From positions 1 to 35,244 of the IMG/VR virus record IMGVR_UViG_3300010413_000100: a DNA stretch of 35,244 nucleotides, one strand, 5' to 3'. The stretch comes from a virus. Positions 1 through 35,244 of the stretch are shown here, piece after piece (position 1 is the first letter of the stretch; each line of letters opens with the position of its first letter). The translations under genes were made by a program, and so were the position numbers. The notes below the pieces were generated by a model. That model was not told the DNA's origin. It searched no databases and saw only the letters and a list, made by a program, of their open reading frames with translations.

Positions 1-144
1 AAAGAGGGGGGGGATATAATCTTAGAGTTAATGTCGATTTGGAATGAAATTTGCAAAACTCTTCCGAAAGCTACAATAAATTCTCCCCCCCGCAATGAAA
101 TTTTGAAAAATTTAATAGGAAATAAAACATTGAAAGACAAAAAA
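1..144. repeat. Terminal direct repeat / circular assembly overlap (identical to 35101-35244)
   Basis: Bases 1-144 match 35101-35244 exactly. The initiator reading frame runs through the junction in frame, giving a 35,100-bp circle. Confidence 0.97.
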
Positions 145-303
145 GGAAATCCGCTATTTGAGTCAATAGAAGATTGGAAAGCTTTTTGCCAAATAGTCAA
201 TAAATCCTCGTTTCTTAATGGAGATAATCCAAGAAATTGGAAAGCCAATATTGATTGGTGTTTAAAAAATATTAACAAAATTTACGAGGGAAACTATGAT
301 TGA
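1..303 (+). CDS. C-terminal part of the replication initiator (continues from 34738 across the junction)
   Basis: Same frame as the 34738 ORF via the terminal overlap. The C-terminal motif FLNGDNPRNWKANIDWCL...KIYEGNY resembles phage replisome-organiser C-termini. Confidence 0.85.
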   Translation, partial: KEGGDIILELMSIWNEICKTLPKATINSPPRNEILKNLIGNKTLKDKKGNPLFESIEDWKAFCQIVNKSSFLNGDNPRNWKANIDWCLKNINKIYEGNYD

Positions 304-751
304 ACAAATAAAAGAAATGCGAGAGAGAATGTCCCAAAGAGAGCAACAAAAGAAAGAATTTGAGAAGAATTTTGCTTTTGCTCAAGAAGAGGAAATGAGA
401 AAATTTGAAGATGATTACATTGCTAAAAAAGCAAAAAAAGAGGGCTGGTGGGAAACAACCGGATATTATGCCGGATTAAAAGAAGTTATGCAAACAATCT
501 TTAAACATAAATGTCTTTTTAAACTTAAAAGTCATTATAACGATGTTATGCCGAAATGTTTGGGTGTTAAAAGAGATGTTTCATACATTCAAATTGGTAA
601 AAAAGGTATAAAAAAGGTGTATATGCTTGATTACTTACGCAGTCAGTATTTTCACGACGCTTGTTTTAGCAACTGCGGTTTTCCAGCTTACATTTTTGAA
701 GCTGTGAAAAAGCAAAATTTGATAAAAACTTGGAGAGTAAATGAAAGATAA
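296..751 (+). CDS. Hypothetical protein coupled to the replication initiator
   Basis: 151-aa ORF overlapping the initiator stop; no family recognised. Confidence 0.75.
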   Translation: MIEQIKEMRERMSQREQQKKEFEKNFAFAQEEEMRKFEDDYIAKKAKKEGWWETTGYYAGLKEVMQTIFKHKCLFKLKSHYNDVMPKCLGVKRDVSYIQIGKKGIKKVYMLDYLRSQYFHDACFSNCGFPAYIFEAVKKQNLIKTWRVNER

Positions 752-923
752 ATTTGAATAGTTACTTTATTGGATTTTTATAATTATATGTTTTATGTTA
801 ATAAAAAATATCGTTTAATGAGCCAGAGAGGTATCAGATTTTTAGATTTGGGAAAAAAACAATACATTTATCATCTGGAACAAACTTGTTAAAAATTGGG
901 TAGTTTTAAGAGAATTTGAAAAA

Positions 924-1346
924 ATGGAAAAAATAGTAAAAAATATTGATGAGATAGTTAATTTTAGTAAGGGTTATATAGAGAAAAAGTTTAAAATACT
1001 TTATTTTATAAGCTTTTATAAAGATGGAAATGGAGCTAATTTTATTATAAAAGAAGCAAAAGAACTTGCAAAATATCTCAAACTTTGCAAGAAATATAAA
1101 CACAATAGATTAATTGCTTGCGTTAAAAAAGACAATATTCCAAGTATTATACTTTTAGCAAAAAACGGATTTGTTAGAGTCACAGAAATAGGCGATAATT
1201 ATTGCTATGTTATAGATTTAAGTTGGAGTGATACAATCAAAGAGGCAATTAAACAAACAAAGCTTTTAGAAAATAGAGATTTAGCGTATCAAAATAATAC
1301 AATAGAAGATATAGAATGCTTTAAACAAAGAGATTTGACAAAATAA
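924..1346 (+). CDS. GNAT-family acetyltransferase-like protein (possibly N-terminally longer)
   Basis: LIACVKKDNIPSIILLAKNGF matches the GNAT C-terminal motif (V..N..S..L..K.GF). The frame is open from 846. Confidence 0.6.
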   Translation: MEKIVKNIDEIVNFSKGYIEKKFKILYFISFYKDGNGANFIIKEAKELAKYLKLCKKYKHNRLIACVKKDNIPSIILLAKNGFVRVTEIGDNYCYVIDLSWSDTIKEAIKQTKLLENRDLAYQNNTIEDIECFKQRDLTK

Positions 1347-1362
1347 CAAAATTAGATAATAT
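1335..1362 (+). promoter_or_regulatory. Sigma70-like promoter TTGACA-N16-TAATAT
   Basis: TTGACA 1335-1340 and TAATAT 1357-1362. The predicted start (~1369) coincides with the first base of a 17-bp inverted repeat. Confidence 0.6.
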
Positions 1363-1368
1363 TGTTAG

Positions 1369-1450
1369 TGGATAAGTGATTATATCCCTTATTAAAAAAA
1401 ATCTAAAAAAAAAGATTTTCCATATGGACTCCTATATAATCACTTATCCA
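1369..1450 (+). repeat. Perfect 17-bp inverted repeat (TGGATAAGTGATTATAT / ATATAATCACTTATCCA)
   Basis: Arms at 1369-1385 and 1434-1450 enclose a 48-nt loop. A second perfect 10-bp hairpin follows (1469-1478/1491-1500). Confidence 0.9.
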
Positions 1451-1519
1451 TAAGGAGTTAAGTTGGATTGTTAAGAGAAAATGGAAGTAATCTCTTAACA
1501 TTAACAAATAAAGGAAATT

Positions 1520-1639
1520 ATGATTTATATAGCAGTAGCACAATTATTATGTTTAATCGCAATATTCTTTTGCGTATATTACGATATAAGACCATTATTA
1601 GAGAATATTTTAAAGGAATTACAAAGAGATGACAGATAA
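1520..1639 (+). CDS. 39-aa single-TM membrane peptide (not in ORF track)
   Basis: MIYIAVAQLLCLIAIFFCVYYDIRPLLENILKELQRDDR; AAGGA SD upstream; overlaps the start of the 1629 ORF. Confidence 0.65.
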   Translation: MIYIAVAQLLCLIAIFFCVYYDIRPLLENILKELQRDDR

Positions 1640-2771
1640 AATAAATAACAAGACATTTAAAAACGCTTTTAAGGCACTTAGTTGGTGCTATGAAAATCCG
1701 ATGAAGGAGATTGAATATGATAGATATTTTAAAGAAAGTAATAAAGTTAAAAGAAGATTAAGAATAAATAAGGAAAAAATATTAGAAATCAATGATGATT
1801 GCCATTGGAGTCAAGCTGATTTAATTGTCACAGAATTTAAAAACTGGCAAAACATAAAAGTCTATGAAGAACCTATAATAATCAAAACCAAAGAAGATTT
1901 TAAGGATAAGTATATAGAAGTACCAAAAGATATTGATGAAGAGATTTTTGATAAAATAAAAAAGAAATTTAATAGGATTGGCTTTTCATTTTATAGAAAT
2001 GATAAAGGTTTTTCTTATAAAACTATAATTGAATGTCCTTATATTTGGGTAGAAAAAGAAGAAAAAATAGTAAATTCAAATATAGTTCAACCTGAATTAT
2101 GGAATTTAGAAGAAATATCAGTTGAAGATTTTTTAAGAGAGGAAGAAGAGGAATTTAGATTAGGTAAAGGTAATATTTATTTTCCTAATGAAGAAGATTA
2201 CACAATCGCTTTATGTGAAAGTTGCGATACTGAGGTTAAAGTATTTAAGGGGGCTGAATATTGCCATTGTTGCGGGGAAAAGTTGTTTGGGAAGGAGGAA
2301 GAAAAACCAATTTGGTCGGCTGATGATATTGCTTTATTTGATGATTTATTACAAGAAAATTGTTATATTTTTGATATAAAAGATGTTCATAACGAAGGTT
2401 ATAAAACAAAAAAAGAGATAGTAGGTTTGCCTTTTAATATGTTCAAAACCAAAGAAAGAGCAGAGCTTGAAAGAGATAGGCGAGAAGTTGATTACATAAT
2501 GAAGAAAATGGCTTGTTTATCAAGAAAAGATAACTCTTGGAAACGAATACTAAAAACTGAACAATTTGATGTTTCAAATTCAACTTTAAATAAGTGTGGC
2601 TTTATTGTTCAAGAAAACACAAAAGATTATACACATATTGGATTTAACAAAGCTTATTTCAACACAGAACAAGACGCTCAAAAATGTCTTGATTGTTTGT
2701 TAGAGAAATATGGAGAGGATAGGTTAAAAGAAATATGGGGAATTATAAAAATAGGAGAATTAATAAAATGA
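1629..2771 (+). CDS. Hypothetical mosaic protein with central Zn-ribbon
   Basis: 380-aa ORF with CESC...CHCC motif. Confidence 0.7.
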   Translation: MTDKINNKTFKNAFKALSWCYENPMKEIEYDRYFKESNKVKRRLRINKEKILEINDDCHWSQADLIVTEFKNWQNIKVYEEPIIIKTKEDFKDKYIEVPKDIDEEIFDKIKKKFNRIGFSFYRNDKGFSYKTIIECPYIWVEKEEKIVNSNIVQPELWNLEEISVEDFLREEEEEFRLGKGNIYFPNEEDYTIALCESCDTEVKVFKGAEYCHCCGEKLFGKEEEKPIWSADDIALFDDLLQENCYIFDIKDVHNEGYKTKKEIVGLPFNMFKTKERAELERDRREVDYIMKKMACLSRKDNSWKRILKTEQFDVSNSTLNKCGFIVQENTKDYTHIGFNKAYFNTEQDAQKCLDCLLEKYGEDRLKEIWGIIKIGELIK

Positions 2772-2947
2772 TTATTTGTATTGTTTCATTTATAGCAGGT
2801 TTTTTATTTGCTACTTGGTTATGTTATAGATATGATAGAAAACCAAAATGTCCAAAATGTGGAGAAGTTACAGATGTAAAAGATGGTAAATGCAATTCTT
2901 GTCGCGCTCTTGAGTCTGTAAGTAAAAGAGGGAGAAAGAAAAAATAA
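2768..2947 (+). CDS. Small membrane-anchored Zn-ribbon protein
   Basis: ATGA overlap start at 2768; N-terminal hydrophobic helix, then CPKC...CNSC. Confidence 0.65.
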   Translation: MIICIVSFIAGFLFATWLCYRYDRKPKCPKCGEVTDVKDGKCNSCRALESVSKRGRKKK

Positions 2948-2949
2948 AA

Positions 2950-3516
2950 ATGTTTATATTAAGAGATGAAGAATTTGTCAAAGAAATAGAAGATAGTTTT
3001 AATAGATATGCTTTATATTCAAATAATAATGTTGGATATGTATTCTCTGATAAATTTGCTAATAAGATAATACAGAAGTTTGGCGAAGAAGAAAAATTTA
3101 TAAAAAAAGAAAATGAAAAGAAGAACGAATATTCTCTTATTTCTATAGAAAAGCAATTAAGTATTATTTATTGTTTACATAAGAGATTTGAAAATAAAAT
3201 GACTGCTTTGATAAATGAATTAAAAAGCATAAAAGGAATAGAAATAGAACAGACTATGAAATTATCAAAGAAATTTAGCAAATACTTTGAATATTATAAT
3301 TCAGGAAAAATCTTTTTTGCTGTTAGAATATCTAATCATAAAAATATTTTATGTAATAATGAATACAATTTTATATTAAATGGAAAAGAAAATTTATCTA
3401 CTTTTATAAAAAGATGCAAAAGAGGTTTTATTAATAAATTGATAACTTTTAAAGAAAATGAATTAATTTCTTTAAGAGATTTTAAAAATTCTAAAAATCC
3501 AACATTAAAATTATAA
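2950..3516 (+). CDS. Hypothetical protein
   Basis: 188-aa ORF, no family recognised. Confidence 0.65.
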   Translation: MFILRDEEFVKEIEDSFNRYALYSNNNVGYVFSDKFANKIIQKFGEEEKFIKKENEKKNEYSLISIEKQLSIIYCLHKRFENKMTALINELKSIKGIEIEQTMKLSKKFSKYFEYYNSGKIFFAVRISNHKNILCNNEYNFILNGKENLSTFIKRCKRGFINKLITFKENELISLRDFKNSKNPTLKL

Positions 3517-3576
3517 TTGATTTTTAAAACTTATTTATTTATTTTTTTATAAAATTATAAAATAATCCTAACTCTA

Positions 3577-3996
3577 ATGGCAAATTCAAATCCTGAATTA
3601 CATATTGAAAATTTAAAGCCGTTTAATAAAAGAACTGCAGAGGAAATACAGAGGATAACTTCAATGGGAGCGAAAGCTTCTCATAAAGTTCAAAAAGAAA
3701 ACAAAAGATTTAGAAAAATTATTGAAATAATTGGGCAATTAGAATTTAAAAATAAAGAAATTAAAGAAAATCTAAAAAATGAAGTTGGTGACATTCCAGA
3801 AGAAATAAGTATGGATACAGCTTTAATTTTAGGTCAATATGCTAAAGCAATTTCTGGAAATTCTAAAAATGCTACTTTTATTCGTGATACTAAAGGCGAA
3901 AAACCAACTGAAAAAATCGAGCAAATAAACGCTAATCTTGAAATAAAAGATGAAAAGATTATAGATAATGTTATGTCTAAAATAAAAGAAATATGA
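3577..3996 (+). CDS. terS: Terminase small subunit
   Basis: Directly upstream of and overlapping terL. NLKPF..R..EE and KAISGN..ATFIRDTKGEKP motifs are typical of this small-terminase family. Confidence 0.7.
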   Translation: MANSNPELHIENLKPFNKRTAEEIQRITSMGAKASHKVQKENKRFRKIIEIIGQLEFKNKEIKENLKNEVGDIPEEISMDTALILGQYAKAISGNSKNATFIRDTKGEKPTEKIEQINANLEIKDEKIIDNVMSKIKEI

Positions 3997-5408
3997 AAAG
4001 TTTTGATGAATATTTTCCGACCGATGAAGAAAAAGCTGTTGTTAAATTAGTTTGTGAAAAATCATTGAAAGGATTTATTAAGATTGTTCATAGATTTAGA
4101 ACTGGTGCAAAATTTACTTTTAAAGATTTCCATAATGAAATAATAAAAGCTTTAGAAGATAGAGCTAATTATAAAACTATAAAAAATTTAATAATTAATA
4201 TTCCTGTTGGTTTTGGTAAATCAATTATTGTTGAATATTTTATCGCATGGTGCTTTATAAGAAATAAAAATAATTGTTTCTTATATACTTCTTATTCCGA
4301 TACTTTAATTAAAAAACATTCTGGAGAAATAAAAGAAATATTATCAGGAGAAGTCTGTAGTAAATTATGGTCATATAAATTTCAAAAAGATAAAGATTCA
4401 AAAACAAATTGGTCTATAATTGGAAGTATTGGAAGAAGTGGTTTGACTGCTGGTTCAATGGGTGGTACAATTACAGGTCTTGACGCTGGTAATCCTGCAG
4501 TTAAGAAATTTTGTGGCGCAATGATAATTGATGACCCGATTAAAGCAACTGATATTATTTTTGAAACTAAAAGAGAAGATTGTATTTATAAATTCGATAA
4601 TGCTTTAGGAACAAGATTAAGAAGAGATGATGTTCCTATAATTATTATCATGCAAAGATTGAAAGAAGAAGATTTAGCAGGCTATCTTATGAAAGAAGGT
4701 AAATATAATAAAGGTTTAAAAGAAGAAGATAAAGATAATTGGAAAAAAGATTGGGATTTAATAAAAATACAAGCCTTACAAAATGAAAAATCTATTTGGG
4801 AAGAAAAAATATCAACCAAAAAATTAAAGAAATTAAGAGAAAGATTGCCTTGGGTTTTTAATTCCCAATATCAACAAGAACCTGATAGCAAAATAAATTC
4901 TAACTTTAAAGGATTAAAATTTGCTACAAAAGAACAAGAGAAATTAATTGAAAATGGTTTCGGACATATTGATAAAGGTTTCGGTGGAAAAGACGGGACT
5001 GCATTTACAATTATTAAAATAGTAGGAAATAATCTTTATGTATTTGGCAAATTATGGCAAAAACATATTAATGATTGTTTAACTGAAATAGAGTTATACC
5101 GTGTAAAGTACAAATGTGGTCAAATAAGAACTGAAAAAAACGATGATAAAGGTGAAAATGCAAAAAAGAGTAAATATATTATTTCATATCACGAACACGA
5201 TAATAAACATCTTAAAATAATGACTCATTTATACCCCGCTTGGAAAGATATTTATTTTTTGCAAGGAACTGACCCGAATTATATTAGCCAATGTCAAAAT
5301 TATAATGATAAATCCAAAAATGATGATGCTCCGGATAGTTTGGCTTCAATAATAAGATATTTGAAAGGCGGAAATAGAACTGTTTTAGTCGGTAGTAGAC
5401 CTTTTTAA
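3993..5408 (+). CDS. terL: Terminase large subunit
   Basis: Walker A-like NIPVGFGKS, Walker B MIIDDP, coupling motif IIIMQRL, and RNase H-type nuclease motifs HIDKGFGGKD and DDAPDSLA. Confidence 0.95.
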   Translation: MKSFDEYFPTDEEKAVVKLVCEKSLKGFIKIVHRFRTGAKFTFKDFHNEIIKALEDRANYKTIKNLIINIPVGFGKSIIVEYFIAWCFIRNKNNCFLYTSYSDTLIKKHSGEIKEILSGEVCSKLWSYKFQKDKDSKTNWSIIGSIGRSGLTAGSMGGTITGLDAGNPAVKKFCGAMIIDDPIKATDIIFETKREDCIYKFDNALGTRLRRDDVPIIIIMQRLKEEDLAGYLMKEGKYNKGLKEEDKDNWKKDWDLIKIQALQNEKSIWEEKISTKKLKKLRERLPWVFNSQYQQEPDSKINSNFKGLKFATKEQEKLIENGFGHIDKGFGGKDGTAFTIIKIVGNNLYVFGKLWQKHINDCLTEIELYRVKYKCGQIRTEKNDDKGENAKKSKYIISYHEHDNKHLKIMTHLYPAWKDIYFLQGTDPNYISQCQNYNDKSKNDDAPDSLASIIRYLKGGNRTVLVGSRPF

Positions 5409-5409
5409 T

Positions 5410-5437
5410 TTGACTTTATAAGCTTAAGTTTTAGACT
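5410..5437 (+). promoter_or_regulatory. Sigma70-like promoter TTGACT-N16-TAGACT upstream of the neck/tail block
   Basis: TTGACT 5410-5415 and TAGACT 5432-5437 in the terL-5467 intergenic gap. Confidence 0.45.
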
Positions 5438-5466
5438 TTTATTAATATCAACAAAAAAGGCTTTAT

Positions 5467-5814
5467 ATGAAAAAAGTTAAAATTATTGGAAAATTAAAAA
5501 AACTTGATGGTAAAAAAATTGTAGTTTCTTCTTATGAAAAAGAAGGTTGGTTAAAAGATGGAAAAATATTTTATCCAGATAAAGAAAATACAAGAGAATT
5601 TTATAAAGTTATTGATTGTAAAGTTTGTTGGAATGAAGGAATTTTAATTAAAGAAATAAAAGAGATTAAAGAAAAAGAAAAAAAAGAAGAAGTTATAGAA
5701 GAAGCAAGAGAAGGATATGTAAGACCTGAAATAGCAATGAAATATCCAAAAAAAAGAATAAACAAAAAAAAGATAAAAAAAGAAGAAATTGAAAAACAAA
5801 ACGAAAATAAATAA
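5467..5814 (+). CDS. Lys/Glu-rich hypothetical protein
   Basis: 115-aa ORF at the head of the neck operon. Confidence 0.7.
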   Translation: MKKVKIIGKLKKLDGKKIVVSSYEKEGWLKDGKIFYPDKENTREFYKVIDCKVCWNEGILIKEIKEIKEKEKKEEVIEEAREGYVRPEIAMKYPKKRINKKKIKKEEIEKQNENK

Positions 5815-5816
5815 AC

Positions 5817-6569
5817 ATGATAGATTTATATAGTGTTAAAAAATATAGTTCTTATGATTTTGTGCAAAATACAAAACCGTCTTCAACTGGAACTTGGCTT
5901 GTAAGTGAAACTTTTTTTGATGTTGAAACTTATACAAAAGGTGAATCTTATAATGTAACAAGTGTAAGTCCCTTTACTGCTGTAAGAATAGAAACATCTG
6001 AAGACGCAAAAATAGAAGCAAATTTACATCATACTTTAAAGCTTGTTTTAGATTATTTGAACAATTTCTTTTATGAAATAAGACAAGATTTTAATGTTTC
6101 TTTTGATTATGGCGAATGGGACATTAAACAATCTTTAATTAATGATAATATTCATTATTTAAGTGATATGAATCAATATGAGTTTAAAGTTGATGGAGAA
6201 ATCGATAGTTTATCAGAAGATATATTTGAAGTAGGGGATTTAATAAGAATTGCAGGAAGTTTGAGAAATGATATAGTAGGTTATATCGAAAGCTTATCAC
6301 CTTTGAAAATAACAAACAAAGATTTAAGAGCTACTACGGAATACGCCATTTTGTTTTTGTGCAATATTCCTAAACAAGTTGAAGAAATTATAAGCCAAAT
6401 GCTTTATTTTGATACTTTCAAAAGAAAGATAAAAGATAAAAAAGCTGAAAGAATTGGTAATTATTCTTATCAAAAAGATGATACTTTTTTAAAAATTGGT
6501 GGTTTAGAATATCCATCATATTTAATAAATCAATTAAAACCTTATAAATTAGTTAGAATTGTGCAATGA
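5817..6569 (+). CDS. Head-tail connector/adaptor (SPP1 gp15/HK97 gp6-like) with large insertion
   Basis: C-terminal IPKQVEEII...KAERIGNYSYQ...YPSYLINQLKPYK adaptor motif. At 250 aa it is about twice the usual size. Confidence 0.7.
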   Translation: MIDLYSVKKYSSYDFVQNTKPSSTGTWLVSETFFDVETYTKGESYNVTSVSPFTAVRIETSEDAKIEANLHHTLKLVLDYLNNFFYEIRQDFNVSFDYGEWDIKQSLINDNIHYLSDMNQYEFKVDGEIDSLSEDIFEVGDLIRIAGSLRNDIVGYIESLSPLKITNKDLRATTEYAILFLCNIPKQVEEIISQMLYFDTFKRKIKDKKAERIGNYSYQKDDTFLKIGGLEYPSYLINQLKPYKLVRIVQ

Positions 6570-6910
6570 TAGATGATTATTATCAGGATATAGATTTATA
6601 TAGATATACAGAGGGTGAATTCTCAACACCTGATGATTATTCAAAAATTCAAACCTTTAAAGGTCTTGTTCAAACACCATCTTCAAGGAATTCTTTTGTA
6701 AATGCCAAAGATACCATGAATGTTGATGGTATTTTATTTTGCGATATTTCTTTAAATTCTATTATTCAAGAAAACGATTTGATTGAATATGAAGGAATAA
6801 AATATATTGTTAGCGGTAAACAATCACAGCCTTTAGGCGTTAGTGGGATTGAGCCTGACGAGGGGCAACATTGTGAATTCAAATTACAATTTTATAATAA
6901 AAATGTTTAA
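6566..6910 (+). CDS. Head closure/stopper protein (SPP1 gp16-like)
   Basis: Size, position after the adaptor, and the D.I.Y.G..Y.V...H.E pattern. Confidence 0.65.
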   Translation: MIDDYYQDIDLYRYTEGEFSTPDDYSKIQTFKGLVQTPSSRNSFVNAKDTMNVDGILFCDISLNSIIQENDLIEYEGIKYIVSGKQSQPLGVSGIEPDEGQHCEFKLQFYNKNV

Positions 6911-6924
6911 TAATTGGAGGTTTT

Positions 6925-7161
6925 ATGCCTGAAACTAAAGCAAAAGCACGAGCAAGAGCGAAAAAATTGGGTTTTCCTTTAAGTAATGTTGTTAAAGGAA
7001 AAAAAGGTTATTATTTAGCACCTCGTGGAATAAAAAAGTCTTCTTCAAAAAAAGCTTATTCTTCTTGTAGAGATAGTGGAATGAGCAAAACAAGATGTTC
7101 AAAAATAGTTTGGAGTATTGAAAAGAAAAAGAAAAGAAAAAAAAGTGCAAAGAAAAAATGA
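6925..7161 (+). CDS. Very basic small protein
   Basis: 78 aa with 28 Lys/Arg and 3 acidic residues; strong GGAGG SD. Confidence 0.8.
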   Translation: MPETKAKARARAKKLGFPLSNVVKGKKGYYLAPRGIKKSSSKKAYSSCRDSGMSKTRCSKIVWSIEKKKKRKKSAKKK

Positions 7162-7612
7162 ACAAATAAAAGTTTGTAAAATTCTTGGTTGTATAGATAT
7201 GACAATAGACTATATAATAAGAATATTTGGAATTTTTATTGTTTTTTATATACTTAATTTTTTAGGAAAGAATATATTTGATTTATTTCCATCGGAATAT
7301 TTATTTAGTTTAGTTATTATTCCAATTATTGATATAATAAAATATTATCCTACCGACTTCGCTATTAGAGTAAGTTCAAAGATTTTTTTGCATGAAGATT
7401 TTATAGAATCAACTTTCGGAATAAATAATATTTTGGTTGATAAACTATTTTTAAATAATATTGAAAATATAGAAAGAAGAAAAACTATTTTTAGTTCTAT
7501 TTTTGGTTATGAGACAATAAGAGTATCGGGAATAGGAAACCATGTTGATTTAATTTGTGTTAAAAATCCACAATATTTAATTGATAAAATTAAAGTTTAT
7601 GACAAAAAATAA
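7118..7612 (+). CDS. Membrane protein with bacterial PH (bPH_2-like) domain; start may be ATG 7199
   Basis: Two hydrophobic helices, then ESTFGI...LNNIENIERRKTIFSSIFGYETIRV, typical of YdbS/bPH_2 proteins. Confidence 0.65.
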   Translation: MKRKRKEKKVQRKNEQIKVCKILGCIDMTIDYIIRIFGIFIVFYILNFLGKNIFDLFPSEYLFSLVIIPIIDIIKYYPTDFAIRVSSKIFLHEDFIESTFGINNILVDKLFLNNIENIERRKTIFSSIFGYETIRVSGIGNHVDLICVKNPQYLIDKIKVYDKK

Positions 7613-7871
7613 AATAATAAATTTAGAAAAAAATACACCGCATAAAGTTGAAAAACTTTTTTGTATAAATTGTTGTAAAAGTATTATAATGGTATCCAAA
7701 GATTATGAAGATACTTCAAATGAAGAATGTCCAGTTTGCAAGCAAAAATTAAGAAAATATGAGGATTTATGTTTATACGATGTTTTTGATATTCTTGCAA
7801 GACAAAATGAAAAAATACATGAAGAAAATACGGATATACTTTTAAAAAAGAATTTGATAATAGTAAATTAA
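7581..7871 (+). CDS. Zn-ribbon protein, paralog A
   Basis: LFCINC...CPVCK; aligns by eye with the 7881 ORF. Confidence 0.7.
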   Translation: MIKLKFMTKNKIINLEKNTPHKVEKLFCINCCKSIIMVSKDYEDTSNEECPVCKQKLRKYEDLCLYDVFDILARQNEKIHEENTDILLKKNLIIVN

Positions 7872-7880
7872 AAAGTCATA

Positions 7881-8243
7881 ATGAAACAATGGAAGAAATT
7901 AATGATGAATAATAACATTATTAATCTTGATGATGAAAAATTAGTAAGTCAAAAAGAATTATTTTGTATAAATTGTGGAAAGGCAATTTTACTTGTTTAT
8001 TCAAAAGACAGATATGATTTAGAAAAACAATCAATGCAATGTCCAGTTTGTAAAAAAGATATGCAATTATTTAAAGAAGTTTGTTTTGATGATGTTTTAA
8101 ATTTAATATCAAAAATTATGAGAAATTATCATAAGAAAAAATATAATTATCAATTTCCTAATGACAAAGAAAAAGAAATGTTTATTTTAGGTGAAAATTT
8201 AATTAATTATGTAGAAAAAAATATAAATGCCAATAGAAGTTAA
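7881..8243 (+). CDS. Zn-ribbon protein, paralog B
   Basis: LFCINC...CPVCK; aligns by eye with the 7581 ORF. Confidence 0.7.
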   Translation: MKQWKKLMMNNNIINLDDEKLVSQKELFCINCGKAILLVYSKDRYDLEKQSMQCPVCKKDMQLFKEVCFDDVLNLISKIMRNYHKKKYNYQFPNDKEKEMFILGENLINYVEKNINANRS

Positions 8244-8565
8244 TGTCCCCAATTTAGAAAATCTGACAATAAATGGAATAAAAGAGGCTGTTATCAAAAT
8301 TACTTCAAGAATAGAAGCGGAAGCAAAAAAAAATTCTCCAGTTGACACAGGATTTTATCGTAATAATATTAAAGCAGGAAATGGCGAAGTTGTTGCCAAT
8401 GCAGAATATTCAAAAGCTGTTGAATATGGTTTCCCTGCTGGATATAAAACTAAAACTTTTACTTATAAAAAAGGACGGAGACCTAATCCAGTTATGCGAA
8501 ACTCTGCAAGAAAAGTCCAAAAAGAAGTTGATAGCATTGTTGCAAAAATAATTAATAGGAAATAA
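8227..8565 (+). CDS. HK97 gp10-like tail-completion/neck protein
   Basis: SPVDTGFYR, NAEYSKAVEYG and PNPVMR motifs. Confidence 0.88.
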   Translation: MPIEVNVPNLENLTINGIKEAVIKITSRIEAEAKKNSPVDTGFYRNNIKAGNGEVVANAEYSKAVEYGFPAGYKTKTFTYKKGRRPNPVMRNSARKVQKEVDSIVAKIINRK

Positions 8566-8970
8566 ATGTTTGAACAAGCAATTTACGATTATATAAAAAA
8601 TAATTTTACAGTATCAGGATTTACTTTAAAATTTGGTTTTGGAGATATTGGAGAAGATAATCAATATCCTTATATTATTCAAAATTCTTTAGATGCAGAT
8701 GGAAGTCGTCCAGATGTTTGCGCAGATAATCAATTTACAAAAGGTGGTATTGCTTCTTTACAATGGACTATTTATCATAAAAATATTTCAAATGCTTTTT
8801 ATATCAAAAGACAGCTTGATAAATTTATTTCTGCTATAAAAAAATTGACTTTTGATGGAAAAGATTACATAGTTTATTTAACTACTCACGATAATTCTAC
8901 GGCTGGGGTTTGGGCTAATGGATTAAATAGTGAAATTTTATCAAAAACTTTAACTTATGAGGTACAATAA
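8566..8970 (+). CDS. Tail terminator protein (DUF3168/gp17-like)
   Basis: Position between gp10-like and major tail genes; YPYI motif; size. Confidence 0.6.
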   Translation: MFEQAIYDYIKNNFTVSGFTLKFGFGDIGEDNQYPYIIQNSLDADGSRPDVCADNQFTKGGIASLQWTIYHKNISNAFYIKRQLDKFISAIKKLTFDGKDYIVYLTTHDNSTAGVWANGLNSEILSKTLTYEVQ

Positions 8971-9638
8971 TGAGTACAAAAAAATTGAATGAATTAGACG
9001 GAAACCTTGCGAGTGTGTCGCTCGGTGCTGAAATAGAAGGTGATGGTGTGACTCCTTTAAGCGCTGGTTATTATGTAATAACTGCAGTAGGAAGTCCATC
9101 AGGTTTACCAACAAATGCAGAGGCAGGATATCCTTTTTACTCTGATACAGGCATTACACCTGAAACAGGCGATAAAGTAAAACCAATGACATTTACAAAT
9201 TTATGTGATGTTCAAAATGCAAGTCTCGAATTTGCAAAAGATGAAATTGAAGATACAACAATTTGTGATAGAGTTAAAACTTATAAATTTGGTCGTTCAG
9301 ATATCACGGGAACTATAGAAGGTGTAATGACTGTCGGATTGACGGATTTAGCAAATAGCTTTATGAATAAAGTTATAGATATAGTAAGCCAATCAGCAGA
9401 TTTATCAACTTTAATTATTTCAAAAATAGATAATACAAAAATTTATTTGCAATTAGAGGTAAATAAAGAATCAATAAATGATGAACCAACATCATTCTAT
9501 TTATTACCGGTTGTTTTGGGTGGATTTAGCGCGGGAATTTCTCAAGGGGAAGCGCAAACATTTTCTTCAAACTTTAGAATTGTTGAAGATGATGAAGTTA
9601 AACCATCTTATTTTAAATTAAGTCAACCAGTAGTATAA
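8970..9638 (+). CDS. Major tail (tube) protein
   Basis: LCDVQNASLEFAKDEIEDTTICD...DITGTIEG and GISQGEAQTFS motifs of siphovirus tube proteins; synteny. Confidence 0.8.
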   Translation: MSTKKLNELDGNLASVSLGAEIEGDGVTPLSAGYYVITAVGSPSGLPTNAEAGYPFYSDTGITPETGDKVKPMTFTNLCDVQNASLEFAKDEIEDTTICDRVKTYKFGRSDITGTIEGVMTVGLTDLANSFMNKVIDIVSQSADLSTLIISKIDNTKIYLQLEVNKESINDEPTSFYLLPVVLGGFSAGISQGEAQTFSSNFRIVEDDEVKPSYFKLSQPVV

Positions 9639-9639
9639 A

Positions 9640-9987
9640 ATGAAAATAAATGTATTTACTAAAGAAATCGCAATAATTCCGTCTATTTGTAAAGATAATG
9701 ATAAATTTAAAATTATTTTTCGTTATCCAAATCAATTTGACTCAACTAAATTGTTATTAACTTCTGAAAATCATCATGAAAGTGTTTTGAAAATTGCATG
9801 TGATTTATTTTTAAGATTTGAAAATAAACCACAATTGATTAATGAAGATGGTAAAGAAATTGATTATGAGAATTTTTCCGATATGTTAAAACTTGGCGGA
9901 AAAGATATTTTTAAAATTGTTCTTGAAGTTGTTAAATCCTTAACTGATGCGATTAAGGAGGCGAATAAAACCGAAAAAAAGTTATAA
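9640..9987 (+). CDS. Tail assembly chaperone (gpG equivalent)
   Basis: Lies between the tube and tape measure genes; ends with slippery A AAA AAG. Confidence 0.75.
   Translation: MKINVFTKEIAIIPSICKDNDKFKIIFRYPNQFDSTKLLLTSENHHESVLKIACDLFLRFENKPQLINEDGKEIDYENFSDMLKLGGKDIFKIVLEVVKSLTDAIKEANKTEKKL
9975..9981 (+). other. Programmed -1 frameshift site A AAA AAG
   Basis: In-frame heptamer whose AAG codon is followed by only TTA before the stop. The -1 frame is open from 9981 through the 10047 ORF to 10256. Confidence 0.8.
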
Positions 9988-10256
9988 TCGCTTTTCATAT
10001 TCTTAAAAAAGGAAAAATTAAACTTGAAAAGCGAGAAGAAAATAGAATGTATTTTTTAGGTGATGTTAAAAATCCTGTGGCAATCGGAAAGAAAAAAGAT
10101 TTATGGAAAAATTTAGATAATGAATTTTATGAAGTTTTCGAGATTTGGCGATGGTTTAGAATAGGAATGTTAAAATTAAATATACAAGATTTACCTTGTA
10201 ATATTGCAATAGGAATAAGAACTTTATGTGAGTTGACTAATTTTAGAGGTTTTTAA
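9981..10256 (+). CDS. gpT-equivalent extension (G-T fusion via -1 frameshift)
   Basis: The -1 frame reads VIIAFHILKKGKIKLEKREENRMYFLGD... with no stop until 10256, abutting the tape measure gene. Confidence 0.75.
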   Translation, partial: VIIAFHILKKGKIKLEKREENRMYFLGDVKNPVAIGKKKDLWKNLDNEFYEVFEIWRWFRIGMLKLNIQDLPCNIAIGIRTLCELTNFRGF

Positions 10257-12082
10257 TGGCAGATGGAAAAGTAAGAATTATAATTGTAACAAATGCGGAG
10301 TCTGTCGCTTCTCAATTTAGAAAGCTTGATGATTCTATAAATAAAACTGGGAAAAGTGCTAAAAAATTAAATTCTACAGCTAAAATTTTAAAAAATTCAT
10401 TAAAAACTTTAGGTATTGCTTTTGGTGTTCGTCAAATTATTACTTTTGGAAAAGAACTCATAAATACTTCTCTTGAATTAGAAGCTTTAGATAATAAACT
10501 TTTAGCCTCTGCAGGAAGTGCTGAACTTGCTGGACAATCTTATCAATTTATATCAGATGAGGCACAAAGATTAGGTATTGATTTAAGAAGTGCTATTGAT
10601 GGATTTGCAGGATTTAGCGCATCAGCATTAAGAAGTGGTTTAACTTTTGAAGAAACAAAGGAAATATTTTCTGATGTTTCTGATGCTTTAGTTTCATTAA
10701 ATTTAAGTGCCACAGAAACATCTTTTGTATTTAGAGCATTACAACAAGTTGCTGGTAAAGGCAAAGTTTCTTTAGAAGAAATAAGTGGTCAACTTGGTGA
10801 TACCTTACCAGGTGCTGTACAATTAGCTATAGATTCCTTAGGAAAAAGTAGAGAAGAATTTTTTAAATTAATTAAAACTGGAGAAATAGTATCAAAAGAT
10901 TTTTTACCTACTTTTGCGGAAGAAATAAGAAAGAGTTTGGGTATAAATGTTGAAGAAGCTTCACAATCAGCAAGAGCTAATTTTAATCGTTTAAATAATT
11001 CAATTCTTTTATTGAAAGATAGTTTAGGTCAACAATTAGTTCCTGAATTGGAAAGTATGGCAATCTCAATAAGAGATTTTGTTGATAATGAAGGCGATGA
11101 TTTAGTCAAAACTTTTAAAATAATAATAGATTCAATAAAAGTTTTTACAATTTCTCTTAAAGTTTTACAAAGAGCAACAACTTTTAATTTTAATTATTTA
11201 ATTAAAGATATAGGAAATCTTAAAAAGGCTTTAGATGAATTTGGCGATGTTAAAACTGCAGATGATTTAAGAAATATTGGAGACGCTGGAAAATATGCAA
11301 ATGATAATATTGAAATTCAAGAATCAACAATTTTAACTTATGATAAATTAAAAGAACAAACAGAAAAAATCAAAGAACAATTAAGAGATTTAGCTATTAC
11401 AGGTCAGCAAGGAACTGAAACTTTTAAAAATTTAAGAAAAGAATTAAAAGCAAATGAAGAACAATTAAAATTAGCTGAAAGTGCGACGAAATTTCAAGAG
11501 GCTTTAATTTCAATTGACGATGTAGCAAATATAATCGGAAATGATTTAGCAAATGCCTTGACAACACCTTTTGAACAAGGTGAAACAGCTGGAGAGAGAT
11601 TTAAAAAAGTGATAATAGGAATTTTACAAGAAATCGCAAGGCAACTTATTGCAACTGGAATTGCAAGAAGTATTGCTAATATTTTCGGAGGTGGAGCAAC
11701 TGGAATAGCATCTACGCCATCAGCAAAAGGAAATGTATTTAAAGATAATAAAGTAATGCCTTTCGCAAATGGTGGTGTTGTAAGTTCTCCTACTTTATTT
11801 CCAATGCAAAAAGGAATTGGTTTAATGGGAGAGGCTGGGGCAGAAGCTATTTTACCATTGACAAGAACTAAAAATGGAAAGCTTGGAGTTGAAACAAGCG
11901 GAGGTGGAAATATAAATATTTTTAACCAAACACCATCTCAAATTGAAGTTATAAAAAGACCAAATAATGACAGAGATATTTTCATAAAACAATTTAATAG
12001 TGCTTTATCAAGTGAAAGAAGTAAAAGCGCTTTTGAAACCGCTTTACAAAATCAAGATTTAAGAGGAGTACAAGCATCATGA
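10256..12082 (+). CDS. Tail tape measure protein
   Basis: N-terminal tape-measure domain (ALQQVAGKGKVSLEEISGQLGD) and lambda-like C-terminal FANGGVV...GLMGEAGAEAILPL. 608 aa implies a short tail of roughly 90 nm. Confidence 0.93.
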   Translation: MADGKVRIIIVTNAESVASQFRKLDDSINKTGKSAKKLNSTAKILKNSLKTLGIAFGVRQIITFGKELINTSLELEALDNKLLASAGSAELAGQSYQFISDEAQRLGIDLRSAIDGFAGFSASALRSGLTFEETKEIFSDVSDALVSLNLSATETSFVFRALQQVAGKGKVSLEEISGQLGDTLPGAVQLAIDSLGKSREEFFKLIKTGEIVSKDFLPTFAEEIRKSLGINVEEASQSARANFNRLNNSILLLKDSLGQQLVPELESMAISIRDFVDNEGDDLVKTFKIIIDSIKVFTISLKVLQRATTFNFNYLIKDIGNLKKALDEFGDVKTADDLRNIGDAGKYANDNIEIQESTILTYDKLKEQTEKIKEQLRDLAITGQQGTETFKNLRKELKANEEQLKLAESATKFQEALISIDDVANIIGNDLANALTTPFEQGETAGERFKKVIIGILQEIARQLIATGIARSIANIFGGGATGIASTPSAKGNVFKDNKVMPFANGGVVSSPTLFPMQKGIGLMGEAGAEAILPLTRTKNGKLGVETSGGGNINIFNQTPSQIEVIKRPNNDRDIFIKQFNSALSSERSKSAFETALQNQDLRGVQAS

Positions 12083-12528
12083 CAGAAATTTTAGAAAAAT
12101 GGAGATGGGGAGATTTATTATCAAATAGTTTTCAAGACGAAGACCAAAACGGATTTATTGAAGTCTCTCCAGACGCTGGACAACCATTTAGAAGAGAAAC
12201 TTTTACAGATATAGATAATATAATAAAAGGTTATATAATAGTTTCTTTAGAAGATTATTTAGATTTTAAAAGCTGGTATAGAAATACAATAAAACAAGGA
12301 ACTATACCATTTACTTTTTATGATTGCAGAATTGAAGTTGACAGAACTGCAAGATTTCTTGATAAACCTTTATATAGACAAGTTTCAAATTATTATCAAA
12401 TAGAAGTTAAATTATCTTTAGAACAGACTAAAATTTATGTCGATTATTCTTTATTGACTGAAGGCGGAGAATATTTATTGACTGAAGGCGGAGAAAATCT
12501 TGTAGCAACCAAAGAATTAATTGTATGA
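12079..12528 (+). CDS. Distal tail protein-like
   Basis: Position after TMP; PDAGQPFRRETFT and W...IKQG..PF pattern; C-terminal LLTEGGE repeat. Confidence 0.65.
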   Translation: MTEILEKWRWGDLLSNSFQDEDQNGFIEVSPDAGQPFRRETFTDIDNIIKGYIIVSLEDYLDFKSWYRNTIKQGTIPFTFYDCRIEVDRTARFLDKPLYRQVSNYYQIEVKLSLEQTKIYVDYSLLTEGGEYLLTEGGENLVATKELIV

Positions 12529-13019
12529 GCGAATTTGAATTAAAAAAATCAGCATATAGTAGATATTTAGGCAGAGGTTTATATATTTTGCTTGAATTTT
12601 CCCATTCTTCTTGGTTGGAAACTTATAGATTTATAAATAATAATAAAACTATCACAATTGATAGTAATGAATATTTAGGATTACCTTTTAAATTGCTTTT
12701 CAATACGCAAGGTGAAAATTCTGGAACTTCTATAGGTATAGCGAATATTGATAGACAATTAACTTATAAAATAAGAGAAGCGGTTAAAAGTTCTTATAAA
12801 AATAAAAATATACAATGTAAAATATATTTGGCTCATATAGAAAGAGATACATCGGGCAATTTAATTTCTGAAAAATATGATAGAGGAACTTTTGAAGTTA
12901 TTAGTTTAGATATTGATAAAACGCAAATTAATTTAGGTATCAATCTTATATTGTCAATAGGTTATAATATAGGCACAATAAGATATAATAAAAATTTATT
13001 TCCAAATTTATACTTATGA
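12525..13019 (+). CDS. Minor tail protein (DUF1833/gpL-like hub)
   Basis: LLEFSHSSW...RF.NN...I...EYLGLPF.L and YNKNLFPNLY motifs. Confidence 0.75.
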   Translation: MSEFELKKSAYSRYLGRGLYILLEFSHSSWLETYRFINNNKTITIDSNEYLGLPFKLLFNTQGENSGTSIGIANIDRQLTYKIREAVKSSYKNKNIQCKIYLAHIERDTSGNLISEKYDRGTFEVISLDIDKTQINLGINLILSIGYNIGTIRYNKNLFPNLYL

Positions 13020-13372
13020 AAAATTATTTGAAACATTTTAATAAAAAATATGAACTCGGCAAATGTGATTGCTGGACTCTTATTCAAGATATTTTTAAAG
13101 AAGAACATAATATAGATTTACCAAAATATCCTTTTGTAATAGAAGGAAATGAAAAAGATTTCGCTAAACATTTAAGAGCTAATTTATTATTTGAAGAAAT
13201 AAAAGAACCAAAAAAAACTTGTATTGTGCATAAAAGCGGAATTAATGAACATATAGGTTATTGTGTAGGAAATAATAAATATATTCATAGGACAATTTTA
13301 GGTACAAAAATAAATAAAATTCCCGATAGATATTGTAAATTTTATTATATAAAGGGGGTTAAATGTATATAA
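13016..13372 (+). CDS. NlpC/P60 tail-associated peptidase (gpK-like)
   Basis: DCW (Cys), HIG (His) and IH catalytic residues present. Confidence 0.85.
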   Translation: MKNYLKHFNKKYELGKCDCWTLIQDIFKEEHNIDLPKYPFVIEGNEKDFAKHLRANLLFEEIKEPKKTCIVHKSGINEHIGYCVGNNKYIHRTILGTKINKIPDRYCKFYYIKGVKCI

Positions 13373-16300
13373 TTGATGAAATTTTATATTTTTTTAGTGA
13401 AATAAAAAGATTTATTTTAAGAAGACCACGAGGAATTGTTTTTTTTCGTGAAAAGGTTCTTTTAAATGAAAAAATAAAAGGAAAACGATGTGCTGGAATA
13501 AAATTAAAAAAATTATTTACAAAAGAAGAATTAAAATTTGTTTATGTAAATGGAAAAAAGAAAAAATCAAGATATAGATTAAAAGAAGGTGATATTTGTG
13601 AATATATTAAATCTCCTGAAGGAGATTTTGTCGCTGATGTCTTTACAATTGTTGTTGGTGCTGTTTTAGTTGTTGCGGGAATCGCAACAGGAAATCCCAT
13701 TTTGACACAAATAGGTGCTGGTTTGATAATTGGCGGTTCTGTTTCTGCTTTAACAAAATTATTGTTTCCTATAAAACCTCCATCTTTTAGAATTTCGCCT
13801 CAAGAAGGTCAAGGTACATCTCAACCACCAGAAATTAAAGGAGCAAGTAATACGATTTCAAAATCAATTTTACCTTATGTTTTTGGTGAAACTATACAAA
13901 CTCCTTTTTATGCGCAATATCCATATAGGCTTATTGCTGATGGTTCATCTACTAATAAATATAGACAATACTTTATATCAAATTATGATAATGTTAATAT
14001 TTATAATGAAAAAATTGGAGAGACAAATGTTGGGTCTTATTCCAGTAATTTTTTAGATATAAATAAATCTTATGGTGGAAGTTCTTTTATAGGTTTTGAT
14101 AATGTCAAACCTGTTCCACGAGAAGAGCAATTATCAGTTGATATTACACAAGAAGTTTTTGAAATTTCAAATGAAGTTTATAATCAAAATGTTGAAGGTT
14201 ATGCTCAAGGATCTATTTGGTATGGTATAAAACCGAATGTGGGTTCGACAATTACTATAAACGGTGTTGTTTTTACTTATGTTGTTACTGCTGGAAGTCC
14301 GACTGAAATTGCAATAGGTACAACTTTATTAACTGCGTTAAATAACACAGTAGCGGTTTTAAATGCTTCAACTAATCCTCTTGTAACCCCTGCAACTTAT
14401 TCAAATAATGGTTCAGATACTTTAATAATTATTTATGATTCTAAGGGAGCGGAAGGAAACGAATTCACTCTTGACGCAAATTTGCCAGATGGTTATTTAG
14501 TTACTCAAATGACCGGCGGAGTTTCTACTTATTTACAATATGATTTTATTTTAGAATTTACAAATGTTGATAGTTCAAATTTTAGTGATAAAAATTTTAA
14601 AATTGAAGTTGATATTTTAGATGATACTTTGCCGACTCCATCAGAAATTACTTTATCACAAACATATTTAATAGAATTCGGTGATTTAGTTTTAGTAGGA
14701 GGTACAACTTATCGATACATAGGAACAAAAACTTGGACTCAAAATATTTCAGGAATAATTGAGACAAGATTTTTTGCTACGACAGACACAAGGATTTTGC
14801 CTGAAGAAGTTGAAGATGGTCTTGAAGTAGAAATTGTTGAAGAAGAATTGACAACAGATTTATTCAATGATTCTTACACAATAAATAATCCTATAAATAA
14901 ATATATAGGTGTTGTTTCAGAAGTTCTTGAGACAAGCCCTGATGATACAACAGATATAGATATAATAATCGCTTTTCCAGTTGGTCTTTATAAACAAAAA
15001 AGCGATGGGGGAAGAGAGTCGAGAATTGCGTCAATTAATGTTAAATATAAAACACAATCAGGGTCTTTTCAGGATATAGATACAGCAACTTTATATGTAA
15101 GAGATATTAATGGGAATAAACAACCTTTATCTTCCTCGACAACCACTGTGAACGGAGCAATAGTTTCTTTTAGTCCACCTGATAATATAAATCAAGCTGA
15201 CGAATTATTTTTTAGAACAATAGGAATGACTTTAACAAAAGATAAATATACAATAAAGGTTTCATCGGCGGATTTGTATGAAAAAACAAATTTTGATATT
15301 GGTTATCCTGTTTTAAGTGAATTTAATTTTTATGTCGATGGAGATGTAATTGATGAAACAATTTTACCTAATGTAAACCAAATTTCAGTTGAAGCGATAG
15401 CTTATGGCTCATTATCAGGTACATTAAGACAATATAATTATTTGGCTAAATCAGAATTGCCCATTTGGGATGGCACAAATTGGTCTACAACAGCAGAAAC
15501 TCGTAATCCTGCAAGTATAATAAGAGATTTACTCACAAATGATTTAATAAACCCTCGTGCTGAAAGCATTGATAGCATTGATAATGATTCTCTTGTAGAA
15601 TTATATAATTGGTGTGAAACTGAAGATTATTATGTTGATGGAATTATATCAGAACAATTTAAAATTTTAGAATTAATTCAAACTTTATTATCAAATTGTC
15701 AAGCTTCATTTACTTTTTATAACGGAAAATATTATTTTGTAATTGATAACCCTTCAAAAGAACCAATTGATTTATTTAATCAACATAATTCTTTCAATTT
15801 TAAATGGACTCCACAAATTGGAAGATTAACAGATGCTTTGAGAATTGGATTTATAAATAATGATGATTATTCAGAAGATGAAATAACTTTATATTATTAT
15901 GATGATAATGTTTATCAAATACCAAAATCTGGCACAAGTGATGTTGATTATCAAATTATAAAAACTGATTATCAATTTTTAACTGATAAATCTTCTGTTA
16001 TTAAATTAGGAACTTATGCTTTAAAATTGATTCAAGAAAAAAGAAATGTATTTGAATTTTCTGTTAATTTAGAAGCTTTAAGTTTAAAACTTTATGATAG
16101 GATTTATATTTCTAATACATGTGATTTAGAGAAAGAAAGTACTGGATTGATTAAAGAACTTATTTTAAGTGGTGGGAATTTAATAGGATTTAAACTTTAT
16201 TCATTTATTCAAATTGAAAAAAATTCTCAAATAACAATTCGTTCTTTAGACTTTACAAATGAAATTCCACAAATTAAAGTTTTTAATGTATTAAATGATG

Positions 16301-16503
16301 GTTTTAAAGATGAAATTGAAATATCACCTATTGCTTATGATGGAAATATTAGAGGTGCTGGTATGATAAAAGGCATTTCTGAAGATTTTTATTATAAGGG
16401 AGATATTTTTGATATAGGTGTTAATCCTATATTTGAATGTGTTATTATAAATATTAGATATAATGAAGATTTAACGGCTACAATTACTGCAAGGGAGGCT
16501 TGA
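13363..16503 (+). CDS. Tail tip / host-specificity protein (gpJ-like) with N-terminal gpI-like beta-grasp domain
   Basis: 1046 aa; VYVNG...YRLKEGD N-terminus; LPYVFG and TRNPASIIRDLL motifs of gpJ-like proteins. Confidence 0.85.
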   Translation: MYIIDEILYFFSEIKRFILRRPRGIVFFREKVLLNEKIKGKRCAGIKLKKLFTKEELKFVYVNGKKKKSRYRLKEGDICEYIKSPEGDFVADVFTIVVGAVLVVAGIATGNPILTQIGAGLIIGGSVSALTKLLFPIKPPSFRISPQEGQGTSQPPEIKGASNTISKSILPYVFGETIQTPFYAQYPYRLIADGSSTNKYRQYFISNYDNVNIYNEKIGETNVGSYSSNFLDINKSYGGSSFIGFDNVKPVPREEQLSVDITQEVFEISNEVYNQNVEGYAQGSIWYGIKPNVGSTITINGVVFTYVVTAGSPTEIAIGTTLLTALNNTVAVLNASTNPLVTPATYSNNGSDTLIIIYDSKGAEGNEFTLDANLPDGYLVTQMTGGVSTYLQYDFILEFTNVDSSNFSDKNFKIEVDILDDTLPTPSEITLSQTYLIEFGDLVLVGGTTYRYIGTKTWTQNISGIIETRFFATTDTRILPEEVEDGLEVEIVEEELTTDLFNDSYTINNPINKYIGVVSEVLETSPDDTTDIDIIIAFPVGLYKQKSDGGRESRIASINVKYKTQSGSFQDIDTATLYVRDINGNKQPLSSSTTTVNGAIVSFSPPDNINQADELFFRTIGMTLTKDKYTIKVSSADLYEKTNFDIGYPVLSEFNFYVDGDVIDETILPNVNQISVEAIAYGSLSGTLRQYNYLAKSELPIWDGTNWSTTAETRNPASIIRDLLTNDLINPRAESIDSIDNDSLVELYNWCETEDYYVDGIISEQFKILELIQTLLSNCQASFTFYNGKYYFVIDNPSKEPIDLFNQHNSFNFKWTPQIGRLTDALRIGFINNDDYSEDEITLYYYDDNVYQIPKSGTSDVDYQIIKTDYQFLTDKSSVIKLGTYALKLIQEKRNVFEFSVNLEALSLKLYDRIYISNTCDLEKESTGLIKELILSGGNLIGFKLYSFIQIEKNSQITIRSLDFTNEIPQIKVFNVLNDGFKDEIEISPIAYDGNIRGAGMIKGISEDFYYKGDIFDIGVNPIFECVIINIRYNEDLTATITAREA

Positions 16504-16508
16504 TTTTT

Positions 16509-17882
16509 ATGGATAAAAAAGCAAAAAAAATAAAAATAAATACTGATTTAATAATAAGAACAATTGATGATAAAAGAGAATTTGATTGTGAAAAATGGGG
16601 ACAAAATAGACGTCTTGAAGGAAAAAAAGCAAGTAAATTTGAATGGGACGACCCCAAAAAAGCTGATGGTGTTCCTATTTTGGTTAGAGAAAAAATTACT
16701 GATGCTGACCCAAATATTAAAATGTCATTTGATTTATTTTCTTTAATTGCTAATACAAAAGCCGGATATTTAGGCGGGGATATTACAAGAGTTTATAGTG
16801 AAAATATTAAAGATGAAGTTAAAAATAAATATAAAGAATTTGATAGAATAAATTATACCAAATCATTTCTAAAAACTTTAATGGAAAATGTATCAGCAAC
16901 AGGAAATACATACACATTAAATTTTTTATATAATGGTGGAGTTAAAATCAAAGAAATCAAAAATTATAATTGTTTAATTATAAAAGATAAAAAAACAGAC
17001 GAGAAATTATATTCTGTAATTTATTCTTATGAAAAAGATGAAGATAAAGATAAAATAATATGGATTTATGATAATACCAATGTATATGAATATACATATA
17101 AAAAATCAAAAAACAAACAAACAAACAATTCTATAATTTTATCTAAACAAAGTCCGCATGGCTTTACTAAAAATCCTGTAATTGAATGGAAAAATAATAA
17201 TAAATGTAGAGGAAATAGTGAAAAAGCTATTACTTTGCTTGATACATGGGATAGATTGGCGAGCGATAATTCTACTGAATCGGCTACTTTCAGACAAGCA
17301 TATTTATTATTAAAAAATATGGGACTTATTGACGAAAAGACCAAAAAAGAAATGGAAAAAACTGGCGTGATAATCGCTGATTCCGAAAATTCTGAAGCAA
17401 AATTTATTACTAAAGATATTAATCCCGAATTTGTTAAGCTTGTTTTAGAATATGTTTGGAATGGAATTTGGGTCGTTTCTTCGAGCATTGACCCAAAAGC
17501 TTTAAGTACTTTAAAAAATGCTACAGCCTTTCAAATAAATCAATTATTTAGACTTCTTGAAAATGATTCTAAAAATACCGAAATGGAATGGAAAAAAAGT
17601 TTACAGGAATTAGATGAACTTTTAAAGAGCTATTGGACTGGACTTGATGTAAATTCTATTTCTGAATATGATACTTTTGAAATAAATTACGAATTCCCAA
17701 GAAATAAGCCAAAAGATGAACTTGCAGATTTAGAAGCTATTTTAAGGGCTGGGGGAAGATTACCACAAAAAGAGATATTTAGACGTTCCGGTTATTCCGA
17801 AGATAAAGCAGAAGAATTGGCGAAATTATCAGAAAAAGAAGCTATGGATAGTTTACCTGATTTAGATAATGAAAATTTATAA
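16509..17882 (+). CDS. Portal protein, SPP1 gp6-like
   Basis: HGFTKNPVIEWKNN...GNSEKAITLLDTWD...SD, AKFITKDIN and FPRNKPKD motifs. The GGAGG SD inside the gpJ 3' end supports ATG 16509. Confidence 0.92.
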   Translation: MDKKAKKIKINTDLIIRTIDDKREFDCEKWGQNRRLEGKKASKFEWDDPKKADGVPILVREKITDADPNIKMSFDLFSLIANTKAGYLGGDITRVYSENIKDEVKNKYKEFDRINYTKSFLKTLMENVSATGNTYTLNFLYNGGVKIKEIKNYNCLIIKDKKTDEKLYSVIYSYEKDEDKDKIIWIYDNTNVYEYTYKKSKNKQTNNSIILSKQSPHGFTKNPVIEWKNNNKCRGNSEKAITLLDTWDRLASDNSTESATFRQAYLLLKNMGLIDEKTKKEMEKTGVIIADSENSEAKFITKDINPEFVKLVLEYVWNGIWVVSSSIDPKALSTLKNATAFQINQLFRLLENDSKNTEMEWKKSLQELDELLKSYWTGLDVNSISEYDTFEINYEFPRNKPKDELADLEAILRAGGRLPQKEIFRRSGYSEDKAEELAKLSEKEAMDSLPDLDNENL

Positions 17883-18736
17883 TGCTAACTCCAAAAAAGA
17901 AAGAACAAAAAGAGATAAGAAAAAAAGAGATAGAAAGAATAGCGTTAATAAATATTTTATCTTTTAAAACTATATCAGAAATAAGAAGATTAATTAGAAA
18001 AAGATTGAAACCTAATATGTCTAAAATTCAAATTAGACAAATTGAAAAAATAATTATTTCAAAATATTTCAATATGTTTAAAAAAATAAAAAAATCAATT
18101 TTAAATTCCTATAATCAATCATCAATTGAAAGCAAATTTTTAATAGAAAATACACTAAAAAGAAAATTAACTTTTTTAAAAATAGATAATTTAAAAAAAT
18201 TTCCAACAACTTATGAATTTAGAATAACTAATCATATTTTAAGTAATAAATCAATTTTAAAAAGAAGTAAAAATTTAGCTTTAAGAACAACAAAAATAAT
18301 TGAAAATTCTTTAGATAAAGGATTTTCTATAGAAAAAACAACAAAATTATTAGATATTGAATTTGGTTTTAGAGACAGACACGGAAAAATCACAAGAAAA
18401 ACTTTAAATCTCTTAAAAGAAGGCAAATTGACGAGAACAAACGGCCATATTTATCGTACTTATAGAATAGCAAGAACAGAAAGTATGCGCATGGCATCTT
18501 TACAACAATATAAAAGATTTGAAGAATTAAAGGCTAATGGTTTTGGCAATGTTAGAATACAAATGATTTCAACATTGGACAATAGAACTCGTCCTCAATC
18601 AATTCAAATGAATAAACAAATAAGTACAAAAAATGGAACTTTTAAGTATCCAAATGGACAGTTTTATAAACATGGATTAGCTCCTGCGAAATGGTCTATT
18701 AATGATAGAGAAACAACTATAATTATTTTCTTATAA
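17882..18736 (+). CDS. Minor head / head morphogenesis protein (SPP1 gp7, Mu F-like)
   Basis: RIARTES and STLDNRTR motifs; follows the portal. Confidence 0.85.
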   Translation: MLTPKKKEQKEIRKKEIERIALINILSFKTISEIRRLIRKRLKPNMSKIQIRQIEKIIISKYFNMFKKIKKSILNSYNQSSIESKFLIENTLKRKLTFLKIDNLKKFPTTYEFRITNHILSNKSILKRSKNLALRTTKIIENSLDKGFSIEKTTKLLDIEFGFRDRHGKITRKTLNLLKEGKLTRTNGHIYRTYRIARTESMRMASLQQYKRFEELKANGFGNVRIQMISTLDNRTRPQSIQMNKQISTKNGTFKYPNGQFYKHGLAPAKWSINDRETTIIIFL

Positions 18737-18810
18737 GATTTGACTTAATATGTTATATATGCCATATTTGAAATAATTTATTGACTTATTAATTTTAAAA
18801 AGGTTATTAT

Positions 18811-19389
18811 ATGAGTAAAGATAAAACAGGTGCTTCCGATGGTGGCGATTCTGCAAACATCAAGAATGAAACTGAAGACAAAAAGCAAGGTGGTGATAAT
18901 AAGAACACCGAAACTTTAGAAGAACTTAAAAAAGTAAAAGCTGGACAAGATAAAAAAATTTCAGAACTTTTAGAGCAAAATCAAAAAGTTTTAGAACAAA
19001 ACAAAGTTTTATCAGAAACTTTGCAAGATATTAAAACAGAACAAGAAAAAAAAGCTTTAGAAGGTAAGACTGCAAAAGAGCAAAATGAAATTTTACAGAA
19101 CAAAGTTAAGCTTTATGAGAAAAAAGAAGTTTTTCGGAAGGCTTTTGAAAATTGTGAATTAAATGCAAATGAATGGGAAGAGATTGTTGATTGTCAAAAT
19201 TTTTCTAAAATGGCTACAAAAATTAAAGAAATTTTTGATAGAGAAAAAGAAAAATATTCAAACTCTAAACTTGAAGAATTTAAACTGACTAAATTAAAAG
19301 AAGTAGACAAAAATACACCCGACCCAAAAAATCCAAAAGATGAAAAAAATCTAAATTTGGATATTGCAAAAAAATTAAAAAATAATTAA
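18811..19389 (+). CDS. Capsid scaffolding protein
   Basis: Charged coiled-coil protein immediately before the MCP. Confidence 0.7.
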   Translation: MSKDKTGASDGGDSANIKNETEDKKQGGDNKNTETLEELKKVKAGQDKKISELLEQNQKVLEQNKVLSETLQDIKTEQEKKALEGKTAKEQNEILQNKVKLYEKKEVFRKAFENCELNANEWEEIVDCQNFSKMATKIKEIFDREKEKYSNSKLEEFKLTKLKEVDKNTPDPKNPKDEKNLNLDIAKKLKNN

Positions 19390-19406
19390 TTACAAAAGGA
19401 AAAAAA

Positions 19407-20399
19407 ATGCCAAATTACAATACTTTAAGAAGAATCAATTTTGCTAAGGAGCAACATGGTTTTATAAACGCATTTATGAATACAACTCCTTTATTTGATT
19501 TTGCACCAGCAAGTCCAACAAATAACGGTAAAATGCATAAATACGGAAAAATAATCAGTATAGGTCAACCAGTTCGGAGACGTGTTGCTGGCGGTTATGC
19601 TGAAGAAGACGTAAAAAGAATTAGTGAACAACTTCAATTAGTTCCATTTTCATATAAATATACTATGTCAAATGATTTAGTTAATGATTTATCAGTTGAA
19701 CAATTAATGAATCATATTATGGAAAATGAAGAATTAATCGGAAATGAATCGGCAAAATCATTTGAAGTTGAACAATATACAAAATTTTTAGATTTCGCTA
19801 AAGACAATCATAGAAAAGATTTTTATGGTACAAATTTAGGAGCTAAATTATTTGATGCCGGTGGAACTACTGACGGAGAAATGTATAATATAATTTTTGT
19901 AGCTTGGAAACAAGGCAAAATTAATATGTTATATAATCCAGCAATGAATCCAATGATTACAAATGATGTTTCTATTTTTAGAAAAGATTTAGTTGCTAAT
20001 GGTTCATTAGTTGAAATTGGTTCATATACAGAGGATAGCACATTATTCAAACAATATGGAAAAGTTATGTTGTATGATACAGCTATAGATTCTCTTTTAA
20101 ATGACCCACGTAAAATTACAGCTATTGTCAATATTCCTATTAATGTTTCTTCTTCTGATTTAAGAAAATTAATGGAAGATGCTTTAGAGGCTTGTTATCC
20201 TGAAGACGCTACAGCTATCACAATGCATTATCATAATGACTTAAGAAAGGTTATCAATGAAATTAAAACTGATAAACTTGAAATGAGACCAGAAGATAAA
20301 GCTTTTAATACAAGATATGACGTATTTAATGAAGCTGTTTTGATTAAATCAAGACAAATGTTAAAGGAACAAGACGTAATAACTGTTAGTGACGAATAA
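19407..20399 (+). CDS. Major capsid protein (BPP-1 Bbp17/epsilon15 gp7-like by motif)
   Basis: 330 aa after the scaffold. DAGGTTDGEMYNIIFVAW and DPRKITAIVNI resemble the DAGGTG...IWLV.W and DWR...RIANI motifs of that family. Confidence 0.75.
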   Translation: MPNYNTLRRINFAKEQHGFINAFMNTTPLFDFAPASPTNNGKMHKYGKIISIGQPVRRRVAGGYAEEDVKRISEQLQLVPFSYKYTMSNDLVNDLSVEQLMNHIMENEELIGNESAKSFEVEQYTKFLDFAKDNHRKDFYGTNLGAKLFDAGGTTDGEMYNIIFVAWKQGKINMLYNPAMNPMITNDVSIFRKDLVANGSLVEIGSYTEDSTLFKQYGKVMLYDTAIDSLLNDPRKITAIVNIPINVSSSDLRKLMEDALEACYPEDATAITMHYHNDLRKVINEIKTDKLEMRPEDKAFNTRYDVFNEAVLIKSRQMLKEQDVITVSDE

Positions 20400-20417
20400 T
20401 TAAAATAAAGGAAAAAT

Positions 20418-21176
20418 ATGTTAAAAAAAGTTAATTATAAAAAAGTTTGGAGTTCTCAAGAAGACGTATGCGCAGAAGACCAAACTTTAACTACATCTTA
20501 TGTATTAGGAAATACAGACGGAGCTTATGGAGCAGGTTATTTATTAGCTGGTGGTGATAAAGTAAAAGCTGGACTTATGCCTAAAGATTTGGATTTACAA
20601 CATCAGGCAACAGGTACAATAGCCTTTACTGATAATCCTAGCGCTGACGAAATCCTTACAATAAACGGTGTCGCATTCACTTTTGTTGCAAGCGGAGCTA
20701 CTGGAAATCAAATTAATATAGGTGGCGATTTGCCGGGAACTTTGGACAATATCATAGCTGTTTTAAATGCTTCAACTGATGAAGATGTCGCAAAGGCTAC
20801 TTATACTGAAGACGGAGTAGACACTTTAACAATTACTTATGATGAAGTAGGCGCAGAAGGTGAAGAGTTTTCAATTGCTTTTGATGGCGATGCTACTTTA
20901 TCAGGTGCTACTCTTGACGGTGCAGTTTCTCTAATTTCTATTAAATATGAAATGTATGGAGCAACAAAATCGGGTGGAGTTTTGACTCCTGATACTACTC
21001 TTCTTCAAACAATCACTCAAGAAGTTAGACTTGACGATAAATATGAAGATGAATTTATACCTTTGGCTGAACAGCAACTCGCTGTCAATGAAGAGATATT
21101 TTTAAAGGTTTATTTAAAAATTGATATATTGGCAAATAGCGGAGAAGTTGATGTAAGACTTGCATCTGTAGCTTAA
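20418..21176 (+). CDS. Putative capsid cement/decoration protein with inserted ~105-aa module
   Basis: Directly after the MCP; the internal module is homologous to a segment of the gpJ-like protein. Confidence 0.6.
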   Translation: MLKKVNYKKVWSSQEDVCAEDQTLTTSYVLGNTDGAYGAGYLLAGGDKVKAGLMPKDLDLQHQATGTIAFTDNPSADEILTINGVAFTFVASGATGNQINIGGDLPGTLDNIIAVLNASTDEDVAKATYTEDGVDTLTITYDEVGAEGEEFSIAFDGDATLSGATLDGAVSLISIKYEMYGATKSGGVLTPDTTLLQTITQEVRLDDKYEDEFIPLAEQQLAVNEEIFLKVYLKIDILANSGEVDVRLASVA

Positions 21177-21200
21177 TAATCCCCTTTTTTGAGGTTTTAA

Positions 21201-21980
21201 ATGAGCGAAAAAAAAATAAGTGAATTAGATTCTGTTGTAAGTGTTGATTATGATGATTTAGTTCCTACAGTCACAGACTTAACACCAAATGGCACAAAAA
21301 AAATAACAGTTGGAAATTTAGCGAAAAGTATGATTTCGCAAGATAGCGATAATCTTCTTGAAGATGATACAAATGGATTGATTAAAGCCGATGCCGATAA
21401 TCTTATAAGTTCTGATAGTGATAATTTACTGGAAAAAAGTTCTGTAGACCAAAAATTAAAAGCCGATGCCGATAATCTTATAAGTTCTGACGCCGATAAT
21501 TTGCTTGAAAAGGGCACAGATGAAAAATTATATGTAAGTCAAACTGTTCCTGATGCAAGCACTACTGTAAAAGGTATTATTGAAATAGCAACAAATGCAG
21601 AAGTTATTGCGGGAACAGATAGCTCAAGAGCGATTGTAGCAACAGCTTTAAAATCTTTATTTAATGGAACAAGTAGAGCTTCAAATGGATATATGAGATT
21701 ACCAGTGGGGATTGGTGCTGGTTTTGATGAAATAATTATACAATGGGGAATTTCTGCAACAATAGCAACTGATTCTGAAGTTACAGTAACTTTACCTTTA
21801 ACTTTTCCAAATGCTATATTCAATGTACAAGCTACAGGAATTCAAGCAAGTTATTTTACAGGAAGTAGTACTATATATTGGGATAGCGCAGCATCGTCTA
21901 CATCACAAATTGTATTAGGAAACGATTCGAATGGTGGCGGAGGTGCTTTAACAGCTTCTTGGATTGCAATAGGATATTAA
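21201..21980 (+). CDS. Tail fibre protein
   Basis: DSDNLL repeats, fibre repeat ASTTVKGIIEIATNAEVIAGTD, and gp53-like C-terminus GYMRLP...IIQWG...LPLTFPNA. Confidence 0.8.
   Translation: MSEKKISELDSVVSVDYDDLVPTVTDLTPNGTKKITVGNLAKSMISQDSDNLLEDDTNGLIKADADNLISSDSDNLLEKSSVDQKLKADADNLISSDADNLLEKGTDEKLYVSQTVPDASTTVKGIIEIATNAEVIAGTDSSRAIVATALKSLFNGTSRASNGYMRLPVGIGAGFDEIIIQWGISATIATDSEVTVTLPLTFPNAIFNVQATGIQASYFTGSSTIYWDSAASSTSQIVLGNDSNGGGGALTASWIAIGY
21384..21490 (+). repeat. 75-nt-period tandem duplication inside the tail fibre gene
   Basis: Exact 32-nt copies at 21384-21415 and 21459-21490 (KADADNLISSD). Confidence 0.9.
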
Positions 21981-21988
21981 TAATAAGT

Positions 21989-22135
21989 ATGATAGAAAAA
22001 AAAATAAAGTTTATTGATATTGAAAATATACCACAAAAAATTAAAGATAAAGTAATTGAATGTAAAAAGGAAATAGAAGAAATTAAACTTATAAATAATA
22101 AAGAAGATTTAAAAAAATATGAAAATTTTATTTAA
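21989..22135 (+). CDS. 48-aa ORF after the fibre gene (possible fibre-assembly protein; not in ORF track)
   Basis: MIEKKIKFIDIENIPQKIKDKVIECKKEIEEIKLINNKEDLKKYENFI fills the intergenic gap. Confidence 0.45.
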   Translation: MIEKKIKFIDIENIPQKIKDKVIECKKEIEEIKLINNKEDLKKYENFI

Positions 22136-22154
22136 TTAAAAATAAAGGAAAAAT

Positions 22155-22448
22155 ATGTCGAGAAAATTATTACAACCAAATGTAGTTTATAAAAGAAAAG
22201 AAATTTTTGATAGTAAACTCAATCCTTCTTTATATATAAGTGAAGGTACAATAAATATTTATAATGCTAATGTTGATGAATTGGGTAAAGATGACCCACA
22301 AAGTAAAAATGATATGGTTATTGATGAAGCTTCTCCTTTGAGCGCTGGAACTTATCCTATAGATACTAACACAGATTTTATTTTATATGAGATAGCTTCA
22401 GGAAATCCAAATAGTCAAAAAGTTATTAGTAAAAATGTTGTTGAGTAA
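22155..22448 (+). CDS. Hypothetical virion-associated protein
   Basis: 97-aa ORF with AAGGA SD in the fibre cluster. Confidence 0.65.
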   Translation: MSRKLLQPNVVYKRKEIFDSKLNPSLYISEGTINIYNANVDELGKDDPQSKNDMVIDEASPLSAGTYPIDTNTDFILYEIASGNPNSQKVISKNVVE

Positions 22449-22551
22449 GCATAATGAGTACTATTTTTAAACAAAATAAAAATTCTATTTTTTCAGGAAC
22501 AAGGAAAAAATAATATAAAATTATTTAATTTAATATTATTAGGTAAAATTA

Positions 22552-24114
22552 ATGGGAATTATAAAAAATGCAAGTTCAGTCAGATTAAATATAAATAAAT
22601 TTACAGCTGGAACAATCAAACAAACGGATTCCAATGTAGAGAGGGCTTTACTTTCTCTTGATAATGCAATTAGTATTGTTGTAGGCGGTGTTGTATATCG
22701 TGGAACATGGAACGCTAACACAAACAATCCAACAATAGTAAGTAGCACAGGAACTAAAGGAGATTATTATGTAGTTTCTGTAGAAGGCACAACAGAAATT
22801 GATGGTATTTCAAATTGGAAAGTTGGAGATTGGATTATTTTTAATGGTTCAATTTGGCAAAAAGTTGATAATCAAGATATTTCAGCAGTTTGGGGAAATA
22901 TTTCAGGCAATTTATCTAATCAAACAGATTTACAAAATGCTTTAAATTTAAAAGCTGATGATGCTCTTGTTTTGAAAAAAGATGGTTCAGTTGCTTTAAC
23001 AGCAAATTGGAACGCTGGGGCTTTTAAAATTACAGCAGGTAGTTTGGAGGTTTCTGGTACAAATAATCTTATTTTAAATAGTGAAACTTTAAATCATGAT
23101 GGGCAAGGTTTTAAATTTAGTGATAAAATTTTTGTTCCTTCTGGTTCAGTTGCTTCAACTTCAATCACAAGAAGTTTTAATATAAATACTGGTATTTGGT
23201 TTTCCGATGTAGATACTTTAAATATATCTACTGGAGGTGTAGAAAGATTTGAAATAGACAATACAGAAGCAACATTTACTCTCCCTGTTCAAGCAACAAA
23301 ATATATAATAGGTGGTTCAGATGTTTTGACCTCAACGACTTTAGGTTCTAATATAGTAAACTCAAGTTTGACAAATGTTGGGACATTAACCTCTTTGAAT
23401 GTAGATAATATAAATATAGATGGAAATACTATAAGTGCTACTAGTGGCGCATTACAAATGGGTTCAACTATAATAACCACAGGCGCAGGAATTTTAAACT
23501 TTGGTGGACTTGGTGGGGGCACAGCTTCCGTTATAGTTTTTGCTGAAGGCGCTGATGATGATTTCACTATTGGATATAATGGAGTTGGTTCTGGAGCTGA
23601 TAATTATTTGTGGATTAGTTCTGATTTAGGTGCTTCAACTGAAACTTTTCGTATTTATGGAGATGGCAGATTTTTCACAATCGATGTAAAAGATGATACA
23701 ACTTCTTCTTCTGCTAATGGATATATTGACCCAACAACTGGACAATGGCGTAGGTCAACATGTGGAGAATTTTGGAAAAATATTATTGAAAAATGGACGC
23801 CGGATTTAGATAATTATAAAAATATTCAAGTTTTAAGATTTACTGAAAAATTAACAGGAAAACTTGGAGTTTCATTTATTGGTAATGAAAATAATTATAA
23901 TCTTTATCCAGAAACAGTAATTAAAGCAAAAGTTAAAGTTGATAAAAACAATAATTTGATTCAAAAAACTTTTGATAAAAATGGAAAAGAAATAATAAAA
24001 GGAATTGAAAAAGAAATATATGATAATGTCAATTGGAATGCTTTAAATTCATTAACAATTCTTAAAGTTCAAGAATTAGAAGAAAGAATAATAAATTTGG
24101 AGAAAATTGCTTAA
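22552..24114 (+). CDS. Tail fibre/spike with C-terminal intramolecular chaperone (peptidase S74-like) domain
   Basis: YRGTWNA...GDYYVV...WKVGDWIIFNG module, Gly/Thr/Ser-rich shaft, and C-terminal YPETV...VNWNAL...VQELEERIINLE coiled coil. Confidence 0.75.
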   Translation: MGIIKNASSVRLNINKFTAGTIKQTDSNVERALLSLDNAISIVVGGVVYRGTWNANTNNPTIVSSTGTKGDYYVVSVEGTTEIDGISNWKVGDWIIFNGSIWQKVDNQDISAVWGNISGNLSNQTDLQNALNLKADDALVLKKDGSVALTANWNAGAFKITAGSLEVSGTNNLILNSETLNHDGQGFKFSDKIFVPSGSVASTSITRSFNINTGIWFSDVDTLNISTGGVERFEIDNTEATFTLPVQATKYIIGGSDVLTSTTLGSNIVNSSLTNVGTLTSLNVDNINIDGNTISATSGALQMGSTIITTGAGILNFGGLGGGTASVIVFAEGADDDFTIGYNGVGSGADNYLWISSDLGASTETFRIYGDGRFFTIDVKDDTTSSSANGYIDPTTGQWRRSTCGEFWKNIIEKWTPDLDNYKNIQVLRFTEKLTGKLGVSFIGNENNYNLYPETVIKAKVKVDKNNNLIQKTFDKNGKEIIKGIEKEIYDNVNWNALNSLTILKVQELEERIINLEKIA

Positions 24115-24145
24115 TTATTAATATTAATTATATAAAGGAAAATTT

Positions 24146-24652
24146 ATGAAAATAGAAATAAAAATAAAAGATTTAATAGATATTGTAATACCATCAATAA
24201 GCGAATTAAGAAGAAATATAGAATATAATAATCTCATCTTAGTAAAAAATATAATAACTTTAGGATATAGACTTGATAAGTCAGCTAAAGTATATAACGA
24301 ACTTATAAATAATATTAGTAAAAAAATTGATAAAGAATTAAAGGAAATAAAAGAATTAAAGGAATCAGAATTATCAAAAATAAATAATAAAGAATTAAAA
24401 GAGATTAAAGAAAAAAAATATGAAAACAAGATGCAAGAATTGGTAAATAAATATAATAAACAAATTGAAGATTTTAAAGAAAAGGAAACTGTTTCCTTTG
24501 ATTATGATAAAAAATTCAAATTAAGTGAATTAGAAAAATCAATAGCTTCAGAATCTTATAAATGTCTTATTCTCGAAGGTTTATTAAATTTAGGTCTTAT
24601 TGATGAAGAAAATGAAGAGAAATCTAAATCAAAAGAAAAAGAGGAAAAATGA
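24146..24652 (+). CDS. Coiled-coil hypothetical protein with KELKEIKE repeats
   Basis: 168-aa ORF after the spike gene. Confidence 0.65.
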   Translation: MKIEIKIKDLIDIVIPSISELRRNIEYNNLILVKNIITLGYRLDKSAKVYNELINNISKKIDKELKEIKELKESELSKINNKELKEIKEKKYENKMQELVNKYNKQIEDFKEKETVSFDYDKKFKLSELEKSIASESYKCLILEGLLNLGLIDEENEEKSKSKEKEEK

Positions 24653-24680
24653 AAATTGTAATTAATAAATTCAAAATAAA

Positions 24681-25004
24681 ATGGAACAACTATCAGTAAA
24701 TCAATTATCAAGTGCTATAGTTTTAATAACTTCAATAGGGGCTATTTATGGAGGTTTTTGGGCAATAATTAAATCTGCAATAAAACCAATGCAAATCAAA
24801 ATTGAAAATATTGAAAAGAAAGTTATGCCGACAATAAATGCCATGAAAACTTTTCTGTCAAGTAAAGGAGTGAAAATTCAACCTAAAACTGGGGAATATA
24901 TTGGAGATTTATCAAATTTATATGATGCTGAAGAAGATGAATTTGTTGATAAAATGAGAATTATACTTGATGAATTTCATTCAGATATTGACGATAATAT
25001 TTAA
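24681..25004 (+). CDS. Single-TM membrane protein, holin/antiholin candidate
   Basis: N-terminal hydrophobic helix, acidic C-terminus, located at the start of the lysis region. Confidence 0.5.
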   Translation: MEQLSVNQLSSAIVLITSIGAIYGGFWAIIKSAIKPMQIKIENIEKKVMPTINAMKTFLSSKGVKIQPKTGEYIGDLSNLYDAEEDEFVDKMRIILDEFHSDIDDNI

Positions 25005-25010
25005 AAATTT

Positions 25011-25226
25011 ATGAAAAAATTTAATTTAAAATGGATTAATTTTAAGCTAACTTTAAATTTTACAAACTTAACTGGATTTGTAATTTTAATGTTAAGTTGC
25101 TATAATAATTTCAATAATGCCGGTTTGACTGCAGGTGTTAGTTTAATGAGTATTAGAAAAGTTTGTGAGGTAGGCGGGGAATGGACAAAGAGAAAAAAGA
25201 AGGGTTTAGGACGGATAGATTTGTAA
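25011..25226 (+). CDS. Small membrane protein, holin candidate
   Basis: Two moderately hydrophobic segments and a basic C-terminus. Confidence 0.45.
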   Translation: MKKFNLKWINFKLTLNFTNLTGFVILMLSCYNNFNNAGLTAGVSLMSIRKVCEVGGEWTKRKKKGLGRIDL

Positions 25227-25366
25227 TAGCATTAATTTTAATAATGTTGTTGTTTCATTATGCTACAAATTTGCAAAATCAAAAAATATATATGAAAACC
25301 TTAAATTTACTTGAGTTATCAATTTCAAGTCTAAACGACCATAGAGCAATTGAAAATGGTTATTAA
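25181..25366 (+). CDS. Small single-TM protein
   Basis: FVIALILIMLLFHY helix; overlaps the 25011 ORF. Confidence 0.5.
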   Translation: MDKEKKEGFRTDRFVIALILIMLLFHYATNLQNQKIYMKTLNLLELSISSLNDHRAIENGY

Positions 25367-25454
25367 CAAACAATAAACTTATGAATAAATTAATAACTAC
25401 AATATATAAATTTTTTAAATCATTATTTTGTAAAGATGTGGAGATTAAGTAAAA

Positions 25455-25661
25455 ATGAGTAAAATAAAAGACAAAATTTTTACCTTTTTAGGAATTTATC
25501 TATTAATAGAACTTCTTAAACAATATTTCATAAATAAAGGCAAAAAGTATGAAAGGCAAAAAAACAATAAAAAACAACTTAATTTACTTAAAAAAGCTAA
25601 TTCTATTCGTAAGCGTAAGCCTAATTCTGACAAGTTGCGTAAGAAATACCGGAATAACTGA
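25455..25661 (+). CDS. i-spanin (Rz-like)
   Basis: N-terminal TM followed by a basic helical region; overlapped out of frame by a lipoprotein gene. Confidence 0.7.
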   Translation: MSKIKDKIFTFLGIYLLIELLKQYFINKGKKYERQKNNKKQLNLLKKANSIRKRKPNSDKLRKKYRNN

Positions 25662-25875
25662 TTTTTGCTTATTAGATGAACCAGTAGAAAATACCTGTCC
25701 TTTAAAAAGAGATTTTAGAAGAAATAAAACGTCTATTAGAAGATGTAGAAAAGAAAATAAAGACTTTTCAAAAGAAAGATGTTTAAGAGAATTATATCCA
25801 GCTGTTTTTGATACTGAAAAAACTTGTAAGAATTTAGATAAACACAACAATCTTTATTATGAGTTATGCGAATAA
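25549..25875 (+). CDS. o-spanin (Rz1-like) lipoprotein
   Basis: Signal peptide with lipobox LTSC; DFC...HN..Y..LC pattern; starts inside the i-spanin gene. Confidence 0.75.
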   Translation: MKGKKTIKNNLIYLKKLILFVSVSLILTSCVRNTGITDFCLLDEPVENTCPLKRDFRRNKTSIRRCRKENKDFSKERCLRELYPAVFDTEKTCKNLDKHNNLYYELCE

Positions 25876-25901
25876 AAAACGGAGGTCTTTTACCTCCGTT
25901 T
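25874..25901. terminator. Intrinsic, probably bidirectional terminator
   Basis: AAACGGAGGT-CTTTT-ACCTCCGTTT 10-bp stem preceded by an A run; lies between convergent genes. Confidence 0.8.
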
Positions 25902-25943
25902 AACATATATTTATTTTCCAACAAAGTTAATTTTAACTATTAA

Positions 25944-26369
25944 TTAAAATCTTTCAATAGTTCTTCCATCTTCTTTTATCAAGTAACCTTTTCCATCAAA
26001 AACTATGCATTTTACAGGAGAAGGATTTTCGTCGTCTTCTGTATAAGTGATAACTTTAAACTCTGGCAATTTTATCGCACCTTTTGAGTGTACTGTTTGA
26101 TTTACTTTTTCATATTCAACAGCGTCAAACTCTGGAACTTCATAGGTATGTAATCCTTTGCCTCCAGAAATAGATAGAAATCCATTTTTTCTTTCCCATT
26201 CTTCAATTTTCCAAGCATATTTATTTTTAATAATAAAGGTTGGATTGTTGCAATAAGTTTTAAAAGTATTAATTGTTGTGATTAAAGAGAACTTGCTTTT
26301 ATCTGATATAGGAAAATATCTAAATCCGTTTTTTCCATCTTCAATAGTTTCAATTTTAAAATAACTCAT
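25944..26369 (-). CDS. Hypothetical protein inverted within the lysis region
   Basis: 141-aa ORF with GAGG SD; C-terminal GYLIKEDGRTIERF resembles a small phage protein family of unknown function. Confidence 0.8.
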   Translation of the reverse strand: MSYFKIETIEDGKNGFRYFPISDKSKFSLITTINTFKTYCNNPTFIIKNKYAWKIEEWERKNGFLSISGGKGLHTYEVPEFDAVEYEKVNQTVHSKGAIKLPEFKVITYTEDDENPSPVKCIVFDGKGYLIKEDGRTIERF

Positions 26370-26485
26370 AATAAATACCTCAATAAATAATTAATATAAA
26401 ATAATAAATAATAAATAATGCAGTGGTACGAAATATCGAACCACCGGTAATTTTTTCTGCATAAGGCAGATAGTCATCAAAATTG

Positions 26486-26528
26486 ATTCTATTCTTTACT
26501 TTTTATAAAATCAATATATTATATTGAT
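26486..26528 (-). promoter_or_regulatory. Leftward promoter TTGATT-N17-TAGAAT with overlapping palindromic operator
   Basis: -35 at 26509-26514 and -10 at 26486-26491. The perfect inverted repeat ATCAATAT-N3-ATATTGAT at 26510-26528 covers the -35. Confidence 0.55.
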
Positions 26529-26557
26529 ATCTATTATAATATATCATAGATTCCTTG

Positions 26558-26584
26558 ACCTTCTATTTAATAGAGGGTTTTTTT
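26558..26584 (+). terminator. Intrinsic terminator insulating the endolysin promoter
   Basis: ACCTTCTAT/ATAGAGGGT 9-bp stem (one G-U) followed by a T run. Confidence 0.75.
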
Positions 26585-26585
26585 A

Positions 26586-26613
26586 TTGAAAAAAAAAGAA
26601 AATCATTTACAAT
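26586..26613 (+). promoter_or_regulatory. Sigma70-like promoter TTGAAA-N16-TACAAT
   Basis: -35 at 26586-26591 and -10 at 26608-26613. The predicted +1 (~26620) is the first base of a 12-bp helix. Confidence 0.65.
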
Positions 26614-26619
26614 CAAACT

Positions 26620-26930
26620 ATCAGCTTTAATTCGTCTAAGGATTAGGATTTGATTTGTCAAGGTGCAGGGGTGTAAAGACCTGCATTAAAGTTGATTGAG
26701 TTAACAAGATGCAAGAAATAATAATGACACGAAGGACAAGGCTGGCGAGTTGCAAATCAAAAGTCCACTGTATACGAGAAGAGAGGATACTTCGCTTTCG
26801 TAAGTAAGTTCAAAGCCTCTTATTTCTTTCATAGGCTACTAACAAGCCTGCACGATGTTAGATTAATCCGATGTATATTGCGGATACTGGGGCTTAGCCT
26901 TTATGCTCGCAACAGAAAAAGGCGAAAAGA
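26620..26930 (+). ncRNA. Candidate ~310-nt structured RNA / endolysin leader with several pseudoknots (family not recognised)
   Basis: GC-enriched non-coding island. Helices found by eye: 26620-31/26685-96, 26665-69/26680-84, 26649-58/26752-61, 26738-43/26896-901, 26745-50/26905-10, 26761-66/26890-95, 26791-98/26919-26. Confidence 0.65.
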
Positions 26931-26940
26931 AACTATAAAA

Positions 26941-27405
26941 ATGCTTAAAAAATTACTCAAATTGCTAAATAACTTAATTTTTTTCCAAATTTCGTCAAAA
27001 AATGAGGTTCTTTCTCACAACATCAAATATTTTGAACGATTAGAAGGTGTTGACCTTAAGCTTGTAAACATTCTCAAAAAAGTTTCTCTTAATTATCCTA
27101 TAGCCATAATGGCTAACGGAGGAAAGAGAGATTTAAAGACTCAAAGAATGCTTTTTAATGCTGGAAAAACTAAAACGATGAATTCAAAGCATTTAACCGG
27201 AAATGCTGCTGATGTATCCCCTGTAATTAATGGACGAATAAATATAAATAGCGAGTTAGATTTAGCTTATATGTGCGGATATATAAAAGCCGTTGCAGAT
27301 ATGGAATGTGTCCAATTGACACAAGGTTGTAAATGGAAAAGAAAAAGCATTGCTGATAATAAAAAGAATGGATTTTTAGATATGTATCATCAAGAGTTAA
27401 TCTAA
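26941..27405 (+). CDS. Endolysin, peptidase M15 (L-Ala-D-Glu peptidase-like)
   Basis: R..Q, SKHLTGNAAD (SxHxxGxAxD) and DMYHQEL Zn-binding motifs. ATG 26941 is preferred over the TTG 26878 that lies inside the structured RNA. Confidence 0.88.
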   Translation: MLKKLLKLLNNLIFFQISSKNEVLSHNIKYFERLEGVDLKLVNILKKVSLNYPIAIMANGGKRDLKTQRMLFNAGKTKTMNSKHLTGNAADVSPVINGRININSELDLAYMCGYIKAVADMECVQLTQGCKWKRKSIADNKKNGFLDMYHQELI

Positions 27406-27644
27406 TTTTTCTCCAACGTTGAATAACCCTCAATAAACCCTTCGTTTAGTTTATCCATTAAATCCAAGACCTCTTTTTGAGTATAGCCGTCTTTTGCTTT
27501 CTCCCCAAACCCAGCAATCTTTCCAACCCAAAAGCCTATTGCCTTTAAATTGTCTTCAAGATTTGGCTTTGTAACCAATTGACCCTTGACATTTTGAAGA
27601 AGTATTTTAGTTATGGATTTTTTAATAAATTTATTTTCATTCAT
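27402..27644 (-). CDS. Hypothetical protein, last gene of the leftward operon
   Basis: 80-aa ORF convergent with the endolysin, 4-nt overlap. Confidence 0.7.
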   Translation of the reverse strand: MNENKFIKKSITKILLQNVKGQLVTKPNLEDNLKAIGFWVGKIAGFGEKAKDGYTQKEVLDLMDKLNEGFIEGYSTLEKN

Positions 27645-27648
27645 TTTT

Positions 27649-27984
27649 TTAAATATTTAATTGTTTTAATCCCAATTTAATTACGTCATCTATACTTCTG
27701 ACAATATAATAATCAAAGCCTAATTTCTTAACTTCTTCCTCAAATTCCTTTTGTGTCTTGCTTTGTCTGCCTTTTTCTGTTTTTACTTCAAGAAAGATAG
27801 CCTTTCCGTTAGGCAATAATACTTCTAAATCTGCTACTCCGCTTGTTAATCCACTACAACTCATTAAATACCTTGTGTAATGATTAGGGAAATTAGCTCC
27901 ATTGGGAATTGAAAAAACTTTAATCCCTTTGTATCTAAGATATTGTATTATTGATGATTGTATGTTTAATTCTTCATTTCTCAT
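27649..27984 (-). CDS. VRR-NUC domain nuclease (Holliday junction resolvase-like)
   Basis: E..IQ..I...L, SGVADL, FLEVKTEKGRQS..Q and VRSIDDV motifs. Confidence 0.92.
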   Translation of the reverse strand: MRNEELNIQSSIIQYLRYKGIKVFSIPNGANFPNHYTRYLMSCSGLTSGVADLEVLLPNGKAIFLEVKTEKGRQSKTQKEFEEEVKKLGFDYYIVRSIDDVIKLGLKQLNI

Positions 27985-28102
27985 ATTTTTTTATTTTATA
28001 AACTATTCCGTCGATTACTCAATTGGTTAATCAAACGTTTTATCCTAATCATCTATAAATTTCTCATAATTTTTTTCCATTTCTTTTTTAGAAGTTAGTT
28101 TT

Positions 28103-28321
28103 TTAATTTCGTTTTGTTTTTCCATTTTTGTTTTTTAAATTATTAATAAATTCGTATAATTTTTTAATAGTTTTTTCAACTGTTTCGCTAACTGTTATAA
28201 CATCTACTTTTGATTTATCTAATATTATTTCATCATTAGACTCACCAATACAATAAATACCCTTTACAGTGTTTATTTCAACTAAAGAGAAAACTAAATT
28301 TTCATATTCACTTAACTTCAT
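28103..28321 (-). CDS. Hypothetical protein
   Basis: 72-aa ORF coupled to its neighbours. Confidence 0.65.
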   Translation of the reverse strand: MKLSEYENLVFSLVEINTVKGIYCIGESNDEIILDKSKVDVITVSETVEKTIKKLYEFINNLKNKNGKTKRN

Positions 28322-28701
28322 CTCTCCTCCTTATCCTTATTAAAAAACACACAATTATCTTCAATATACTTTTCTATTTCCTCTTGAGGTTTGTCTTTTT
28401 GGAGCATTTCAAGAATATTTTGAGTATGATACTCATAGGCTTTAAAACAAACAAAAATATCTCCGATATTCTCGTTACCATAATTTTTACTTATTTCTTT
28501 GTCTCCAAAAAATTGCGTCGCATATTCTACACAAATTTCATTAAGAATATCGTATGCCTTATAAAAATTTGATAAAGCACCTAATACCTCATCGTGATAA
28601 TCAGCAATAGATATATTACCTTTATAATAATATCTTTCGCTCTCCAACTCACAGCCATTTTCCTTAAGCTTCTTGCTAAATTCTAAACTTGTATACATCA
28701 C
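28318..28701 (-). CDS. Hypothetical phage protein
   Basis: 127-aa ORF; TSLEFSKKLKENG N-terminus is seen in small phage proteins; GGAGGAG SD. Confidence 0.7.
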   Translation of the reverse strand: MMYTSLEFSKKLKENGCELESERYYYKGNISIADYHDEVLGALSNFYKAYDILNEICVEYATQFFGDKEISKNYGNENIGDIFVCFKAYEYHTQNILEMLQKDKPQEEIEKYIEDNCVFFNKDKEER

Positions 28702-28994
28702 TCCTCCTCACATTGTTTAATTGATTTTATTAAATTATAAATTTTATGTGGATTTTCACTTTTTGTTACCTCTTCTTCGTCAGCACCATCATAATCATAT
28801 CCTCTATCAACTTTGTCAAGAGTAAGATAAAATTCTTTTTCGTTCTTAAATTTTAAAACTTTAAAATAAACTTCTTTAATAGTGAAATAAATATAAAATT
28901 TATTATAATATCTCTCTATTATTTGTTTTTTATCACATATATTAATTTTTTTAAGAGCATTTAATAAATCCTCAAACGTTTTAATTTCCTTCAT
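28698..28994 (-). CDS. Hypothetical protein
   Basis: 98-aa ORF with overlapping start and stop. Confidence 0.7.
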   Translation of the reverse strand: MKEIKTFEDLLNALKKINICDKKQIIERYYNKFYIYFTIKEVYFKVLKFKNEKEFYLTLDKVDRGYDYDGADEEEVTKSENPHKIYNLIKSIKQCEEE

Positions 28995-29235
28995 CTTCTT
29001 TTTCCTCCAATTCTCTTGCTTGTTCTTCTAAATTCATTTTAAAGAATTTATTAACATCTTTAAGGTAATAAAAAGCGGAAAATCCATCTTTCCAAGCACA
29101 AACTGTTTGACCTCGCATAAAGTAAGAAAAATCTTCAATATGTCTGCCATATTCTTTACATAATCTTTTAATGTCTTTATAAATAAAACCTTTCAACTTA
29201 ACCTCCTCATTTTTACTTAACTTGTTAACATACAA
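28981..29235 (-). CDS. Hypothetical protein (start uncertain)
   Basis: 84-aa ORF from TTG; an internal GAGGAGG-TTG start is also plausible. Confidence 0.6.
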   Translation of the reverse strand: MYVNKLSKNEEVKLKGFIYKDIKRLCKEYGRHIEDFSYFMRGQTVCAWKDGFSAFYYLKDVNKFFKMNLEEQARELEEKEDEGN

Positions 29236-29324
29236 AATAACTTAAACCCTTATAAATACTAACAGTTTTTATTTAACTGCTACTTAACTTGACCACTAAC
29301 TTGACCACTTTCTGGTCAAGTTGA

Positions 29325-29711
29325 CTATACAACAAAAACCCCGTTTCCTAAATCTTGAAAAGGTTGTTCTTCTCGGTTTGTTTCTTTGTAAACGTGAGCC
29401 GACCATTGTTTTAAGGCTTCAAGGATTTTTTTATAATAATAATCACTACCACAATTATTATATAAACAAACTCTATTATTTTTCTTTCTATTAATTCCTT
29501 GTAATCCTATATCAAAATTATAAGGAGATATTCGTAAATCTGGAATTCTTAAAGAATAAATATGAATATTTTTTTTAGCATAAAATTCTAAAACTTCGTG
29601 AGGATAAATTTTTTTGTTTCTTTTCTCTCTCCACTCTTCAGTTTGCTCATGTATTTGGAACGCCAAAGCCCCTTCAAACTTAACCAATTGAAATTTAAGA
29701 TTTGTTTTCAT
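29325..29711 (-). CDS. Hypothetical phage protein
   Basis: 128-aa ORF. Confidence 0.7.
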   Translation of the reverse strand: MKTNLKFQLVKFEGALAFQIHEQTEEWREKRNKKIYPHEVLEFYAKKNIHIYSLRIPDLRISPYNFDIGLQGINRKKNNRVCLYNNCGSDYYYKKILEALKQWSAHVYKETNREEQPFQDLGNGVFVV

Positions 29712-29714
29712 AAC

Positions 29715-29900
29715 TTATTCCTCTTTTATTAATTTTTTTAACATTTTTATTTTTTCTTTTGCGATCTTTGTTTTTAACTCTATATCGAAAGTATGAGTGC
29801 CTCTTTCTGCCTTTTGCAAAATATTTAAAACTTCTTTTTCATTTTGTATTAGTTTTTTAATTTTTTTAATTAGTTTTATATATTTTAAAAATTTAAACAT
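29715..29900 (-). CDS. Small basic hypothetical protein
   Basis: ATG 29900 in a TAATG overlap with GGAGG SD; the track's longer 29936 start is unlikely. Confidence 0.6.
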   Translation of the reverse strand: MFKFLKYIKLIKKIKKLIQNEKEVLNILQKAERGTHTFDIELKTKIAKEKIKMLKKLIKEE

Positions 29901-30073
29901 TATTCCTCCAAAATTTCTGCAACGTCCCAACCGCAAATATCGTTATATTTATCTTTATATTTTTCTCTTAAAATATCGCAAGTTGCTTGTAATAAAAATT
30001 CTGTACTTGCGTCTTCTTTTATATCACAAGCTAAATCCCAAGCTTCTTTTACTTCGTTTTTATCGTATTTCAT
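29900..30073 (-). CDS. 57-aa acidic protein (not in ORF track)
   Basis: MKYDKNEVKEAWDLACDIKEDASTEFLLQATCDILREKYKDKYNDICGWDVAEILEE; coupled to both neighbours by overlaps. Confidence 0.7.
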   Translation of the reverse strand: MKYDKNEVKEAWDLACDIKEDASTEFLLQATCDILREKYKDKYNDICGWDVAEILEE

Positions 30074-30246
30074 ACTTTCCTTTTTATTATTTTCTCCATT
30101 TTTTTAACATAAGCTTCTATTAAATCGCACATACATTGGGAATATTCTTTTTGTATATATTTATCGTCTGACTCAATCGCCTTTTTAAATTTTTGTTTTA
30201 GATTTTTTGAAATTTTAAAACCTATTCTATCATCTTTTGCTATCAT
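30070..30246 (-). CDS. Ribbon-helix-helix (Arc/CopG-like) DNA-binding protein, 58 aa (not in ORF track)
   Basis: MIAKDDRIGFKISKNLKQKFKKAIESDDKYIQKEYSQCMCDLIEAYVKK...; alternating beta-strand RIGFKIS followed by two helices. Confidence 0.6.
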   Translation of the reverse strand: MIAKDDRIGFKISKNLKQKFKKAIESDDKYIQKEYSQCMCDLIEAYVKKMEKIIKRKV

Positions 30247-30257
30247 ATTTTTTTTAC

Positions 30258-30755
30258 TTACTCCAATTTTTTAATAATCTCGTTGAACTCCTTACAATAA
30301 CTTGTTTGTTCAATCCCGCTCATCTTCATTTCTGCAATCAACAAATCAATTCCATCTCTTGCTTGTTTCTTCGTTGCATTACTCCAGCTATCCAAAATTT
30401 TAAATCTTGCTCGTTGAGGATAGTGAGCAGGTATCTCGTTCTTTTCCTTAACCTTAATCATCTTTTCCCCATTAAAATACAAATAGCATTTAATCAATCC
30501 TATTTTATTTTTGTAGTAATTCTTTAACTCATCAACATTGTTTGCTTGTTGAGAGAAACAACCAGAGCGAAAGAAAAGATTAAGCAAGCTATGGAAACAT
30601 TTATTTTGCTTATTTGTTTTCCAAGCCTCTATACTTTTTATGATTACAACAAAAGGTTCAATGCCTGTTTCTGTGAAGATTTTAGCTTTTCTTATGCCGA
30701 TTTCGTCTTCTAGTTCAGTAAAATCTCTTGTTCCTTTAATTATAAATTCTTTCAT
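30258..30755 (-). CDS. NinB/Orf-like recombination mediator
   Basis: KTNKQNKCFHSLL and SWSNATKKQARDGIDLL resemble NinB motifs; lies in the recombination block. Confidence 0.55.
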   Translation of the reverse strand: MKEFIIKGTRDFTELEDEIGIRKAKIFTETGIEPFVVIIKSIEAWKTNKQNKCFHSLLNLFFRSGCFSQQANNVDELKNYYKNKIGLIKCYLYFNGEKMIKVKEKNEIPAHYPQRARFKILDSWSNATKKQARDGIDLLIAEMKMSGIEQTSYCKEFNEIIKKLE

Positions 30756-30952
30756 TCAATCCAAATTTCTATTATTTTTAAGATTGGTATTAAACAACCG
30801 GTTATTTTAAAAATTATTACACAAATATTAAATATTTGCGTTTCTCTTAATTGACTAACGCTTACTAAAAGTAAAATTATTAAACAAAAATAGAATATTA
30901 TTAAATTAGTTTGAAATATTTTATTTAGTATTTTTTTTCTATTTTTTAACAT
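30752..30952 (-). CDS. Small two-TM membrane protein
   Basis: ATG 30952 gives MLKNRKK followed by two hydrophobic helices. Confidence 0.55.
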   Translation of the reverse strand: MLKNRKKILNKIFQTNLIIFYFCLIILLLVSVSQLRETQIFNICVIIFKITGCLIPILKIIEIWIE

Positions 30953-31163
30953 TATTTCTCCTCTTTTTTTTATTAAAATTCTTCTTATCAGCATATCGAT
31001 AAAAAGTAGCCCTACCAATTTTAAGCTTTTTACAAGCTTCAGTAGGTATCAATTTAAGCTTGTAAGTTAAATTGATTATCTTCTTTATAATTTTTCTTAG
31101 CGGTAATAATTCGCCTTGTTTATCTGTTATTTTTACGTATTCTTTATTGTTATTCATATCCAA
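30939..31163 (-). CDS. Small HTH DNA-binding protein (Hin/Fis-type)
   Basis: TEACKKLKIGRATFYRY helix-turn-helix signature. Confidence 0.75.
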   Translation of the reverse strand: MDMNNNKEYVKITDKQGELLPLRKIIKKIINLTYKLKLIPTEACKKLKIGRATFYRYADKKNFNKKKRRNNVKK

Positions 31164-31773
31164 ATTTTTTTGCTAATTTATAAGTTAATTCACAGTCTTT
31201 TAAACAATATTCTTTTAATTTTTTTATTCCTTCTTCGGTTTTCATCAATTCGGGAATTTCTTTGACATCAAATTCAATTTTCTTTTCTCCTAAATAAACA
31301 GCGCTTAATAAATCCAAGCTTTTATATTCTCCATATCTACAATATTCAGACATTAAATCCACGTGCATATTAGTAGCATTATATTTATCGCACCATACTT
31401 TTAATTCCCAAATACGAACTAATCTATAATACAAAGCACGTTTTATTATAAAATTAAAATCAAACCCCTTTCCATTATAAGTTACAATTTGTGCCAAATT
31501 TATATTTGGTAAAAATTCAAATAAAAATTTTTGTAATATTTCTTTTTCTTCTCCAACTAAAACTTCTTTTTTATCCTCTCCATAAATTCCTATACAAGCA
31601 ATTTTGCCAAATTCGGGACAAAGAGCCATTTTCTCTATTTGTATTTGTCTTTTTGCCTCAATATCCTCTTTTATCTTTTTTTCGTCTTTTAAATTTGCTT
31701 TTGCTTTTACTTCCGGTAATAAACAAATTGCCTCTTCATTTGGTATTGTTTCAATGTCTATTGCGTAAATCAT
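31150..31773 (-). CDS. DEDD 3'-5' exonuclease (PolB-exonuclease-like)
   Basis: Exo I DIET, Exo II YNGKGFD and Exo III YCLKD motifs. Confidence 0.9.
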   Translation of the reverse strand: MIYAIDIETIPNEEAICLLPEVKAKANLKDEKKIKEDIEAKRQIQIEKMALCPEFGKIACIGIYGEDKKEVLVGEEKEILQKFLFEFLPNINLAQIVTYNGKGFDFNFIIKRALYYRLVRIWELKVWCDKYNATNMHVDLMSEYCRYGEYKSLDLLSAVYLGEKKIEFDVKEIPELMKTEEGIKKLKEYCLKDCELTYKLAKKFGYE

Positions 31774-32393
31774 TTCTCCTCCTTTAATAAATCAATTTTC
31801 TTTTTTGCCTTCTCAATCAATTCATCATAATCGGCTTTTGAATTTAATTTTAAATAATTCCATTTATGTTTATAAACTTCTTTTGTCTTTTGCACTTCTT
31901 CTATTGTTTGAGCGTGTTCAATAGCTTCATCAATTTCAATTTTATTGGCTTCAACATCTTTCATCTTCTCTTTTTTCTTTTCCTTTCCGTGTTTATTTGT
32001 TCCGTCACTATCTTTTGTATCATCAATCAAAAATAAGCCATTAAGCGCGTATTTACGAGCATAACTTGAACTTGAGCCTGTAATCTGTGAGCCGTCTTGT
32101 CCTTTTTTGTTTTCTTCTTCTCTTGCAAAAGCACAAGCGGAAAGTTTTTTATCTTCATTTTTAATATCATAAATTGTTGCAGTTGCTTTTATGTAATACC
32201 TACTACCTATTAATATTAAATCATCAGTTATTACAAGACTTAATCCGTGTTTAGAAAGCAAAGGTTTTAATGCTTCCAAAATATCTTCGCAACTTCTATA
32301 TTTATATTTTCCAAAAGCGTTAAACTGATTTTTAGGTGCTTTTAATTCAGTTTGAATTGCGCCTAATTTTTCGTATATTCCAACTTTGTTCAT
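31770..32393 (-). CDS. erf: ERF-family single-strand annealing protein
   Basis: ELKAPKNQFNAFGKYKYRSCEDILEALKPLL and GSSSSYARKYALNGLFLIDD motifs. Confidence 0.93.
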   Translation of the reverse strand: MNKVGIYEKLGAIQTELKAPKNQFNAFGKYKYRSCEDILEALKPLLSKHGLSLVITDDLILIGSRYYIKATATIYDIKNEDKKLSACAFAREEENKKGQDGSQITGSSSSYARKYALNGLFLIDDTKDSDGTNKHGKEKKKEKMKDVEANKIEIDEAIEHAQTIEEVQKTKEVYKHKWNYLKLNSKADYDELIEKAKKKIDLLKEEK

Positions 32394-32632
32394 TTTTTCT
32401 CCTTATGATTTTTACATTTATAAGTATTCAATTTCTGTTTTAAACGTGGATAAATCCAATGTTTTTTTGCTTCAAATCCCCAACATTTTATTTTAGTTTT
32501 TTTGCATTTTTTACAAATTAGAGAATTAAAAAAGCAATAATCAAATGGTTCTCCTTTTTTTGTCCAAGTTCCTATACTACTTTTAACTAATTTATAATCG
32601 TGATTACAAAATAATGATTTAAAAAATCCCAT
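32390..32632 (-). CDS. Small Cys/His Zn-binding protein (DUF1660-like)
   Basis: LFCNHDY...CKKC pattern. Confidence 0.55.
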   Translation of the reverse strand: MGFFKSLFCNHDYKLVKSSIGTWTKKGEPFDYCFFNSLICKKCKKTKIKCWGFEAKKHWIYPRLKQKLNTYKCKNHKEKK

Positions 32633-32781
32633 TATTTCCCCTCCTGTAAATAATAATCCAAATCTTGCAAATCATCGTCATTACTTCTTGACATTGCGTT
32701 TATTTGTTCTTGCTCAATATCATCTATAATCTTGAGAATATTTTCGCAATTTTGCGCTATGTTATTTATTGTTTCTAACAT
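32632..32781 (-). CDS. 49-aa acidic protein (not in ORF track)
   Basis: MLETINNIAQNCENILKIIDDIEQEQINAMSRSNDDDLQDLDYYLQEGK; AGGAG SD; TAATG overlap with the next gene. Confidence 0.7.
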   Translation of the reverse strand: MLETINNIAQNCENILKIIDDIEQEQINAMSRSNDDDLQDLDYYLQEGK

Positions 32782-33016
32782 TTTTCTCCTTTTCCTTATC
32801 AATTTTTTTACTTAATTCCGTTTTAATAAAATCCCATTCGCAGTTTTTATCTCTAAACCATAACAAGCCTGTTTCTAAATTAAGCCTTTGGTCGTAGCGA
32901 TTATATGCGAGGTCGTGTCCTAATTTTATTTCTTTAATTACTTTTTTATCATATTTTATAGCCGATTTTTTAATATAAACTTCACCATTTATCTCTATTT
33001 CATTTTTTTTATTCAT
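32762..33016 (-). CDS. Hypothetical protein, first gene of the leftward operon
   Basis: 84-aa ORF with NEIEINGEVYIKKS motif. Confidence 0.7.
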   Translation of the reverse strand: MNKKNEIEINGEVYIKKSAIKYDKKVIKEIKLGHDLAYNRYDQRLNLETGLLWFRDKNCEWDFIKTELSKKIDKEKEKNVRNNK

Positions 33017-33058
33017 TATATACCTTTTTTATATTAATAATTAATTCAAACTAACACA

Positions 33059-33086
33059 ATTATACATCATAAATACAAATAAGCAA
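33059..33086 (-). promoter_or_regulatory. Leftward promoter TTGCTT-N16-TATAAT
   Basis: -35 at 33081-33086 and -10 at 33059-33064, upstream of the recombination operon. Confidence 0.6.
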
Positions 33087-33220
33087 ATAGCCTATAAATA
33101 AAGAATGGACATAAATCATAGTTTTATTTTGATACAACTTATCTGGCTAGGCACAATTAACGTTATTCGAACTATGAAAGTGAATCTTGTAGGGGGAACT
33201 GGTGGAATTTACTGATTAAC

Positions 33221-33253
33221 AAAAAAAGTATCTACAAATTAATGTAGATACTT
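33221..33253 (-). terminator. Intrinsic terminator (minus strand)
   Basis: Perfect 11-bp stem AAGTATCTACA/TGTAGATACTT with an A7 run on its left, read as a U tract on the minus strand. Confidence 0.8.
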
Positions 33254-33322
33254 AAACCAATAATAAATAATATTATTATTAATAAAAACACTATGAAATT
33301 TAAAAAAAATATTGTTAATCTC

Positions 33323-33351
33323 ATTATGAACTTGTAAATCCTAATAGTCAA
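33323..33351 (-). promoter_or_regulatory. Leftward promoter TTGACT-N17-CATAAT
   Basis: -35 at 33346-33351 and -10 at 33323-33328. Confidence 0.5.
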
Positions 33352-33413
33352 GCTAATTTATATCGTCTCAAAATAAAACAGCATTAATCATAAACACTTA
33401 TAAATAAAGCAAG

Positions 33414-33442
33414 TTGACAAATCAGAAATATAATGTAATAAT
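33414..33442 (+). promoter_or_regulatory. Rightward promoter candidate (TTGACA, imperfect -10)
   Basis: TTGACA 33414-33419 with TAATAA/AATAAT 16-17 nt downstream; divergent from the leftward promoters. Confidence 0.45.
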
Positions 33443-33528
33443 TTGTTTACTTGATTAAAATTTAACTTGATTATTTATACAGATAACATTGAGTTATATA
33501 AATAATTAAACCATTTAATTAGGTTCAC

Positions 33529-33655
33529 GTGGGGGAAGAGGCAATAATTTCTGTTAATTGTTGCATTACCACTCTCTCCCCACTCATTCAACCAACCGTA
33601 TGGGCGGAGAGCAATGTTTTAAAGCGTTGTTCTCCAAGAGGGGAGAAATCCCCTC
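33529..33655 (+). ncRNA. Candidate structured leader RNA (three helical domains)
   Basis: Helices 33529-40/33572-83, 33541-49/33556-64, 33606-16/33625-35 and a GAAA-tetraloop hairpin 33638-44/33649-55; multiple G-U pairs. Confidence 0.7.
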
Positions 33656-33673
33656 ATAACAAAGGGAGGAATT

Positions 33674-33856
33674 ATGTTAGTGTATTTAGAAAATGGAAGT
33701 GAAAAGAGATTTACTTCTTATAACTCAAGACAATCCTTAAGCGATTTATTAGATGACATTAAAATAATCTTTGCTAATTTGACTAATGATTTAAGAGTCA
33801 AATTGCCTAATCAAAAATGGAAAAGTTTTGAGGAATTAAACAATAAAAAAGGATAA
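33674..33856 (+). CDS. Hypothetical early protein
   Basis: 60 aa, strong GGGAGG SD directly after the structured leader. Confidence 0.75.
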   Translation: MLVYLENGSEKRFTSYNSRQSLSDLLDDIKIIFANLTNDLRVKLPNQKWKSFEELNNKKG

Positions 33857-33858
33857 AT

Positions 33859-34035
33859 ATGTATAGAAGTGAAGAATACTCATCAGCATACGCAGAAAAG
33901 CGTTTAGATGAGATAGTTAGGGAAGTTGAAAGGGAGGAGAAGGAGAAAGAGATAAATAAGGCTTTATCTTCTCCCGAACAATTAAGACAATCCATGATGA
34001 ATTATTTATTAAAGAAAAAGTTTAAATTAAAATGA
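33859..34035 (+). CDS. 58-aa protein (not in ORF track)
   Basis: MYRSEEYSSAYAEKRLDEIVREVEREEKEKEINKALSSPEQLRQSMMNYLLKKKFKLK; AAGGA SD; ATGA overlap with the 34032 ORF. Confidence 0.7.
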   Translation: MYRSEEYSSAYAEKRLDEIVREVEREEKEKEINKALSSPEQLRQSMMNYLLKKKFKLK

Positions 34036-34229
34036 ATGATAAAGGCTATGTTATAAGAAATACTGAAAAATGTCGTAAAAAAGACATAGAAATTCTCGAT
34101 ATGTTTGGAAAGGAAACTATTTTTAATTCTTATGAAGAGGCTGATAAATTTAGAATGAGTTTGCCTTTCAATATATTTAAAAGATGTAAAGTTTATAACT
34201 TAAATGAACTACTTAATAAATTAAAATAA
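34032..34229 (+). CDS. Hypothetical protein
   Basis: 65-aa ORF coupled to its neighbours. Confidence 0.65.
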   Translation: MNDKGYVIRNTEKCRKKDIEILDMFGKETIFNSYEEADKFRMSLPFNIFKRCKVYNLNELLNKLK

Positions 34230-34230
34230 T

Positions 34231-34503
34231 ATGCCAAGAAAACTAAAACCTCATCTTTGTAGAGAATGCGGAGAGAGTAATCCAGAAAAGTTTTATAAGC
34301 GTTATAAAAGTTTATGTAAAATATGTTTTTTGGAAAGTAATAAAGAATATAATAAAGAATATAATAAAGAATATCAGAAAACTGATAAGTATAAGGAATA
34401 TCAGAAGAAATATCAGAAAACTGATAAGTATAAGGAATATAAGAAGGAATATATGAAAGAATATAGAAAGAATATTATCAACGTAGAAAAAAACAAAAAT
34501 TAG
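34231..34503 (+). CDS. Zn-finger protein with tandem KEY/KTDKY repeats
   Basis: CREC...FY....LCKIC followed by repeats; exact 31-nt copies at 34371-34401 and 34410-34440. Confidence 0.7.
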   Translation: MPRKLKPHLCRECGESNPEKFYKRYKSLCKICFLESNKEYNKEYNKEYQKTDKYKEYQKKYQKTDKYKEYKKEYMKEYRKNIINVEKNKN

Positions 34504-34608
34504 ATTAACCAAAATTAAAACTTTTTAGGCTAACACAAGTTAAAATTGTGCCTGTATCAAAATGGCACACACACTCAAAAGTCTTATCAATTGTGCCAAA
34601 ATTAACCA

Positions 34609-34636
34609 TTGACAAATTAAAAATCTGTTCTAATAT
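34609..34636 (+). promoter_or_regulatory. Sigma70-like promoter TTGACA-N16-TAATAT for the initiator gene
   Basis: TTGACA 34609-34614 and TAATAT 34631-34636; same hexamers and spacing as the 1335 promoter. Confidence 0.6.
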
Positions 34637-34682
34637 GAAATAAAGGGAAGATAAATTTTATTTTCCATTACATCTTTATTTT

Positions 34683-34727
34683 GTAGAATTAAAGACTAGT
34701 TCCTTTAATTCTACGCCCTTGAACTAG
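34683..34727 (+). promoter_or_regulatory. H-type pseudoknot / hairpin switch in the initiator 5' leader
   Basis: Perfect 12-bp stem 34683-94/34703-14; its loop CTAGTTC (34696-702) is complementary to GAACTAG (34721-27). Confidence 0.65.
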
Positions 34728-34737
34728 ATTTTGGGAT

Positions 34738-35244
34738 ATGACAAAAAAAAATAGCTTTATATTACATTTAGACAGCTTAGAAATTTTGGAAAAAATGACC
34801 GATGAACAAGCTGGAAAATTTATAAAATCAATTTATCAATTCAAAAAAAATGGTACGCTTTCTAATTTGGATTTTGGATTAGAAATGGCAATTGCTCCTT
34901 TCGTAAATCAGTTTAAAAGAGATGATGAAAAATATAAAAAGATTTGCGAACGCAATAAAATCAATGGTTCTCAAGGAGGAAGACCAAAAAACCCAAATAA
35001 CCCAGTGGGTTTTTTGGAAACCCAACAAAACCCAACAAAACCCAAAAAACCCGATAATGATAATGATAATGATAATGATAATGATAATGATAATGATATT
35101 AAAGAGGGGGGGGATATAATCTTAGAGTTAATGTCGATTTGGAATGAAATTTGCAAAACTCTTCCGAAAGCTACAATAAATTCTCCCCCCCGCAATGAAA
35201 TTTTGAAAAATTTAATAGGAAATAAAACATTGAAAGACAAAAAA
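34738..35244 (+). CDS. Replication initiator, DUF6291-type N-terminus (221 aa across the junction to 303; not in ORF track)
   Basis: MTKKNSFILHLDSLEILEKMTDEQAGKFIKSIY...RDDEKYKKICERNKINGSQGGRPK...(DN)7 matches the DUF6291/GGRP initiator architecture; no stop before the window end. Confidence 0.85.
   Translation, partial: MTKKNSFILHLDSLEILEKMTDEQAGKFIKSIYQFKKNGTLSNLDFGLEMAIAPFVNQFKRDDEKYKKICERNKINGSQGGRPKNPNNPVGFLETQQNPTKPKKPDNDNDNDNDNDNDNDIKEGGDIILELMSIWNEICKTLPKATINSPPRNEILKNLIGNKTLKDKK
34990..35052 (+). repeat. AACCC iteron-like repeats, candidate replication origin inside the initiator gene
   Basis: Six AACCC copies (34990, 34999, 35019, 35029, 35039, 35048), three of them spaced at 10-bp intervals, plus one inverted GGGTT. 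Confidence 0.6.
35053..35094 (+). repeat. (GATAAT)7 microsatellite encoding the DN linker
   Basis: Seven perfect hexamer copies followed by GATATT. Confidence 0.95.
35101..35244. repeat. Terminal direct repeat copy (identical to 1-144)
   Basis: Direct comparison of both ends. Confidence 0.97.

What the first reader, a model, noticed from the sequence alone, without database searches (positions are those of the whole stretch)
26620..26940. Candidate novel ~310-nt multi-pseudoknot RNA transcribed from its own promoter directly upstream of the endolysin
Seen: a GC-enriched gene-free island, insulated by a terminator, whose predicted +1 is the first base of a 12-bp helix (26620-31/26685-96) enclosing a GCAGG/CCUGC hairpin. 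The enclosed loop (UUUGAUUUGU, 26649-58) pairs 10 bp with GCAAAUCAAA (26752-61), forming a pseudoknot. The 3' domain has crossing helices AAGGCU/AGCCUU, GCGAGU/GCUCGC and AAGUCC/GGGCUU, plus local hairpins AGAGG/CCUCU, AGGCU/AGCCU and AUCCG/CGGAU. UUCGCUUU (26791-98) pairs with AAGGCGAA (26919-26), 15 nt before the lysin ATG, in competition with a local UACGA-GAAG/CUUC-UCGUA hairpin. Several G-U pairs argue for RNA-level selection, and two AGGCU plus three AGCCU segments allow alternative folds. Inference: an undescribed large structured ncRNA, ribozyme or translational switch that gates lysis. I could not assign it to tRNA, tmRNA, RNase P, group I/II introns or small ribozymes.
Basis: partly seen in the sequence, partly recalled or inferred. 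Interest (0 to 1): 0.85.

Follow-up and report, generated by a model that had tools for sequence, protein, structure and literature searches.

The report
Orphan pseudoknotted RNA before phage endolysin
The gene-free 310 bases in front of this uncultured phage's cell-wall-cutting enzyme gene probably encode an intricately folded RNA that fits no catalogued family and loosely resembles the guide-RNA scaffold of Cas9's transposon ancestors, but no relative could be found, so its fold and its job remain unproven.

Summary
The stretch 26620-26926 is non-coding, 40% GC in a 27% GC phage, and sits between a terminator/promoter and an M15C endolysin. Ordinary folding is no better than shuffles (z -0.2). 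With pseudoknots allowed it beats 176 of 177 shuffles, and the minus strand scores below the shuffle mean. I put a real structured RNA at about 0.75. Rfam has no match and no homologue was found in any collection, so covariation could not be tested. The lysin relatives I read have no such leader. New lead: five motifs match IscB/IsrB omega (HEARO) RNAs in order, including the pseudoknot ending just before the start codon (3/1000 shuffles, partly post hoc). However, three covariance models and an HMM do not score it, and no IscB/IsrB is present. Best reading: a cis leader tuning endolysin translation, possibly a domesticated omega RNA. This scan earlier reported uncatalogued 240-310-nt pseudoknotted leaders before SleB lysins on other DNA; I could not obtain them to test kinship.

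The parts
26557..26585 (+). intrinsic-terminator-like hairpin and T run insulating the unit from upstream transcription
   Evidence: 10-bp stem, T tail
26586..26613 (+). sigma-70-like promoter, 16-nt spacer; predicted +1 near 26620
   Evidence: 10/12 consensus match; not above chance frequency
26620..26926 (+). candidate structured RNA, about 307 nt, 40% GC, up to four pseudoknots
26620..26696 (+). 5' domain: closing helix 26620-25(31)/26691(85)-96, hairpin 26626-33/26640-47, hairpin 26663-69/26680-86; local z -2.6; resembles the omega-RNA 5' stem
26649..26761 (+). PK1: 10-bp long-range pairing 26649-58/26752-61
26738..26910 (+). crossing helices A 26738-43/26896-901 and B 26745-50/26905-10, with nested helix C 26762-66/26890-94
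26776..26826 (+). stem D (26781-86/26816-21, 26776-79/26823-26) presenting loop 26791-98; alternative local hairpin 26773-79/26796-802; motif resembles the omega-RNA nexus hairpin
26832..26861 (+). PK4: compact H-type pseudoknot (6-bp stem 1, 1-nt loop 1, 6-bp stem 2, 5-nt loop 3)
   Evidence: 2 of 1000 shuffles; only one other in the whole phage
26866..26885 (+). hairpin F 26866-70/26881-85
   Evidence: low probability in the nested ensemble (0.07)
26919..26926 (+). 3' strand of PK3 (pairs 26791-98), ending 14 nt before the lysin ATG
26941..27405 (+). M15C L-Ala-D-Glu peptidase endolysin, 154 aa, A-rich leader without SD
   Evidence: phrog_465 E 7.7e-19; ChiX 5OPZ, 8Q2G, 2MXZ; conserved SKH...D...H; ATG start supported by P0002 N-terminus
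25944..26369 (-). divergently transcribed 141-aa orphan ORF sharing the intergenic region
   Evidence: no homologue

Best explanation
A sigma-70-type promoter behind a terminator starts a transcript at about 26620 that folds into a compact multi-pseudoknot RNA and runs on into the endolysin gene (no terminator lies between them). The RNA works in cis as the 5' leader of the lysin mRNA: the base-paired 5' end and compact fold stabilise the message, and the switch between pseudoknot 26791-98/26919-26 and the local hairpin 26773-79/26796-802 sets how much of the SD-less, A-rich ribosome landing site is free, so tuning lysin output separately from the holin/spanin genes. The scaffold may descend from an IS200/IS605 omega RNA that lost its nuclease gene and guide (about 0.3 on its own). 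Shown: sequence, helices, non-random pseudoknot content, gene context. Inferred: transcription, the fold, the switch, any effect on translation, the ancestry.
For: GC island without ORF; pseudoknot-aware packing z -3, strand-specific; H-type pseudoknot 2/1000; 12 mutually compatible helices pairing 158 of 307 nt with 11 G-U pairs; terminator then promoter then paired first base; no terminator between RNA and ATG; the lysin is separated from the holin/spanin-like ORFs (24681-25875) by an antisense ORF and so needs its own control. Precedent: omega RNAs end with a pseudoknot shortly before a start codon (PMC9581776).
Against: No homologue, so no covariation (126/127). Nested MFE z -0.22. Nearest lysin (46% identity) has only about 100 nt of AT-rich spacer upstream; none of 80 viral M15C loci resembles the RNA and the 12 upstream regions I read are coding. 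No SD inside the pseudoknot; 26927-40 is 75% unpaired in the nested ensemble. 310 nt is more structure than a simple translational switch needs.
Confidence: 0.35

Rival explanations
1. A stand-alone large structured RNA of the GOLLD/ROOL/raiA sort, processed away from the lysin mRNA and acting in trans or as an RNA-only assembly; the lysin is just the next gene.
For: Size, four pseudoknots, own promoter and paired 5' end; such RNAs occur in phages with unknown function (PMC12286853); lysin relatives lack the RNA.
Against: No terminator at the 3' end; structure ends 14 nt from the ATG; no tRNA cluster nearby; no Rfam match.
Confidence: 0.2
2. An orphan, diverged IscB/IsrB omega RNA: a transposon remnant whose nuclease gene was lost, either neutral or used in trans by a host IscB/IsrB, with no role in lysis.
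For: Five anchor motifs from ten genuine omega RNAs chain collinearly at 26620, 26666, 26691, 26785, 26807: 32.0 bits vs shuffles 19.1 +/- 3.9, 3/1000, best of 416 phage windows, with a 5-bp nexus-type pairing downstream. Loop 26791-96 and 3' strand 26921-26 nearly equal the Rfam HEARO consensus printed. Two long-range pseudoknots in the order of IsrB group A (PMC9581776). Standalone omega RNAs are known (same paper).
Against: HEARO model gives no hit although it finds 5 of 8 IsrB loci at 23-55 bits; own IscB and IsrB models give no hit; HMM 0.4 bit, 499/1894 shuffles as good; chain score below every leave-one-out true RNA (35.5-53) and only 1.3 bits above the next phage window; blocks and gaps were chosen knowing the query; about 100 nt longer than HEARO; no RRXRR/PLMP protein in the genome bin; no right-end hairpin and no target for a putative guide; the predicted promoter leaves no guide.
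Confidence: 0.2
3. Not a functional RNA: a GC-richer piece of foreign or decayed DNA in which short helices were picked out by eye.
For: MFE and greedy tests at chance; individual helices are 5-8 bp with many alternatives; nothing comparative supports it.
Against: Pseudoknot-aware z -3 on one strand only; H-type pseudoknot 2/1000; no long ORF remnant; structure starts at the predicted +1 and ends at the lysin leader.
Confidence: 0.2
4. A catalytic RNA (self-cleaving or RNase P-like) that processes the lysin mRNA.
For: Dense pseudoknots; 26760-66/26890-96 recalls the RNase P P4 words (compare the bin's own RNase P).
Against: No Rfam ribozyme, intron or RNase P match at E up to 10; the conserved GAGGA before P4 and the helix order of RNase P are missing (sequence, own knowledge).
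Confidence: 0.05

Closest known systems
Omega RNA of IscB/IsrB (HEARO, Rfam RF02033; DtIsrB omega RNA, Hirano et al. 2022, PMC9581776)
   Same: 5' closing helix with similar words enclosing hairpins; nexus-like hairpin motif whose loop pairs with the 3' end just before a start codon; a second pseudoknot from the 5' domain; about 300 nt like IsrB omega RNAs.
   Different: No covariance-model or HMM hit; extra helices A, B and PK4; followed by an endolysin, not iscB/isrB; no guide, right end or nuclease.
GOLLD, ROOL, OLE and raiA large ornate RNAs (PMC12286853)
   Same: Large, pseudoknot-rich (ROOL, raiA), phage-borne (GOLLD, ROOL), function unknown.
   Different: No Rfam match; shorter than GOLLD/ROOL; no tRNA island; fused to a downstream gene.
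Uncatalogued 240-310-nt leaders before SleB-type endolysins (earlier notes of this scan, e.g. e1-5375333, e1-5696736) and the Goslar gp098 leader
   Same: Similar size, pseudoknots, position directly before a phage wall hydrolase.
   Different: Different enzyme (M15C), small 35-kb siphophage-like genome rather than giant phages; no sequence likeness by eye to the Goslar leader and none to the upstream regions of about 70 viral SleB loci fetched with a marine query, which lacked the leader, so the family itself was not tested.
T4 gene e inhibitory leader and lambda S holin leader; T2/T4 gene 32 leader pseudoknot (own knowledge)
   Same: RNA structure in the leader of a phage lysis gene; PK4 has the 1-nt loop 1 / 6-bp stem 2 geometry of the gene 32 pseudoknot.
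   Different: Those are small elements that cover or flank an SD; here there is no SD and the structure is about 310 nt.

Membership tests
Omega RNA / HEARO (RF02033) | Scores against the HEARO covariance model | tested here: not met
   No hit at E up to 10 on the region or its halves or genome; control finds 5 of 8 IsrB and 5 of 5 other loci
Omega RNA / HEARO (RF02033) | Scores against models of IscB-type and IsrB group-A omega RNAs | tested here: not met
   Models R1 and R2, filters off: no hit on the RNA; HMM at shuffle level. Models are small (11 and 3 sequences)
Omega RNA / HEARO (RF02033) | Collinear 5'-stem and nexus motifs with nexus pseudoknot | tested here: inconclusive
   32.0 bits, 3/1000 shuffles, below true members 35.5-53; partly post hoc
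Omega RNA / HEARO (RF02033) | iscB/isrB gene downstream or in the genome | tested here: not met
   Downstream gene is an M15C peptidase; PF14239 absent from the bin; the true bacterial host is unknown
Omega RNA / HEARO (RF02033) | 5' guide and IS200/IS605 right-end hairpin | tested here: not met
   Predicted +1 is at the scaffold start; no convincing target of the upstream 16-20 nt and no right-end hairpin (the C257 look-alike is chance)
Omega RNA / HEARO (RF02033) | Binds IscB/IsrB and guides nicking or cleavage | not testable with these tools
   needs reconstitution
GOLLD / ROOL / OLE / raiA and other Rfam families (tmRNA, RNase P, group I/II introns, riboswitches, small ribozymes) | Scores against the family model | tested here: not met
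   ARAGORN finds no tRNA or tmRNA
Scan's uncatalogued SleB-endolysin leader family | Aligns to the family's sequence and structure | not tested
   Members could not be fetched; the loci I retrieved lacked the leader
Scan's uncatalogued SleB-endolysin leader family | Lies before a SleB (PF07486) hydrolase | tested here: not met
   Gene is M15C
Conserved structured RNA in general | Covariation among homologues | tested here: inconclusive
   No homologue found in any collection
M15C peptidoglycan endopeptidase (T5 endolysin / ChiX type) | Homology to solved members and zinc-binding motif | tested here: met

The most novel reading that the evidence does not exclude
A phage has domesticated the omega-RNA scaffold of a Cas9-ancestor transposon, stripped of guide and nuclease and elaborated with extra pseudoknots, as the switchable leader that times endolysin synthesis.
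Probability: 0.13. Interest if true: 0.8.

Novelty: new variant of a known kind. Interest (0 to 1): 0.5.

Why it matters
Large pseudoknotted phage RNAs are rare and mostly without known function. If real, this one is either a new structural class or a repurposed omega RNA, and its place before an SD-less endolysin makes the function directly testable with a reporter. With the earlier SleB-leader notes it would suggest that unrelated phages repeatedly put large folded RNAs before wall hydrolases, an unrecognised layer of lysis control. As a singleton without covariation or expression data it is a lead, not a discovery.

Tried and rejected
Homologue hunts, all negative or chance: blastn against phages and plasmids; 100 related genomes; pattern scans of viral contigs, metagenomes (69/70) and GTDB genomes (126/127); earlier findings by place and sequence. 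The phage is an orphan: neighbouring proteins are singletons, terminase and portal about 25-33% to anything cultured. M15C lysin loci have no such leader. Attempt to reach the SleB leader family through marine SleB proteins failed. A regular-expression descriptor that picked only this locus in 4.5 Mb was discarded as overfitted, since it matched 0 of 13 true omega RNAs. A 16-nt look-alike in contig C257 is chance inside a gene. RNase P-like reading rejected. Translation as a lysin N-terminal extension from TTG 26878 is unlikely: the closest homologue starts at the equivalent of ATG 26941. The 2021 paper defining omega RNAs was not found under the id I tried.

Full report
Setting. The window is one whole contig with a 144-nt terminal direct repeat, i.e. 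a complete circular 35.1-kb tailed-phage genome of 27% GC, with terminase, tape measure, tail fibre J, portal, Erf and exonuclease genes. It is binned with an archaeal genome, but it encodes a peptidoglycan endopeptidase, so the true host is probably a bacterium and the binning wrong (inference). The lysin 26941-27405 is an M15C L-Ala-D-Glu peptidase. The same 571-nt gap between the 141-aa ORF and the lysin appears in two Logan assemblies, so it is not a one-off assembly error. The phage has no close relative: its proteins are singletons and terminase and portal are at most 33% identical to cultured phages.

Observation. A terminator and a 10/12 sigma-70 promoter precede 26620, though promoter matches are not enriched in this AT-rich DNA. 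The stretch is 40% GC, matched by only 1 of 699 windows of the phage, and holds no internal ORF of 45 aa or more. Nested folding is at chance (z -0.22), as is a greedy stem set. The 5' 77 nt alone fold better than shuffles (z -2.6). When the best set of non-overlapping helices is chosen with crossings allowed, the plus strand scores -99.9 against -86.6 +/- 4.4 (1 of 177 shuffles), and the minus strand -80.5. The hairpin 26832-37/26845-50 has a loop that pairs 6 bp with 26856-61 in classic H-type geometry; a generic descriptor finds this in 2 of 1000 shuffles and at only one other place in the phage. Twelve helices can form together, pairing 158 of 307 nt with 11 G-U pairs (a thirteenth, 4-bp helix was mis-indexed by one base in that script and is left out of the count). 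I tried several statistics and noticed the pseudoknot before testing it, so the p-values are optimistic. Together with the GC island I put a real structured RNA at about 0.75.

Search for relatives. Rfam has no match at gathering level and none over the RNA other than E 5-9 snoRNA noise. No homologue was found by blastn in phages, plasmids or related genomes, nor by pattern scans of viral contigs, metagenomes and GTDB genomes, whose hits were all chance on inspection (126/127). The closest lysin (46%) has about 100 nt of AT-rich spacer upstream. None of 80 viral M15C loci resembles the RNA, and the 12 upstream regions I read are coding. So the RNA is not a general M15 leader, and covariation, the decisive test, could not be run. 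Earlier notes of this scan describe an uncatalogued family of 240-310-nt pseudoknotted leaders before SleB hydrolases of giant phages. I could not fetch its members; the Goslar leader shows no likeness by eye. Kinship is open.

The omega-RNA lead. I fetched IscB and IsrB loci and read the HEARO consensus. The candidate's closing helix, first hairpin loop, the motif at 26785-96, the word at 26807-11 and the 3' strand at 26921-26 follow the consensus in order, and in both cases the loop of that hairpin pairs with the 3' end shortly before a start codon. IsrB omega RNAs are about 300 nt with an adaptor and a nexus pseudoknot, and standalone omega RNAs exist (PMC9581776). A chain of five weight matrices from ten true omega RNAs scores the candidate 32.0 bits, reached by 3 of 1000 shuffles and best of 416 phage windows, but below every true member (35.5-53) and only just above the next window (30.7); blocks and spacings were chosen knowing the query. 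Against it: the HEARO model, which finds 5 of 8 IsrB loci, and my IscB and IsrB models do not score it; an HMM is at shuffle level; there is no PLMP/RRXRR protein in the bin, no right-end hairpin and no target for a guide; the promoter would start the RNA at the scaffold, leaving no guide. It therefore is not filed as an omega RNA; it may descend from one (about 0.3).

How it most likely works. No terminator separates the RNA from the lysin, which lies apart from the holin/spanin-like ORFs at 24681-25875 behind an antisense ORF (their identity is inferred from hydrophobic and lipobox-like sequence, no family hit). The simplest reading is one transcript whose folded 5' part protects the message and whose last pseudoknot, competing with hairpin 26773-79/26796-802, modulates ribosome loading. 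The lysin has an A-rich leader with no SD, like many genes of this phage; the pseudoknot ends 14 nt before the ATG, at the upstream edge of a ribosome footprint (own knowledge), and 26927-40 is mostly unpaired, so any effect is likely a tuning, not an on/off gate. I give this 0.35, a stand-alone ornate RNA 0.2, an orphan omega RNA without a lysis role 0.2, no functional RNA 0.2, a ribozyme 0.05.

Verdict. Observation confirmed; interpretation partly supported. Probably a real, uncatalogued multi-pseudoknot phage RNA, known from one genome only. Novelty: new variant of a known kind (large structured phage RNA or lysis-gene leader, omega-like). Interest 0.5.

Noticed in passing
window 33510-33675: Strongly folded GC-rich leader (z -5.95, 0/150 shuffles) with several long hairpins upstream of the 60-aa ORF at 33674, beside the divergent control region 33016-33674; no Rfam hit at gathering level.
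   Followed up: partly
window 34609-34720: Promoter-like site followed by a 12-bp hairpin (34683-34715) whose loop can pair about 7 bp with 34722-28: the only other H-type pseudoknot in the phage, upstream of a probable replication gene.
   Followed up: partly
window 25410-25433 and 32604-32627: Perfect 24-nt inverted repeat; one copy is the start of the 80-aa minus-strand ORF 32390-32632, the other lies between lysis-region ORFs.
   Followed up: no
window 1-144 and 35101-35244: Terminal direct repeat: complete circular phage genome, placed in an archaeal bin although it encodes a peptidoglycan hydrolase; probable mis-binning.
   Followed up: partly
window 16500-18736: Unusual gene order: portal and head-morphogenesis genes lie after the tape measure and central tail fibre genes.
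   Followed up: no
window 25455-25875: Overlapping 68-aa and 108-aa ORFs, the second with a lipobox-like cysteine: Rz/Rz1 spanin-like pair, suggesting a host with an outer membrane (inference; no family hit).
   Followed up: no
L408-L425 (genomes of the bin's archaeal phylum): IscB and one IsrB (L420) with HEARO omega RNAs occur in 7 of 401 of these archaeal genomes above the Pfam cut-off.
   Followed up: partly
L427:195-330: Microcystis phage MaMV-DC isrB locus has several tandem copies of the omega-RNA 5' end, like a small CRISPR-type array.
   Followed up: no
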